A stretch of 64,000 bases of DNA. Origin: an uncultured delta proteobacterium (lineage in GTDB: Bacteria > Myxococcota_A > Polyangia > Palsa-1104). Below are positions 1 to 64,000 of this stretch, in pieces (the stretch's first letter is position 1; each line of letters begins with the position of its first letter). The position numbers and the translations under genes are program-made. The stretch covers positions 416,001-480,000 of the forward strand of contig CAWAWS010000003.1 in NCBI GenBank assembly GCA_963785725.1, read 5' to 3'. The notes beneath the pieces were generated by a model. It saw only the letters and a program-made list of their open reading frames with translations, was not told the DNA's origin and searched no databases.

Positions 1-2171
1 GTCCCGTCGGCGGCGATGGGCGCGCACTCGACGGCGCCGCCGAACGCGCACAGCCCGTTGCCGATCACGGCCAGCGTGCGCAGCCCGGCCGTCTGCAGCA
101 CCGCCGTCTGCGTCTGAAAGGGGCCGAGCGTGTTGTCGGCGCCGATCGCCGCCGCCTCTACGCTGGTCAGCTGCTTCTTGGGCGACGATTGGTCGAGGCC
201 GCCGACGACGTAGACGAAGTTTCCGACGACGGCGCTGCTCGTGCCCGAGCGCGGCGTCTGCAGCGCCAGCCCGGCGACGGGCGCGAAGCTGCCCAAGCTG
301 CCGTCGGCGCCGATGGTGGCCAGCTCGACGTCGGCGCCGCTGGCGTTGCCGCCGATGGCGTAGACGTTGTTGCCGGCGACGGCGAATCCGAAGTTGCTGC
401 GCGCGACGGTGAGCCCGAGCGCGTTGCCGGCGGGGCTGGCGAAGGCGCCGATCGCGCCCGAGCCGAGCAGCACGCGCTCGGTCGAGCTGAAGGAGCCGGT
501 GGCGCAGTTTTCGCAGCGGCAGTCGCCGAACCCGTTGCCCAGCATGTAGTAGTAGTCGCCGATGAGCGTGCCGTAGCCGAAGGAGGTCGTCGGCGCGCTG
601 TAGACGGTGCTGAAGTTGCCGACGGTGCCGTCGCTGTTGATGGGCGCGGAGAAGATGCCGTTGCCCATCTTCCACAGCTTGCCGCCGAGGACGATGACGC
701 TGGCGCCGGTGCTGGTGAACGGCAGGATGCCACCGGCGCTCTTGAAGGCTCCGAGCGTCCCGTCGGCGGCGATGGGGGCGTACTCGACCGTCGACACGTC
801 CTGCATGTCGCTGAGCACGGTGTCGCCACCGACGACGTACAGATAGTTGCCGCTGACCGTGACGCCGAAGGCCGTGCGCGCGACGGTCATGCTGACGCCG
901 GCGTCCTCGAACGCGCCGAGCGTGCCGTCGGCGCCGATGGGCGCGCGCTCGACGGTGGCCAGCTGCGGCGCCGGCGCGCACCACGCGCCGCTGAAGCCGC
1001 CGAGGACGTAGACGTAACCGCCGATGACGACGCTCTGGTGACCGAAGCGCGGCTTGAGCATCTGCAGACCGCTGACGGCGCTGAACGCGCCCAGCGTGCC
1101 GTCGGCGGCGATGGGCGCGCGCTCGATGGTCGGCTCGGCCGTCAGCCCGGCGTTGCGTCCGCCGAGCACGTAGACCCAGCTGCCGGTTCGCACGGCCGTG
1201 CCCCAGCCGCGTGCCGTCACCAGCGTCGTCGTCAGCGTCGTGAAGCCGCGCAGCGCGCCGTCGCCGTCGATGCGCGCCTCTTCAATCGAGGTCAGCGGCG
1301 CCTCGCTCTTGTTTTCGCCGCCCAAGAGCCAGACGCGGTCGGGCATGGTGATGCCGCCGGCGCCCCAGCGCGGCGTGTTCAGCGTGGGCGTTTGGCGCGC
1401 GTAATTGGCCTGCTCGTAGAGGCCACGGAACGTCTGCGGCGCCGGCGCGTACGCGGCGTGGTTGAACGCCGTCGCGTTGGTGGTGCTGCCGTTGCTGGTG
1501 ACGGTCAGGAGGCCCGAGCCGGACGCGGCCGGCACGACCACCGAGATGCGCGTCGGGCCGAGCACGTTGGCAGGCGCGGTGGCGCCGCCGGGGAAGTTGA
1601 CGGTGGCGCTGGCGCCGAAGCGTCCCTCGAGCGCGATGACGTCGCTGGTGGCGCCGAACGGCGGATAGAGCGCGTTGACGACGCAGGCGCTGCCGCAGTC
1701 GATCGTGCCGCCGCAGCCGTCGGAGATCTGGCCGCACGAATCGGCCGCGCTGCAGCTGGTGGCGGCCACGCAGGCGTCCATCGTCGCCATTCCGCCGTCG
1801 CCGCTCCTGCCCTTGGCGAAGTCGAGGCTGAGCGTGCCGCAGCTGCTGTCGAGCGTGATCGCGCCGCCGATCGTCGCCAGCGTCGCGCCGCCGGCCAGCG
1901 CTGCGACGGTGACCGCGACGCTCTGCCGGCTCGGATAACCGTGCGGGAAGGTGACCTCGATCGAGCCGTGCTTGCGGCCGTCGAGCGCGATCTGATGGTT
2001 CATGGCAATGCCGCCGGAAATGGCGATGGCGATCGACAGCGAGTCGGCGCTGGCGGCGGCGCCGTCGACGGTGACCGTGACGAGCAGCGTGTGATCCTTG
2101 CAGCTGCGCGTGCCGCAGCCGGCGTTGGCGACGAGGAGGACGAGCGCGAAGGTGGTGGCGAGGCTGCGCAT
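1..2171 (-). CDS. Kelch-repeat lipoprotein with Cys-rich and IPT/TIG-like segment (3' end runs off the window; absent from the ORF track)
   Basis: ATG at 2171 overlaps the TAA of the upstream TPR gene. Manual translation gives MRSLATTFALVLLVANAGC (lipobox), then repeats of VYVLGG...ERAPIAADGTLGAF. The same frame reads as Kelch repeats at position 1. Confidence 0.85.
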   Translation of the reverse strand, partial: MRSLATTFALVLLVANAGCGTRSCKDHTLLVTVTVDGAAASADSLSIAIAISGGIAMNHQIALDGRKHGSIEVTFPHGYPSRQSVAVTVAALAGGATLATIGGAITLDSSCGTLSLDFAKGRSGDGGMATMDACVAATSCSAADSCGQISDGCGGTIDCGSACVVNALYPPFGATSDVIALEGRFGASATVNFPGGATAPANVLGPTRISVVVPAASGSGLLTVTSNGSTTNATAFNHAAYAPAPQTFRGLYEQANYARQTPTLNTPRWGAGGITMPDRVWLLGGENKSEAPLTSIEEARIDGDGALRGFTTLTTTLVTARGWGTAVRTGSWVYVLGGRNAGLTAEPTIERAPIAADGTLGAFSAVSGLQMLKPRFGHQSVVIGGYVYVLGGFSGAWCAPAPQLATVERAPIGADGTLGAFEDAGVSMTVARTAFGVTVSGNYLYVVGGDTVLSDMQDVSTVEYAPIAADGTLGAFKSAGGILPFTSTGASVIVLGGKLWKMGNGIFSAPINSDGTVGNFSTVYSAPTTSFGYGTLIGDYYYMLGNGFGDCRCENCATGSFSSTERVLLGSGAIGAFASPAGNALGLTVARSNFGFAVAGNNVYAIGGNASGADVELATIGADGSLGSFAPVAGLALQTPRSGTSSAVVGNFVYVVGGLDQSSPKKQLTSVEAAAIGADNTLGPFQTQTAVLQTAGLRTLAVIGNGLCAFGGAVECAPIAADG

Positions 2172-2785
2172 TAGTTACCCGTCACCGAGCCGAACGTCGG
2201 CGTCGGATTCTTGGAGGTGCCGAGCACGACGCCGAGCGTGACGCCGGCGACCACGACGACGGCGGCGCCGCCGACCACGCCCCAAAACCAGGCGCGCCGC
2301 ACGAGCGGCTTGGGCGGCGGCGCCGTCACGACCACCATCGGCGTGGCCGCGGGGCTCGAAGCAGACGCCGCGCTAGCAGCTGACGGCTCGGACGATTCGG
2401 CATGTGGCAGCACCATCGTCGTCGGCGGAGCGTTCACCGAGCTCTTGTCGGCCTCGATCGAGCGGCGCAGATTGAGCACCAGCCGCGTGACGTCGTCGCG
2501 GTTCTCGATCTGCGCGCCGAAGACGTTGAGGTAGCTCTCGTAGAGCTGCAGCGCGCGCTCTTTGTGGCCGGCGAGACGATGCGCCTGGGCGGCGTTATAG
2601 AGCAGCGCCGCGTCGGGCTTGCGCTTGAAGGCGCTCTCGTATTCGACGGCCGCCAGGGCGTAGTCGCCGAGCGCGTAGGCCGACGTGCCGCGCTCGAAAT
2701 GCAGCTTGGCTTCGGCAGCGTCGCCTTCGGCGGCATGAGCAAACGCAGGAAGCAGGACCAAGGCGAGCACGCAGAGACTCTTCAC
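2171..2785 (-). CDS. Tetratricopeptide-repeat protein with signal peptide and C-terminal TM helix
   Basis: AKLHFERG..AY..GDY..A..EYE.AF...PDAALLYNAAQAHRL TPR pattern. C-terminal RRAWFWGVVGGAAVVVVAGV tail is typical of myxobacterial TPR proteins. Confidence 0.85.
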   Translation of the reverse strand: MKSLCVLALVLLPAFAHAAEGDAAEAKLHFERGTSAYALGDYALAAVEYESAFKRKPDAALLYNAAQAHRLAGHKERALQLYESYLNVFGAQIENRDDVTRLVLNLRRSIEADKSSVNAPPTTMVLPHAESSEPSAASAASASSPAATPMVVVTAPPPKPLVRRAWFWGVVGGAAVVVVAGVTLGVVLGTSKNPTPTFGSVTGN

Positions 2786-3186
2786 GCGCGCGAGCCTATC
2801 ACGTCACGCCGGCCCACCAAGTTCGCGCGCGCCACGACGGCCGCGCGGCGATGACGGCGCAGGCGCTCGAGGATACTCTGCTGAAGAATACCTCTGCGTT
2901 GCGCACGCTGATTCGCAGCTCCCACTGACGGCGAGTGATCATTCCATTAAGTGCGAGTCTCGACGGAGCGTGCGGAGCGGATATGAATCACGCGCGATTG
3001 ATAGCGATTGCCCTTTTGTTGATGATGGCAAGAGCGGTAGCCGCGAAAGAGGCGGGAGCGCGTGTTACTGGACCGTCTCCTCTAACATCGAAGGTTGGCA
3101 GGCTACTGATAAACGCAGTTACAAGCGCGGACTCCAGCTGTGCAGGACAGACCTGAGCTCGCTTCTTAAGGCTCGGGCCGATGTCA

Positions 3187-4266
3187 TCAAGGGAGCGTCG
3201 TCTGAAAGCCCGATAGGCCGCTTGCGACTTCGTCGAGGAACGGTCGATAGCGCGCGTCACCATCGACGGTGAACTTGATCCACGAGACGGCATACTGTCC
3301 CGGAATCGTACCGGGCAGCAGCGCCGCCTGGTGAGTGCCGCCGGCGATCTCGACATACTCCTTGGAGATGCTCGCCGACATCGAGTTGTATTGCCGAAGG
3401 CCGTGCTGCGCCGGCGGCGCGGTCGTATCGTTCTGTCCCGTCAAGATGAGCGTCGGCGCCACGATGCTGGTGAAGTTGGTAATCGGGTCATAAGGATTGA
3501 AGCCGAGCGCCGCTTTGACATCGAGCGGATGGTCGTTCGCGATGCTGATCGACGCGCCGCCGCCCAGTGAATGGCCCGAGGTGACGATGCAATCGGAGAG
3601 CTTGCCCAAAAGTGGGCTGCCCGCACGCGTGTTCTCGCCTTTGATGGAGGCGATGGCCGCCCACAGGCCGTCTTCGCGCATGCCTTCGGTGTCGGTATCG
3701 GTGCTGTTGGCTTCGACGAACACGGCCACGTAACCGTACGACGCGAAGCGCTGCGCCCACGGCTGCAGATACAAGAGCACCTCCGTCAGCCCGGGCGAGA
3801 TCATGACGACGACGAAGGGACCGGTTCCGTTGGTCGGATAGAAGACCGTCAGGCTCTTGTACAGCGTCGAGGTGGGCAGCCCCGTCGAATAGGAGGTCAC
3901 TGCGAGCGGGCCGTCGTTGACGATCGAAGCCGCCGTCGGCGCCACGCTGTCGAGCGCGGCCCCGCATTTGCTGAGCCCCGTCGCGCCGCCGTCGACGGGA
4001 CCGCCGCCGCCGCTGTCGACGCTGCCGGCGTCGTTGGGCCCGCTCGATCCGCCAGCCGACCCGCCGCCGCCGGCCACGCCGCCACCGCCGCCGGCCACGC
4101 CGCCACCGCCGCCGCCCGTGCCGCCGCCACCGCCGTTTCCGCCGGTGCCTGGCGGCTGTGTTCCCGTGCCGCCGCCGCTCGGCATCTTGCCCACGTCTTG
4201 ATTCGCGCTCGAGCAGCCCACGACGATCGCCAGCAAGCCAAATGAGAGATAACCGCGAAACGACAT
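3187..4266 (-). CDS. Cutinase/PETase-like alpha/beta hydrolase lipoprotein
   Basis: RBS GGAGG at 4277-4273 and ATG at 4266. Lipobox IVVGC and Gly-rich linker, followed by SPGLT, GHSLGG, NPYD, GQNDTTAP, IAGGTH and SWIK...DGDARY motifs. Confidence 0.85.
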   Translation of the reverse strand: MSFRGYLSFGLLAIVVGCSSANQDVGKMPSGGGTGTQPPGTGGNGGGGGTGGGGGGVAGGGGGVAGGGGSAGGSSGPNDAGSVDSGGGGPVDGGATGLSKCGAALDSVAPTAASIVNDGPLAVTSYSTGLPTSTLYKSLTVFYPTNGTGPFVVVMISPGLTEVLLYLQPWAQRFASYGYVAVFVEANSTDTDTEGMREDGLWAAIASIKGENTRAGSPLLGKLSDCIVTSGHSLGGGASISIANDHPLDVKAALGFNPYDPITNFTSIVAPTLILTGQNDTTAPPAQHGLRQYNSMSASISKEYVEIAGGTHQAALLPGTIPGQYAVSWIKFTVDGDARYRPFLDEVASGLSGFQTTLP

Positions 4267-4953
4267 CATCAACCTCCGTGACGATAAACGTCGTGGATGA
4301 GCGCCATCGCGAGCGACCGCACTCACGACGCTCGGGATTCCTGCCGCCTTCGCGCGCTCGGGCCACAGCTGCCCGCGAGGGCATGCCCGCCGCGCGCGAG
4401 ACGTGCGAGCGGGTAACTGCAACCGACGCGCCGCAGCCGTCTGCCGTCCCAATGGCGGCGAAAACGCCCTGAATGCTCGTATCTATTCGCCGCTGCTGAC
4501 TGCAGGTTGCGGTTGCCAACGGCGAGTCCCAGGGCGTACCGCCGCGCTCTCGAGGCACGACGCCTCGTCGGCGCCAACGCGGCAGCGGCGTAGCGTGGCC
4601 GCTCTACGACCGACCGCGCAGTGTCCGCGCGCGCTGCTCTGCCCGCGGCCCGCCGCGCCGTTCTGCGAGCATAAGAAAGAGGAAATGCGACGTAACCCGC
4701 AGCGCGGTCATGGCGCGTCGCTGCAGCCACCTCTATAAAGGAACCGACTAGATTAGCGTCTGCTTCGGCGCTTGCAGCTTTCGATGCAATGAGACCGCGG
4801 AGCGACAGACAGCGTCATAGCGGCTGCGGTCCGCGCGCTGCGTCTGGCGCGCGGCAGCTTCGACGGCGGTCAGCGCGGGTTGGCGCGGCGCGACGATTTG
4901 CGCCGCGCGGCCGGCTCCAGCAAGATCGTGCCCATCCATTCTCCGAGGTGATC

Positions 4954-5349
4954 ATGAAACTTCCCGACGGATTCGTGGCGCTGATGCGCAAGCCCAGCCC
5001 CTGCTTCATCACGACGCTGATGCCCGACGGCTCGCCGCAGACGACCGAGACATGGGTCGACACCGACGGCGAGCACGTCATCATCAACACCGTGCAGACG
5101 CACTTGAAGACGAAGAACATCGCCCGCGACCCGCGCGTCGCCGTCGCCGTCTGCGACCCCGCCGACACGTCGCAGTACTATGCCATCCGCGGCCGCGTCA
5201 TCCACGTCACCACCGACGGCGGCGTCGAGCACATCGAGAAGCTGGCGCAGCGCTACACCGGCGCGCCCTACGCGTGGTACGGCGGCCGGGATCAAGTGCG
5301 CATCATCCTGACGATCGTCGCTGACCACATCCACAGCATGGCCCGCTGA
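4954..5349 (+). CDS. PPOX-class probable F420-dependent oxidoreductase (split beta-barrel)
   Basis: TLMPDGSPQTT.TWV, K.KNIARDPRVAVAV and IEKLAQRYTG motifs. RBS GAGG precedes ATG 4954. Confidence 0.85.
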   Translation: MKLPDGFVALMRKPSPCFITTLMPDGSPQTTETWVDTDGEHVIINTVQTHLKTKNIARDPRVAVAVCDPADTSQYYAIRGRVIHVTTDGGVEHIEKLAQRYTGAPYAWYGGRDQVRIILTIVADHIHSMAR

Positions 5350-5527
5350 GCGACGGCGCCGACCGGCGAAGAGAATAGGCCGCTTCGCGCTCCATGGTGC
5401 CGAAGGCTTCGCGCGGTCCGAATGTCGCCAGCGATGTCACTCGCGACGCGCTCGACCTGGAGAACCGTCATTCTTTTGTTTAGTTTATTTTGTATTTCAG
5501 CTATCATTGACGGACTGCCCTAATCTG

Positions 5528-6556
5528 ATGAGAGTCCAACGAGCTGCCGGCGTTCTTCTCGTCCTCCTAGCTGCGACCGCCGTCGGGCGAGCGGAGCCGG
5601 TGACGCTTCGCATGGCGGCCATCGCGCCAGACGGCACGACGTGGGCTCACGAGATTCGGACCTTCTCGCGCGACGTCGAGACCGAGAGCCGCGGCGAGGT
5701 CCGGCTGAAGTGGTATCTCGGTGGCATCGCCGGCGACGAGCTCACGGCACTCGATCGCGTGCGCCACGGCCAGCTCGACGGCCTCGCCGGTGCCAGCTTC
5801 TGCGACCACCTCGCGCCGTCGATGAGCGTCATCCGCGTCGCGGGATTATTCGAGAGCCGCGACGAAGTGGCTTTTGTGCTCGGCCGACTCAAGCCGCTGC
5901 TCGACGAAGAGGCGCGTCGCGGCGGCTTTGCCAATCTGGCCGACAGCGTCTTCGGCGCCGATTTGATCTTCTCGCGGCGGCCGATTCGCACGATGGCGGA
6001 GCTGGCGGCAACGCGCTGGTGGATGTGGGATCAGTCGCCGGTCTGGCTGCATATGTTGGCGACGCTGCACTGGCAAGTCCAACCCGCGACGGTGGACGAT
6101 CTGGTGCCGCTCTACGACAAAGGCGCCGTCGACGGATTCATGGTGCCGCCGGGCGCGGCGCTCGCGTATCAGTGGTCGACGATGGCGGTCTATATGACGC
6201 CGCTCGAGACGGCGTGGCTTCCCGGCTGCGTGATGATCTCCAACGCGGCGATGGACCCCTTGCCGGTCGAGCAGCAGCGCGCGATCCGGAGCGCCGCGGC
6301 CAAATTTCGCGTGCGCTGGAATGACGCCACCGAGCAGCTCGACCACGCCCTCGTCGACGGTCTGTTCGAGAAGCAGGGGCTGCAACGCATCGCCGTGACG
6401 CCGCAGCTTCGGGCGGATTTCGCTGCCGCGATGAAGTTGGCGCGGGCGAAGCTGGAAGAAGCTCAAGTGCCGAGCGCGAGCCTGTCGCAGGTGGAGAAGC
6501 TGCTCGAGGAGTATCGCGCCAGCCGAAAGCAGAGCCGCGCGCCGACCCCGCATTGA
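5528..6556 (+). CDS. dctP: TRAP transporter substrate-binding protein
   Basis: Signal peptide, LRMAAIAPDGTTW, and GGIAGDE...LDRVRHGQLDG motifs. Start may be at 5507. Confidence 0.85.
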   Translation: MRVQRAAGVLLVLLAATAVGRAEPVTLRMAAIAPDGTTWAHEIRTFSRDVETESRGEVRLKWYLGGIAGDELTALDRVRHGQLDGLAGASFCDHLAPSMSVIRVAGLFESRDEVAFVLGRLKPLLDEEARRGGFANLADSVFGADLIFSRRPIRTMAELAATRWWMWDQSPVWLHMLATLHWQVQPATVDDLVPLYDKGAVDGFMVPPGAALAYQWSTMAVYMTPLETAWLPGCVMISNAAMDPLPVEQQRAIRSAAAKFRVRWNDATEQLDHALVDGLFEKQGLQRIAVTPQLRADFAAAMKLARAKLEEAQVPSASLSQVEKLLEEYRASRKQSRAPTPH

Positions 6557-6682
6557 GCAAACAAGCGCGTTCGATCGTGTCTTCAGGCTATCGCCAACAA
6601 TGTGACCCAGCTCTCAGGGCGTGGCGGTCTCCGTGGCGCGGGCGACGCCAGCTCGGCTATGCTGCGCGATGGAGGCACGATC

Positions 6683-8041
6683 GTGCGGATTGCATTGTTG
6701 CTGTTGCTGACGCCGGCGCTGGCGTTCGCGGAGTCGGCGAAGAGCGAGCTGCCGCCGGCGGCCGTATTCGCGCGGGTGGCGCCGTCGATGGTGGTGGTGG
6801 AGACCGTGCTCGCCGACGGCAAGAGCCAGGGCTCGGGCGTGGTCGTCGCGCCGCAGATCGTCGTCACCAACTATCATGTCATCGCCGGCAACATCGCCAT
6901 CAGCGTGCAGCAGGGCGAGCGCAAATGGCCAGCCAAGCTGGAGGCGTTCGATATCAAGCACGACCTGGCGCTGCTTCGGGTGAGCGAGATCGACCTGCCC
7001 CGCGTCTCGCTGCGTCCGTCGACGGCGGTGAACGTCGGCGAGCGGGTCTACGCCGTGGGAGCGCCACACGGGCTCGAGCTCAGCCTGTCAGACGGCCTCG
7101 TGGCAGCGCTGCGCAGCACGGACAGCAGCACGCCGCCCAAAACGGACGCGCCGTCACGCATTCAGACCACCGCGCCGGTCTCGCCGGGCTCGAGCGGTGG
7201 CGGCCTGTTCGATGCGCAAGGGCGCCTCATCGGCATCATCACCTTCACGTCGGTCGGCGGGCAGAACCTCAACTTCGCGCATCCGACCGAATGGATCAAC
7301 GAGCTGCGCGGCGTCACCGCCACCACCGCCACCGCACGTGCGCCGGCGCTGTACGGCGTCAGCAGTCGACCGGCCCGGCTCGGCTGCCGCATCGACACCA
7401 GCTCGGTCTGGGGACTCTTCAGCGGCGGCGCCGAGCTGCTGGTGTCGAAGCCGGTGCGCGACAGCTGGTACTTCGACCAATTGAAGAGCCAGACGCCGAG
7501 CTTTCACCGCGAGTCCGATCAGCAATTCGACTCCGAGGAGCTGGTGCTGGCCGACCTGAACCGGCCGGCTGGGTTCGTCAGCTTCGTGCCCGAGACGAGG
7601 CATACGAGCGATCGGATCTTCTTCTTCACCGTCGACGATGACGGCCGCTTCCGCATCACGTTCGTCGAACCGTTCGATTTCCACGGGCAGCTGCGCGTAC
7701 GCGCGACGTCTGGCGCCTGCGACGAGGTGACCGCGAACGACCCGCGCGTCGTCGCCTCCAACCTCGCGACGGCCGACGAACGCTGCGAGCACGGCGACCT
7801 CGAGGCGTGTGTGATGCGCGCCAAGGAGACCGAGGCGCGCGACCGCGTCCACGCGTTGCGGCTCTACATGCACGCCTGCGAGCTGGCGCATCCCGACACG
7901 GAGGCGCTCCGTCAAGCCGGCGCGCGCGCCTGCACCGAGGCCGGCCGCGTCTGCACCGCGCTCGGATACGCCGCTCGCGCCGAGGAGTACCAAAAGCGGG
8001 CGCGCGTGCTCTCCGCCGCCCCCGCGTCGCCCGCTCACTGA
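6683..8041 (+). CDS. Secreted trypsin-like (S1C) serine protease with C-terminal Sel1-like repeats
   Basis: Triad motifs VTNYHV, HDLALL and PGSSGG. C-terminal CEHGDLEAC/ACEL/AC repeats. GGAGG at 6671 precedes GTG 6683. Confidence 0.8.
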   Translation: MRIALLLLLTPALAFAESAKSELPPAAVFARVAPSMVVVETVLADGKSQGSGVVVAPQIVVTNYHVIAGNIAISVQQGERKWPAKLEAFDIKHDLALLRVSEIDLPRVSLRPSTAVNVGERVYAVGAPHGLELSLSDGLVAALRSTDSSTPPKTDAPSRIQTTAPVSPGSSGGGLFDAQGRLIGIITFTSVGGQNLNFAHPTEWINELRGVTATTATARAPALYGVSSRPARLGCRIDTSSVWGLFSGGAELLVSKPVRDSWYFDQLKSQTPSFHRESDQQFDSEELVLADLNRPAGFVSFVPETRHTSDRIFFFTVDDDGRFRITFVEPFDFHGQLRVRATSGACDEVTANDPRVVASNLATADERCEHGDLEACVMRAKETEARDRVHALRLYMHACELAHPDTEALRQAGARACTEAGRVCTALGYAARAEEYQKRARVLSAAPASPAH

Positions 8042-8232
8042 CGTCGCGCTGCTGCTCGGCGTGAGTCGGCAACGCAGCTTGCGGCTCGAAGGTGCCGCGC
8101 TGCGCCGCGACTGACGATCCCCGCGCTGCGTTGCTGCCGAGCTCATCTTCTACAGTGACCGTGTGACGAGTGGCGACCTGTTTTCGCGGAGGTCTGATTG
8201 ACACCCGCGCGCGTCGTCCGACAACGGTCGCC

Positions 8233-10338
8233 ATGCTCGAACATTCGCGCCGCGCGGTCACGGTCACGGTCATGCTCGTCGCCGGCGCCGCTTGTGCGCA
8301 GGAGAAGTTGCCGCGGCCGATCTCGTTGGCCGCGCCGCCGCGTGCGCTGGCCTTCGAACCGAACCGGGGCCAGCTCGATCCACGCGTTCGCTTCGCGGCG
8401 CGCGGCCCTGGCTACAGCGTCGCGCTGCAAAGCGACGGCGCCCTGCTCTTGACGATGCGCCATGTCGCCGGCAACGCGCAGACGATCGGGCTGCGTCCCG
8501 TCCGCGCCGGCGCCGCGCCGTCGGTGCGTGGCGTCGACCGCTTGCCCGGCGAGCGCGACTATTACGCCGGCCGCGATCCCGCGCGCTGGATTACGCACGT
8601 GCCCACCTTCGCGGGCGTCGGCTACGCGCACGTCTACCGCGACGTGCGCCTGGTCTATCGCGGTGCCGCGCGCGGCCTCGAATATGTCTTCGAAGCCGAG
8701 CCCGGGGCCGATGTGCGCGCCATCGAGCTCGCCGTCACCGGCGCGCGCGGCCTGCGCATCGACCAGCAGGGCGGCCTGCGCATCACGCTCGCCGACGGCA
8801 GCGAGCTGCGCCAGTCAGCGCCGGTGCTCTATCAGGAGATCGATGGCAAGCAGCGCATCGTCAGCGGCGGCTTCGACGTGCGGGCGCCCGATCGCATCGG
8901 CTTTCGCGTGGGCGCCTACGACCGCTCACGTCGCCTGGTCATCGATCCCGACCTCGAGCTGTCGACCTATCTCGGCGGCGCCGGCGGCGACTCCGGCGCC
9001 AAGGGCGTCCTCGACTGTGACGGCAATTTGTACCTGACCGGCTCGACCAGCAACGGCGACTTCCCCGGCTCGACCAGCAGCGCGCAAGGCGGCAACGTCT
9101 TCGTCACCAAGCTCGATCGCAACGACCGCCACGTCATCTTCACCGCCATCCTCGGCGCCGGCGGCGCGAGCGGCGGCGCCGCCATCGCGCTCGATCCCGA
9201 GGGCCGCATCTACGTCTCCGGCTCGACCAGCTCGACCCAGTATCCCGTCAGCGCCGGCGCCTACCAAACGAGCTTCAACGCCACGAGCGGCTTCGGCGAC
9301 GCCTTCTTCACGGTCTTACGACGCGACGGCGCCGGGCTGATCTATTCCACCTACCTCGGCGGCCAATTCGACAACGGCGCCGGCTCGCTCGCCGTCGCCT
9401 CCGATCATCACGTCTACCTATCGGGCGATACGGAATCCGACAACTTTCCGACCACGCCTGGCAGCTACGACCCACAGCCCATCAGTGTCGGCGATCCCCA
9501 TCATCAGGGCCCGCTGCGCGGCTGGATCGCCGAATTCGACCCATTCCGCTCCGGCGCCGCGTCGCTCCTCCATTCGTCTTACATCGGCGCCGTGCAGATC
9601 CGCATGCAAGGCATGGTGCTCGACGACGCTGGCCATCCGTACGCGCTCGGCAATCAGGACGGCACCCTCCTCGGCTTGAGCGGTGCGCCTTGTGGCGCGC
9701 CGGCCACGATCGGCGCCTTCGTGGTCGCCTTCGACCGATCGCTGTCGTCGATTCGCTCGCTCTCCTGCCTCGGCAACGCGAGGCTGGAGGCGAACGGTCT
9801 GGCCATCGACGGGGACGACCTGTTCGTCTCGGGAATCGCCGACAGTGACCCGTTTACGCTCACGCCCAACGCGCTGCAGACGGTGCCACCACCGAACGGC
9901 TCTTTCATCATGCGCTATGACATCAGCCACACGCTGCCCACGGTCGCGTATGCCAGCTATCTCGGCGGCACGGGCAGCGATTGGCCGATGGTCGTGGCCG
10001 GCGCCGGACATCACGAGGTCTGGCTGAGCGGATTCACCACTTCGACCGATTTTCCATTGGCGCGGCCCATCCAGGATCACCTCGGCGGCGGCGTCCAAGA
10101 CGCCTTCGTGACCTACTTGCGCGCCGACGGCTCGCCGCTGCTGTTTTCCAGCTATTTTGGCGGCAGCGGCAGCGAGTCCGGCGCAGGAATCGTCGTCGAC
10201 GGCAGCCGACGCGGCGCCGCCTTTATCATGGGCAACACGGACTCGAGCGACCTCGTCACCACGCCGGGCGCCATCCAGCCGACCTATGGCGGCAACGGCG
10301 ATGTCTTCCTGATCGAGATCACGCACGCCGGCCATTGA
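8233..10338 (+). CDS. SBBP (beta-propeller) repeat surface protein
   Basis: FEPNRGQ N-domain, LVIDP..STYLGG, and repeated YSTYLGG/GxTxSxDFP/DAFVT motifs. Start is uncertain (8170-8272). Confidence 0.85.
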   Translation: MLEHSRRAVTVTVMLVAGAACAQEKLPRPISLAAPPRALAFEPNRGQLDPRVRFAARGPGYSVALQSDGALLLTMRHVAGNAQTIGLRPVRAGAAPSVRGVDRLPGERDYYAGRDPARWITHVPTFAGVGYAHVYRDVRLVYRGAARGLEYVFEAEPGADVRAIELAVTGARGLRIDQQGGLRITLADGSELRQSAPVLYQEIDGKQRIVSGGFDVRAPDRIGFRVGAYDRSRRLVIDPDLELSTYLGGAGGDSGAKGVLDCDGNLYLTGSTSNGDFPGSTSSAQGGNVFVTKLDRNDRHVIFTAILGAGGASGGAAIALDPEGRIYVSGSTSSTQYPVSAGAYQTSFNATSGFGDAFFTVLRRDGAGLIYSTYLGGQFDNGAGSLAVASDHHVYLSGDTESDNFPTTPGSYDPQPISVGDPHHQGPLRGWIAEFDPFRSGAASLLHSSYIGAVQIRMQGMVLDDAGHPYALGNQDGTLLGLSGAPCGAPATIGAFVVAFDRSLSSIRSLSCLGNARLEANGLAIDGDDLFVSGIADSDPFTLTPNALQTVPPPNGSFIMRYDISHTLPTVAYASYLGGTGSDWPMVVAGAGHHEVWLSGFTTSTDFPLARPIQDHLGGGVQDAFVTYLRADGSPLLFSSYFGGSGSESGAGIVVDGSRRGAAFIMGNTDSSDLVTTPGAIQPTYGGNGDVFLIEITHAGH

Positions 10339-10458
10339 CGCCCATTCATTGGTCGGCTGGGCTGAGCTACGCCGGCGCCGAGTGCCTGCTTTGATTAGAA
10401 GCTCTCGATGAAATCGAAGAGGCCGAATGCGGAGTGTGACGTGCAGGATGCTGCTGAG

Positions 10459-10677
10459 CTAAAGGCCGTGTTTGAGCCTTAGCTGAGACTTGCCAACGTC
10501 CACGACGTATGTGTGATGTATTTTCTTGATGGAATCATCGTCGACATCAACCGACAGGACTGAATGGCCCGCCTTGGCAGGCCTCGGCTCCACTCGGTTG
10601 GCCATGTGCTTTGCGGGTTTTCCCACCGCGATGATCTTTCCTTGCTGGTCATACCAGACGAGAATGCGAGTCTTCAT
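10459..10677 (-). CDS. Small hypothetical protein (72 aa)
   Basis: Strong RBS GGAGGAG before ATG 10677. Non-repetitive protein-like sequence. Lies 13 nt downstream of the partner gene. Confidence 0.65.
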   Translation of the reverse strand: MKTRILVWYDQQGKIIAVGKPAKHMANRVEPRPAKAGHSVLSVDVDDDSIKKIHHTYVVDVGKSQLRLKHGL

Positions 10678-10690
10678 GTTCTCCTCCGAT

Positions 10691-10999
10691 CTACGGGAAG
10701 TTTTCGATTGGTTCAAAGAGATTGATCAGGAAACCGGATAGGTCTTGAACATCCGGTCCTCCTTGCGACTGATTGGTAAACAAGAGCGTGTAGCCTACCG
10801 TGGCGTCGACATGCTCTCCGACGCCAACGAGCTGATAGGACAGAAATAGCTTTTCGCCCGTAAAGGAATTGGGACCGGTGGTGATGAGCTCGGGTTTCAG
10901 ATCGAAGCCAACGTAGGTTCCTTGGTCGTATCCGTGAATCCAAAGATTGATGGATTCGCCTGCGAGTATGTTGAAGCTGAAGACCTCTACTGCCGGCAT
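10691..10999 (-). CDS. Small hypothetical beta-rich protein (102 aa)
   Basis: RBS AAGGAGGAG before ATG 10999. Composition rich in aromatic and beta-strand residues. Confidence 0.7.
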   Translation of the reverse strand: MPAVEVFSFNILAGESINLWIHGYDQGTYVGFDLKPELITTGPNSFTGEKLFLSYQLVGVGEHVDATVGYTLLFTNQSQGGPDVQDLSGFLINLFEPIENFP

Positions 11000-11506
11000 G
11001 ACTCTCCTCCTTGGAAATGGCGTCCGAGAAGCAGACTCTGAAATGCGCGTCCGCCGTCGAGACGCGTGGCCAATGCGACAGTCTCAAATCAGCCGTTAAT
11101 GTCAACGCGGCATCTGCCTGAGGAGCAAGCGTTCAGTGGGCCGAGCGACTGCGCGAATCCTCGACTGCGACAATTTGCCGCACGCCATCGACCGACGGCA
11201 GTCTTGTGATCAATGCCACTGGCAGCTTACGCGGCGGTGCGCCGGCTGTCCGCCCAACTAAGCTCGACTCTTGAAATAACCAGAGTGGCCACTCGATGCC
11301 GCGGGGTATCGGCACGAATACCCACTCCAGCGACACAGCAATTTTACAAAAACAGCTGGGAGCGAACGTGACGTTCTTAAGACGAGTCTCGTCAATGGCA
11401 CTCGGGGCGCTGCGGAAGAAGATCGTGTCGCTCGACGAAGCCGGTGAGCTTCATCGACGGAAGAGCGCCCTCTCGCGAGCGCTATCCGCACCTGCTCACA
11501 TCGCAG

Positions 11507-11848
11507 TCACCGTCCGCGCAGCGTCGCGATGATCTCGACGATTTGCGCGCGACGCGCGCGCGCCTGCGCGATGTGCGCATCGAGCTCCGTGAGCTTGGCT
11601 TCCAGCCGCGCGCGAAGCCGCGCCTTGCGCCCTGCGTCTCTCGGCGATCGCAAAAAGACGTCGATGTCGCGCAGCGTAAAGCCGAGGCTGCGAGCGCGGT
11701 GAACGAAGCGGAGGATCTCCAGCGCACGCTCGTCGTAGTCGCGATAACCGTTATCGAGCCGCCTTGCAGAAATGATTCTACGCGCTTCGTAGAAGCGAAT
11801 CTTGGAGGTGGCAACTCCGACCTTCTTCGCCAGTTCACCAATGCGCAT
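11507..11848 (-). CDS. MerR-family transcriptional regulator (no Cys)
   Basis: MRIGELAKKVGV....IRFYE...NGYRDY...ARSLGFTL.DI. Confidence 0.92.
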   Translation of the reverse strand: MRIGELAKKVGVATSKIRFYEARRIISARRLDNGYRDYDERALEILRFVHRARSLGFTLRDIDVFLRSPRDAGRKARLRARLEAKLTELDAHIAQARARRAQIVEIIATLRGR

Positions 11849-11851
11849 GGC

Positions 11852-11882
11852 TTGACCTTCAAGTTAGTTGAAGGTGTACGGT
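11852..11882 (+). promoter_or_regulatory. MerR-type promoter: -35 TTGACC, 19-bp spacer, -10 TACGGT, with operator ACCTTCAA-N5-TTGAAGGT
   Basis: Perfect 8-bp inverted repeat (11855-11862 / 11868-11875) overlaps the -35 and a 19-bp spacer, between the divergent merR-family and hydrolase genes. Confidence 0.85.
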
Positions 11883-11905
11883 CAGATCAAGGAGCGCGAA
11901 CAACC

Positions 11906-12595
11906 ATGCAATCCCTCGTCATGATCCCCGGGCTCGGCAGCGACCGCGCCGTCTGGCAACCGACCATCGATGCACTCGACGGGAAGCTCGCGTGCGTCGT
12001 GGGCGACACGTCGATCGACGCGACGTTGGCCGCCATGGCGCGGCGCATTCTAATCAGCGCGCCGCCGCGCTTTGCGCTGGCCGGCGTGTCCATGGGCGGA
12101 ATGGTGGCGCTCGAGCTCATGAAGCTGGCGCCCGAGCGAGTCTCACATCTCGCCCTGGTCGACACGAGCGCGCGACCCGATACCGCCTGGAAGAAAGTCT
12201 ATCGGCGCTTGGCCATTCTGGTCGCCGCCATGACGCGGGACTTCAGACGAGCCTCCGCGCGCAGTGTGTCCTCGCTCGTGCATGCGTCGGCGCCGGACGA
12301 CGTGCGCGTCGCGCTGACGGACATGGGCGCGCGCGTCGGCCCCGAGGTCTTCATTCGTCAGAACGGCGCGCTGATAGGGCGTAGCGACCTCCGTCCCGGG
12401 CTGTCGGGCATCGCCGTTCCCACTGCCGTCGTCGTTGGCCGAGACGATCGACTCACACCGGTCGGCGTGTCCGAGGAGCTCCGTGCGTTGATACCGGGCT
12501 CGACGCTCCACGTGATCCCCGATTGCGGCCATCTTCCTCCTATCGAGAGGCCGAAGATCATGGCCAGTCTGCTTGAAGCGCTCGTGTCCGGTTGA
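11906..12595 (+). CDS. Alpha/beta fold hydrolase
   Basis: IPGL, GVSMGG nucleophile elbow, GRDDRLTP, CGHLPPIE. RBS AAGGAG. Confidence 0.9.
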   Translation: MQSLVMIPGLGSDRAVWQPTIDALDGKLACVVGDTSIDATLAAMARRILISAPPRFALAGVSMGGMVALELMKLAPERVSHLALVDTSARPDTAWKKVYRRLAILVAAMTRDFRRASARSVSSLVHASAPDDVRVALTDMGARVGPEVFIRQNGALIGRSDLRPGLSGIAVPTAVVVGRDDRLTPVGVSEELRALIPGSTLHVIPDCGHLPPIERPKIMASLLEALVSG

Positions 12596-12629
12596 GCACG
12601 CGACGACGGAAAAGAGGTATCATCGCGCG

Positions 12630-13361
12630 ATGCGGGCGACCATCGTCTGTGGCGCGCTGTTGGTCGCGGGCTGCTTCGCGCCCAATCTCGGCGACGGCGC
12701 GCTCGTGTGCGGCGGCGGCGGCGACTGCCCGCCCGGCTACGTCTGCCGCGCGGACCAGCACTGCTGGCGCACGACGCTCGCCGACGGCAGCGTCGCGCCC
12801 AGCGACGACTTGAGCGCCGCCGACGACCTGAGCGTCACCGGCGATCTCGGCCCCGGACGCGACCTGGCGCTGCCGCCCGATCTCGGGATCGGGCCGACCA
12901 CGTGCACGAGCGCGGCCCGCGTCTGTCAGAACGCCAGCGTCAGCGCCGCGTGCGAGCTCTTCGGCGGCAGCTACACCGAGCAGCCCGATCGCGCCTGCCC
13001 GCCGACTTCGGGCTGCAGCGACGGCTACTGCCAGCCGCCGAGCGGCGCGCTCGCCTGCGCGCGGCCGGCCGACTGCGCGCCGGTCCCCGACACCACCTGC
13101 GATCCGTTCGTCGTCGTGCAAGGCGGCAAGCAGACGATCCTCGGCGCCTGCGTGCCGCCGTTCGGCTCCAGCAACGGCACCTGCGGCGCCACCGGCTTCG
13201 ACAGCACCTGCAGCAGCGGCTTCTGCATCAGCGCCGGCACGAAGACGGTCTGCCTGGTCCTGTGCGCGCAAACGAGCGACTGCCCGACCGGCGAGACCTG
13301 CGCCGCGCGCCTCATCACCGTCGAAGGCTTGACCACGAGCGTCAGCGTCTGCGGCGGTTGA
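12630..13361 (+). CDS. Cys-rich lipoprotein
   Basis: Lipobox LVAGC, CPPGYVC module, DLS/DLA linker, multiple Cys modules. Confidence 0.8.
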   Translation: MRATIVCGALLVAGCFAPNLGDGALVCGGGGDCPPGYVCRADQHCWRTTLADGSVAPSDDLSAADDLSVTGDLGPGRDLALPPDLGIGPTTCTSAARVCQNASVSAACELFGGSYTEQPDRACPPTSGCSDGYCQPPSGALACARPADCAPVPDTTCDPFVVVQGGKQTILGACVPPFGSSNGTCGATGFDSTCSSGFCISAGTKTVCLVLCAQTSDCPTGETCAARLITVEGLTTSVSVCGG

Positions 13362-13544
13362 TGCAGCGCTGTCTATAAGCGCCCCGTTGTCGCCCAATCT
13401 CTAGAGTTGCCCCTTTGAAAATGACTAGCAACGAGCTGGCCGCCTTCATTGTTGTCGTGACCCGCAATGCGAGCCCGCCGCGAGGCTATTCTGGCGCCCT
13501 TCATTTCTCCATTGGGCACGCCGGTCGGCGTAGAGTCATGGTGA

Positions 13545-14972
13545 GTGAGCTCGCCCGTCGTCTCGCGCGCGTCGATCGGTTTACCTCCTGGGCCAGGCGC
13601 CCGGCGTATCCGCGACGTCGTCGAATGGGTGTGGCGCCCGATCGATTTCCTCGAGCGCAACCGCCGCCTCTATGGCGAGAGCTTCACGGTGTGCGCGCTG
13701 CCCTCGCGACCGCCCATCGTTTGGTTGGGCGAGCCGGATGCCGTCCGCGACGTCTTCGCCGCGGGTGACGACACGGTGCGCGCCGGCGAGGCCAAGGGAT
13801 ACTCGCGTGCGGTGGTGGGACGCCACTCGCTGCTGGTCCTCGATGGCGAGGAGCACCGGCGCCAACGTCGCTTGATGTCGCCTGCTTTCCACGGCGATCG
13901 CGTGCGCGCCCATGCCGAGATCATGCGCGCCGCCGCCGCCCGCGCGGTCGACCGCTGGGCCGAGGGGAGCGAGGTGCGGCTGCTCGACGCCATGCAGGCC
14001 ATCGCCCTCGACGTGATGCTTCGCGCGGTCTTCGGCGTCGAGAACGACGCGACGCACGCACGCCTCTCGGGCCTTCTGCGCGCGCTCATGCATCGCGGCT
14101 CCAGCTCGGTGCTCTTCGGGCTGGCGGCGCTGCTCGGCGGGTCTCGCGTGGCGGCCGCGGCGAGCGCTGCTTCTCGTTCCCTGCGACTCGGACCGCTGCG
14201 AATACTGCCCGATGCCGTGATTCCCGGGCGACACATCGTTCGGCTCCTCTCGGAAGTGGACGCGCTCATCTACGCCGAGCTCGCCGCGCGGCGCGCGGCT
14301 TCACGGCCGGAGCCCGGCCGCGACGTCTTGTCGTTGCTGATGGCGGCGCGCGACGAGAGCGGCTCGGCGCTCGGCGATGTGGAGCTGCGCGACGAGCTCA
14401 TGACCCTCTTGCTCGCGGGCCACGAGACGACGGCGATCACGATGGCCTGGGCGCTCCACCACCTGATGGCCGCGCCCGCGGTGCTCGCTCGCTTGCGCGC
14501 GGAGCTCGCTTCGGTCGCGCGCGACGGGGATTGGGGAAGAGCACTGACAGCGCTGCCGTACCTCGACGCGGTGGTCAACGAGACGATGCGTCTGACGCCG
14601 GTGGTGCCGCTCGTCGGGCGCGTCGTGCAACGCGCGGCCTCGTTCGGGCGCTACCGGATCCCGGCCGGGATGATGGTGGCGCCGTCGATCTGGCTCGTGC
14701 ATCACCGCGACGATCTGTACCCGGAGCCGGGTCGATTCCGGCCCGAGCGCTTCCTCGAGCGGACGCCGGCGCCGCACGAGCTCTTCCCCTTCGGCGGTGG
14801 CCTGCGTCGCTGCGTTGGGGCCGCCTTTGCGACATTGGAGGTCAAGATCGTGCTGGCCGAAGTGGTCTCCCGGGTCGCGCTCTCACCCGCCGGCCCGAGC
14901 GTCAAGCCGGTCCGGCGCGGCATCTCGTTCGCCCCCTCGGGCGGAGTGCGCGTGCGCGTGCAGACGCGATGA
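13545..14972 (+). CDS. Cytochrome P450
   Basis: AGHETT I-helix, ETMR (ExxR), FRPERF, and PFGGGLRRCVG heme-Cys motif. Confidence 0.95.
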   Translation: MSSPVVSRASIGLPPGPGARRIRDVVEWVWRPIDFLERNRRLYGESFTVCALPSRPPIVWLGEPDAVRDVFAAGDDTVRAGEAKGYSRAVVGRHSLLVLDGEEHRRQRRLMSPAFHGDRVRAHAEIMRAAAARAVDRWAEGSEVRLLDAMQAIALDVMLRAVFGVENDATHARLSGLLRALMHRGSSSVLFGLAALLGGSRVAAAASAASRSLRLGPLRILPDAVIPGRHIVRLLSEVDALIYAELAARRAASRPEPGRDVLSLLMAARDESGSALGDVELRDELMTLLLAGHETTAITMAWALHHLMAAPAVLARLRAELASVARDGDWGRALTALPYLDAVVNETMRLTPVVPLVGRVVQRAASFGRYRIPAGMMVAPSIWLVHHRDDLYPEPGRFRPERFLERTPAPHELFPFGGGLRRCVGAAFATLEVKIVLAEVVSRVALSPAGPSVKPVRRGISFAPSGGVRVRVQTR

Positions 14973-15072
14973 GGCGACGGCGTGGACGAATTCGTATGAC
15001 GGCGAGCATGAGCGCCTTCAAGGCGCCGCACCCGGCGTCCGAGTATCGAAGACAGCGCGCGGGAGGTGTTAC

Positions 15073-15477
15073 GTGAGCATGCCAGCTGAGATCGCCGCCG
15101 CTCTAATCAAATATCGAGCCGCGCAAGTGACGATGTGGGCGACGGACACCGCGGCGTTTGCGGAGGCGCATGACGTGCTCGTCTTTGCCGCCGACCTGGG
15201 TGGCCTGGCCGGAGCGCGCGCCGACGGCGAATTGGTCGAGCTTGGCTGGGACGACAAGCACCCAAAACCGATCGTCAGCCGTCGCTGGCGTGATCTCGTG
15301 CTCTTGTCCGGCAGACGGTTTTACCAGGAGCTGGAGCCATTGCTTCCAAAGCGGCGCGCGAGCGACCTCGAGTGCGCCTCATGCCGTGGTACGGGCAAGG
15401 CCCTTGGCGGCGAACTCGAAAACGTAGTTTGCTACTGTGGGGGTCTCGGCTGGATTCCGAGCTATTGGGAGAGATGA
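15073..15477 (+). CDS. Hypothetical protein with C-terminal zinc ribbon (CxxCxGxG...CxCGGLGW)
   Basis: GGAGG at 15062, with in-frame GTG/ATG at 15073/15079. Motifs CASCRGTG and CYCGGLGW. Confidence 0.65.
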   Translation: MSMPAEIAAALIKYRAAQVTMWATDTAAFAEAHDVLVFAADLGGLAGARADGELVELGWDDKHPKPIVSRRWRDLVLLSGRRFYQELEPLLPKRRASDLECASCRGTGKALGGELENVVCYCGGLGWIPSYWER

Positions 15478-15545
15478 GCGCGTCGTAGCCAAATTCAACT
15501 CGTCAGGCTGTCCGGTTTCATAGGGGCAACTCCACTCCTTCGTGC

Positions 15546-16598
15546 TCACTGCTTCGCGGAGCTCGCCGCCATAGGATACGGCTCGCCGAAATAGGGGAAA
15601 TCCGGGCGCGTCAGCCGCATATCGGGCGCCACCCCATCGCCGAGCGCCGTGTTCGTGACCAGCGTGAGCATCACGTCCATTGCGTCGTCGCCGAGGCCGC
15701 GGCCGTTGAAGGCGGCAAAGCTGAATGAGGCGGGCGTGTCCAGCTCATACGGCAAGAGCGATGGGCAGAGGCGCGCGAGCAGCTGCGTAGCGTAGGCGGA
15801 CGGGTCGGCCGCCGAGTGGGCGAGCGCGGTGACCTTCTCCACGAAGTCGCGGATTGGCTTGGAGAACAGCGCCACTTCGTCCGCCGGGACCGCGCGGTTG
15901 TAGCTTTCGGAGGCGCCGTGCAGCGAAGGATCGGAGAGCAAGATGTGGCTGATCATCGGCAGACCCCAACGCGATACCTGCACCTCCGGCGCGTGCCCGT
16001 AGAGCGATGCGGTGGCCCAGGCGTGCACCACACCTCGGCCGATCAGGCCGCTCGGGACCTCGAGGACGATGGCGGTGACATTCTTGCCGGCAAAGAAGTT
16101 CTGGCGATCATGGAACGCCTCCGGGGCAAACCGGTTCTCGGACCACAGCGCTCTTCTGAAGGCACCGAAACCGGCGCCATCGGAGGCGAACAGATCGGGC
16201 GCGAGGCCTGCGTACGCCAGGCAGCCGTGATCCGTCTTCACGATGCGTCCCGTATTGCCGGAAATGACGAGCTCGCCCGCGGCACCCTTCAGCGCGTCCG
16301 CTCCGGTGGCGCGCCGGACCGCGAAGGTCTGCACGTGCCGGCGCTCGCCGCCGTCGTCGTGGCCGGGCGCGCCGAACTGGACCTTGAAGGTGACGTCTTC
16401 GCGAAGGTCGCGATTCGTGTCGAATCGAAAGGCATAGAGACCTTCGTCGCGGAAGGTGTCGGGCGCGCCGACGCCGGCGTTCGGATTCACCGTCAAAGCC
16501 ATGACCGTTGTGCCCGGGCGACCGCGAAACAAATAGAAGTCGCAGATGTTGATGCGGGGGTCTTCTTTGGCAGTAGGCGTGTCGAAGTGATGCGACAT
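15546..16598 (-). CDS. DUF4331-family protein
   Basis: MSHHFD...DPRINICDFYLF, Y.FRFD, DLF, NVTAIVLEVP, QVSRWGLP, NGRGLGDDAMD, FPY motifs. Confidence 0.85.
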   Translation of the reverse strand: MSHHFDTPTAKEDPRINICDFYLFRGRPGTTVMALTVNPNAGVGAPDTFRDEGLYAFRFDTNRDLREDVTFKVQFGAPGHDDGGERRHVQTFAVRRATGADALKGAAGELVISGNTGRIVKTDHGCLAYAGLAPDLFASDGAGFGAFRRALWSENRFAPEAFHDRQNFFAGKNVTAIVLEVPSGLIGRGVVHAWATASLYGHAPEVQVSRWGLPMISHILLSDPSLHGASESYNRAVPADEVALFSKPIRDFVEKVTALAHSAADPSAYATQLLARLCPSLLPYELDTPASFSFAAFNGRGLGDDAMDVMLTLVTNTALGDGVAPDMRLTRPDFPYFGEPYPMAASSAKQ

Positions 16599-16693
16599 TG
16601 CCAATCCTCTCCTAAAGGGTTAGCTCCTTAAGAATCGGTCGAATGGAGCGAACGAAGGGCGATGCGCTTTCATCACGAGACGCGCCACACTCG

Positions 16694-17533
16694 TCAGGCG
16701 TCCGCTGGTCCATAGACGACCGGGAGATCGAGCTCCCGGCGTGCGAGCGCCCCGCCCGCTTTGGCGACTATCCGCGCTCGGATCTTCTGCGAGGCGTCGC
16801 CCGTCGCGAGCCGCAAGATCGTGTCGAAGCTCTCTCTGAGCTCGGCCTCCGTCGGTGGCTGGAGGCGCCGGTCGACCAGAGACTTGGCAGTCGCGAGCGC
16901 GGTGGCGTCGAAGCTGGCGATCCGGCGCGCGATGCGATCGACGTAGTGGTCGAGGTCGACATCGGGTAGCGAGCGGTTGATCCAGCCATAGCGCTCGGCC
17001 GTGTCCGCGTCGAAGTCGTCTGCGCCGAGGATGACCTCCAGCGCTCGGGCGCGACCCATGTGACGCGGCAGCCACTCGAGTCCGCCGCCACCCGGCACCT
17101 CGCCGAAGCCGACCTCGACCTGACATAGACGTGTGTTCTCTCGACTGGCGAATCTGAGGTCGCAGGCAATGACGAGCTCGTTGCCGATTCCGCGGGCGCG
17201 TCCTCGCACCTTGGCGATGGTGACGGCGGGCGAAGCGTGCAGCCAGCTGCTGAACCCAGGCCAGTGCTCCTTCAGGTTCCGCAAGCCCGCGCCATCGCCG
17301 GCCATCATGGGCCCGAGGTCGAGGTGTGCGACGAAGAAGTCGGGGTTCGCGCTTGCGAGGACGACCACTTTGACGCCGTGGCTCGGATCCTCGACATACG
17401 CCCGCAGTCCGCGCAGCCCGGAAAACACCCGCGAATCGACCAAATTGAACGGCGGATTGTCGAGCACTGCCTCGAGATAACCGGGAGCTACTTGCGAGAC
17501 CAGGACCACCTGGCTGTCGATGAGCGAGGGCAT
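16694..17533 (-). CDS. Enoyl-CoA hydratase/isomerase family protein
   Basis: NPPFNL, SANPDFFVAHLD, GRARGIGNE, CDLRFASRE, QVEVG..PGGGG. RBS AGGAGAGG. Confidence 0.9.
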   Translation of the reverse strand: MPSLIDSQVVLVSQVAPGYLEAVLDNPPFNLVDSRVFSGLRGLRAYVEDPSHGVKVVVLASANPDFFVAHLDLGPMMAGDGAGLRNLKEHWPGFSSWLHASPAVTIAKVRGRARGIGNELVIACDLRFASRENTRLCQVEVGFGEVPGGGGLEWLPRHMGRARALEVILGADDFDADTAERYGWINRSLPDVDLDHYVDRIARRIASFDATALATAKSLVDRRLQPPTEAELRESFDTILRLATGDASQKIRARIVAKAGGALARRELDLPVVYGPADA

Positions 17534-17754
17534 TGAATTTGGCGCTCCTCTCCTAAGCCGTAGGTAAGGCGCGCGCGAGGCAAGTCCACACTCGGCACTA
17601 AGAAAGGACGCGCCCATGCGAACGAATTCTGCACTCGCACCGGCAGGCGGTCAGAGACGCAGTGAGCGAGCGGCATTACAGTGAGCTAGCGAATCTTGGA
17701 GGACGCATGTACTAGAAGCTCAATCGCCATGGCTGACCGATCACAAGAATATTA

Positions 17755-18003
17755 ATGCAAGCACACCCGCTCGAATCGAATGTCGATCGATTCAATCATG
17801 ACGCGAGTCGCCGGACGCATACCTATGACGACGGCGGCTGCACCGACACCTTCAACAGCCTCACCGACAAAGCATGCGAGCTCTACCTATTTCAATTCTC
17901 GCAGCGCTACGGCGGCCAGACGTGCGGCGGCGCGGGCTGCCCGTTGCGGCCGCTGCCGACTCACAATGGCACCAAGGTGATTCAGCTCTGCTTGGTCGAG
18001 TGA
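17755..18003 (+). CDS. Cys-rich domain paralogous to the C-terminal half of the 20887-21417 lipoprotein (probably 5'-truncated)
   Basis: Shares HTYD.xGCTD...D..C.LY.FQ.S...C...C.L.PL.T..NG.K with the 20887-21417 protein. Confidence 0.6.
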   Translation: MQAHPLESNVDRFNHDASRRTHTYDDGGCTDTFNSLTDKACELYLFQFSQRYGGQTCGGAGCPLRPLPTHNGTKVIQLCLVE

Positions 18004-18013
18004 CGCCGGGCAT

Positions 18014-18307
18014 TCACGGCGTGCCCGGCCCCGGCGAACCGCTGGCGCAGAGCGTGACCTCCACGCCGCCGTGCAGCGGCAGCGGCTGCGCCGTGCAATC
18101 AGGTCCCGCGCAAGGAGCGCACTCGTAATCGACCTCGAGACAATACTGCTCGCAGTGCGGATCGAGCGCGCCCGCGATCGATCGCGTCGCAGGTGTGCAT
18201 GAATTGCTCGACACGAGATAGGGCGCCGGCGGCGTCGGCAGCGAGACGAAGTATTCGCCCGGCAACAGCGCGATGGGCTGATTGAAGACGCCGGAGAGGC
18301 CGGGCAC
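18014..18307 (-). CDS. Small Cys-rich protein, distant member of the same family (possibly frameshifted or truncated)
   Basis: LLPGEYFVSL resembles IPAGNYVVTL. D.HCEQY.LEV...C...C...PLPLHGG..V.LC resembles the 17755 ORF. Confidence 0.45.
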   Translation of the reverse strand: MPGLSGVFNQPIALLPGEYFVSLPTPPAPYLVSSNSCTPATRSIAGALDPHCEQYCLEVDYECAPCAGPDCTAQPLPLHGGVEVTLCASGSPGPGTP

Positions 18308-18544
18308 GCTCGCGTTCTGGGCCGCGTAGGCCCTTCACTCCCGTCGCTGCCGCCGCTCATCCGCTCGGCATACCTCAAGTGACATCCGAATCGGCCGATG
18401 GGATCGGCGGTAGTCACGCCGCAACGCTCGCGACGGCCTGCGACCGCGACGACCACGTCTGCCAGGGCGATACCGCCGCCGACAGATCGCGGGACGCGAA
18501 CGCCCGCACGTCTTCCGTGCCGTCGACAAAAGGTTGGATGGTTC

Positions 18545-20548
18545 ATGAGCGGTAGACGCCTGGCAGGGCTCTTCGTGTCACTCTTCGTCTTCACCGGCTG
18601 CGGCGGTGCCAATCGTGGCGACCGCGGCGCCACACTCGATTCCGGCGCCGGCACGACCGTGCCGCCGGCCGGCGATCTGGCGATGGCGGCCGCCGCCGAT
18701 CTCGCGCCGCCGGCCGACCTCGCCGACGCCGGTCCGACGACGGCGCGGCTGACGGTCACGGTCAGCGGTGGCGGCACCGTCGTGTCGATCCCGGGCGGCA
18801 TCGCCTGTGGCACGACTTGCGCCGCCGACTTCGCCATCGCCACGCGCGTCGTCCTCGTCCCGTCGGCCACGTCGTCGCCGGGCACGTCGTTTCAGGGCTG
18901 GTCGGGCGCGTGTAGCGGAATTGGCTTGTGCACCATCGATCTCGCTGCCGACAGCACGGTGACGGCGACGTTCGTGGCGCCGCCGGTCGTCGGCGTCGCC
19001 ATCACGAGCGGTCCCGATGCGCTGGCACGCTCGCGTGATGCGACCTTCGTGTTCGTCAACGCCACCGGCGCGACGAGCTGCACGCTCGACGGCGCCGCCG
19101 CGCCCTGCACGTCGCCCGCGAGCTACGCCGGCCTCGCCGACGGCAACCACGCGTTCGCGGTCGCCGACGCCGGCACCGGCACGAGCGCGAGCTGGAGCTG
19201 GACGGTCGACGGCACGCCGCCGGCGACCACGTTGACGGCCACGCCGACCACCCCGTCGAACCTCAGCGCGCCCTCGTTCTCGTTCACGGCCAGTGAGCCG
19301 GCGACATTCTATTGTCGTATCGATCAAGCCGCCTATTTCGCCTGCGCGTCGCCGTATCGGACGAGCCCGCTCGCCGACGGAGATCATACGTTCCTCGTGT
19401 TCGCCGTCGACAGCGCGGGCAACGTCGATCCGTCGCCCAAGTCGTATGCGTGGAACATTCACACGACGAAGCCGGTCACGACGATCACCTCGGCGCCGCC
19501 CACGCTCACCTATGCCTCGCAGGTGACGTTCACCTTCGCGACCGTCGACAGCGAGTCGGTGACGTTTGCCTGCACCGTCGACAACTCGCAGCCGCTCGCC
19601 TGCTCGTCGCCGTGGACGGTCGGCAACCTGCCCGAGGGCACGCACACCTTCACGGTCGTCGCCACCGACGTCGCCGGCAACGTCGACGCGACGCCGCCGT
19701 CGGCGACATGGACCTTCCACTACCCGTGGGTGGCGGTCGGCTCGCAAGCGGGGTCGACGCTGGGCTACTGGTCGTGGTCGGCCGGGCTCAGCAGCACACT
19801 CTACCTGGCCAACGGCAACGGGCTCGCGATCACCTTCGACACGAACGCCAACACGTTCGGCTCGTGGGCGCAGAGCGGCATCTGCACCTGCGGCTATGTC
19901 GCGCCGTTCATCGTCGACGCCGGCAACATCTTCGACTTCGCCGGCGTCGGCGAGCAGTACGTGACCGCGAGCGACAGCTGGGGCGGCGTTCCCTATCCGA
20001 ATGCGGACGGTGAATGGGGCTCGGCAGCGCTCAACGGCCTCATCTACTTGGCGGGCGCACGCTACACGCCGACGACGGTGCGCACGTACGATCCCGTGCT
20101 GCAGGTGTGGTCGACGGTGGCGAGCTACCCGTTCAACGTCTACTCCCCGGCGCTGGCGACGTATGGCGGTAAGATCTACGGCTTCGGCGGCGACACGGCG
20201 GGCACGGGCACGGTCGTGACCGTGTACGATCCACTGCTCGACGCGTGGACGACGTCGCCGAACGCGATGCCGTATCCGCTCGCGCAGAGCGCCATCGCGC
20301 AGCAGGCGCAGCCGGTCGGCGATCGCATCTATGTCGAGGTCATCACCGATCCGAGCCTGTTCGCGATCGGGATCGCGGCCTACGACCCGCTCGCCGACGC
20401 CTGGGATCCGATGCCGATCCCGCTGCCCACGCTGGCGCCTTCGACGACCTCGGCGCAGATCGTCGCCGCCAACGGCAAGCTGTTCCTCGTCGGCGACGGC
20501 ACGAGCGCGAGCGGCGTCGCGGCGACCGTCTGGACCTTGAAGCCGTAG
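18545..20548 (+). CDS. Surface lipoprotein: InlB-B-like repeat, three Ig-like domains, Kelch propeller
   Basis: Lipobox FTGC. GGGTVVS.PGGIACG...F.GWSGAC repeat, CTSP.SY..LADG.H.F.V Ig repeats, and YDP....W / IYGFGG Kelch motifs. Confidence 0.85.
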   Translation: MSGRRLAGLFVSLFVFTGCGGANRGDRGATLDSGAGTTVPPAGDLAMAAAADLAPPADLADAGPTTARLTVTVSGGGTVVSIPGGIACGTTCAADFAIATRVVLVPSATSSPGTSFQGWSGACSGIGLCTIDLAADSTVTATFVAPPVVGVAITSGPDALARSRDATFVFVNATGATSCTLDGAAAPCTSPASYAGLADGNHAFAVADAGTGTSASWSWTVDGTPPATTLTATPTTPSNLSAPSFSFTASEPATFYCRIDQAAYFACASPYRTSPLADGDHTFLVFAVDSAGNVDPSPKSYAWNIHTTKPVTTITSAPPTLTYASQVTFTFATVDSESVTFACTVDNSQPLACSSPWTVGNLPEGTHTFTVVATDVAGNVDATPPSATWTFHYPWVAVGSQAGSTLGYWSWSAGLSSTLYLANGNGLAITFDTNANTFGSWAQSGICTCGYVAPFIVDAGNIFDFAGVGEQYVTASDSWGGVPYPNADGEWGSAALNGLIYLAGARYTPTTVRTYDPVLQVWSTVASYPFNVYSPALATYGGKIYGFGGDTAGTGTVVTVYDPLLDAWTTSPNAMPYPLAQSAIAQQAQPVGDRIYVEVITDPSLFAIGIAAYDPLADAWDPMPIPLPTLAPSTTSAQIVAANGKLFLVGDGTSASGVAATVWTLKP

Positions 20549-20659
20549 CGGTCGCGCCCGCAGACGTAACAGCGCGCGGCCGAACGCGCTCTTCGCGCAT
20601 CACGCCTCGTCCGCTCCCCGCCATCACGACACGCCTGAGTCGTCCCGTTCGTTGCCGAG

Positions 20660-20745
20660 TGAAGTGGACCCCCAAAGTGGACCACTCGCTAAGAGAGTTT
20701 CTGCTCCAAACTGAAGGAGCAGTACATGAAGAGGACTCGGCGTAT
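20660..20745 (+). mobile_element. IS3-family left-end remnant (IRL, RBS and first codons of orfA)
   Basis: TGAAGTGGACCCCCAAAGTGGACCAC resembles IS3-family terminal IRs. It is followed by AAGGAG and ATG 20726 encoding MKRTRR, a typical orfA start. No further transposase sequence follows. Confidence 0.55.
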
Positions 20746-20779
20746 CCGTTCGACAAGACGCGTCTTGTCGAACGGATAC
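20742..20779. repeat. Perfect 38-bp palindrome GTATCCGTTCGACAAGACG|CGTCTTGTCGAACGGATAC
   Basis: 19/19 complementary bases on each side of the 20760/20761 centre, with no spacer. Confidence 0.95.
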
Positions 20780-20886
20780 AACTAAGCGATAGGGAACTCG
20801 TAGACGTTGCCGTCCTGGCCAAGGGCAGCGTTCCAGTGTGACTTGGCCCATGCCTGAGTCGCGGCGCCTTGTGATACAGGAAGAGA

Positions 20887-21417
20887 ATGCTCAATCTGCG
20901 CGCATCTGTGGTCACTGCGGGAATGGCGGCTGCCTTGCTTCTGAACGGGTGCACCGCCGGCCAAATCGTCGATTCCAACTTTAATGCCTATTCCGTCGGC
21001 GACGGCGGCGTCACGTTCGCGGCCGTCGATTCGACCGGACATCTGACGGGCACCTCCTACGAGTTTGCGCTGGCCACAAACGGCAGCGTAGTCTCCTTCG
21101 ATCCGGATGCGCCGGCGTCTGCCGCTAACGTCAAGGTGACCATTCCCGCGGGCAACTACGTCGTCACGTTGTTCAGCGATACCGATCCGAGCTTTCGGGC
21201 GGGTTCGGCATCGTCGCCCATCTTCGAGCACACCTACGACCCGAATGGGTGCACCGACTTCTACACCCAGCAACACGACGAATGGTGTGCACTCTATTAT
21301 TTCCAGATCAGCAATAACTGCCCAACCTGCTGCGATCGAGGCGGAACCTGCGCGCTCACGCCGCTGCAGACCGGAGGGCCGAACGGCTACAAGATCGTCC
21401 CGCTGAAACACCCCTGA
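20887..21417 (+). CDS. Hypothetical Cys-rich lipoprotein
   Basis: Lipobox LLNGC, beta-rich N-domain and Cys-rich C-domain with paralogues at 17755 and 18014. Confidence 0.8.
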   Translation: MLNLRASVVTAGMAAALLLNGCTAGQIVDSNFNAYSVGDGGVTFAAVDSTGHLTGTSYEFALATNGSVVSFDPDAPASAANVKVTIPAGNYVVTLFSDTDPSFRAGSASSPIFEHTYDPNGCTDFYTQQHDEWCALYYFQISNNCPTCCDRGGTCALTPLQTGGPNGYKIVPLKHP

Positions 21418-21602
21418 TCCTTCCTTGTCTGCAGCACTTGGTCGACACGCGTGCGAGCAGCGATCGCGCCTTCTTTAGGTCGTCGCCTTTTCTCCAAGCC
21501 ACAGCCTGCGCCTACGCAGGTCGGCCAAGTCTCCGTTGAATTGTCTTCGTTCATCGGCGAGCAGCGACCGGGAAGCTAGGCAGCGATCCAGGCTGTTGGA
21601 GA

Positions 21603-21812
21603 GTGGCACGACGGAAGACGTCGTCGCAGAGCCGGCGTTGGACATCGGGCTGACCGAGCGTTCGTCGCCACAAGGCGGGAGCCAGCTCGAGACGAGACGT
21701 CGCTACGTCATTGGAAGTGGCGCCTGGCCAAGGAAGACAGGGCGGCGAAGAGCACCGCTGCCGCTTCGTCCCCGGTGCCGCCGTCGCTTCCGTTCGTCGA
21801 GGTGACGCCGAC
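21603..21812 (+). pseudogene. Degenerate IS66 accessory protein TnpA-like remnant
   Basis: Fragments W.SG(LT) and SLRHWKWRLAKE...SLPFVEVT match the TnpA pattern (W..SG.S...F...L..W...L ... FVEV). Broken by frameshifts and a stop. Confidence 0.45.
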
Positions 21813-21841
21813 CGGGGCGGGGGATCGCGAAGACCCATCGC

Positions 21842-21957
21842 ATGCGCAAGCGCGCACCGATGGCACCGGCTTCGGCCGACGCTGCGCCGACTCCCGCGCC
21901 CGCTGTCCCTTCACCCGCTCGCGCCAAAGAAGGCCGCAAAGGGTAAGATCGGCAACC
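21842..21957 (+). repeat. Direct repeat copy 1 (116 bp)
   Basis: Matches 24872-24988 with 3 substitutions and 1 indel. Confidence 0.95.
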
Positions 21958-22110
21958 ACTGAACATAGGGGCGGATCAGTTTCACTCCGCCGGATTGGAT
22001 CAGGCCCGTCCGTTCAATCCGAGGAGCTGCGCTCAATCGTGTGAAGAGTCTTCGCTCAATGAGCTGACCTTGTGAATAGGAGTGCGACCTCCAGTCAAGA
22101 AAGTAGGCTT

Positions 22111-22478
22111 CTAACCCTTTCAAGAACCGATGAAGGATAGCCAACCCAGACCATGAAGATCGGCACCTGAAGGAAAGAAAACTCCAGATGCCCCGCCTTT
22201 CCAGTCTTTTGTCGCGACGAAGCAGCCGACGGTGATCAGGGAGTGTGCAATCAAGAACGTTCCACCAAGCCTGAATGTTTGCGGCAGCAGCAGCAGCACT
22301 CCACCCACGCCCAACAGAAGAGACAAAACCTGGATGCCGAGCGCGAGACATGTTTGCTTTGTTGTAGACCAAGGCCGCCTCGGGGCGCACGGCTCCATTG
22401 ATTGCGTAGTAGATGGAGGCCGCGGAGCTGAGCAGCATCGAGCACGGCGACTAGCGTCTTCGTTATCGGAAGGTTCAT
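22111..22478 (-). pseudogene. DoxX-like small membrane protein, frameshifted
   Basis: Hydrophobic segments are spread over different frames: SIYYAINGAVRPEAALVYNKAN / LGIQVLSLLLGVGGVLLLLPQTF...KDWKGG / LEFSFLQVPIFMVWVGYP. Confidence 0.5.
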
Positions 22479-23038
22479 CGCTCGTACGTCCCGTCGAGAC
22501 GGCCGCGCGCGAGGACGATGCCCGGCCATCGCCTTCGCCAGCTGCGCTCGGGAGAGCGAAGCACGATCTCCCGGCAACGGCGCCGCGAGCGCGAAGAGCT
22601 GAAACACGTAGGTATGAGGTCCATGGTCGGGTACTGGAGTCGGCCCTCGATAGCCCCGCCCGCCGAACGTGCCCTTGCCGAACACGCCCGGATGCTGCCG
22701 CCCTTTGGCCGAGCACGCCCTCGGACGAGCCGAGTGACCTCGGGCGGGATCGCGGTCACGACGGTGTGGACGAACGGGCGCGGAAGCGGCGCGTCCGCGT
22801 CTTCGATCACCAGCGCGAGCTCGACCGTGCCGCGCGGGATGTTCCTCCACGCCAGCGGTGGCGACAGGTTCTCTCCCACGCCTTCGCCGGCGTGACGGCG
22901 CGGGATCGATGCGCCGCTCTCGAAGGCATCGCTCATGATCTCGATGCTGGCGGGGGCATCCTTGCCTGCCTCGCTGTTCCAGAGCAGGCCGCGCTCGCCA
23001 GCGCGTACGCCGCGCAGCATGCGTCCGACGAAGCTCAC
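22475..23038 (-). pseudogene. YbhB/YbcL (PEBP/RKIP-like) protein with two compensating frameshifts
   Basis: GENLSPPLAW, ELALVIEDADAP and FVH are in one frame, GYRGPTPVPDHGPHTYVFQLFAL is in another, and LARGRLDGTYER returns to the first frame. Confidence 0.8.
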
Positions 23039-23088
23039 GGGCCTCCGCCGGAAGCGAAGCGCGGGTCTTCGTCGCGACCAGGCTCCGG

Positions 23089-24149
23089 TCACGTCGCGTC
23101 GTCGCTGCGAAGAACGGACGAATCTGATCCACGGCTTCCGTCACGTAGGGTTCGAGATCGTAGAGGTCGAAGTGACCCGCCTTCGCGATGAGGTGGAACT
23201 TCTTGGGGCCCTTCTTGTCCGCGTACAGCTTCTCCCCATCCGCCCGCGCATAGTCTCGCTGGGACGTGATGACCAGCAGCGGAATGGACTCGAGCCGAGG
23301 CAACGCTTCGGCGACGTCGTAGGCCGCCATCTTCTCGGCGGACCAGATCAGGAAGTCCTGTCTTCCGGTTGGGGTGCAGACCGCGATTCGGATCCTCGTA
23401 GTAGTCGATGGCCTTCAGCATGTCGCGGTACTTCGGGCTGAGCGACGCGATGGCGCGAGTGAGCGTCGAGATCTTCGGCATGAACGTCAGGTGCTTCGGC
23501 GGCTGTCCTCGCTCATAGGCCAGTCGCGGCCGCACGCGCTTCCGCGAGGACCTTCTCTCCCTTCCCATAGAGCCCGCCGAAGCCGGACGCGACCTGCTCT
23601 TTGACGGCGGTGTGCGGGACGATGCTCGCCAGGACCTTGATGCGTGGATCCGAAGCAGCTGCGAGCGGAAGGTATCCACCGCCGCCGCAGACGCCGACGC
23701 CGCCGATGCAGCTCTCGGATCGACCTGCGGCAGGCTGACAGGTAGGTGACTGCGCTCTTGGCGTCCTCCGCCTTCATGAACGGGTCTTCGTTGAGTCGTG
23801 GCTCACCCTCGCTCTCGCCGAAGGACGTGTGGTCGAACGCGATGGCCACGTAGCCGAGCTCGGCCATGCGGCGCGCGTAAACGCTCGCCGCCTGCTCCTT
23901 CACCGAGAACATCGGGCCGACGACGACGACGCCCGGACGGCGCGCGGCGGCACGCTCGCTCTCGGGCTCGAAGAGGAGCCCGGCAAGCCGCGCGTGACTC
24001 GCTGGATTGACGAAGCTCACCTTGGTGACCTTCACCGCTGGCCCTTTCGCCTTCCACTCGGGCGAGTGGTTCGACATCACGCGAGCCTTCCGTTCGGTCT
24101 TCCGTCCAAGGCGGGAAGTGCTGTCGGTCATGAGTCCGTTGTTTTCCAT
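23089..24149 (-). pseudogene. Alpha/beta hydrolase (YcjY-like, Cys nucleophile), multiply frameshifted
   Basis: GPMFSVKEQ, FDHTSFGESEGEPR..EDP, GVGVCGGGGY, and AGHFDLYD motifs are split across frames. RBS GGAGG precedes 24149. Confidence 0.8.
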
Positions 24150-24168
24150 GTCGAACCTCCTGAAAAAT

Positions 24169-24237
24169 AATTTACGTCACTTGGTGCCATTTGTCAACGA
24201 GTGTCATCTTGACACCTGCTGACACGTGTCGCATGCT
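24169..24237. promoter_or_regulatory. Back-to-back sigma70-type promoters with probable TetR operators
   Basis: Minus strand: TTGACA (24197-24192), 17 nt, TAAATT. Plus strand: TTGACA (24209-24214), 17 nt, CATGCT. Inverted repeat GTGTCA-TCT-TGACAC at 24201-24215. Confidence 0.65.
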
Positions 24238-24243
24238 TGGGTT

Positions 24244-24834
24244 ATGCACGATGCTGAGAACGGGCTCCGCGCCAGGAAGCGCCGTGAGCTCAAGGAGGAG
24301 TTGTCCCGCCAAGGAATGCAGCTCTTCGTTCAGAACGGATTCGATCAGACGACGATTGAGCAGATCGTCGACCCGCTCGGTGTCTCGAAGCGGACTTTCT
24401 TTCGCTACTTCCCGACCAAGGAAGACCTGCTCTTCGCCTGGTACGAGGAGCTGACGGGCGCGCTCGTGGAGACGCTGCAATCACGCCCGAGGGACGAGGA
24501 GCCTTTCGCGGCGGTCTGCCAGACCTTGCTCTCCTTGCTGCGCTACTACGACGGCGATCCCAAGTGGGCGCTTGCGATGGTTCGTCTCGCCAAGCAGACC
24601 CCTGCTCTCACCGGGAAGAGCTATGAGAAGCGATCCATGTGGGAGGCAGCGCTCGCCACGGCCCTCTCGCCTCGCCTATCCAAGAGCGCAACGCGCGAGC
24701 TGCGGGCTAGGGTGATCGTCGGTTCGGCGATGGCCGCATTCAGCTACGGCGTCGATGCTTGGGCGGAGGCAGACGCGAAGGGGGATCTCCGCCGGTACAT
24801 CGACCTCGCGTTCTCCTTCGCGAAAGACCTCTGA
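24244..24834 (+). CDS. TetR/AcrR-family transcriptional regulator
   Basis: GLRARKR, LF.QNGFDQTTIEQI...GVSKRTFFRYFPTKEDL HTH motif. Confidence 0.95.
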   Translation: MHDAENGLRARKRRELKEELSRQGMQLFVQNGFDQTTIEQIVDPLGVSKRTFFRYFPTKEDLLFAWYEELTGALVETLQSRPRDEEPFAAVCQTLLSLLRYYDGDPKWALAMVRLAKQTPALTGKSYEKRSMWEAALATALSPRLSKSATRELRARVIVGSAMAAFSYGVDAWAEADAKGDLRRYIDLAFSFAKDL

Positions 24835-24871
24835 CATTTCGACGCGGCGACTCACGGTCCGACGGCGGCGA

Positions 24872-24988
24872 ATGCGTAAGCGCGCACCGACGGCACCGGC
24901 TTCCGCCGACGCTGCGCCGACTCCCGCGCCCGCTGTCCCTTCACCCGCTCGCGCCAAAAGAAGGCCGCAAAGGGTAAGATCGGCAACC
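24872..24988 (+). repeat. Direct repeat copy 2 (117 bp)
   Basis: Matches 21842-21957. Confidence 0.95.
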
Positions 24989-25187
24989 GCGTTCGACGAA
25001 CAGCGTCGTGACCAGCCTGGAATGAAGCGCTATCTGATGCGGGCATGGAGCGACGGTTCCGCGAGAAATCTGGTTCGACCGAGTCGCGCGCTAGCGTGAG
25101 AGCGGCGGGAATCCTTCTGCGTCGGCATCGCGGCGTGGCGCTCGTTATCAAAACCGCCAGCCCAATGCCTCACCGAGCAGTCGCCCC

Positions 25188-25867
25188 TCAGCTGAAGGCG
25201 CTCGCATCGTTGGACAGGAGCAGCGGGTGCGACTCGGTCCCCTGAAGGACCACGAGTGTCGGCGCGTCGCGATAGCCCCGAGCCGCTTCGGGGTTGGGCA
25301 ACCGCCGCGCGAGCCCGCCAACGGCGGTGCGCCCGCCGGCGATGACAACGGCCTCGTGCGCGCGATACTCAACTCCAGAGACGAGGCCTTCGGCTGGCCG
25401 ACCCCGGTCGGCCAGGAGTCGCTCGAGATCTTCACGGGCAGCGGCGAAAGAAGGCAGCCGCGCATTTCGGTCGGGCCGAAGGGACGGAACGTCACCAGCG
25501 CCGATTCGCACGAGCGCCACGTCGCTTTCGTCGCGCAGCAGGAAGTCGACCCCGCGCCTCTCCTCGATGATCGCGTGCCAATTGCTGCCAGCTGGCGTGG
25601 CTCGATACTGCTCGACGACGAGCGAGTAGTAGACGCAGGCACGCCGCGACAGCGGCGCTTCGACGGTGCCGCCACGCTCCGCCACCACGTCGCCCACGAT
25701 CTTGACGATGCGGCCGTCCTTGACGCGCGCGATGGTCGTGGCCGGCATGGCGCGCAGCGCGCGGCCCGCCCGCCGTTCCGGTTGGCGGTACAGGTACTCG
25801 AGCCGCCCGCCCAAGCCGAGGACGAAGGCGGTGCCGACGATGTATAGAGGCCACAAGTCAGACCACA
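25188..25867 (-). CDS. Membrane-anchored GIDE-like domain protein
   Basis: N-terminal TM helix, then VKIVG.V, APLS.RACVYY, DFLLRDES..ALV, YRAHEAV, and GYRDAP motifs. Start is uncertain. Confidence 0.7.
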
Positions 25868-26362
25868 CCGCACCAGTGTATCCGCGTTCCGCGGCCACGA
25901 AATGAGAAACGTATCGTAAGCGTTCGATCAACAGCGTCCTGACTGCGGTGGAGCGAGGGGATGCCGCTCCATCAACACGTCGCTATTCCGCAACGGGCGT
26001 CCTAGCGCCGTGGCGATCGCCAGGACAGCTTCTAACGCGCCTCGTAGGTGGCGTGTCGAGCCGTCGCTGGTGCGCTGTCAGGCTGGCTTTCGGGAGCTGG
26101 CCAGTCCATCGACCGCCGCGTCGTGATACCGCTGTATCGAAACTTCCTGCGCGCATCTCGAACGCGAAACGTCCAGCGTATGCGGCGACGTCGACAGCGC
26201 AGCAATGTGCTCGGCGACGAGCGTAGCGCCGCTGGTGCCGTTGCGCAGCCGTCGATGCGCAGACAGCGTCGGCGTTGGATTGCGACGGCGCCGACGCGAC
26301 CGCGACCAAGTTAGAGAGCGCTTGCTCCAATCGATCGCCGGCCTAAGCACCTCGTAGATCTG

Positions 26363-27445
26363 CTAAGGCCAAGGATGCAGCACGATGCGACCCGCGAGAT
26401 TGCCGGCCTCCTGAGTCGCATGGGCCTGGGCCGCTTCCGCGAGCGGAAAAACCCGATCGATGGGGACGCGTAGGACGCCGCGATTCATCAGTTCCCAGAC
26501 CGCCAATTGGTCGGCAGGCGTCCCGCCGCGCACGGCTCTGACGGTGAGCTCAGACCGGTTCATGTCATCGCCCGTGAGCGGCAACGGCGCCGCGCCACCG
26601 AACGTGAGACACAGCGTTCCGCCTAGCCGCATGGCTTCGCAGCACAAGCGAACCATCTCTTTGTTGCCAGTGTAGTCCACTGCACCATCGACACCGCGGC
26701 CGCCTGTCAGGTCCAGCACGGCGCGCAGGTCGTCGCCTCCGGTTATCACGACGTGGTCGGCACCCGAGCTTTGGAGCGCCTGCGTTTTCTTGGCATCACG
26801 CGTGGTCGCGATGGTGACCGCGCCGGCCAGCTTCGCAAGGCTCAACGTGGCGAAGCCCATCCCGCCCGTTGCGCCGGTGACCAGGACTGCGTCGCCCAAT
26901 TTGACGGCGAGCCTCGTGCTGACGACCCGATGCGACGTCGTTGCAGCCCACATGACGCACGCGGCGTCATCGAAGCTGATGCGATCGGCGAGCGGGAGCC
27001 AATAGCTTTCGGGACGCGAAACGAACTGGGCATACGCGCCGAACATGGAATGGCCGGGGATATCCACGCCCGACGAAAGATTCCCGAGGCCACGGATGGT
27101 CTCGATCGAGTCGGGGTTTGCGGGATGCGTCTTGCCCACTACTCTGTCGCCAGGTTTGAACGTCGTTACCGAAGCGCCCACCGCTTCGACGACGCCCGCG
27201 CAATCGCGACCGAGCTGCATCGGCATGGGAAACGCTTTGCGACCGGGCAACGCGACCTTGGCTTCGACGTTGCCGCGATGGAGCAATCCCATCCGGTACT
27301 TGATGTCGAACCCGGACACCGACGTCGCTTCCACCTTCACCAGGACGTCGCTCGGACCCACCTCGGGCATCGGGTAATCCGCAATCTTCAGAACTTCCGG
27401 CCCACCGAACTCATGAATCCGCACCGCTTTCATGCTCTTCTGCAC
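26363..27445 (-). CDS. MDR-superfamily (quinone oxidoreductase/alcohol dehydrogenase-like) oxidoreductase
   Basis: MKAVRIHEFGGPEVL, LG.DCAGVVEAVG, VLVTGATGGMG, FPLAEAAQAH, GRIVL. RBS GGAGG. Confidence 0.92.
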   Translation of the reverse strand: MQKSMKAVRIHEFGGPEVLKIADYPMPEVGPSDVLVKVEATSVSGFDIKYRMGLLHRGNVEAKVALPGRKAFPMPMQLGRDCAGVVEAVGASVTTFKPGDRVVGKTHPANPDSIETIRGLGNLSSGVDIPGHSMFGAYAQFVSRPESYWLPLADRISFDDAACVMWAATTSHRVVSTRLAVKLGDAVLVTGATGGMGFATLSLAKLAGAVTIATTRDAKKTQALQSSGADHVVITGGDDLRAVLDLTGGRGVDGAVDYTGNKEMVRLCCEAMRLGGTLCLTFGGAAPLPLTGDDMNRSELTVRAVRGGTPADQLAVWELMNRGVLRVPIDRVFPLAEAAQAHATQEAGNLAGRIVLHPWP

Positions 27446-27635
27446 GGGTTACCCTCCGACCGAGTTTGGATGCGTCGATCTGAAGCGGACGTACCGAGTC
27501 TGTCAGCGTATCGTAAGTTGCGAGCGAGGTGCCTGTGAAGCCGATTCATAGTTCGTGACCCGACGAGAACAGGCGCGCGACGGCACCTCACCTTCTCTAC
27601 CCGCGGGCAAGTAGCTCATGCACGCGGCCGCTACC

Positions 27636-27713
27636 GCGAAGTCGGTCCGAGTCCAGGCCGGCCTGCTCAGCGAATTCATTCGCGCTCAGACCGGCGTCAC
27701 CCCAGCGCTCGCC
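27636..27713 (-). pseudogene. Second IS66 TnpA-like fragment
   Basis: ERWGDAGLSANEFAEQAGLDSDRLR resembles the N-terminal HTH of IS66 TnpA. Confidence 0.4.
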
Positions 27714-28183
27714 CCCCTTGATCACGCTTCTTATGGCGTTCGTTCCCTCCGGCGAGTTCATCTTCTCTCGCTCCACCGCTGGCACGACGCTGTTTGTCGA
27801 ACGCGTACACATGAATCGCATGACGGCGAGAGTTGGAAAGCCGGCTCGACTCACTTCCTCCGAAGTCATTTTCGACCGAAGACACAGGGCTTATCTACCG
27901 CCTGTCGTTCTCGGGGATGGAGGTTGCGTCGGAATCACGCGCGGCGCGAGCGCTAAGGAGCTGCTGGCGCCGGCGGCGCGTTCCGATTCTCGCCGGCCAG
28001 CCTCTTCGCGACGTCGAGCGCTCGCTCGGCGGGGGCCTCCACGTACTCGACGCTGAGGTGACCGTCGGGATTGACGTCGTGCAGTTGAACGGCGATAGGT
28101 TTCTCAAGATCGTTCCAGCCGGCGGTCCCAGCATTGGGAACCCTCGGCACCAGTCGTTGTCTGGTAGGATCGGAGGAACCCCA

Positions 28184-28681
28184 ATGGCGCGAGCAATGGG
28201 TAAGCTTCGGGCAGACCGATGCGCTGCGGCGATCGCGCTGCTCGTGGCGCTGAATGCGTTTGCCGACGTCAGCGTGCCCGCGCCGGCAGCGAAGGCGGCT
28301 AAAGGAATCATCTTGACGGGAAAGCAGGCGAGCGCCTGTTTAGGGGATCACGAGAAATACGTGACGCCGCGGGCATCAGACGTACAGCGGCTCGAGTCGT
28401 CCTTGGAACCCGCTCTCGCCGACGCCGCGGCAACTCACAAGAATGGCTACCTGCGGCAGGGCGCAGCCAGAGTCTTGACGCGAATCGGGAAGGACGTCCG
28501 CTTCTACGTCGGCACAGCCGATGGCTATATCCACGTCTACGGATATTGCCCTTTTCTCTTCGAACACGCGTCGCGGACGTGTCCCCCGGATGTATCCGAC
28601 GGCGGCTCGTGCATCTGGCGTATCCGCTTCGACGTCAAGCGCGGCACCTTCGACGAATTCGGGACGAATGGAGAGGCGTGA
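28184..28681 (+). CDS. Hypothetical secreted protein
   Basis: GGAGG before ATG 28184, signal-like segment, and C-terminal DVSDGGSCIWRIRFD...NGEA. Confidence 0.65.
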   Translation: MARAMGKLRADRCAAAIALLVALNAFADVSVPAPAAKAAKGIILTGKQASACLGDHEKYVTPRASDVQRLESSLEPALADAAATHKNGYLRQGAARVLTRIGKDVRFYVGTADGYIHVYGYCPFLFEHASRTCPPDVSDGGSCIWRIRFDVKRGTFDEFGTNGEA

Positions 28682-29071
28682 TAGCCGGCTGGTCATCGCG
28701 GCCGGAACCACTCAAAACTCAACGAAGCCCTCCGTGAGATGGGCTACGAGACGGCGCACTGTTACATGTTTCGTGTAGCGCTCGAATCCGGGAAAACCAC
28801 CGAACCGAAAGCACAGCGCGCTGCCTCGACGAGGGCGATCATGACCCGGCGGAAGGGTGGTCGTTGGACCTCGCGCCGGATTCTCTACACAAAGCGAATA
28901 TCAGTGGCAGCGCGCCATCTGGCACGACGATCGCGGTCGCGTCGAGGAGCTGCTGCGTATGCGAGCAGGCGGCGCTCTGTTGCCACGACGCGGGCGCCAG
29001 CTTCAGGACGCGCCGTTGCGGCCAATTTGAATTAGCCGGGAGAGCGGCTAACCGCTTGGACCGCCGGAGCG

Positions 29072-29611
29072 TCAATACGAGAAGGTATCGTCGTCGTGCA
29101 CGTCCGATAAGATCGCGATGCTCTTGCCGGTGACCGTGACGGAGGACTGGGCGCTGACGGTCTCGCTCGTCGTCGCGGCGGTGCAGCGCTTGGTCAGCGT
29201 CATCACGGCGAGGTCGTCGATGATCGGCGACGCCGGCGAAGGCTCGAGCTCTAGTGTGCTGGCGACGCTGACGACATCGCTCGGGGTGCTGGTCCAGGTC
29301 CAGACGCCGTAGACAGCGAGGTCTGCGCCGCCGTCGACGCTGGCGTAGCTCTTGCGCGTCAGGGTCAAGTTGTCGGTCGTCTTCGGCAGCGTCAGCGTCA
29401 GCTGGTCGTGGTCGTCGAGCGCGTAATCGAAGCTGCCGTCGTCGAGATCGGCGGCACAGGTAAAGAAGCGCGCGTCGCCGCTGCCGGGGTGGGCGACGGC
29501 GAGGTCTGCGCCGCCGGCGCCCGTCGGTGTCTCGGAGCCGCCGCAACCGGCCGCGAGGATCGCGAAGAGAGGGAGCGTCGCCCGAATTGCGGATACGAAA
29601 CGTGGCATCAA
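29072..29611 (-). CDS. Hypothetical lipoprotein
   Basis: RBS AGGAG, lipobox LAAGC, beta-rich body. Confidence 0.7.
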   Translation of the reverse strand: MMPRFVSAIRATLPLFAILAAGCGGSETPTGAGGADLAVAHPGSGDARFFTCAADLDDGSFDYALDDHDQLTLTLPKTTDNLTLTRKSYASVDGGADLAVYGVWTWTSTPSDVVSVASTLELEPSPASPIIDDLAVMTLTKRCTAATTSETVSAQSSVTVTGKSIAILSDVHDDDTFSY

Positions 29612-29822
29612 AGGTTCTCCTCAGGCCATTCGGCCAGGCCGCTCGCATCAGCAATAACGGCACCAACATGCCTAATCGTGTCATTTCGCTGCCATCCGCC
29701 CACACTGTGAACGGGGCTACACGACGCCAGTGAAGACGACACCGGCGGCTCGTCGAGGAGCATCGTGAGGCAAATCACTCGCGAGCAGCGATTACGCTAC
29801 CGCCGGCGCATCTGCACGACTA

Positions 29823-30269
29823 TCAAGTGTTCGAAGAGGTCTTCTTCTTGAACGCACCGGCCAGCGCCGCCAACGGCGGCATGAGCAGCGCCGTCAATAG
29901 CGTCACCCTCACTGCCGTCTTCAGCGTCTTGCGCGGCGTGGCATTCACGACGCTCAGCTCGGGGCGCCGCGTCGAATAGAAGACGTGGACGGGTTCACCG
30001 GGTTTGATGCGCTCGCAAAGCTGGCAGCTGTAGTTCAGCCGAGTGCGGCGCTGCGGGACATCATTTGCCGTGTAGCTGTATCCGAGCCCGCCGCTTCTCC
30101 CGCAGGTACAGCGCGTCACGATGCCGCTGCTTTCCGCGTAACCGTCCTGCATGAGGCGCAACGCGACCCAGCCATCTGTAGTCATGAAGAAGACGACAAT
30201 CGCGATCGGCAAGGCTCCCCACTTGTAGACGAGCTTGGCGAGGGCCAGCCAAGATTGCAGGAACGTCAT
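29823..30269 (-). CDS. DUF3592-like membrane protein
   Basis: Two TM helices flank a small beta domain (YSYTAN...GEPVHVFYS..RPELS). Confidence 0.65.
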   Translation of the reverse strand: MTFLQSWLALAKLVYKWGALPIAIVVFFMTTDGWVALRLMQDGYAESSGIVTRCTCGRSGGLGYSYTANDVPQRRTRLNYSCQLCERIKPGEPVHVFYSTRRPELSVVNATPRKTLKTAVRVTLLTALLMPPLAALAGAFKKKTSSNT

Positions 30270-30414
30270 TGAATGGAAGTATACGATGTCCTAACGAATG
30301 AAGGATTTCCACCCGAGACGGGCGAATCGAAACGCGAATACGAATGCCATTCGCGATGTCGCTCTCGCTCACCAGCGCCGGCGCGCTGAGCTTCGCTTCT
30401 GCGGATGTGCCGGG

Positions 30415-32067
30415 CTAGCTAATCGGGATCGTGAAGTTGACCCACGCCGGCGTATGATTTCCGTCGCTGCCTGGCTGGTTCCACAAGTACAGCGCCGGAT
30501 AAGTCGTCAAGTTGCCCTGTCCGTCTACGACGATGGGCGTCACGTACAGTTGCGCTGGATTGCCCGTGGTCGCCACGTCGTTCCGTTTCGACGAGAACGT
30601 CAGCCAGTAGTACGTCGAGCCGCCAACGGTCGTCGAATTGGGCGCCCACTTCGGCCAGCTATTGGTGAGACCGGGGCTCGTCATGTTGGCGCAGCTTGGC
30701 GGGTCGTTCGCGGCCAAGCGCGTCGCCGTTCCGCCGCTCGCCGGAACCAAGAACACCTGATCGAGCGGATTCGCGACTCCGCCGGGAAGATTCGTCTCGG
30801 TCGTCGAGTCGATGCGCGTAAACGCGATCCACTTATCGTCATCCGAGTAGGTTGGGTAGAATTGATTCTTCGTCGGATCGCTGGCGCCGTTGAGTGCGGT
30901 CGATGCACCGCCCATGCGATTGTTGTACTGAACGACATGGATCTGTCCGTCCGCCATTTGGTATCCGGTCGTGTTGATGGTCCCGGTCGGATACGCGACG
31001 CTGGTGCCGGAATGACTGAATGCCGGAGCGCCGGGGAGCCGAGCGCCATCGCCAGTGTGGGGGAGCGGACTAGACGTGCCGAGGTCTAAATCGGTCCAAT
31101 AGATGTCGTAAGTCTGTCCGCCATCGAGCGACAGCATCGACAGCATCGTGCGGTCGCCCGTGGCCCAAAGCCCGCTCGAGAACGTCGGAAACTGTTGGTA
31201 GCCACGCGCAAGCTGCGATGTCGAGCTTGCCCACGCCGTCGGCGGAGGATTCACATTGCCGTCGCTGGATACGAAACGAATCTGGGCGTTGTCGCCGTTG
31301 CTGCTATCGCTCGTCCACGAGAACGCCACGTACGAGCCATCCGGCGTCGACGTGTGGCAGCCCAAGCACGCCGGCGTCGCCGGTTTTGCCGCCGTAGGCA
31401 TCACATCGTGAACGCCTTCGTCGCCAAGCGAAAAGCCGCGCAGCGCCGTGAGCGGCGGGCTCACGTTTTTGTCCGCCGTCCAATAGACGATCGAGCCGGG
31501 CGCGCTCGCAGGAGCGATCGTGAACGTCGTCGTTGCCGGCATCGACGGTCCTTCGGTCAACGCGCTACCGCTGTACGTGGCAGCGCGAATGCTGACGGTA
31601 ACCGTCTGATTTTGCGCGTGCGCCTGCAGCGCCGTCCACGACTGACTATCCAGCTTCCACGGATTCTCTGTCGTGTAGACAACGAGGTCGTTCGTCTCCG
31701 CAGCAGTATGCAGCCGAATCTCGAAGAGGTTCTGTCCCGTCGTCGCTGGCGTGAAATTGAATCTTGGACGCAGCCAATTGTTTGGAAGCAGCGCCCCGGT
31801 CTGCGGATCTAGAATGCAGGGACCGGCCGTTCCGTCGGTCGTACCGCCAAAGAGCACCGGCGCGTTCGGTGGTGTATTTCCCGTCGGATCGAGGACTGGC
31901 GTGGACGGGAAGTCGTTGCCCGGCGTAGTCGATCCCGAGCCGCCGCTCGACCCGCCGGCCGAGCCACCGCCGGCGCCGCCCCCGCCGCCGCCCGATCTCG
32001 TTCCCGAGCTGGAGTGGCACCCAACGACCGAGAGCAATAGAACCAGCAGCAAATTCTTCGACGGCAT
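30415..32067 (-). CDS. TolB-like/PD40 beta-propeller lipoprotein
   Basis: Lipobox VVGC, GSIVYW, CLGCH...PDG, YPTYSDDDKWIAF, NSWPKWAP, WLTFSSKR, NHTPAW motifs. Confidence 0.85.
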   Translation of the reverse strand: MPSKNLLLVLLLSVVGCHSSSGTRSGGGGGGAGGGSAGGSSGGSGSTTPGNDFPSTPVLDPTGNTPPNAPVLFGGTTDGTAGPCILDPQTGALLPNNWLRPRFNFTPATTGQNLFEIRLHTAAETNDLVVYTTENPWKLDSQSWTALQAHAQNQTVTVSIRAATYSGSALTEGPSMPATTTFTIAPASAPGSIVYWTADKNVSPPLTALRGFSLGDEGVHDVMPTAAKPATPACLGCHTSTPDGSYVAFSWTSDSSNGDNAQIRFVSSDGNVNPPPTAWASSTSQLARGYQQFPTFSSGLWATGDRTMLSMLSLDGGQTYDIYWTDLDLGTSSPLPHTGDGARLPGAPAFSHSGTSVAYPTGTINTTGYQMADGQIHVVQYNNRMGGASTALNGASDPTKNQFYPTYSDDDKWIAFTRIDSTTETNLPGGVANPLDQVFLVPASGGTATRLAANDPPSCANMTSPGLTNSWPKWAPNSTTVGGSTYYWLTFSSKRNDVATTGNPAQLYVTPIVVDGQGNLTTYPALYLWNQPGSDGNHTPAWVNFTIPIS

Positions 32068-32536
32068 GGCTGCACTCTAACCCACGTCGCTGGTCGGCGA
32101 CTCATCCTCGCGATCAACATTTCTTGGACCGATAGGGAATTCACGCGCGGAATCACGCTCCCGCGCGGCGTCGTACGCTCTCGAACGAACGCTCGCGCTC
32201 GTGGACTCATCGCAACCTAGTCAGCGCGATATCCGTCTCCGACGAGGGACTGGCGGTTTGCGCAGACAGGCGCACGTACAACGACACCGGCGACAAGACC
32301 TACACGAAGTCCGCACGCTTCGACACGAAGAGACCTCTCTTTCATTCAGGTCGAAGTGTTCAGGTTCAAATCGGACATTCCGCCATTTGGCGCGTGCGCT
32401 TCTTCATTACGAGCCGCTCGCCTACTCGGACACGCAGCGTCATCTCGACGCCAACATGTATCGTCGTGCCACGCTCCGGCTGGGATGTGAGGCGCGGCCT
32501 ATCATCGACACTGTCTACTGAACGCGTATGGGCGCG

Positions 32537-33331
32537 CTACTGAGGCGCGGCGGGCGGCGCGAGCTGGTAGCGCTGGGACCAGGCCTGCGCGCCGTCGAGC
32601 CCGAGGCGCTCCAGGCGCGGCAGCACCGCGCGCTCGATCGTGCGATAGAAGACCTCGACGCGCAGCTCGGGCGCGAGCATGCCGAGCTCGGACAGGGCCG
32701 GCGCGAATGGCTCTCCGGCCTCCAACCGCCGCAGCGCGGGCGCGGCGACCGACTGCTCCAGGTCGGCCAGCCCGCGGCGCAGCTCGCCGCCGAGCCACTC
32801 GCGCTCGCCGGCGAACGCCGGGAGCACGCGCGCCAGCGCCGACCAGCCGAAGCGAGCGTGGCCTACCTCGTCACGCAGGATGTTGCCGAGCACGGTGCGC
32901 GTCAGCGGCTCGCGCGCGCCGCGCCGTCCGGTCGCGAACAGCGCCGCCGATACCGTCTCGCCGATGGCGACTTCGATCAACAGCAGCGCGAGGAGGCGGC
33001 GGCGCGGCTCCGGCAGCCCGGCGAGGCGGCGCGCGACCGGCGCGCGATCGTGGGTGACGACCGCAGCGCCCAGCGCCACGCCTGCGTCGCGGCACAGCCG
33101 GGCATGGCGCAGCTCCTCGCGCGCGATCCGCGCGGCGTCGGCCGCGAGCGGCGCGAAGGCTGCGCCCAGCCGCCGCGCGGCGTCGCGCAGCGCCCGAAAG
33201 ACGAGCGCCGAGCGCAGCTCCTGCGCGCACTTCATCGGCCACGCGCGCGCGGCGAGCTGCGCCAGGCGCGGCTCGTAGCCGCCCAGCGCCGGCCGTGGCA
33301 ACGCGATCGACTCCGGTCGCGGCGCGCGCAT
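32537..33331 (-). CDS. Ferritin-like (diiron carboxylate) domain protein
   Basis: Ligand pattern QELRS, REELRHA.LC, GETVS, RDEVGHARFGW. ATG lies 1 nt after the TAG of the upstream peptide gene. Confidence 0.85.
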   Translation of the reverse strand: MRAPRPESIALPRPALGGYEPRLAQLAARAWPMKCAQELRSALVFRALRDAARRLGAAFAPLAADAARIAREELRHARLCRDAGVALGAAVVTHDRAPVARRLAGLPEPRRRLLALLLIEVAIGETVSAALFATGRRGAREPLTRTVLGNILRDEVGHARFGWSALARVLPAFAGEREWLGGELRRGLADLEQSVAAPALRRLEAGEPFAPALSELGMLAPELRVEVFYRTIERAVLPRLERLGLDGAQAWSQRYQLAPPAAPQ

Positions 33332-33332
33332 G

Positions 33333-33626
33333 CTAGTCTTGCGTCGCGCCGTCCGTGACGGCACCGTCGCCGGCATCGGACGCGGCGTCGGCCGCGTCGG
33401 GCGGGCCCTGATCGAGCGGCACGCAGTACCCGGGCGCGTCGTCGCTGGGAGGCCCGCTGTAGGTCCAGCGTTCGCCGTTGGCCTCGCACTGGCTGACCTT
33501 GCACCGCTCGCCCTCGGGCGCGAGACAGCAGGGGTCGGGGTTGGCGTTGCAGCAGTTCTGGCAGTTGGCGAGCGCGACCGTGCCGCCGGCCAGGACGAGC
33601 TGCTGCAGGCGCTGCTTCCATCCCAT
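33333..33626 (-). CDS. Small Cys-rich peptide or lipoprotein (CQNCCNANPDPCC core)
   Basis: MGWKQRLQQLVLAGGTVALANC leader, Cys-dense core, DAG-rich tail, coupled to the ferritin-like gene. Confidence 0.75.
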   Translation of the reverse strand: MGWKQRLQQLVLAGGTVALANCQNCCNANPDPCCLAPEGERCKVSQCEANGERWTYSGPPSDDAPGYCVPLDQGPPDAADAASDAGDGAVTDGATQD

Positions 33627-33910
33627 CCCGCCAACGTATCCGACCTGCGGCCTCGGCGCAGTGTCGCTGCTCACAGGCGGCCGATCACCGGGACCTGTTG
33701 GCAGCAGCCACGCGCGCGATACAGATCCGGCATCCGCCATCAAGAAAGGCATCGAGCCCACAAGTGAACGAATACGCCGTCTAGGTTTACTTTTTTCGTG
33801 CCCACGCGGTCTCGCCTATCGGGAAGTCATTGCGGACCCGCGCTTCGTGCGATCCGACAGGATGACGGCGACCCATTCCCAAAGAAGAGGCTAAGTGAAG
33901 GAGTCCGAGA

Positions 33911-34918
33911 ATGTGTCACTTGAGCTCATGCAAGGACAAGGACGAGAAATGCACCAAGAAACATTCGGCATGTTTCGCCTGCTACACTGTTTGCATCGGG
34001 CCGGCAAAGGAACCGGGTCCTCACGAGTTCAGCCCGGAGGTCAAAGAATTCTTCGAGAAGAATAGACCGGGTTGGGTCCAGCCGGCGGGGGGATGGGCTC
34101 CATCGGAATCGGGTTGGGTCCAAGCGGGCTGGGTCCGATCGGATGGTCCCACGTCAATGGCCAGCCAATGGGTTGACGATGACACTATCAAGCAACCTCT
34201 TTCAAACTTGGAGAAGAGGTTGGTGTTGATGCTCAAAAATGGGGCTCTCCTTGCGGCCGACCTACCGAAAGACACCCCGGCCATGAAGATCGCCCTCGAG
34301 CGCACAGGAAAAGCTCCGGTGGTAGGGTTGGCTCCGACGCCCGTACCCAACATGCCCGGCGTCCGAGTTTGGGTAAGCAACGCGACTGAGATTCTCCCGG
34401 CTACCGGCATGGCGTCCGAGCCGCACCCGGACGATCCCAATCGGGTGAATGACTATCACTGGAGCTCGACGACCGTGTACATCCGGTTTCGAACCGAAGG
34501 GAAACTGTCGAATGCCGGTGCGGGATACTGGCTGGCGCCGTCCCTGAGTCATCTCGTCACGTCAGTTTACGTGGGGCTTGCGTTCTCCGATCTGACACAG
34601 GATGACTCCGTCGACATCGGTCTCATCAAGGGAGAACGCACGTGTATTACGATGCCTTGTTGCTACAGCGCCAATGTCGCTCCGAACGTCAAGACTTGGT
34701 CTTGCAAGAAAGGGAACATCGACTACTGGTCCGTTCCCAAGCTGTCCTTTCGTCTCGGCGACGTCGGCGTCGGGCACCCGGAGTGGGTAAAAGCCACGAA
34801 GAACGGCGTCGGAATGAACTCGCTGTCCCAGGGTGCGGGCGTGGGCCACAATCGACTCTTGGTCATCATGACGGAGCTCTTGACCACACAAATCCTGCGA
34901 CTGATTAACCAGCTCTAG
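33911..34918 (+). CDS. Hypothetical protein with Cys/His-rich N-terminus
   Basis: RBS GAAGGAG before ATG 33911. 335-aa globular-looking ORF, visibly less GC-rich than the flanks. Confidence 0.7.
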   Translation: MCHLSSCKDKDEKCTKKHSACFACYTVCIGPAKEPGPHEFSPEVKEFFEKNRPGWVQPAGGWAPSESGWVQAGWVRSDGPTSMASQWVDDDTIKQPLSNLEKRLVLMLKNGALLAADLPKDTPAMKIALERTGKAPVVGLAPTPVPNMPGVRVWVSNATEILPATGMASEPHPDDPNRVNDYHWSSTTVYIRFRTEGKLSNAGAGYWLAPSLSHLVTSVYVGLAFSDLTQDDSVDIGLIKGERTCITMPCCYSANVAPNVKTWSCKKGNIDYWSVPKLSFRLGDVGVGHPEWVKATKNGVGMNSLSQGAGVGHNRLLVIMTELLTTQILRLINQL

Positions 34919-35100
34919 TCGCTGAAGATACATTCAAGATACGGGGCGACCGTATATCCCGAGCTCCACTCGCGACCTAAAGCACTCGACATGAATCGCA
35001 GAGTATTGATTAGCGGGGACACCGGTCGCGCAGCCCACCGATATCGACTAAATCCAAGCTGACATGCAGTCGATCTGTCGTTAGTCGGCGGGTTGCACGA

Positions 35101-35214
35101 GAGACCACGATCCCGCTCGGCCGATGAGGGGGGCACCGGCCGAGCGGGCGAGGTCTCGTCCGCTGAGGGGCATCAGCAGACACTTCAGCCGGTGAGGAGC
35201 ATCACCGTCCGAAG
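35101..35214. ncRNA. Candidate structured RNA: three tandem hairpins with a shared loop motif
   Basis: Stems 35112-35123/35137-35148 (extended by GAGACC/GGTCTC), 35162-35166/35173-35177 and 35190-35195/35202-35207. Each carries a TGAGG(G/A)G..CA motif. Confidence 0.45.
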
Positions 35215-35319
35215 GGCGAGCTCTTGCTACTTCCAAAGCAAACGTTGCGACGACATCCGCGGATAACCAGCTCGTGAAACTGTCCGACCAACAATGAGAC
35301 GTTACGAGCTACGTCTCGT

Positions 35320-38300
35320 TTAGAACGACAGACGAACACCGAATCGCAGCGACAGCGGCGCCTGGTACGACGTCGCGCGACCATAGTTCGGGTTGAGCGT
35401 CACGTTGCCGCCGGTGGTCGTCTTCAGGTTCACGAGGTCGGCAACCGTACCGCCGACGATCGGACGAACCGCCGACGTCGTGTACTGCTCGTCGACCGTC
35501 GCGATCGCCTGCTGGTCGAACAAGTTGAAGATGTCGCCGTACGCCTCGAACGTGAAGATCTTCGAAATCTGGCGGCGATACTGCATGTGCAGGTCGAACT
35601 GCGTGGTGAAGGGCGTACGACCGCCCGAGCCACGCGGCAGGATGTAGCTCTCGTCCGGGCCGTAGGAGGCGTGGCTGCCGAGGACTTCGATCGGGCTCCC
35701 CGACAAGCCGTTGAACGCGAGACCGAGGACGACCGTGTTGTCGCCGAACGGCAAGAAGTACGAGCCGAGCAGCTTGATGTTGTGCGGATGGTCGTTCGGC
35801 AGCGGGCCGTTACGATTGATGAGCAGCTCGCGCAAGTCGTACTGCGTCGAGATGTTCGGGTCGAGCTGGCCGTTCGACGCCTGGAAGAGGCCGGGGTAAT
35901 TGCCGACCGTGCGCGAGTACGTGTACGACGCCAGCACCGTGAAGTTGTGTGACAGGCGCTTCTGGGCCGTGAGGACCATGGCGTCGTAGTTACGCGTCGG
36001 CTTCGGGAAGCCCGAGCCGACGTTCTTGTACTCGGCGAGCTGCTGCTGGAGGTTGGCGCGCGGGCAGCCGGGCCCACCGAGGCTGCTGCAGGTCGACGGA
36101 TCGGGCGCCGTGGCGCTGATCTTGTTCTCGAGCTTCTTGACTTCGCCCTCGTCGACGCCGCTGCCGGGGTTGGCAACGAGGTAGGTGTTGCCGCCGTCCG
36201 GCGAGACGTCCTCGATGATGCGGCCGAGGTCGCGGTGGATGTACGTCGCGCCGAGGACCATGTCGAGACCCACGTCGTACTGCACGCCGGCGACGACTTC
36301 TTCCGAGAACTGGCCCTTCAAGTCCGGCGCCACGATGCCGTTGGTGCCGCCCGAGATGCGATTGTTGCCGACGGTCGGCTGCGCGCAGCTCGCCGGGTTC
36401 AGCCGGGGATTCGCCGGGTAACCCGCGCACTGAACCGAATACTGAGTGATGACGCCTTCGCCGCCGAACTCGCGGTCATTGATGTCGAGCGGGATCGACT
36501 CGTAGAAGCGGCCGTAGCTGGCGAAGATCTTCGAGCGGCCCTTACGCGTCCAGTCGTAGATGGCGCCGACGCGCGGCGCCCAGTTATCCCAGATGCCGAT
36601 GAACGTCTTGCCCGTCGAGTCCTGCGCCTGCTGACCTTCCCAGCGAACGCCGGCGTTGACGGTCAAGCCGGGGACGAAGCCGACGTTATACGAGTCGCGC
36701 AGATAGGCGCCGTAGTTGAGCGTCTTCGTCGTCGGCGCGAGGCCGCCCGGCAACAGCATACCGGCGCCGTCGCCGCCGTTGGCCGCGATCTTGCGCGCGT
36801 ACTCGCGGAAGATCTCAGGGTTCGAATCGTCGGGCGTGATGGTGTAGAAGGCGCCGCCCGTGTAGTCGCGAGCGTCCTTGTAGATGTTGTCTTCGAAGTC
36901 GGCGCCGAGCTTCACCGCGTGCGTGCCGCCGAGGCGCGCAAAGTACGTCGCCGAGGCCGCCGCCGAGATGCGCTGATTGGTCGTGTGCGCGATGAAGCCG
37001 AGGCCGCCGTCCTGATAATTGAGGACCGGGCAGGGATTGAAGCTCGCCGTCGCGTTGCAAGGCGTAACGGTCGGCTCGAAGAACGACAACGACTCCGCCT
37101 GCTGATACAGAACGCCCGACTGCTGGCCGGCGGCCGGCGTCGTCGTGCGCGCGTCTTCGTAGTGGTAACCGACGAGCACATCGACCTGCAGGCGGCGATC
37201 GAGCAGCTTCGACACGAAGTGCAGCTGCGCGTCGTGCGTATTGTCGAACACTTTTTCGAGGAGCGCGCCGACCGAGCCGTTGAGCGTGCCGAGCGCGCCT
37301 TCGTTCGTCGACGGGCTGCCGATGTACTGGATGCTCAAGCTGTTGTTGGCGTTGAGCTGGAAGTTGAACTTCGCGATCCAGTTGTAGAGGCGCTTGTCGG
37401 TCTCGTAGCTGTGGCTGTATTGGCTGCCGAGGTTCTGCTCGACGTAGCCGGGCGACGTGCACAGACGCTTATCGAGGTACGCCGGGCAGGAGATGTTCGG
37501 GTCGAGATCGCCGGCATACTGGCCGGCGAAGCCCGCCGGAACGTCATTGTCCGTGCGGACCCGCAGCGCGCGCGTCGTCTCGAAGCTGGTGAACGTCGGC
37601 GCGAAGCCCACGTAGAACCAGACCTTGTCCTTGACGAGAGGACCGCCCAAGTCGAAGCCGAAGTCGAGGCCGTACTTCTCCTTCGTGCGGCTGACGATCG
37701 CCTCTCCCGAGCGCCCGACAGTGTTCGCCTGCAGCTGCAGCGGCGTCGCGTAGAGCCACAGACCGCCGTGGAACTGGTTCGAGCCCGACTTGGTGATGAC
37801 GTTGACGACGCCGCCCGTGGCGCGGCCGTACTCGGCGTTGTAACCGCCGGTGATGAGCTCGGTCTCGCCGACGAACTCGAGGGTCAGCTGCGTACCGACG
37901 AGGCCGAAGGCCGGGTTGGTCGAGTTGACGCCGTCGATGAGGTAGTTGTTCTCGGGACCGGTCGCGCCCGAGAAGCTGATGCTGGCGCCTTTGCCGATGC
38001 CGGCTTCGCCGGTACCCTGAGCGGCGCCCGGCGCCAACGCCATGATCGCGTCGTACGTACGACCCTGAACCGGCGTGTTGCGCAAGAGCTCGCTCGTAAC
38101 CGTGGTCTGCTGCTGCGTGTTACCAACGTCGACGATCGGCGCCGTCTCGACGACGACGTAGGTCTTCATCGCCGCGTTCTGCGTCGGGAACGTGATGTTG
38201 ACCGGCAGCGTCTTATCGGACTGCAGGAAGATGCCGGGGCGCTCGACGTGGATGTCCGAGAAATAGAAGCGAACGAGGTACTCGCCGGGCGGCAGCTGCG

Positions 38301-38535
38301 TGATGATGTAGTGGCCGCCCTCGTCGGTGAACTCGGTCTGCTCACCTTGCAAGGCCGGCGAGGTCACGGTGACGGTGACGCCGGCGAGCTTCTTGCCGGT
38401 CGCTTGATCGGTGACGACGCCCTCGATGTTGCCGGTCACGTCTGCGTGCGCCGTCGCGGGGACGAGCAAGAACCCCAAAAGCGCAGGCAACGCCCACGCG
38501 AGCAGGCGGGTCTTCTTGATGGACGAGGCGTTCAT
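35320..38535 (-). CDS. Oar-type TonB-dependent receptor with carboxypeptidase-regulatory-like N-domain
   Basis: GVTVTVTSPALQG, ENNYLIDGVN, TGGYNAEYGRATGGVVNVITKSGSN.FHG, SYGRFYESIPL, C-terminal LRFGVRLSF. ATGA overlap with the upstream gene. Confidence 0.93.
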   Translation of the reverse strand: MNASSIKKTRLLAWALPALLGFLLVPATAHADVTGNIEGVVTDQATGKKLAGVTVTVTSPALQGEQTEFTDEGGHYIITQLPPGEYLVRFYFSDIHVERPGIFLQSDKTLPVNITFPTQNAAMKTYVVVETAPIVDVGNTQQQTTVTSELLRNTPVQGRTYDAIMALAPGAAQGTGEAGIGKGASISFSGATGPENNYLIDGVNSTNPAFGLVGTQLTLEFVGETELITGGYNAEYGRATGGVVNVITKSGSNQFHGGLWLYATPLQLQANTVGRSGEAIVSRTKEKYGLDFGFDLGGPLVKDKVWFYVGFAPTFTSFETTRALRVRTDNDVPAGFAGQYAGDLDPNISCPAYLDKRLCTSPGYVEQNLGSQYSHSYETDKRLYNWIAKFNFQLNANNSLSIQYIGSPSTNEGALGTLNGSVGALLEKVFDNTHDAQLHFVSKLLDRRLQVDVLVGYHYEDARTTTPAAGQQSGVLYQQAESLSFFEPTVTPCNATASFNPCPVLNYQDGGLGFIAHTTNQRISAAASATYFARLGGTHAVKLGADFEDNIYKDARDYTGGAFYTITPDDSNPEIFREYARKIAANGGDGAGMLLPGGLAPTTKTLNYGAYLRDSYNVGFVPGLTVNAGVRWEGQQAQDSTGKTFIGIWDNWAPRVGAIYDWTRKGRSKIFASYGRFYESIPLDINDREFGGEGVITQYSVQCAGYPANPRLNPASCAQPTVGNNRISGGTNGIVAPDLKGQFSEEVVAGVQYDVGLDMVLGATYIHRDLGRIIEDVSPDGGNTYLVANPGSGVDEGEVKKLENKISATAPDPSTCSSLGGPGCPRANLQQQLAEYKNVGSGFPKPTRNYDAMVLTAQKRLSHNFTVLASYTYSRTVGNYPGLFQASNGQLDPNISTQYDLRELLINRNGPLPNDHPHNIKLLGSYFLPFGDNTVVLGLAFNGLSGSPIEVLGSHASYGPDESYILPRGSGGRTPFTTQFDLHMQYRRQISKIFTFEAYGDIFNLFDQQAIATVDEQYTTSAVRPIVGGTVADLVNLKTTTGGNVTLNPNYGRATSYQAPLSLRFGVRLSF

Positions 38536-39770
38536 TTGCACTGCTCCGGGGTGACGTGGTTCGCGACCGCAATCGGGTCCATCGTCGGGTCGGTCGTGTC
38601 AGGCGAGGTAACGGTGAAGATGATCGGGTCCGACGGCGGAGCCGAGACGCCGCCGCCGAGGCCCTTGGCGGTCGAGATCACGAGCGAGTAGCTCCCAGCC
38701 GGCCAATCGGCAGGAACGCGCGCCGCGCCGGTGCCGCTCGTGTAAACGAGGTCGAGGACGGTCGCGTTCAGTGCGGCCGAGCAGTCCGCGGCCACCGGCG
38801 ACGCGCCGCGATCGGCGTACGCTTCGAGGCTGGCGACGTTGAAGCCGGCCGGGCCCTTCGACGCCGTCGGGTCGAAGACGACCGTCGTCTCGTCGACGTT
38901 CTCCCAGTATGCGTACTGCACGACGTCGTTCGGCGCGATCGTCGTCGGCGACGCAGCGGCCGAGGTGAAGGTGACGCAGCTGCCGCCCGGGCCCGTGCAC
39001 GCTCCGACTGCGACGTTGAAGCCTTCGTTCGCCGTCAGATCTTCGGTGGTGAACTTGAAGTCGGTCGGATCGGCGAGCGGCACGCCGGCCGTGTCCGTCG
39101 CCGCCAGCCCCTGCTCGCTCTTCAACAGCGCCGGGTGGATGCGAATCGTATAGGTCGTGCTCGGGTTGAGGAGGAGCCCACCGGTCACGATCGCCGGACC
39201 GAACGGAACCCAAATGACGTCCGACGTAAACGTCGTCGCGCCACTGTTGTCCCAGAACGCCGTGATCGGGAAGTCGGTGCCATCCGGCTTGAGGAGCTCG
39301 AGAATCCCCGAGTGCAAAGCGTTGGTCTGGTTCGGCAGCTGCGCGCCATTGGCGTCGACATTCGTCGTCTCGATACTCGGATCGAGCTGCTTGTTGAAGA
39401 CGACGCGAATCGCGGTGTTGCCGCCGCTAAGGGGTACGCCGGCGCTCGTGACCTTGAGCGGATCGACGCAGAAGCCGTCAGAATGGCAGGTCAGATCGGG
39501 GATGGTCTGCGCGATCAAGAACTCGGTGACGCAGGGATTGTTGACCGCGCACGCGACGGGCGGCGTGTTGTCGAGCAGGTCGACGATGGCGGCCCGCTGT
39601 GGCCCATATCCCTGGAAGTAGTCGAGATCCTGGATGGTCAGACGCGTGAGCTGCGGTGCGCCCGCTGGCGCTTTGGATTGGCCGTACGACAGGTCGGAGC
39701 AGCCCGACCCTGCCGTCAGCGACGCGGTCATTAACGTTAATAGTGAGATAGTTCCGAACTGCATGCGCAT
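38532..39770 (-). CDS. Lipoprotein with Ig-like (Big) domain, partner of the TBDR
   Basis: RBS AAGGAG, lipobox GSGC, IRVVFNKQLDP..., YTIRI...L.S..G, FKFTT motifs. Confidence 0.8.
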   Translation of the reverse strand: MRMQFGTISLLTLMTASLTAGSGCSDLSYGQSKAPAGAPQLTRLTIQDLDYFQGYGPQRAAIVDLLDNTPPVACAVNNPCVTEFLIAQTIPDLTCHSDGFCVDPLKVTSAGVPLSGGNTAIRVVFNKQLDPSIETTNVDANGAQLPNQTNALHSGILELLKPDGTDFPITAFWDNSGATTFTSDVIWVPFGPAIVTGGLLLNPSTTYTIRIHPALLKSEQGLAATDTAGVPLADPTDFKFTTEDLTANEGFNVAVGACTGPGGSCVTFTSAAASPTTIAPNDVVQYAYWENVDETTVVFDPTASKGPAGFNVASLEAYADRGASPVAADCSAALNATVLDLVYTSGTGAARVPADWPAGSYSLVISTAKGLGGGVSAPPSDPIIFTVTSPDTTDPTMDPIAVANHVTPEQCK

Positions 39771-40922
39771 GCTAGCTCCTTAGTCCTTGGGCAATCGAAT
39801 CCCGTCGCCGTGGCCGCCTGCCACGGACGCGCGTGGCGCCCGCTCTCCGATCACGTCTCGACCGGCTGCGTATTCGCCACTCGAACGCATCGACGGCTTG
39901 CCCGCTGGCTGCCACTCGCTGCGTTCTCTTTTCGATCAGTCTCTTTATAAGAGACCGATCAGGTTCATCTTCGGCACACCCTGGGTATGCGCCCGCTCAT
40001 GCCACTGGTGATGCGCCAGTCTTCAACGACAGCTCACCAATGACCCTCGTTGGAGAAGCCCCCAAAGCTCGCACAGGCCTAAGCCGGCAACGCTTGTTGC
40101 GTCACCGCGTCGCCGCGCGGATTGAGCGTCGTTCGCGCGCTCAAAGGCGGCTTCACGGCGAGCGCTATCGTCGCTATAGGGAAACATCAACTCGGCGAAG
40201 TAGCGGTTGCCATCAAAGTGGCCGGCCGGACGCCGAGAACGCGAGAATGGTTCAACGCGTAACGCGCCGACAGAATCGAACGTATTGGGCGACGCGGCGC
40301 CGACCAGATCAGCCACTGAACGAGTCGTCGGCGCCGCAGTAGCGCATTGAGGTCGCGCATCAAAGTCTCAGATCCTTGTCGAGGTCGCCGCGCCGACTTG
40401 CAAAGCTGCTCGCACTGTCGCGATCGCTCTGCCGGACACGACGATGCGGACCGGCGCCGTCGGTGTCGAATAGGCGGCTTCAGGTTGCAGCGTTACATCC
40501 GCCGGCTGAGAGAAGAGCTGCGTCATCGTTGCCCGGTTGACTAGACACCCTGTCGCGCAAAAGGCGGCAAACGTTCTCATGCGCGAGGTCGCGCGCCTTC
40601 TCTGCGCGGACAGTCACCGTCACCGCGTGTCCCGTCGCTACGTCAGACGCGGGCTCTTCGGGCGGCCCCGATCTATCCAGGATCGCGATCGGTGAGCGGC
40701 TGTCGAAACAAGCGGCAGAGCGCGATGAGGAGCCGTCGCTCCGTGCCCACTACGACGCGCATCCCGACGGACGCGAACGAGCTGCTGCGTAGGTCGCGCC
40801 TGCCGACGTATCTCGACGGACGTAGCGGGGGCACGTGACTCCGTAGATGACGTCGCCGGCCAGTATGTGGACTTGGTGGCTACACTGGCGCGGCTAACGC
40901 CGCTCTCCATGCGGTTCCTGCG

Positions 40923-40937
40923 TGGAATGGAACTTGC
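40923..40937 (+). promoter_or_regulatory. Putative sigma54 promoter (-24/-12)
   Basis: TGGAATGGAACTTGC has GG-N10-GC spacing and lies about 30 nt upstream of the GTG start at 40968, with an AAGGAG RBS in between. Confidence 0.4.
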
Positions 40938-40967
40938 GATCTGCCACACACGAAGGAGCAACTCCTC

Positions 40968-42305
40968 GTGTCCAAAAGCCACCCGCTATCGAAGCTGTCC
41001 TCGCGTCTTTTCTGGCCCGCTGCCCTGGCACTGACGCTGGCCGCCTGTCCCGCGCCAAAGTCGGTGCCGGCACTGCCGGCACATCTCGTTGTCGACGACG
41101 CCGTGTACCTGTTCGACACGGTGATGGGCCCTCCCGCGCAGCATCAATTCAAGCTCACCAACGACGGCGGCAGTACATCCGCGACGCTCACGACCTCATT
41201 GACGGGTGCCGTGACCAACTTTGCCGTCGTCGCGGATAACTGTCAGGGAACGAGGCTGGGAGCGACCGGGAGCTGCCTGGTCACGGTCGCGCTCAGCTCG
41301 CCCACGAGCGGCTCGTTCATGGGTGAGCTCCACGTCTCCGATGGCAACAGTACGGCCGACGCGCTCATGTCCGGTACGGTCGCGCCGGCGTCGCTGGTCG
41401 TGACAAGCAGCAGCGCGGGCAGCGTCCCCGCCGGCTCGACGACGCCGGCCGCCGTCTACACCGTGCGCAACGCGGGCGGCGCGACTTCGGGCGCGCTCTC
41501 CGTGTCGGTCTCGCCGGGCCAGATGACCCTCGACAACTGCTCCGGCACCGAGCTGGCCGGCGGCGCCACGTGCACCTTTAGTGCTGATGCCAGCACCGCA
41601 ATCAACGACAGCGGCTCCGTGACGATAACCGGCTCGGCCACCGGTTCACCCGGCGGCGCGGCTTCCGCTGAAGTTACCTTCGCGATTGTTCCCGCGGCTA
41701 CGTTGCAAGTCACCAGCGTCGACTTTGGCAGCGCCGATCCCTCGTTTGCATACGCAGGTGTCACGGTCACCAATCCCGGAACCGCTCCCACCGGCCCGCT
41801 CAGTGTCGCCGTCGCGGGTTCCGGTACGCCGGCCACGAACGGCGCTGCGTTCATCAACTACACCGCCAATGGCAGTGATATGTGCAGTGGCGTCTCACTG
41901 GATGCAGGCCAGAGCTGCAAAATTCTGATCGAACCGGCCAGGGATGTCGCCGAGAGCGGCGGCGTGTACAGTGGAACGGTCAGCGTCAGCAGCCCTGCGA
42001 CCCATCCCGGCTCGGGAACGATCACGCTGACGACGATTCTCAATCACATCGACATTGGCCTGAGCTTCGCTGGAGCTGGCAACGGCAGCATTCAGGCACT
42101 GGGCAGCACGTTCTGCTCGACTAGCCAGGGTACTCCCACTTGCGGCACGAGCATGGAGAACGGAACTAGCCTCGCTTTCACTGCGGTACCCGCAGCCGGC
42201 TCGGTCTTCGGTGGCTGGACTGGCGCCTGCACCGGAACGTCGCCGTCGTGCACCATCACTGCTGCCAACAACGTCAACGTCACCCTCCAAGCGACGTTCA
42301 ACTAA
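40968..42305 (+). CDS. Ig-like (choice-of-anchor D/ASH-type) repeat lipoprotein with C-terminal InlB-B-like repeat
   Basis: Lipobox LAAC. Repeated (F/Y)T(L/V).N.GG...L...DNC.G..L..G..C modules and a C-terminal FGGWTGAC.G...C. Confidence 0.85.
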   Translation: MSKSHPLSKLSSRLFWPAALALTLAACPAPKSVPALPAHLVVDDAVYLFDTVMGPPAQHQFKLTNDGGSTSATLTTSLTGAVTNFAVVADNCQGTRLGATGSCLVTVALSSPTSGSFMGELHVSDGNSTADALMSGTVAPASLVVTSSSAGSVPAGSTTPAAVYTVRNAGGATSGALSVSVSPGQMTLDNCSGTELAGGATCTFSADASTAINDSGSVTITGSATGSPGGAASAEVTFAIVPAATLQVTSVDFGSADPSFAYAGVTVTNPGTAPTGPLSVAVAGSGTPATNGAAFINYTANGSDMCSGVSLDAGQSCKILIEPARDVAESGGVYSGTVSVSSPATHPGSGTITLTTILNHIDIGLSFAGAGNGSIQALGSTFCSTSQGTPTCGTSMENGTSLAFTAVPAAGSVFGGWTGACTGTSPSCTITAANNVNVTLQATFN

Positions 42306-42815
42306 GCCAGCACCTCGCCGCCTTTGCCGATAATGCTTGTAGGGGCTGCGGGTTCGCGACAGCTCTCGTACGCCCACTAATCGAATCCGTCTTATTAAGA
42401 TGCGTCTCGTCGAATGGCTTCCGCCATCGCTCCGCACACCACGAGCGACTTGACCACCATCAGCCCGTCGCAGCCTTGGCTCGCCGTCTTTTGTCTCATT
42501 GCCGAGACAGTCCACGCCGGCCACTTGCTGCCGACGCCTGTTCTATGAGCTACGCGTGAGCACTGATTCGAATCGCTTCAAATCGCTGTGAATAGAGACG
42601 ACCTCTCAATCGTATAAGACACGCGACAGCGGAGTGCGCTCTCCATGATATCGCGTGTGGCCTATCTAGCTACTTTGGAATGGCGAAGAGGCTCCGCTGT
42701 TACGGCGACGGAGGGCAGCGATTGCCGGGCACGTCATGACCATCGCCGGCTCAGTCCCCACGGCGCGCGCGACGTCGCCTTGCGCGCGCCCTCGTGATCC
42801 CAATAGCGACGGAAT

Positions 42816-44006
42816 ATGCCCGCGCTTAGCCGCGACGATGGCGATCTCGCCTATGCGGTCGTGCTGGCGCTATTCCTTCACCTCGCGCTCATCGCCACTC
42901 TGCAGTGGAACCGAATACGCCCGCAGCGTACCGCCACTACAGTCGGCGAGGCCAGGTCGCTCGCCATCGAGATCGACTTCGCGCACGGTCGTTCAGCGTC
43001 TTCGCAAACGCAACCTGCCCTAGGCGCCTCTGTGCGTCCGCCGCTCGCGCGGCACCGGCGGGAGCCACCGTCGACCCCTGTGTCGGCGGAAGCGGTGCCG
43101 TCGCGGCTCGCGCGCTCGATTCCCCCACGCGTATCGTCGGAGGCTGAGGAATCGCGCGCGATCGTGTCGCCGCGAGAGCCGGCCGGCGGAGCCCTCTGCA
43201 TGCGCGATTGCAAACCTACGCCGGAACCCAGTGACCCGACACCAGCTGCCACGACGGCCCCAGCGGTGGCGATCGCTGAGAGCATCCAGGCGCGCACCCT
43301 GACCGCGCCCGGCGGCGGCAGGATAGTTCTTTATGGCGACGGGGGCCGGCTTCTTTCAGGCGACAATGGCGCGCAACCGAGCGAGCAGGTCTGGAGGCTG
43401 GCGTTGTCGGAGCTGGCGAATGGCAAGGTGGGATCCCGATCGGCTCGGGAGGTTTGCGCCGGCAGCGGAGACTCGCCTACGAAGGAGCGAACGCTGGTCG
43501 TCCTCCTCGATACGTCGGCGTCGATGCGCGGGCTCGGGACGACGTGCGCGGCCGCCGCTGCGCTTTCGGCGCTCGAAAGAGGGGTCGCGGTGGAGGTTTT
43601 GAACTTTTCGACGCGACTGATTCATCAACCGCCCACGCACCTCGCCAAGGATATCTACGACGCCGTTACGACCGTACAGAACGGCCACACCAAGTTATTG
43701 GCCGCGGATTGGTTGGTCAGTCAGCGCGCGCTACCTCGCAACTTCGTCATCGTCAGCGACAGTCGAATCTCCAATCTCGGAGACACTATCCCGTCGTATG
43801 AGCGGGCGATTTCTAGCAATCCCGAGAATCGCGCCGTCTTCTACCTCGTCGGCCCCGGAAGCACACAGTGCCTGGACCAATGCATCAACCCACACACCGA
43901 CGGGGACGACGGTTTCTGCGAGAGCTGTGGAACGGGCCGCGAGCTCGATCAGGTCCGCGCGATCCAGTCGGCTGGATTCCAGGTCGTGAGGATCACCGAT
44001 AAATGA
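42816..44006 (+). CDS. Membrane-anchored Pro-rich protein with VWA-like domain
   Basis: TM segment AVVLALFLH, Pro/Ala linker, VVLLDTSASM MIDAS motif, VIVSD. Confidence 0.7.
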   Translation: MPALSRDDGDLAYAVVLALFLHLALIATLQWNRIRPQRTATTVGEARSLAIEIDFAHGRSASSQTQPALGASVRPPLARHRREPPSTPVSAEAVPSRLARSIPPRVSSEAEESRAIVSPREPAGGALCMRDCKPTPEPSDPTPAATTAPAVAIAESIQARTLTAPGGGRIVLYGDGGRLLSGDNGAQPSEQVWRLALSELANGKVGSRSAREVCAGSGDSPTKERTLVVLLDTSASMRGLGTTCAAAAALSALERGVAVEVLNFSTRLIHQPPTHLAKDIYDAVTTVQNGHTKLLAADWLVSQRALPRNFVIVSDSRISNLGDTIPSYERAISSNPENRAVFYLVGPGSTQCLDQCINPHTDGDDGFCESCGTGRELDQVRAIQSAGFQVVRITDK

Positions 44007-44136
44007 ATCGAGACGCGATCAGAGGATAGCCCGACGAAGCCCGGCTGACGCCGCACGCCGGCGAAACGCCGGCGATGGCGAATCGCCGCAGCCGCGGCGT
44101 CAGCCGGGCATAGATAGATATCAACGGACGGCCGGA

Positions 44137-45129
44137 TCACCTCGAGATGACCGGCCCGTTCAAGGGGAGGTCGATGCGGCGGCTAGGTATCAGCAGCAGC
44201 TTCCCACTCGCCTTGCCGCTCATGCTGATCTCCATCGCCTCGCGCCACTGCTCGAGCGGGAAGGTGCGGGCGATGGGAATGCTGAACCTCCCGGCCGCTG
44301 CAGCCTGCGCCGCCTCTGCGAACGTCTCGTAGCGCAGCGGAAGCCCCGAGTCGTAGTTACCACGCACGCCGAGCTGCGGGGCCGAGCGATCGGCGATGGA
44401 GAGCACTCGCTTCGGATTGCCGTCCACGATGCGGATGAGCTCGGGCAGCGCGCCGCCGACGGTGTCGAGCACGAGGTCGACGGGGCCGAGCGCGTTCACC
44501 CGTTCGACCATCCCGTCGCCGTACGCGGTCGCCGTCGCGCCGAATTCGCGCAGCTTGTCCGCGTAGGTGGAGCCAGCGGTGGTGAAGACCTTGATGCCGC
44601 GCGCAAGGGCGATCTGCACCGCGCCGAAGCCCATCATCGAGCCGCCGCCGTGGATCAAGAGCGTCTGCCCGCTCTTCACGCCGAGGGCGTCGAGCGCATG
44701 ATGACCGATGATCGCGGCCATGGGCAACGCCGCCGCGAGATTCATGTCGAGACCGGCGGGCACCTTCGCCCAGTGGTCGAGCACGGCGACGTCGGATGCG
44801 CCGGCGCTCGGGTAGCTGGCGAAATCGGCGAAGCCGAGCACCTTGTCGCCGACGACGACGTCAGTGACGCCCGCGCCGACGGCGTCGACGATGCCGGACA
44901 CGTCGATGCCGATCCCGTGCGGCAGCTCCATGTCGTACAGCTTGCGGCACAGCGCCCAGTCCGCCGGGTTCAACCCGCAGGCGTGGACGACGACCCGGAC
45001 GCGGTTCGCGCCCGGAGTGGGGACGGGCGCTTCGTCGAGCTGGAGCACCTCGGCGGGCTCTCCGTAACCATGGAAGCGGACGGTGCGGATGGTCGAACGA
45101 GCGGCAGTGGGGGTGGTCCTGTCAGTCAC
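44137..45129 (-). CDS. NADP-dependent MDR oxidoreductase
   Basis: FHGYGEPAEVL, GLNPADW, GIDVSGIVDAVG, LIHGGGSMMG, FPLEQW, GKLLL. Confidence 0.92.
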   Translation of the reverse strand: MTDRTTPTAARSTIRTVRFHGYGEPAEVLQLDEAPVPTPGANRVRVVVHACGLNPADWALCRKLYDMELPHGIGIDVSGIVDAVGAGVTDVVVGDKVLGFADFASYPSAGASDVAVLDHWAKVPAGLDMNLAAALPMAAIIGHHALDALGVKSGQTLLIHGGGSMMGFGAVQIALARGIKVFTTAGSTYADKLREFGATATAYGDGMVERVNALGPVDLVLDTVGGALPELIRIVDGNPKRVLSIADRSAPQLGVRGNYDSGLPLRYETFAEAAQAAAAGRFSIPIARTFPLEQWREAMEISMSGKASGKLLLIPSRRIDLPLNGPVISR

Positions 45130-45269
45130 TGAGCACCTCGCGCTGGCGTCGACAGCGCCGAAAGATTGTCGAAGGTGGTGGCGTCGGGTGAAGCCAGCCG
45201 ACCCGCTTGCAATCCATAGCCGGCTACCGAGATTAAATGCCGGCTACCGAATGTCAAGCCGTGTTGATC

Positions 45270-45713
45270 TCAGCCGCGGAGGTTCGCGTCGAGCCGCTCG
45301 AGCAATTCAAAGAGTTGGGTTCGCTCTGCGTTCGAAAATTCTGCGAGCGCCTTCTCTTCCACCTGCCGCAGTCCCCGAGGGAGGTGGGTACGAAGCCGTG
45401 CACCGGCCGGTGTCAGGTGGATCGTGGTCTGGCGTCCGTCGGTCGGATGTCTCTTGCGGACCACGATCCCGGCCGCCGCCATTCGCTGGAGCGAGCGGAC
45501 GACCGTCGGGCCCTCTACGCCGATCGCCTCCGCAATTTCCCCCGGCGTCTGACCGTCTTGCTCCCAGAGTCGTTCAAGGATGAAGTTTTGGCCCGCGTGA
45601 ACGCCATGGCGCTCGAGCGCCACCTGTATCGACGCATTGAGCGCGCGAGCGACACGGGCCATCACGTGAAGAAGGGAAGGAACGGCCTCCTGTTTCTGCC
45701 GGCGGGTGCTCAT
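45270..45713 (-). CDS. MarR-family transcriptional regulator
   Basis: LWEQDGQT..EIA..IGVE.PTV.RSLQRM...G.V.R...DGR...I.LT..G. Confidence 0.93.
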   Translation of the reverse strand: MSTRRQKQEAVPSLLHVMARVARALNASIQVALERHGVHAGQNFILERLWEQDGQTPGEIAEAIGVEGPTVVRSLQRMAAAGIVVRKRHPTDGRQTTIHLTPAGARLRTHLPRGLRQVEEKALAEFSNAERTQLFELLERLDANLRG

Positions 45714-45822
45714 CGGAGAAGTGTTACAGCGGCTGGGCCTATCTCATAACCACTTTCGTTCGCGCGTCGTATCGGGACGGCTCAGGAGTAGTCCGCGACG
45801 ATTCACCACTCGAGACGGAATG

Positions 45823-46330
45823 TCATTCGTAGCGCAGTGCATCGACCGGATCGAGCCGCGCGGCGCTCCGCGCCGGCATGACACCGGCGATCACGCCGAC
45901 GATTGCGGCGAAGCCGAGGGTCGTCGCCACGATCCAGGGCGAGAGCTGCACGGGAAGCGCCGGCACGGCGAGGCGCAAGAGCGCGATGATACCGGCGCCG
46001 ATCGCCAGCCCGATGATGCCGCCGAGCGACGCGATCACCACGGCCTCGACCAAGAATTGCATAAGGATGGTCGTCCGCGTCGCGCCGACCGCACGCCGCA
46101 CGCCAATCTCGCGGGTCCGCTCGCGCACCGATACCAGCATGATGTTGGCGATTCCGATACCGCCGACGACGAGCGCAATCGACGCGATGGCCAGTAGCGC
46201 GACGGACATCATCGCCATGATCGAGTTGACCGTCGCGAGCAGGTCGTCTTGCGAGACCGCAGTAAAATCGACGGTGTTGTTGTGACGCCGCTTGAGCACC
46301 TCGCTCACGTCCGCGATCGCCGCCTGCGTG
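45823..46330 (-). pseudogene. MacB/FtsX-type ABC permease, C-terminal fragment only
   Basis: LVVGGIGIANIMLVSVRERTREIGVRRAVGA...FLVEA...AARLDPVDALRYE. The N-terminal periplasmic domain is missing. Confidence 0.85.
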
Positions 46331-46735
46331 CAGGACTCGTTGACCAACATGCTCGCCGGCGACATCGTGCCGCTCATCAGCCCGGTGCAAAGCCCGCAGA
46401 TCGGCGGCGCCAGCCTGTTCACGACGCAGACGCTCGCCTCGAGCACGCCGACGGTGAGCTGGACGGCGCCGACGCTGGGCACGCCGCTGCAGTACTCGGT
46501 GGTCTTCATCCCCGTTTATTACGACTCCAACGCCAACAACACCTACGGCGGCGCGCGCATCAGCTTCTTCACGGCGACGACGTCGGTGACGGTGCCGCCG
46601 GGCGTGCTCGCCGCGGCGCAGCCCTACGTCGTCGAGATCATGGCCAACCGCAACCCCAACTTGACGGCGCCCAACCGCGACGTCGAGACCAACAGCACGG
46701 CGGTCGTCATCTCGGCGCTGCTGACGACGCCGTAG
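46328..46735 (+). pseudogene. C-terminal fragment of a myxobacterial FN3-like surface protein
   Basis: IVPLISP...TPTVSWTAP.LGTP..Y...TSVTVPPGVL...Y...ISALLTTP. Strong GC3 bias. No RBS or signal peptide. Confidence 0.6.
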
Positions 46736-47126
46736 CCGTCAGTCGTCGCTGCGAAGTCACCGCGAGGTGCTCCGGTCGCTCCATCCGGCCGGCTTCGAGC
46801 TCGCGGGAAAAGAAAGGAGCCCGCCTAATCTGGTCCATTCATGGGATGGCCGAGCTAAGCGGGCCTCCCCGCTGGACTTGAGATTTCGTCGTGAGAGAGG
46901 TGCGGACGGTCCAGGCCGTCCGCACACGTCAGGACGAACGAGCGCGATTCTGGTTGTCCGGTCGGTATCAGGCGGACCGCAGACATCGAGCGAACGCCGT
47001 TCCCCGTGATTGTCCCGCCGGTGTCCCCCGGTGCGACTGAAGCCGCGGAGCATGTTTTCGCGTGCGACATGATGACGCACCTAATCACGCGATGAGCCCT
47101 GGCGCCCGAGACCATACGATGACGAG

Positions 47127-47885
47127 ATGGGAAGCGTGGCTTGGTTCATGGTATCCGGGACGGCCGTCATCGTGCTTGCGAACGGCGACGGCGTCCAGAT
47201 GACGATCGATCAGCGCGTCATGGAAAACCAGGTCAAGCGCGCCCCGAACGCCATCAAGTACGAGATCATCGACAACCGTTTGGTCGTTGGCGGACTCGGC
47301 CCAGGAACTCTAACTGCCATCGATAGCCGAACGAAGAAGCCGGCGCTGGACGCAAACGGACAGATCCTGTTCGACTATGACTTCCATCGTTTTCTAAAGA
47401 GTGTCGCCTCGTCGATGAAAAAGAGTTTCTCTGGGGACGCGTTCGCCCATTCCCTTTCGAGCGCTGCGCAAAAAACGTTCGCCCCAGCGGCGGGCATCCT
47501 CAGGGACAGGAATGCCGTCCAGTACGTGGTGATCGGCGTAGAAGCTGGAAGGCCGCGTGGATGGCTGACTAGCATTGATGGCGGCTCCCATTTTGCGATG
47601 AGACTTGAACCGATCCCAATGCCTGTTCTCGACCCGAAGACGGGCCGGTGGAGTGACACTGCATTGCTGGCGGGAATGGAGGGCAATCAACCAGCGATGA
47701 TCGCTCGCGTCAATGTGGAGCAGCCCGCGCTGTTTGAGTCGCCAACCTTCGCGAACATAGCCAAAGCGGCTGGCTACGTCATGTCCTATGAAGCCGCGGC
47801 GAACCCGAACGTCGGAGAGCCGTTCGACCAATTTCTGATTGGGACGGATGGCGTGATTCACCATCAAATCTGGAGCGCGCTGTAA
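47127..47885 (+). CDS. Hypothetical protein, possibly Ntn-hydrolase (proteasome beta-like) fold
   Basis: GTAVIVLANGDGVQMTIDQR, KYEIIDNRLVVGGLG and a C-terminal NVGEPFDQFLIGTDG. Confidence 0.6.
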   Translation: MGSVAWFMVSGTAVIVLANGDGVQMTIDQRVMENQVKRAPNAIKYEIIDNRLVVGGLGPGTLTAIDSRTKKPALDANGQILFDYDFHRFLKSVASSMKKSFSGDAFAHSLSSAAQKTFAPAAGILRDRNAVQYVVIGVEAGRPRGWLTSIDGGSHFAMRLEPIPMPVLDPKTGRWSDTALLAGMEGNQPAMIARVNVEQPALFESPTFANIAKAAGYVMSYEAAANPNVGEPFDQFLIGTDGVIHHQIWSAL

Positions 47886-47961
47886 TCGAAGGAGTGGAAG
47901 GGTCGCGGCGGACGCCGCTGAGGAATGCTGCGTGCGAACGCGCGCGGGGAGGAGTACGGCA

Positions 47962-48900
47962 ATGCCAGATTTCATGACGTTCAATCGTGCCTGGACCGAA
48001 ACATCCCTCGGAGCCCGCTTGAAGATCGAGGTCGCTGACATCCTCCGTGAGTGGGAAGCACAGCATCAGGCGGCGAGGCTGGAACTCTACCACTACACGA
48101 CTGCCGACGGCCTTCTCGGAGTGTTGACCAAGCGTCATCTATGGGCCACCGACGCGTCGTACCTGAATGACCGCACTGAAGGGAAACACGCCCACGCCTT
48201 GATGCAATTGGCTTACGATGCTAAGCGCAAGCACGCGTCTCCAATCGTCCAAGCGCTGACCACTCGCAGTATCGGACCATCGCTGGACGGGTTCATCACC
48301 CATTACGTTACATGCTTCTGCGAACACGGCGACTTGCTAAGTCAGTGGAGAGGATACGGCGCGCGCGGCGGCGGGTACGCCGTCCGCTTCAAATTTCCTC
48401 CGATCGGACCACCGCTCGCCAATATCCGATTTCGGAAAGTAATCTATAAGGCGGATACACAACGGCACTTCATAGAATCGATCTTAGGAATAGCAAGTAC
48501 AGCTTTAGAGGCTGAGACAACGGGACAGACACTTGAACAGGCGCGGGGCGTCATTGCCGCTGCCAGTGCATTCGTCGCAGACTTCATGACGGAGTTCGAG
48601 ATCTCCTTCAAAGATCCGAGCTTCGCAGAAGAACACGAGTGGAGAGCAATCCAAACCGTTTACGGCCCCGCGGTCGATGACCACTTGAAGTTCCGAGTTG
48701 GCAACGGACAGATAGTTCCTTATCGCGAGTTAGATCTGACGGATAAGGCCGGCGTTTTGACTGGGCAATTGCCGATCCACCAGATCATGATAGGTCCAAC
48801 GCTCGACCAAGGGCTTACCCACAAAGCCATTCGGAATCTGTGTTATCAGCAAAAACTCTCGTTCTGCGAGATCAAGAGCTCCGGTGTACCGCTGAGATAG
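47962..48900 (+). CDS. DUF2971-domain protein
   Basis: LYHYT..DGL.G.L....LWAT...LND..E, CFCE.GDLLSQWRGYG, K.P.F.EE.EWR, I.IGP, S.VPLR. RBS GGAGGAG. Confidence 0.85.
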   Translation: MPDFMTFNRAWTETSLGARLKIEVADILREWEAQHQAARLELYHYTTADGLLGVLTKRHLWATDASYLNDRTEGKHAHALMQLAYDAKRKHASPIVQALTTRSIGPSLDGFITHYVTCFCEHGDLLSQWRGYGARGGGYAVRFKFPPIGPPLANIRFRKVIYKADTQRHFIESILGIASTALEAETTGQTLEQARGVIAAASAFVADFMTEFEISFKDPSFAEEHEWRAIQTVYGPAVDDHLKFRVGNGQIVPYRELDLTDKAGVLTGQLPIHQIMIGPTLDQGLTHKAIRNLCYQQKLSFCEIKSSGVPLR

Positions 48901-49155
48901 CAATAACCGATGCAACATCTGAAACGCGACTAACCAGCCTCGCCGAGGCCGATATCCAAGCGCAGACTCTTGGCGTCGACCTCGACGGCGATTCGATTTC
49001 GGTCATGACCTATCCTCCCTCATAGCTGCATTCAAACCATCTGAAGTAGCCGACCTCTCCAGCCGATCTTCCGGCCGGTCGAGGACTGGCTGACATTGCT
49101 ACCCCTCCGATATCGAAGATACACGCCGCCGTCGACCGCGACGAAATGCGCGCGT

Positions 49156-49914
49156 TCAGGGCAGCTCGACGCGCCAGACCTGCTCCTTCGGATCGATCGG
49201 CGACGCGACATAGTGGACCTTCCACTTGTCGTGCTCGGTCGGTCCGACGGTGTCGCCTTCGGGCAGCGGGCTGCCTCGATCCATCACGTAGCCCAAGAGG
49301 TCGAACAGCGTCGCCAGCGCCTCACCCGACTTGGCGCGCGGCACCGTCAGCAGCAGATTGGGCAGGCCGAGCTGCTTCATGCCGAGGCTGAGCAGGCTCA
49401 CACGCGCCGTGCCTTCGTTCGCCAAGCTCACGCCATTCCACAGCACGAGGCGCGCGAACACGGCCGGATTGGCCGCAACCTCGACGACAAACTTGGGATC
49501 GTGGGTGGCCTGCGCCTCGCCCCAGTAAACGCCGACCGCCGGCGATACCTGCGTCACCGCCGCCAGGAGCGACGTGAACCGCTGCAGCGTCTCGACCGGC
49601 TTATCGCCCGCCCCAAACTTTAAAGTGACGACGAGATGCGCCTGATGCGGCGGCAGCTTCCAGCCCGTCCCCAGCGACGACAAGCTGAAGCGCGCCGCAG
49701 CATCGGCCTCGCCCTTGGGCACTGGCGCTTGCATCAGCGCCACGAACGCCGTCCCGTGCGTGCCGAGGTCGAACATCGCCACCGGCGTCGTGCCGTCGCT
49801 CTTGGTGCCCTCTACGCGCAGCGATTCGCCTTCGGCGAAGTGCGCGTAAGCGCGCGCCACCTCGACCTCCTTGGGCATGACCGGCTTCGACAGCAATACG
49901 AAGGCGAGGTTCAT
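49156..49914 (-). CDS. DUF4261-domain protein (SUFU-like/immunity-type)
   Basis: H.AHLVV, AVGVYWG, SLGMKQLGLPNL, Y....G..L.EGDTVG motifs. Confidence 0.75.
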   Translation of the reverse strand: MNLAFVLLSKPVMPKEVEVARAYAHFAEGESLRVEGTKSDGTTPVAMFDLGTHGTAFVALMQAPVPKGEADAAARFSLSSLGTGWKLPPHQAHLVVTLKFGAGDKPVETLQRFTSLLAAVTQVSPAVGVYWGEAQATHDPKFVVEVAANPAVFARLVLWNGVSLANEGTARVSLLSLGMKQLGLPNLLLTVPRAKSGEALATLFDLLGYVMDRGSPLPEGDTVGPTEHDKWKVHYVASPIDPKEQVWRVELP

Positions 49915-50756
49915 CGACGACGTCCCTTTGTTTTCGGCGTGGCATGCACGACGCCGCCGAGCAGCGCCAGGCATACGACCCATCGCCCCGTGGTGAAGAT
50001 GGCGATTCCCCTTTGCGAACGAGCGCAGCCACTATAGCCAATCGAGACTGGCAGCGGTGTGATCGTCGTCAGCGCTGCACGCGAAACCCGGCGAGCTCGT
50101 GGGAGACGTGGCGGGCGGTGTCGTCTTCGGATTCGAGGTGAACGCAGTGCGACGACGCAGCACCGTTACGGCCCGCTAGTGAGGACGCGTGGCGATCGGC
50201 GACGAATCGAAAGTCGGGTGACTGCTATCACCGACATCGTCCAACCCAACGCGGTTTACCGGAGCATAGATCTTTCGTTGGTCACGGCCTCCGCGCTTCG
50301 CGAAACACCGGCACGATCACCATCACAGAGTGAAACCCGCCGCCTCTCCTCACCTAGATTGGTATCGATTTTAGTCGGCCTATGGATGGCGACAAGCATC
50401 CTGGTCGGATTAGCCGTCGCCGCGCGATTAGACAGGCTCGAGCGCGAGAACGAGGAGATCCGTCGAGCTGCGATCCACTACCGCCGCGTCGCGATTGACG
50501 CGAGCGAGCAGTTAGGCGTTTGCAGAGGACTCGTCGACAACCTGTCGAGATGAGCTAACGATACACTGCCCGGCGTTTCGCGCGCGACTCGTCGCCTCCT
50601 ACGCAGGCGGTCTGCTCGAGAGCTTTTGGGGCCACGTCTACGACGGCGACAGCTAGCCGCGAGGCGTCGGCGGCGGCCGCCACTTGCCAGTCGATCGACG
50701 ATCTAAGGGCAAGACCGGCGGCGGATCGAAGAAGCCGAGATAGACAAACGGGCCGC

Positions 50757-51950
50757 TTATTTACTGTCGCCATAGCCGATGCGGAACAGGCGATCGCAGC
50801 CGGCGTGGGAGACGAGGTCGGCGGCGTCGCGACCGCTGGCGGCGATGGCGCGCTGCAATCCCACGTCGCAGGTGGCAAGCGCCGCTTCCGCGGCGTCGAG
50901 CGGGCGCAGCTCGCGCGCGGCGATGAACACGTTGGCCAGGTACGCCAATTCGCCCATGCGCGCGGCGACGACGTCGGCCGGCAAGGTCGCCAGCGTGCGT
51001 CGCAACAGCGACGCCGGCGCGGCCACGTCGCCTTCCAGCCGCGGCGTGGCCGCGCCGGCCGTCGCCGGCTCGTCGAGCCATGTGGCCAGGCGCGCACCGT
51101 CGTCGTCGACGGCCGCTGCGCTCGCGGCGCTGGCGCGGATGGCGGCGTCGGCGTCGTACTCGCGGAAGTAGGCGGCGGTGAGCGGATCGCGCGGCGCAGC
51201 CAAGGCGGCCGCAATGGCGGCGTCGTCGATGCGCGGCAGCGCCAGAAAGCCGCGCGCGGCGGCGGGCGCGACGTGGCCGGCGCGGGCGCGGCGGTCTTCG
51301 CGCGCGGCGGCGGCGTCTTCGGCCAGCATGTCGGCGGCGCTCAAGACGTCGATGAGGCTGCCGTTGTCCTTGATCCACTCGCTGTCGGCGCGAAACAGGC
51401 GCTCGCACAAGCGGCGCACGAGGTCGGGGTGGCGCTCATCGAGCGCGGCGAGCGCGCCGCTGAGGGCGTCCCAGCCGTCGCTGCTGCGGGCCAGCAGCCG
51501 ATAGTTGTCGAGCTCGAGACTGGGGCCATCTTCGAGCAGCCGCTCCAACTCGGCGTCGATGGCGCTGAGCGCCACTTCGTCGAGGTCGACGACCACCAGC
51601 AGCTCGTGGAGCGCCAGCGCCAGTAGGTCTTCCGACAGCTCGGCGAGCGTGTCGACGGTGAAGCGCTCGCCCGCTTCCAGCATCACCTCCAGCCACAGGC
51701 CGAAGCGCTCGGGGTCGAAGTGCGGCGACTGGCCGGGACGCGCGCTGTGCCACAGGTCCTCGTCGAAGATGCGCTCCAGCTGCGGCACGGTAGCCAGCGC
51801 CACCAGCTCGCCGGCGTCGGCCAGGCCGACGTGGTCGATGAGGGCCAGCAAGCGCGCCGGCGGCAGCGCTTGCACGCGCGCGACCAGGTGGGGCTGCTCG
51901 AGGATGCGCGCCAGCAAGGTGCGCGCAGGGACGGCCAGTGAGTCGCTCAT
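50757..51950 (-). CDS. DUF6178-like myxobacterial protein
   Basis: LI.HVGLADAGEL..LAT..QL..IFDEDLW, F..WLEVMLEAG, REDRR...G.V, ELAYLANV motifs. Confidence 0.7.
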   Translation of the reverse strand: MSDSLAVPARTLLARILEQPHLVARVQALPPARLLALIDHVGLADAGELVALATVPQLERIFDEDLWHSARPGQSPHFDPERFGLWLEVMLEAGERFTVDTLAELSEDLLALALHELLVVVDLDEVALSAIDAELERLLEDGPSLELDNYRLLARSSDGWDALSGALAALDERHPDLVRRLCERLFRADSEWIKDNGSLIDVLSAADMLAEDAAAAREDRRARAGHVAPAAARGFLALPRIDDAAIAAALAAPRDPLTAAYFREYDADAAIRASAASAAAVDDDGARLATWLDEPATAGAATPRLEGDVAAPASLLRRTLATLPADVVAARMGELAYLANVFIAARELRPLDAAEAALATCDVGLQRAIAASGRDAADLVSHAGCDRLFRIGYGDSK

Positions 51951-52385
51951 GGTCGCACCCTACGACCGCGGCGTCGTCGGAAAATAGCGCGAAAATGACA
52001 GACGGCGCGCGCGCGATCTGGCAGAATGAGGGCAGAAGTCGAGGTTGCCGCGCGAGAATCTTCGCGGCCGCGAGTTTCACTTCGGCTGCGTCCATCGTCG
52101 CCCCGGTCAGCGACGGGACTATCCACCGAGGCGGGTTTTACGCCGGTCCATCAGTGCTTCGTCGCCCGCACTCGCTGACCGCGAGAGGCCAGCGAGTCTG
52201 CCGCGGCAGCGCCGCCGGACCCGCATCGAGCGCGCGTAGACGCGCGAGCGCCTGCTGATAGATCGGCAGGCCGAGCGGATCGAGCAGCACGAGGCGCTCC
52301 GACGCACGACGCGCACTGCCGCAATCGCCGATGCATGCACCACCTTGGGTCCGTGCGAGGAGGAGTTGAGCCGCGCAGCGAGCGT

Positions 52386-54074
52386 TCAGCCGATCGCGCT
52401 CTTCAGATCCTTGATCAACGCGATGAGCGCCGCAGGTTCGAACGGTTTGGTCATATGCGCCTGGAAGCCGGCGGCAGCTGCCTGCTCGCGGTCGTCGACG
52501 CTGCCGTAGCCGGAGACGGCGATGGCGATCGCGGCGCCGCGTCCGCTGTGCGATTCGAAGGCTCGCGCTCGGCGGATGAGCGAGAGGCCGTCCTCGCGCG
52601 GCATCCCCAGATCGCTGATGAGCACGTCGAACGGGGTCGCAGCGAACACCGTCAGCGCGTCACCGGCCGACGCGGCCGCGGTCACATCGGCGCCGGCCGA
52701 GACGAGAACTGCGGCCAGGAGCTCGCGCGCATCCTCCTCGTCGTCGACGAGCAGCACGCGCAGCCCCCGCAGCGGGTCGCCGTCGGTTTGCGGCGCGCTC
52801 GCCGACAGGCGCTCGGCGTGGGGGACGCTCGCGTGAGCTTGGCGCGTGGCTGGCGCTTGCAACGCGGCTGCGACCTCCTCGTGCCGAGTCGGCAGCCTGA
52901 CGACGAAGGTCGCTCCCTTGTCGGGCCCCGCGCTAAAAGCTTCGAGCGTGCCTCCGTGCTGCTCGACCAGCCCGCGCGCCAGCGCCAGCCCGATCCCCAT
53001 CCCGCCGTATTGCCGAGTCCGGCTGCCGTCGCCTTGGCGAAATCGATCGAACACGAACGGCAGTAGGTCGCCGGCAATGCCGACGCCGCTATCCTTGACC
53101 GTCAACTGGAGCTGATCGCGGCGCTCGAGATCGATCTGCACCCCCTCGCCGTCGCGGGAGAACTTGATGGCGTTGGAGATGATGTTGAGCAGCACCTGCT
53201 CGATCCGGATGGCGTCGCAGATGGTCACGTGGTTCTGCGCATCGAAGTTGAAGTCGAGCCGGATCGATCGCTGCATGGCCAGCGGCTGCAGTGTCGCGAT
53301 CGCCGATTGAGCCACCGACCGCAGATCGTTCACGCCGGTGGAGATCTTCAGCTGGTTGGCCGCGATGGCCGACAAATCGAGCAGGTCGTCGATGATCCGG
53401 CTCTGGACGCGAGCGTTGCGCGCGATGGTCTGCGCGACTCTGGAGAGGCGCGGCTCGAGCTGCTGTTCTTGCTCCAGCAGTGCCGCCCAGCCCAGGATGG
53501 CATTGAGCGGCGTGCGCAGCTCGTGCGACATCATGGCCAAGAACTCGTCCTTGGCGCGGCTGGCATCTTCGGCCGCTTGGCGCGCGGCGTGCGCGCGGTC
53601 GGCCTCGAGTTGCTTTTGCCGCAGGGCCTCCGCTTGGCGCGCGATCGTGTCCGAGCGACGATAGCTCGCCACCAGCGCCGCGACCTTGGCCCTGAGCGCG
53701 GTCTCGTCCAGCGGCTTGGTCAAGTAGTCGAGCGCGCCCAGCGAGTAGGCGCGCGTTGCCGACTCGCGATCGGTGAAAATGGCCGTGACGAAGATGATGG
53801 GCGTCTCGCGCGTCCGATCGCGTTTGCGGATCAGCTCTGTGGTCATGAAGCCGTCTAGCTCCGGCATCTGCACGTCCATCAGCACCACCGCGAAGTCGCG
53901 CGCGAGCAGGTGCGCAAGCGCCTCGGTGCCCGAGCTGGCCGTGGTCAGCTCGACGTCGGCCAGGTCGAGGAGCGCCTTGAGCGCGAGCAGGTTCGCCGGA
54001 TTATCGTCGACGAGCAGAACGGCCGGTCGGCGCCCCACGACGCCGGCTGCAGCGAGAGCAGCGTGATCAGTCAT
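52386..54074 (-). CDS. Hybrid sensor histidine kinase/response regulator (REC-HisKA-HATPase-REC)
   Basis: VDDNPANL...DVQMP, KDEFLA.MSHELRTPLNAI, NAIKFS, DSGVGI, GGMGIGL, VDDEED...SDLGMP..DG. Confidence 0.95.
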   Translation of the reverse strand: MTDHAALAAAGVVGRRPAVLLVDDNPANLLALKALLDLADVELTTASSGTEALAHLLARDFAVVLMDVQMPELDGFMTTELIRKRDRTRETPIIFVTAIFTDRESATRAYSLGALDYLTKPLDETALRAKVAALVASYRRSDTIARQAEALRQKQLEADRAHAARQAAEDASRAKDEFLAMMSHELRTPLNAILGWAALLEQEQQLEPRLSRVAQTIARNARVQSRIIDDLLDLSAIAANQLKISTGVNDLRSVAQSAIATLQPLAMQRSIRLDFNFDAQNHVTICDAIRIEQVLLNIISNAIKFSRDGEGVQIDLERRDQLQLTVKDSGVGIAGDLLPFVFDRFRQGDGSRTRQYGGMGIGLALARGLVEQHGGTLEAFSAGPDKGATFVVRLPTRHEEVAAALQAPATRQAHASVPHAERLSASAPQTDGDPLRGLRVLLVDDEEDARELLAAVLVSAGADVTAAASAGDALTVFAATPFDVLISDLGMPREDGLSLIRRARAFESHSGRGAAIAIAVSGYGSVDDREQAAAAGFQAHMTKPFEPAALIALIKDLKSAIG

Positions 54075-54447
54075 CGGCACTTCACACACTCCGAGCTGTA
54101 TCGAGCCTCGACCCGATCCGGAGGTTCTCGCGTCGACGGCGGGAAGCGTGCACGACCCAGCCGCGTCCCACGACGACGGTTCTACGCTGGATGCTGTAGC
54201 ATGCAACCTTTGCATGGCCGGCCAACGCCTGAGGCCGCCGACGGATTCGCGCAACTCCATCCGGCGACAGGCCGATCGCGCGCGAGTCGTGTGCGCGATG
54301 CTCGACGATTGATTCTGCGCGTAGGCCAACGCCTACAGCCTTCATCAGTCTTTTTATCAACTTATTACTATTAGCCATCGCGAAGCGGTCGAATGAACAG
54401 ATGTGGTCTCTATAGAAAGAGTGGCGGGAACGGTCGTTGCCGGGCCA

Positions 54448-57400
54448 ATGGGCTGGTCTGTGCGTCGTATCGTCCTGACGCTGCTCGCTGGATGGGCGCT
54501 GGCAGCATGCAACGTGCCGGTGCCCCCCGATGTCACGACCACCTACGGCGCGACCGTCGGAAGCTCGTGCACGACCGCGTCCGATTGCACGGGCGGCAAT
54601 CAAGTCTGCACCGCCGGCGCCTGCGTGTGCGCCGATGGCTTCTTCGGCAACAGCGGCAACTCCAGCTGCACGCCGTGTGATGGCAGCTGCGTCACCTGCA
54701 GCGGCCCCACGGCCGACGACTGCACCAGCTGCAATCCCAACAGCGTTCTGGCGGTCGACGTCGGCGCCGCCTGTGGCACGGACGCCGACTGCCGCTACCT
54801 CTTCGTCAACAACGCCGCCAGCGGCGTCTGCAGCGGCGGCGCCTGCGCACTGAGCGCGTGCGCCGCCGGCTACTTCAAGAATGGCAACAGCTGCACCGCC
54901 TGCACCGCCGTCGCCGGCTGCACGAGCGGCGTCACCTGCACCGGCGCCAGCGACTCGCAGTGCGGAAGCTGCAGCGCCGGCAGCTTCCTCGTCGGCGGCA
55001 CTCCGAGCAGCTGCACCACGTGCTCGACCTGCGCCGCGGGGCAATACGCCTCGGGTGGCTGCTCGGGCACGAGCGACACGACCTGCTCCAGCTGCACGGC
55101 CGTCGACAACTGCGCGAGCGGCTTGACCTGCACCACGGCCAGCGACCAGACCTGCGGAAGCTGCGCCAGCGGCTACTACGGCGACGGCACCGCCAGCTGC
55201 ACCGCTTGCACCGCGGTCGCCGGCTGCGTGTCGGCTGTCACCTGCACCAGCGCCGCCGACTCGCAGTGCACCGCCTGCACCGGCGGCAGCTTCCTCGTCG
55301 ACGGCACCACCGATAGCTGCGTCGCCTGCTCGGGCTGCGCCAGCGGGCAATACGTGGCCGGCGGCTGCTCCGGCACCAGCGACACCGCCTGCGCGAGCTG
55401 CACGTCGATCGCCAATTGCGCCTCCGGCGATACCTGCACCACCGGCAGCGATCAGACCTGCGCCACCTGCGCCGGCGGCTACTACGGCAGCGGCACCGCC
55501 AGCTGCACCACCTGCGCGCCCGTCGTCGGCTGCGCCGCCGGCCTCAGCTGCACCGGCACCAGCGACTCGCAGTGCGCGAGCTGCGCCGCCGGCCGCTACA
55601 TGGTCAACGGCGTGTTCGACACGTGTCCCACGTGCTCGACTTGCGCCGCGGGGCAATACGCGACCGGCGGCTGCTCCGGCACTACCGACACCACCTGCTC
55701 CAGCTGCGCCGCCGTCGCCAACTGCGCCAGCGGGCAAGCCAGCTGCACCAGCGCCAGCGACGCCGTCTGCACGCAGTGCAACAGCGGCTTCTACTTGTCC
55801 AACGGCGCTTGCGTCGCCTGCACCGCCGTCGCCGGCTGCACCTCGGCCCTGACTTGCACCAGCGCCGGCGACTCGCAGTGCGCCACCTGCGGCAGCAGCA
55901 AGTACCTCGTCAACGGCACCGTCGACAGCTGCGCCACCTGCTCCACTTGCACGGCGGGCCAATACGCGTCGGGCGGCTGCTCCGGCACCACCGATACCAC
56001 CTGCTCGACCTGCGCCACCGTCGCCAACTGCGCCAGCGGCATCACCTGCTCGACCGCCAGCGATCAAGCGTGCGGCACCTGCGCCGGCGGCTACTACGGC
56101 AATGGCACCGCCAGCTGCACCACCTGCGCAGCGATCGCCAACTGCGCCTCCGGCGTCAGCTGCGACAGCACCAGCGACTCGCAGTGCGCGAGCTGCGCCA
56201 GCGGCCACCGGCTCGTCAACGGCACCGTCGACAGCTGCCCGGCGTGCTCGACCTGCAGCGCCGGCCAGTTCGCCTCCGGCGGCTGCTCCGGCACCACCGA
56301 CACCACCTGCTCGAGCTGCACGCCCATCGCCAACTGCGCGTCGGGCGAGACCTGCAGCACCACCAGCGATCAGACCTGCGCCACCTGCGCCGGCGGCTAC
56401 TACGGCAACGGCACCGCCAGCTGCACCACCTGCGCGCCCGTCGTCGGCTGCGCCGCCGGCCTCAGCTGCACCGGCACCAGCGACTCGCAGTGCGGAAGCT
56501 GCGCCGCCGGCCGCCACCTCGTCAACGGCCCGTTCGACACGTGCCCCACGTGCTCGACTTGCGCCGCGGGGCAATACGCCTCGGGCGGCTGCACCGGCAC
56601 CGCCGACACCACCTGCTCGACCTGCGCCGCCGTCGCCAACTGCGCCAGCGGTCAGACCACCTGCACCAGCGCCAGCGACGCCGTCTGCACGCAGTGCAAC
56701 AGCGGCTTCTACTTGTCCAACGGCGCTTGCGTCGCCTGCACCGCCGTCGCCGGCTGCACCTCGGCTCTGACTTGCACCAGCGCCGGCGACTCGCAGTGCA
56801 CGACTTGCGGCAGCAGCAAATACCTCGTCAACGGCACCGTCGACAGCTGCGCCACGTGCGCCAGCTGCGCGGCGGGCCAATACGCCTCCGGCGGCTGCTC
56901 CGGCACCACCGACACCACCTGCTCGACTTGCACCGCCGTCTCCAACTGCGCCGCCGGCACCACCTGCTCGACCGCGAGCAACTCGACGTGCGCCACCTGC
57001 GGCGCCGGCTTCTACGGCAACGGCACCGCCAGCTGCTCCGTGTGCGCGCCGATCGCCAGCTGCGCCACGGGGCTGAGCTGCGACAGCGGCAGCGACTCGC
57101 AGTGCGCGACCTGCGCCGCCGGCCACCACCTCGTCAACGGCGCCGTCGACAGCTGCCCCGCGTGCGCGACTTGCGCCGCCGGCCAGTACGCCACGGGCGG
57201 CTGCACGGGCACCGCCGACACCACCTGCGCGACTTGCGCCGCCGTCGCCAACTGCGCCAGCGGTCAGACCACCTGCACCAGCGCCAGCGACGCCGCCTGC
57301 ACCCAATGCAACAGCGGCTTCTACCTGTCCAACGGCGCTTGCGTCGCCTGCACCGCCGTCGCCGGCTGCACCTCGGCGCTGACTTGCACCAGCGCCGGCG

Positions 57401-60400
57401 ACTCGCAGTGCACGAGCTGCGGCAGCAGCAAGTACCTCGTCAACGGCGTCGTCGACACCTGCGCCAGCTGCTCGTCGTGCGCGAGCGGCCAGTATGCCGG
57501 CGGCGGCTGCAGCGGCACCACCGACACGACCTGCTCGAGCTGCCCGGCCGTCTCCGGCTGCCCGAGCAACCAAGTGACCTGCAGCAACGCCAGCGACGCC
57601 GTCTGCAACCAGTGCAGTGTCGGCAATTATCTCTCGAACGGCACCTGCGTGGCCTGCCCGGCCGTCGCCAGCTGCAGCTCGGCGGTCAGCTGCGACAGCG
57701 CCAGCGACTCGCAGTGCGCGAGCTGCGCCAGCGGCCACCGGCTCGTCAACGGCACCGTCGACAGCTGCCCCGCCTGCTCGACCTGCAGCGCCGGCCAGTT
57801 CGCCTCGGGCGGCTGCTCCGGCACCACCGACACCACCTGCTCGAGCTGCACGCCCATCGCCAACTGCGCCTCGGGCGAGACCTGCAGCACCACCAGCGAT
57901 CAGACCTGCGCCACCTGCGCCGGCGGCTACTACGGCAACGGCACCGCCAGCTGCACCACTTGCGCGCCCGTCGTCGGCTGCGCCGCCGGCCTCAGCTGCA
58001 CCGGCACCAGCGACTCGCAGTGCGGAAGCTGCGCCGCCGGCCGCCACCTCGTCAACGGCCCGTTCGACACGTGCCCGACCTGCACGAGCTGCCCGACCGG
58101 CCAATACGCGAGCGGCGGCTGCTCCGGCACCGCCGACACCACCTGCTCCAGCTGCGCCGCCGTCGCCAACTGCGCCAGCGGGCAAACCACCTGCACCAGC
58201 GCCAGCGACGCCGTCTGCACCCAGTGCAACAGCGGCTTCTACTTGTCCAACGGCGCTTGCGTCGCCTGCACCGCCGTCGCCGGCTGCACCTCCGCTCTCA
58301 CTTGCACCAGCGCCGGCGACTCGCAGTGCACGACTTGCGGCAGCAGCAAATACCTCGTCAACGGCACCGTCGACAGCTGCGCCACCTGCTCCAGCTGCGC
58401 GGCCGGTCAATATTCCTCCGGCGGCTGCTCCGGCACCGCCGACACCACCTGCTCGACTTGCACCGCCGTCTCCAACTGCGCCGCCGGCACCACCTGCTCG
58501 ACCGCGAGCAACCAGACGTGCGGCAGCTGCGCCAGCGGCTTTTACGGCAACGGCACCGCCAGCTGCTCCGCCTGCGCGCCCATCGCCGGCTGCACCTCGC
58601 CGTCGACCTGCACCGGCGCCAACGACTCGCAGTGCACGAGCTGCGGCAGCGGCAAGTACCTCGTCAACGGCGTCGTCGACAGCTGCGCCACCTGCTCGAC
58701 TTGCAGCGCCGGCCAGTACGCCTCGGGCGGCTGCTCCGGCGCCACCGACACCAGCTGCTCGAGCTGCACGCCGATCGCCAACTGCACGTCCGGCGAGACC
58801 TGCACCACGGTCAGCGACCAGACTTGCGGCACCTGCGCCAGCGGCTACTACGGCAACGGCACCGCCAGCTGCACCGCCTGCGCGCCCGTCGCCGGCTGCA
58901 CCTCGGCGCTGACCTGCACCGGCGTCAACGACTCGCAGTGCGGAAGCTGCGGCAGCGGCAAGTACCTCGTCAACGGCACCGTCGACAGCTGCGCCAACTG
59001 CTCGAGCTGCCCGAGCGGCCAGTACGCCGGCGGCGGCTGCAGCGGCTCGAGCGACACCAGCTGCACCGCCTGCCCGGCCGTCGCCGGCTGCCCGAGCAAC
59101 CAGGTCACCTGCACCAGCGCCGGCGACGCCGTCTGCAACCAGTGCAGCGCCGGCACCTACCTGTCGAACGGCAGCTGCGTCGCCTGCACGGCCGTCGCCG
59201 GCTGCAGCTCGGCGGTCAGCTGCACCAGCGCCAACGACTCGCAGTGCACCGCCTGCACGAGCGGCGACTATCTGGTCAACGGCAGCGTCGACAGCTGCGC
59301 CACTTGCTCGAGCTGCGCGGCCGGCCAGTACGCCTCGGCCGGCTGCAGCGGCGCCACCGACACCAGCTGCTCGAGCTGCACGCCGGTCGCCAACTGCATG
59401 AGCGGCCATGCGACCTGCACCAGCGCCAACGATGCCACCTGCGACCAATGCAGCGCGGGCTTCTACCTCTCGAACGGCACCTGCGTCGCCTGCGCCGCCG
59501 TCGCCGGCTGCACCTCGACGGTGACCTGCACCGGCACCGGCGACTCGCAGTGCACGAGCTGCGCGCAGGGCCGCTATCTGCAAGGCGGCGCCGTCGACAG
59601 CTGCCCGCTGTGCACGCCGGTCGCGCATTGCGCCTCGGGCGTGACCTGCACCGACCCGAGCGACTCGGTCTGCGCCGACTGCGCGTCGGGCTACTTCTTG
59701 AGCAACGGCGCCTGCGTCGCCTGCGCCACCTGCGCCACCGGCCAGTACCAGAGCGCTGCCTGCACCGGCACCACCGACACGCAATGCGCGAGCTGCGTCG
59801 CCGTCGACGGCTGCGCCGCGGCCGTCAGCTGCACCAGCGCCAACGACTCGCAGTGCGCCAGCTGCAACAGCGGCCGCTACCTCGCCAACGGCACCCAAGA
59901 CAGCTGCCCAACATGCACGCCGGTGTCCGGCTGCACGTCGCCGGTCACCTGCACCACCGGCAGCGATCAGCAGTGCAACGCCTGCGGCGCCGGCAGCTAC
60001 TTGAACAACGGCGCCTGCAGCACCTGCTCGAGCGGCTGCCCGACGGGACAGTACGAAGCCGCCGCGTGCACCGCCAACGCCGATCGCGTCTGCGCCGCCT
60101 GCGACGCGAGCTGCGCCAGCTGCAGCGGCACGGCCACGCAGTGCACCAGCTGCCCGGCCGCGTCGTACCTGAGCAACGGCCAGTGCCTCAGCTGCAGCCA
60201 TTGCGCCGCCGGCACGCGACTGACGACGGCATGCAGCGCCGGCGCCGACACCGTCTGCACCGACTGCGTCGCCGGCACCTTCTCGAGCACGCCCGACGCC
60301 GCGGCCTGCTCGCAGTGCACCGCCGGCAGCTACGCCGGCGCCGCCGCGACCTCGTGCACCACCTGCGCGCCCGGCAGCATCTCGAGCGCGGGCGCCGCCA

Positions 60401-61065
60401 GCTGCTCGACCTGCGTGGCGGGCACTGCGGCCGGTGACGGCGGCGCGGCCTGCAGCAGCTGCCCGGCCGGCAGCTTCTCCGCGGACGGCTCGACGCAGTG
60501 CACGTCGTGCCCGGCCGGCACCGCATCGGCCGCGGGCCAAGCGACCTGCTCGGCGTGCGCGCCCGGCGGCTACACCAGCGCGCCCGGCGCCACGACGTGC
60601 GACGTCTGCCCGGCCGGCAGCTTCTCGGGCTCGAGCGGCGCGACGTCGTGCATGCCGTGCGCGGCCGGCACCTTCGCGCAGCCGGGCTCCGGCAGCTGCA
60701 CCGCCTGCCCGAGCGGCACCTGGTCGCTCGGCGGCGCCGACAGCTGCGTGGCTTGCAACTGCGACGACGGCAACAGCTGCACCAACGACAGCTGCAATCC
60801 GACGTCGGGCTGCCAGCACGTCAACAGCTGCGGCGCCGATCTCGGCGGCGGCCCCGTCGATGCCGGCACCGGCGCGGTCGACGCCGGCGCCGACGCCGGC
60901 GGCAACCCGCCGCCGCCCGACCTCGGCCACCGCCCCGCGCCCCTGGCGAGCGGCTGCTCGATGAGCCAAAGCAGCCGCGGCGACGGCGCCGGCTACCTGC
61001 TCTTGGCGCTCGGCTTGGCTCTCTTCATGGGCTGGAAGCGCCGCCGACAGACCGACAAAGGCTGA
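54448..61065 (+). CDS. Giant Cys/Ser/Thr-rich repeat surface protein (furin-like/TNFR/ephrin-receptor-like CxxC repeats) with MYXO-CTERM-type anchor
   Basis: Lipobox LAAC, CxxC repeats, CPAGTF-type modules, CDDGNSCTNDSC, and C-terminal SGCSM-TM-KRRR. Start is at 54403-54460. Confidence 0.92.
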   Translation: MGWSVRRIVLTLLAGWALAACNVPVPPDVTTTYGATVGSSCTTASDCTGGNQVCTAGACVCADGFFGNSGNSSCTPCDGSCVTCSGPTADDCTSCNPNSVLAVDVGAACGTDADCRYLFVNNAASGVCSGGACALSACAAGYFKNGNSCTACTAVAGCTSGVTCTGASDSQCGSCSAGSFLVGGTPSSCTTCSTCAAGQYASGGCSGTSDTTCSSCTAVDNCASGLTCTTASDQTCGSCASGYYGDGTASCTACTAVAGCVSAVTCTSAADSQCTACTGGSFLVDGTTDSCVACSGCASGQYVAGGCSGTSDTACASCTSIANCASGDTCTTGSDQTCATCAGGYYGSGTASCTTCAPVVGCAAGLSCTGTSDSQCASCAAGRYMVNGVFDTCPTCSTCAAGQYATGGCSGTTDTTCSSCAAVANCASGQASCTSASDAVCTQCNSGFYLSNGACVACTAVAGCTSALTCTSAGDSQCATCGSSKYLVNGTVDSCATCSTCTAGQYASGGCSGTTDTTCSTCATVANCASGITCSTASDQACGTCAGGYYGNGTASCTTCAAIANCASGVSCDSTSDSQCASCASGHRLVNGTVDSCPACSTCSAGQFASGGCSGTTDTTCSSCTPIANCASGETCSTTSDQTCATCAGGYYGNGTASCTTCAPVVGCAAGLSCTGTSDSQCGSCAAGRHLVNGPFDTCPTCSTCAAGQYASGGCTGTADTTCSTCAAVANCASGQTTCTSASDAVCTQCNSGFYLSNGACVACTAVAGCTSALTCTSAGDSQCTTCGSSKYLVNGTVDSCATCASCAAGQYASGGCSGTTDTTCSTCTAVSNCAAGTTCSTASNSTCATCGAGFYGNGTASCSVCAPIASCATGLSCDSGSDSQCATCAAGHHLVNGAVDSCPACATCAAGQYATGGCTGTADTTCATCAAVANCASGQTTCTSASDAACTQCNSGFYLSNGACVACTAVAGCTSALTCTSAGDSQCTSCGSSKYLVNGVVDTCASCSSCASGQYAGGGCSGTTDTTCSSCPAVSGCPSNQVTCSNASDAVCNQCSVGNYLSNGTCVACPAVASCSSAVSCDSASDSQCASCASGHRLVNGTVDSCPACSTCSAGQFASGGCSGTTDTTCSSCTPIANCASGETCSTTSDQTCATCAGGYYGNGTASCTTCAPVVGCAAGLSCTGTSDSQCGSCAAGRHLVNGPFDTCPTCTSCPTGQYASGGCSGTADTTCSSCAAVANCASGQTTCTSASDAVCTQCNSGFYLSNGACVACTAVAGCTSALTCTSAGDSQCTTCGSSKYLVNGTVDSCATCSSCAAGQYSSGGCSGTADTTCSTCTAVSNCAAGTTCSTASNQTCGSCASGFYGNGTASCSACAPIAGCTSPSTCTGANDSQCTSCGSGKYLVNGVVDSCATCSTCSAGQYASGGCSGATDTSCSSCTPIANCTSGETCTTVSDQTCGTCASGYYGNGTASCTACAPVAGCTSALTCTGVNDSQCGSCGSGKYLVNGTVDSCANCSSCPSGQYAGGGCSGSSDTSCTACPAVAGCPSNQVTCTSAGDAVCNQCSAGTYLSNGSCVACTAVAGCSSAVSCTSANDSQCTACTSGDYLVNGSVDSCATCSSCAAGQYASAGCSGATDTSCSSCTPVANCMSGHATCTSANDATCDQCSAGFYLSNGTCVACAAVAGCTSTVTCTGTGDSQCTSCAQGRYLQGGAVDSCPLCTPVAHCASGVTCTDPSDSVCADCASGYFLSNGACVACATCATGQYQSAACTGTTDTQCASCVAVDGCAAAVSCTSANDSQCASCNSGRYLANGTQDSCPTCTPVSGCTSPVTCTTGSDQQCNACGAGSYLNNGACSTCSSGCPTGQYEAAACTANADRVCAACDASCASCSGTATQCTSCPAASYLSNGQCLSCSHCAAGTRLTTACSAGADTVCTDCVAGTFSSTPDAAACSQCTAGSYAGAAATSCTTCAPGSISSAGAASCSTCVAGTAAGDGGAACSSCPAGSFSADGSTQCTSCPAGTASAAGQATCSACAPGGYTSAPGATTCDVCPAGSFSGSSGATSCMPCAAGTFAQPGSGSCTACPSGTWSLGGADSCVACNCDDGNSCTNDSCNPTSGCQHVNSCGADLGGGPVDAGTGAVDAGADAGGNPPPPDLGHRPAPLASGCSMSQSSRGDGAGYLLLALGLALFMGWKRRRQTDKG
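54898..59487 (+). repeat. Intragenic tandem repeat, period 306 nt (102 aa), about 15 copies
   Basis: The Gln codon of GQ(Y/F) recurs exactly every 306 nt, from 55042 to 59326 (15 copies). Confidence 0.92.
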
Positions 61066-61184
61066 CCGACCTCGTCATCGCCGCGTCGCGCGCGCCGCGA
61101 CTTGACCGCCCAGCCGAGTGAGCCTAGTCTCGCCAAGCCGATGGCCCATGATCTCATCGCCGTCGCTGCTGGCCGGTGACCCAC

Positions 61185-62052
61185 ATGCCTCCGCGCGAGA
61201 CGAGCTGCAGGACGGCGATTTTGGTGCTCGGTTGCCGGCAGCCGATTCTATCAGCGCTGCATCCAGACCATCCGCGCCACCTGGGGCGCGACCGCGTCGA
61301 ATCAGACCGACATTTATTATGTGTATGGCGCCAAGAGCTCGGCCGGCGAAGCGCTGATCGACCTCTCGCAGCTCCTGGCGCTCCACGCGGCCGAGCCGCC
61401 ACGCCACGCGCTCACCGACGGCGACGTCTGGGTCTCGGGTGACGTCATCTTGTGCGGCGCGGCCGACGTGCTCCACGACCAACCTGACTGCATCCTGCGC
61501 AAGCGGCTGCTCGCGTTCGATTACTTGGCCAACGAGCGCGGCTACGACTTCGTCTACAACGTGTGCGCGTCGAGCTACGTCGATGTCGCCGCGCTCGAGC
61601 GATACGTCGCCGGCGTGCCGCGCTCCGGCGTCTACCACGGCGCGGCGGTCGTGCACGGCGCCAGCGGCTTTCCGTTCGTGTCCGGCGCCTCGTTCTTGCT
61701 CTCGCGCGACGTCGCCGCCGACCTGGCCAACAGCGCCGAGCGCATCCTCGCCACCTATCCCGAGACGATGCCCGACGATGTCGTGCTCGGACACTTCATC
61801 GCCGGCAAGTACGGCGGCGCTCCGGTCGCGGACATCGCGCGCCGCATCGCGACAGCCCAAAGAGCGACCGCCAACCAGACGTTCGTGGTGCCTCACGGCG
61901 GCGGCAGCATGGACTTCGTAACGAAGCCGGAGTTCCGACAGATTCCCGAGGAGCCCAACTTTCATTTTCATTTCCATTCGGGTCGCATGTGGGAGATGGA
62001 GAATTTCCACCGTCGCTTCTTCGCGGCCGATCCGAGCGACGGAACCGCATGA
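61185..62052 (+). CDS. GT-A fold glycosyltransferase (GT31/galactosyltransferase-like), one frameshift near 61245
   Basis: ILVLGC / IRATW, K.L.AFDYL....YDFVY...SSYVD, FVSGA..LLSRD, DDVVLG. ATG 61185 is one base out of frame with the body. Confidence 0.65.
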
Positions 62053-63033
62053 AACGCGCGCTGGTGCTCGGCGGCGGCGGCTTCATCGGCGACCACCTGG
62101 TGCGCCGGCTTGCGCGCGAGCAGCGCTGGGTGCGCGCCGTCGACTTGCAGCGCCCGCGCCACGGCGCGACCTGCGCACGACGACTTCGTCGTCGGCGACC
62201 TGCGCGATCCGACCGTGTGCCGCGCCGCGCTCGGCGGCGGCTTCGACGAGGTCTATCAGCTCGCCGCCGACATGGGCGGTGCCGGCTTCATCTCGAGCGG
62301 CGACAACGACGCGGACATCATGCACAACTCCGCGCTCGTCAACCTCAACGTGCTCGACGCGTGCACGCGCGCTGCGGTCGGGCGCCTCTTCTACTCGTCG
62401 ACCGCCTGCGTCTATCCCGAGCGCAACCAGCTCGATCCCGACCATCCGAACTGCAGCGAAGACAGCGTCTATCCGGCCGCGCCCGATAGCGAGTACGGCT
62501 GGGAGAAGCTCTTCAGCGAGCGGCTCTACCTCGCTTACGCGCGCAACCACGGCCTGACCGTCCGCATCGCGCGCTTCCACAACATCTTCGGGCCCGACGG
62601 ATCGTGGAACGACGGCCGCGAAAAGGCGCCGGCCGCGCTCTGCCGCAAGGTCGCGCTCGCTGCCGACGGCGAGGCCATCGAGATCTGGGGCGATGGCCGG
62701 CAAACACGCTCGTTCCTCTATGTCGACGAGTGCCTCGAAGGCGTCTTGCGCCTGATGCGCTCCGACTGCTCGGAGCCGCTCAACATCGGCTCCGAGCAGA
62801 TGCTGACGATCGAGGAGCTGGCCCGCCTCATCATGGACATCGCCGGCAAGCAGCTGACGATCCGCTATATCCCCGGGCCGCTGGGCGTACGCGGCCGCAC
62901 GTCCGACAACCGCCTCATTCGCGCGCGACTCGGCTGGGCGCCGAGCGGCAACCTGCGCGACGGCTTACGCGCGACCTACGAATGGATCGCGGCGCAGATC
63001 GACGCGGCCAAGCAGGCGCCGCTCACGCGCTGA
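62049..63033 (+). CDS. NAD-dependent epimerase (GDP-mannose 3,5-epimerase-like), one frameshift near 62175
   Basis: LGGGGFIG, QLAADMGGAGFI, SSTACVYP, YGWEKLFSE, RFHNIFGP, REKAPAALCRKV, GVRGR. ATGA overlap with the upstream gene. Confidence 0.9.
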
Positions 63034-63937
63034 GATCGAGACCGGCGAATTTGCCCCATTCCGCCACGGTGCGCGCCGTGCCGAGGCCGTAGCGACCGAG
63101 GCTGGCGACGTCGCCCTTGCCGAACACGATCGTCTGCAAGCGCTCGATCATGCGATCGGTGCGCTCCCTCTGCCAGCGGCCGGTCTTGGTCTCCCAGACC
63201 TTGTGCCGATAGCCGCCCGGATAGTTCGAGTAGTCGAGGTGCCACACTTGGATCTCGTCGGGCAAGAACATGTCCCAGCCGTGGGTGAACGTGCGAATCG
63301 AGAGCGGCCCTTCGTGACCCGCGTTGATCATCGCCGGATCCTCGGGCACCTCGTCGATCCAAGCGCCGTACGTAAAGACGAAGTTGCAACAGGTGAAGGG
63401 CGTCATTTGGTGCGGCTCGGATTTGCGCGCGCGCGACATCTGGATATCGAGCCAACCTTCGGGCCGCACGATCTCGCAGCTGATGAGCGGCACGCCATCT
63501 TCCGGCATCCCCGCCCACGGGAATACGACGTTGCGCGCCTCGTCGAAGGTGAACGGCGGTGAGCTGGTGGTGAGCAGCGGCTTCTTGCTCGGCTTACGCT
63601 CGAGCTGCGCGATCAGGTTTTCGTCCCAGCCCGGCGCGAACGCCGTGTGCGAGTCGATGAGCAGATGATAGCGCTCGCCGTTGTAGAGCTTCTGCACCTC
63701 GGCACGCGCCCATCCGTAGCCGAGGCTCGCTTGGAAGGGATATTTGCGAATGCGAAACTGCGGGTGATGGCGGTAGCGATCGAGCTGCTCGTGCTCATCC
63801 GCTTGCCAGCACAGGCCGAACGTCAAGCGATCGGGATGGGTGGCGCCGGCGAGCGCCGACTCGATGGTGAACGGCAGGTACAAGTCGCGATAGGCGGCAA
63901 TCGAGACGAAGATCTGCCGCTCTTTCGTCGCGTCCAT
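63023..63937 (-). CDS. GT60-like GlcNAc-transferase (Skp1/polypeptide alpha-GlcNAc-transferase family)
   Basis: IFVSIAAYRD, G.GWAR...Q.LY.GE.Y.L.IDSH..F...WD, EVP.DP, HE..LSIR.FTHGWD, YGLG..RT. Confidence 0.85.
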   Translation of the reverse strand: MDATKERQIFVSIAAYRDLYLPFTIESALAGATHPDRLTFGLCWQADEHEQLDRYRHHPQFRIRKYPFQASLGYGWARAEVQKLYNGERYHLLIDSHTAFAPGWDENLIAQLERKPSKKPLLTTSSPPFTFDEARNVVFPWAGMPEDGVPLISCEIVRPEGWLDIQMSRARKSEPHQMTPFTCCNFVFTYGAWIDEVPEDPAMINAGHEGPLSIRTFTHGWDMFLPDEIQVWHLDYSNYPGGYRHKVWETKTGRWQRERTDRMIERLQTIVFGKGDVASLGRYGLGTARTVAEWGKFAGLDLSA

Positions 63938-64000
63938 CACAGCGACCTCGCGAATCGGAGCGCGCCGATGCGCTCCAGGCCTCGAATGACCCGCTCGACG
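63937..64000 (-). CDS. 3' end of an upstream gene (VERVIRGLERIGALRFARSL*), possibly PqqD/RRE-like
   Basis: TGA overlaps the GT60 start. The helix pattern V...L..L...GAL is only weak evidence for the family. Confidence 0.4.
   Translation of the reverse strand, partial: VERVIRGLERIGALRFARSL

Follow-up and report, generated by a model that had tools for sequence, protein, structure and literature searches.

A closely spaced gene pair

The window analysed here, a stretch of 64,000 nucleotides from an uncultured delta proteobacterium, carries on its reverse strand a 97-aa ORF whose TAG is separated by one base (33332) from the ATG of a 264-aa ORF. The initial annotation had read the first as a precursor with a leader and a Cys-dense core, ending 1 nt before the second, and the second as a signal-less ferritin-like protein with a full E / ExxH / E / DExxH ligand set; both readings held. 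We refer to the two products as the partner and the enzyme, and their features, in window coordinates, are as follows.

33333..33626 (-): partner gene, 97-aa lipoprotein-like precursor; 338 homologues, GC3 0.92
33564..33626 (-): partner residues 1-21, signal peptide doubling as conserved leader (W3, R6, L12, A13-G14-G15) with a predicted helix 3-12; from conservation and the lowest-error contacts in the complex model
33561..33563 (-): C22, the lipobox cysteine position, with an atypical Asn at -1 in the window copy; invariant in the alignment
33525..33554 (-): core motif C25-C34 (CCNANPDPCC); conserved, with residues 26-34 in the modelled interface
33546-33548 (-): Asn27, the probable target region; Asn in 75/77 enzyme-linked cores and 0/16 orphan-type proteins
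33423..33524 (-): rest of the small Cys-framed domain (helix 39-49, hairpin 52-70; C42, C47, C68); repeated 2-3 times in some homologues and present in enzyme-less copies
33336..33422 (-): acidic Asp/Ala/Gly-rich tail, variable and of low model confidence; from the alignment and the partner model
32537..33331 (-): enzyme gene, 264-aa signal-less ferritin-like diiron protein with 4-carboxylate/2-His ligands (E38, E73, H76, E125, E155, H158)
32567..32758 (-): enzyme residues 192-255, C-terminal helical subdomain with a modelled leader-binding groove (E192, L203, P221, Y229, R254); predicted from model contacts and conservation

The 97-aa ORF has a GC3 of 0.92 in its own frame and, in a set of 6975 candidates, 338 homologues at E<=0.001, and is thus a real gene and not a chance frame. 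In a six-frame translation of its own genome (15.9 million residues), the strict leader pattern and the strict core pattern each matched once, both within this ORF. The enzyme gene, with a GC of 0.76-0.80, is single-copy in the 8.9-Mb genome, where the HMM found one further, weak match (E 0.004). In a 93%-identical relative the match to the window ends at position 33686: the flanks differ and the gene pair is kept. A 365-codon open frame that runs from a TTG at 33634, spans the small gene and continues into that of the enzyme was considered as a fused reading and rejected as not conserved, being open for at least 100 codons in 13/67 loci.

No promoter- or terminator-like sites were found at the locus, and the one RNA run examined for the cassette yielded short, dissimilar pieces only. 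Divergent from the cassette lies a 335-codon ORF without a Pfam match (33911-34918, +), in a stretch of lower GC (0.56-0.59). On the cassette strand, some 470 nt downstream, a gene for a 550-aa lipoprotein-like protein has a weak PD40 (beta-propeller) match (30415-32067, -). Further away (35320-39770, -) lie a gene for a 1073-aa outer-membrane barrel of the TonB-dependent type (Pfam OMP_b-brl_4, Plug and carboxypeptidase-regulatory-like) and, its stop overlapped by the barrel gene, a lipoprotein-like gene of 412 aa that has a weak Ig-like match; the barrel does not recur beside the cassette in other loci.

The partner combines a conserved leader with a Cys-framed core

The partner's N-terminus is conserved as WxxR..LAGG, a leader pattern matched by 112 among the 120 homologues listed; A13, G14 and G15 are invariant and W3 and R6 conserved to at least 96% (105 rows). 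Within these 112 leader-bearing homologues a Cys follows 18-20 residues after the Trp in 109, most often at a distance of 19 (70/112), and the residue before it is Gly, Ala or Ser in 109. C22, previously counted with the core, is by its invariance and its spacing from the Trp the lipobox cysteine position. The family pattern fits the lipoprotein-like character proposed for the precursor; the window copy is atypical, and its own lipidation is uncertain, because its residue -1 is Asn and C22 is followed by seven Cys. Within the 112, the Cys count after the lipobox is even in 110, mostly six per domain, as expected for disulfides.

The Cys-framed domain that follows starts with C-[CG]-N-A-N-P-D-P-C, and two strict cores occur in 19 among the 120 homologues listed. 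The partner model is of low confidence (pLDDT 61), and a fold search with it, which is no guide to the novelty of the fold, returned nothing above Z 2.4. Pfam gave no match to the partner, and NCBIfam none to partner or enzyme.

An intact diiron site in an oxygenase-like fold

The ligand set of the enzyme reads E38 / E73-x-x-H76 / E125 / D154-E155-x-x-H158. E38, E73, H76, E125, E155 and H158 are invariant in 112 aligned close homologues, and in the wider family alignment these six ligands are present in 182-185 of 185 rows, among which the second-sphere residues are clade-specific. The N-terminus is not signal-like: the maximum 11-residue hydropathy within the first 40 aa is 0.58, and a value of 1.8 is reached there by 3/118 homologues.

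A search of 8000 candidates recovered 150 homologues of the enzyme. Among the 120 matches listed, identities were 45-58%, except for the protein itself and one at 87%, and relatives with named records are nearly all from Myxococcota. A family member occurs in 141/301 sampled genomes of the phylum; the ESM Atlas returned unnamed Myxococcota clusters only. Pfam gave the enzyme itself only sub-threshold matches, to DUF455 and Rubrerythrin, and many of its homologues carry a precomputed PF11583 match.

The predicted structure is all-helical and ferritin-like (pLDDT 95.9). Its best fold match is the aldehyde-deformylating oxygenase (ADO) 5ux2 (Z 19.2, rmsd 2.9, 207 aligned residues; Foldseek E 4e-4 against ADO), followed by 4mud (Z 18.4), 3pvr (17.2) and 6y2n (17.0); Paa-type, R2 and MMO chains rank after ADO. 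Storage ferritins align to residues ~15-180 only, and the enzyme has ~85 further conserved helical residues. By sequence, its best natural match among solved structures is AurF (profile E about 0.002).

Partner and enzyme genes are coupled across loci

The two genes are translationally adjacent and co-conserved. Starting from the enzyme, we scored the 67 of 76 loci that have at least 400 nt upstream, some of them near-duplicates. A homologous small lipoprotein carrying the partner domain precedes the ferritin-like gene in 57/67; domain and leader are both found in 52/67, neither in 6/67, and the domain is absent upstream in 10/67. The position of Asn27 is occupied by Asn in 75/77 enzyme-linked cores. 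Starting from the partner, a profile search matched 20/401 genomes of the class, our own included, and 0/14 of its family, a patchy spread. With the genome of the window, a pair of duplicate loci, two false matches of low score and two contig-end loci set aside, 15 informative loci were left, of which nine have the clade enzyme adjacent (eight directly downstream, one on the opposite strand) and all nine have the Asn. Hence the motif proved to be conserved and tied to this ferritin-like clade from either direction (57/67 and 9/15), the co-occurrence that the initial annotation had proposed as a check.

No third gene recurs in more than 3/85 loci, many of which are short contigs, and no protease or transporter gene recurs near the cassette in the same set. 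The idea of a short released peptide finds no support here.

Some individual loci depart from the common layout. In L162 and L163 the gene before the ferritin-like gene encodes a secreted thioredoxin-like protein with a WCDPC motif and not a precursor, and in L143 and L145, which a loose pattern assigned to the clade, the upstream protein is different and long. L105 has a second, shorter core-bearing frame ahead of the enzyme, and in L205 the partner is fused to a long Cys-rich extension. L137 combines a degenerate core with an enzyme that sits on a long branch and aligns to the profile only beyond its first 53 positions (from position 54), and is possibly decaying.

Enzyme-less copies lose the leader and the Asn and keep the cysteines

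Six partner-first loci without the enzyme provide a natural control. Their partners keep the six Cys and NPDPC; the leader and Asn27-Ala28 are gone, and the signals are ordinary and divergent. The clade-level enzyme was not found in the genomes of these copies, which are 74-91% complete: the best enzyme match there is at E 5.7e-33, whereas linked genomes from the same genus give values of about 1e-113. Among five of these orphans, identity is 0.28 in the signal region and 0.81 in the domain. For 147 leader-bearing pairs at a domain identity of 0.65-0.9, signal-region identity is 0.85, in a set biased by having been found with a leader-including profile. In orphan-type database proteins, leader and Asn are absent in 16/16 and all six Cys present in 16/16. 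The orphan set is one syntenic orthologue group and thus represents one evolutionary event.

A search with the domain only found 208 clusters, and 149 of the best 150 could be scored. The Asn is present in 138/149. The 11 exceptions comprise seven proteins of the orphan type, a truncated one and three (P0302, P0327 and P0330) whose N-terminus is a leader or resembles one. On inspection, no ordinary-signal protein from this search had the Asn. In L267, P0248 and P0251, the enzyme-less copies bear an LAGG/LGG-like remnant in their signals, which hints at leader-bearing ancestors.

Since the orphans lose leader and Asn and keep the Cys frame, leader and Asn track the enzyme and the cysteine frame does not. 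The earlier emphasis on the cysteines therefore looks mistaken: enzyme-less copies with neither leader nor Asn27 still have the Cys frame and NPDPC, and the number of Cys after the lipobox is even in 110/112 homologues.

A modelled complex in which the leader occupies a groove

The complex was modelled from enzyme residues 1-258, partner residues 1-72 and two irons. It scored 0.86, against 0.63 for the best control, an unrelated one; the margin of 0.23 is only just above the 0.20 required. The mark for this score is reached by 116/157 solved and 2/215 mismatched pairs, a calibration that is only approximate for these alignments and with iron riding along. Runs agree in at least 47% of contacts, with a partner pLDDT of at least 56. 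The peptide-enzyme prediction called for in the initial annotation thus passes its controls, and the model supports binding between the two proteins.

The lowest-error contacts link three stretches of the enzyme (192-204, 221-229 and 252-255) with partner W3, R6, L7, L10 and A13-G15, and several residues of this groove are invariant in the enzyme's own clade. The modelled interface also includes partner residues 26-34 and, beside the iron ligands, enzyme residues 20-37, 124-135 and 155. In the model, then, the leader docks on the C-terminal helices and the core lies next to the diiron site.

Partner type differs between enzyme clades

Across the wider family, every enzyme clade comes with a partner type of its own. 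Partner types fall along the enzyme tree, with 25 changes against 95.4 when shuffled (185 rows), a figure inflated by kinship; the tree is from FastTree only and its long branches are unsure. In a sister clade, 57/69 loci have a partner with an ALRAAA-type leader and a WGP-type motif at its end, and 12/69 have no recognised motif. The WGPP core of this largest sister clade is without the Asn, which implies that the chemistry may differ by clade; it usually has a Cys three residues before WGPP. A reverse test with a CxxWGPP DNA pattern gave mostly chance frames: 27 of 30 loci were viewed, three partners looked real, and the enzyme stood beside 3/3, a result that was kept out of the counts.

In 7/69 sister-clade loci (L025, L033, L034, L038, L042, L065 and L066), a single frame joins leader, lipobox and WGPP core to the ferritin-like domain; on the tree these in-frame fusions are interspersed with split forms (6 changes over 7 rows). 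Such fusions could export the diiron domain. Other fused lipoprotein-ferritin types are found in L248, L249, L251, L256 and L261, and in the window enzyme's own clade no fusion was seen (0/65 loci).

Among the remaining clades, some partners are Cys-free and repeat an Asn motif, and others have repeats of the CNG type or a non-lipoprotein signal. The Cys-free partners of L164, L167, L170, L180 and L278 carry repeated His/Val/Ile-x-Asn-Ala/Pro-Pro motifs in Pro-rich linkers; in L243 and L254 the partners are lipoprotein-like, with several short repeats of the YDGG...NPDA type in tandem, and their only Cys lie in the region of leader and lipobox. One subclade (L009, L037, L049, L063, L064 and L075) has a non-lipoprotein signal of the Ala-x-Ala type, mostly with a one-Cys WGP-type core, and lipidation is thus not general to the family.

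Discussion

Taken together, our findings describe a cassette that is real and conserved, that is apparently undescribed and that possibly represents a new class of RiPP. Its conserved leader and core, read from alignments, and the enzyme-leader recognition suggested by the model appear to follow RiPP logic, and a RiPP-like unit for lipoprotein maturation is the best explanation for the two genes. We found neither a ferritin-like RiPP maturase nor an account of this gene pair in the open-access literature, the scope of our search.

The closest functional parallel is provided by the DAG-RiPPs, RiPP-lipoprotein hybrids such as DybA/DybH and NedA/NedBC, in which a signal-less iron enzyme modifies the precursor before lipidation (PMC13056109, in part). 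Here too, a small precursor with a lipoprotein-like signal stands beside a non-heme iron enzyme that has no secretion signal in this clade (the sister clade includes fused forms), the core is conserved and sometimes repeated, and there are variants with non-lipoprotein signals, as in the Ala-x-Ala subclade above (PMC13056109, in part). This precedent, albeit from another enzyme family, makes cytoplasmic modification before lipidation plausible for the present system. The analogy to multinuclear iron enzymes (MNIOs) drawn in the initial annotation is one of function and not of fold: our enzyme is modelled as an all-helical ferritin-like bundle and not as the MNIO TIM barrel, DUF692 has no Pfam or NCBIfam match here, and no substrate-recognition protein recurs among the 85 loci, many of them short contigs. 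The word 'ferritin' is absent from the main text of PMC13056109. Moreover, lipidated RiPPs are expected there, in the part of the source concerned, to be leader-independent or to use a follower, whereas here the signal itself is conserved and is the modelled recognition element, so that the system appears leader-dependent.

Among diiron enzymes, the arylamine N-oxygenases AurF and CmlI (PF11583) share the ferritin-like four-helix diiron core and are nearest in sequence among solved structures. They are 3-His/4-carboxylate enzymes (PMC13108848, in part), whereas the third-His position is Ile151 here and Ile, Leu, Val or Met in all 185 rows, never His; nor do arylamine pathway genes recur near the cassette. 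An AurF-like N-oxygenation, here of the Asn amide, was ranked low with this third His missing. The fold is also that of ADO, PaaA/PaaC, the RNR R2 protein and the MMO hydroxylase, with identities of 9-21%; in contrast to these systems, no reductase or accessory subunit genes recur and the conserved neighbour is a precursor-like lipoprotein. For ADO in particular, structural alignments give 16-20% identity, there is no Pfam match for that family, and no acyl-ACP reductase recurs as a neighbour. Burpitides and borosins have both split and fused precursor-enzyme layouts, as does the present family; the analogy is one of layout, the folds, metals and kingdoms being unrelated.

The reading that we favour, and consider to be somewhat on the probable side, is that the enzyme is a diiron maturase which depends on the leader and oxidises the core before the lipoprotein is exported, probably at Asn27 or right beside it. 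The cytoplasmic enzyme would bind the partner's signal peptide, acting as leader, in the groove at 192-255, which in the model puts core C25-C34 at an opening beside the ligands E38/E125/E155. An intact 4C/2H diiron site and a fold like that of ADO, PaaA, R2 and MMO suggest that the enzyme would then activate O2 and oxidise the core, in this clade most likely at Asn27 or the Asn27-Ala28 unit. Hydroxylation (+16 Da) would be our first guess, with desaturation or oxidative backbone cleavage next. While the leader is bound, the signal may be hidden and export kept waiting for the oxidation to finish; the released precursor would pass, by established lipoprotein biogenesis, through Sec, Lgt and signal peptidase II. 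With its Cys paired as disulfides, the product would be a membrane-tethered, modified mini-domain.

The same leader-dependent enzyme might instead modify the Cys of the CC..PCC motif, forming a heterocycle, thioether or cross-link. MNIOs of DAG-RiPPs do modify Cys motifs (PMC13056109, in part), C33 and C34 are invariant and within the modelled interface, sister-clade cores usually keep the Cys before WGPP, and a Cys-to-Asn cross-link would likewise explain the dependence on Asn. Yet all six Cys are retained in enzyme-less copies (16/16), their number after the lipobox is even in 110/112 homologues, and partners in other clades have no Cys beyond the lipobox; we regard cysteine chemistry as quite unlikely. 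Could the ferritin-like protein be a signal-binding chaperone or metal donor, loading metal or timing export with no covalent change? TorD-type maturation proteins hold signal peptides, iron-handling proteins are found among ferritin-like folds, and in the model it is the leader that makes all of the strongest contacts. Cys, Asp and Asn abound in the partner, His-x-Asn repeats occur in the partners of one other clade, and the fused forms of the sister clade keep this account alive. Against it, there is no twin-arginine consensus (RR follows the Trp in 20/120 partners, and 0/118 enzymes have such a consensus), which makes export of a folded holo-protein unlikely; Tat hitch-hiking was judged unlikely on the same counts. 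The fold is moreover nearest to oxygenases with an extra substrate subdomain (ADO Z 19.2), the second-sphere residues are clade-specific, and the orphans manage without the enzyme. A chaperone or donor role is thus unlikely, though not negligible.

An exported two-part metalloenzyme would have the lipoprotein as its anchor or accessory subunit and a diiron domain that acts outside the cytoplasm, on a small molecule to be oxidised or on peroxide, the split forms being broken-up fusions. The seven in-frame WGPP-clade fusions, together with the five other fused types, lend themselves to this, as do the small-molecule substrates of the nearest solved folds. But split enzymes have no export signal, the modelled interface uses a signal peptide that signal peptidase II would remove, the fusions are scattered among split forms and number 0/65 in the window enzyme's own clade, and no conserved pathway gene lies nearby, so that we consider such an arrangement distinctly improbable. 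That the genes have no functional link and form a mobile pair held together by history would fit their patchy spread (20/401 and 0/14 genomes) and flanks that differ even in the 93%-identical relative. It is hardly credible in view of the tight coupling across unrelated neighbourhoods, the tracking of different enzyme clades by different partner types and the loss of the leader where the enzyme is absent.

It is tempting to extend the maturase reading to the whole family, as a large and undescribed class of Myxococcota ribosomal lipopeptides and lipoproteins in which a ferritin-like diiron oxygenase would read the signal peptide as a leader and hold it until a clade-specific core has been oxidised, centred on Asn here and on Trp-Gly-Pro-Pro or His-x-Asn repeats elsewhere. 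Fused members would act on their own N-terminus, possibly cutting themselves off from it. We consider this broader proposal evenly poised.

To this picture the present locus adds the NANPDPC clade, an orphan control that points to the Asn rather than the Cys, and a modelled leader groove. If the maturase reading is true, the ferritin-like diiron superfamily would join the enzymes that mature ribosomal peptides, and a lipoprotein signal could serve as a leader, a route deemed less likely in the relevant part of PMC13056109. It would also give a function to a family of hypothetical proteins present in nearly half of the sampled genomes of the phylum (141/301). Confirmation would reveal an undescribed way of maturing small membrane-anchored proteins, in which the export tag is gripped and the protein altered before it is exported.
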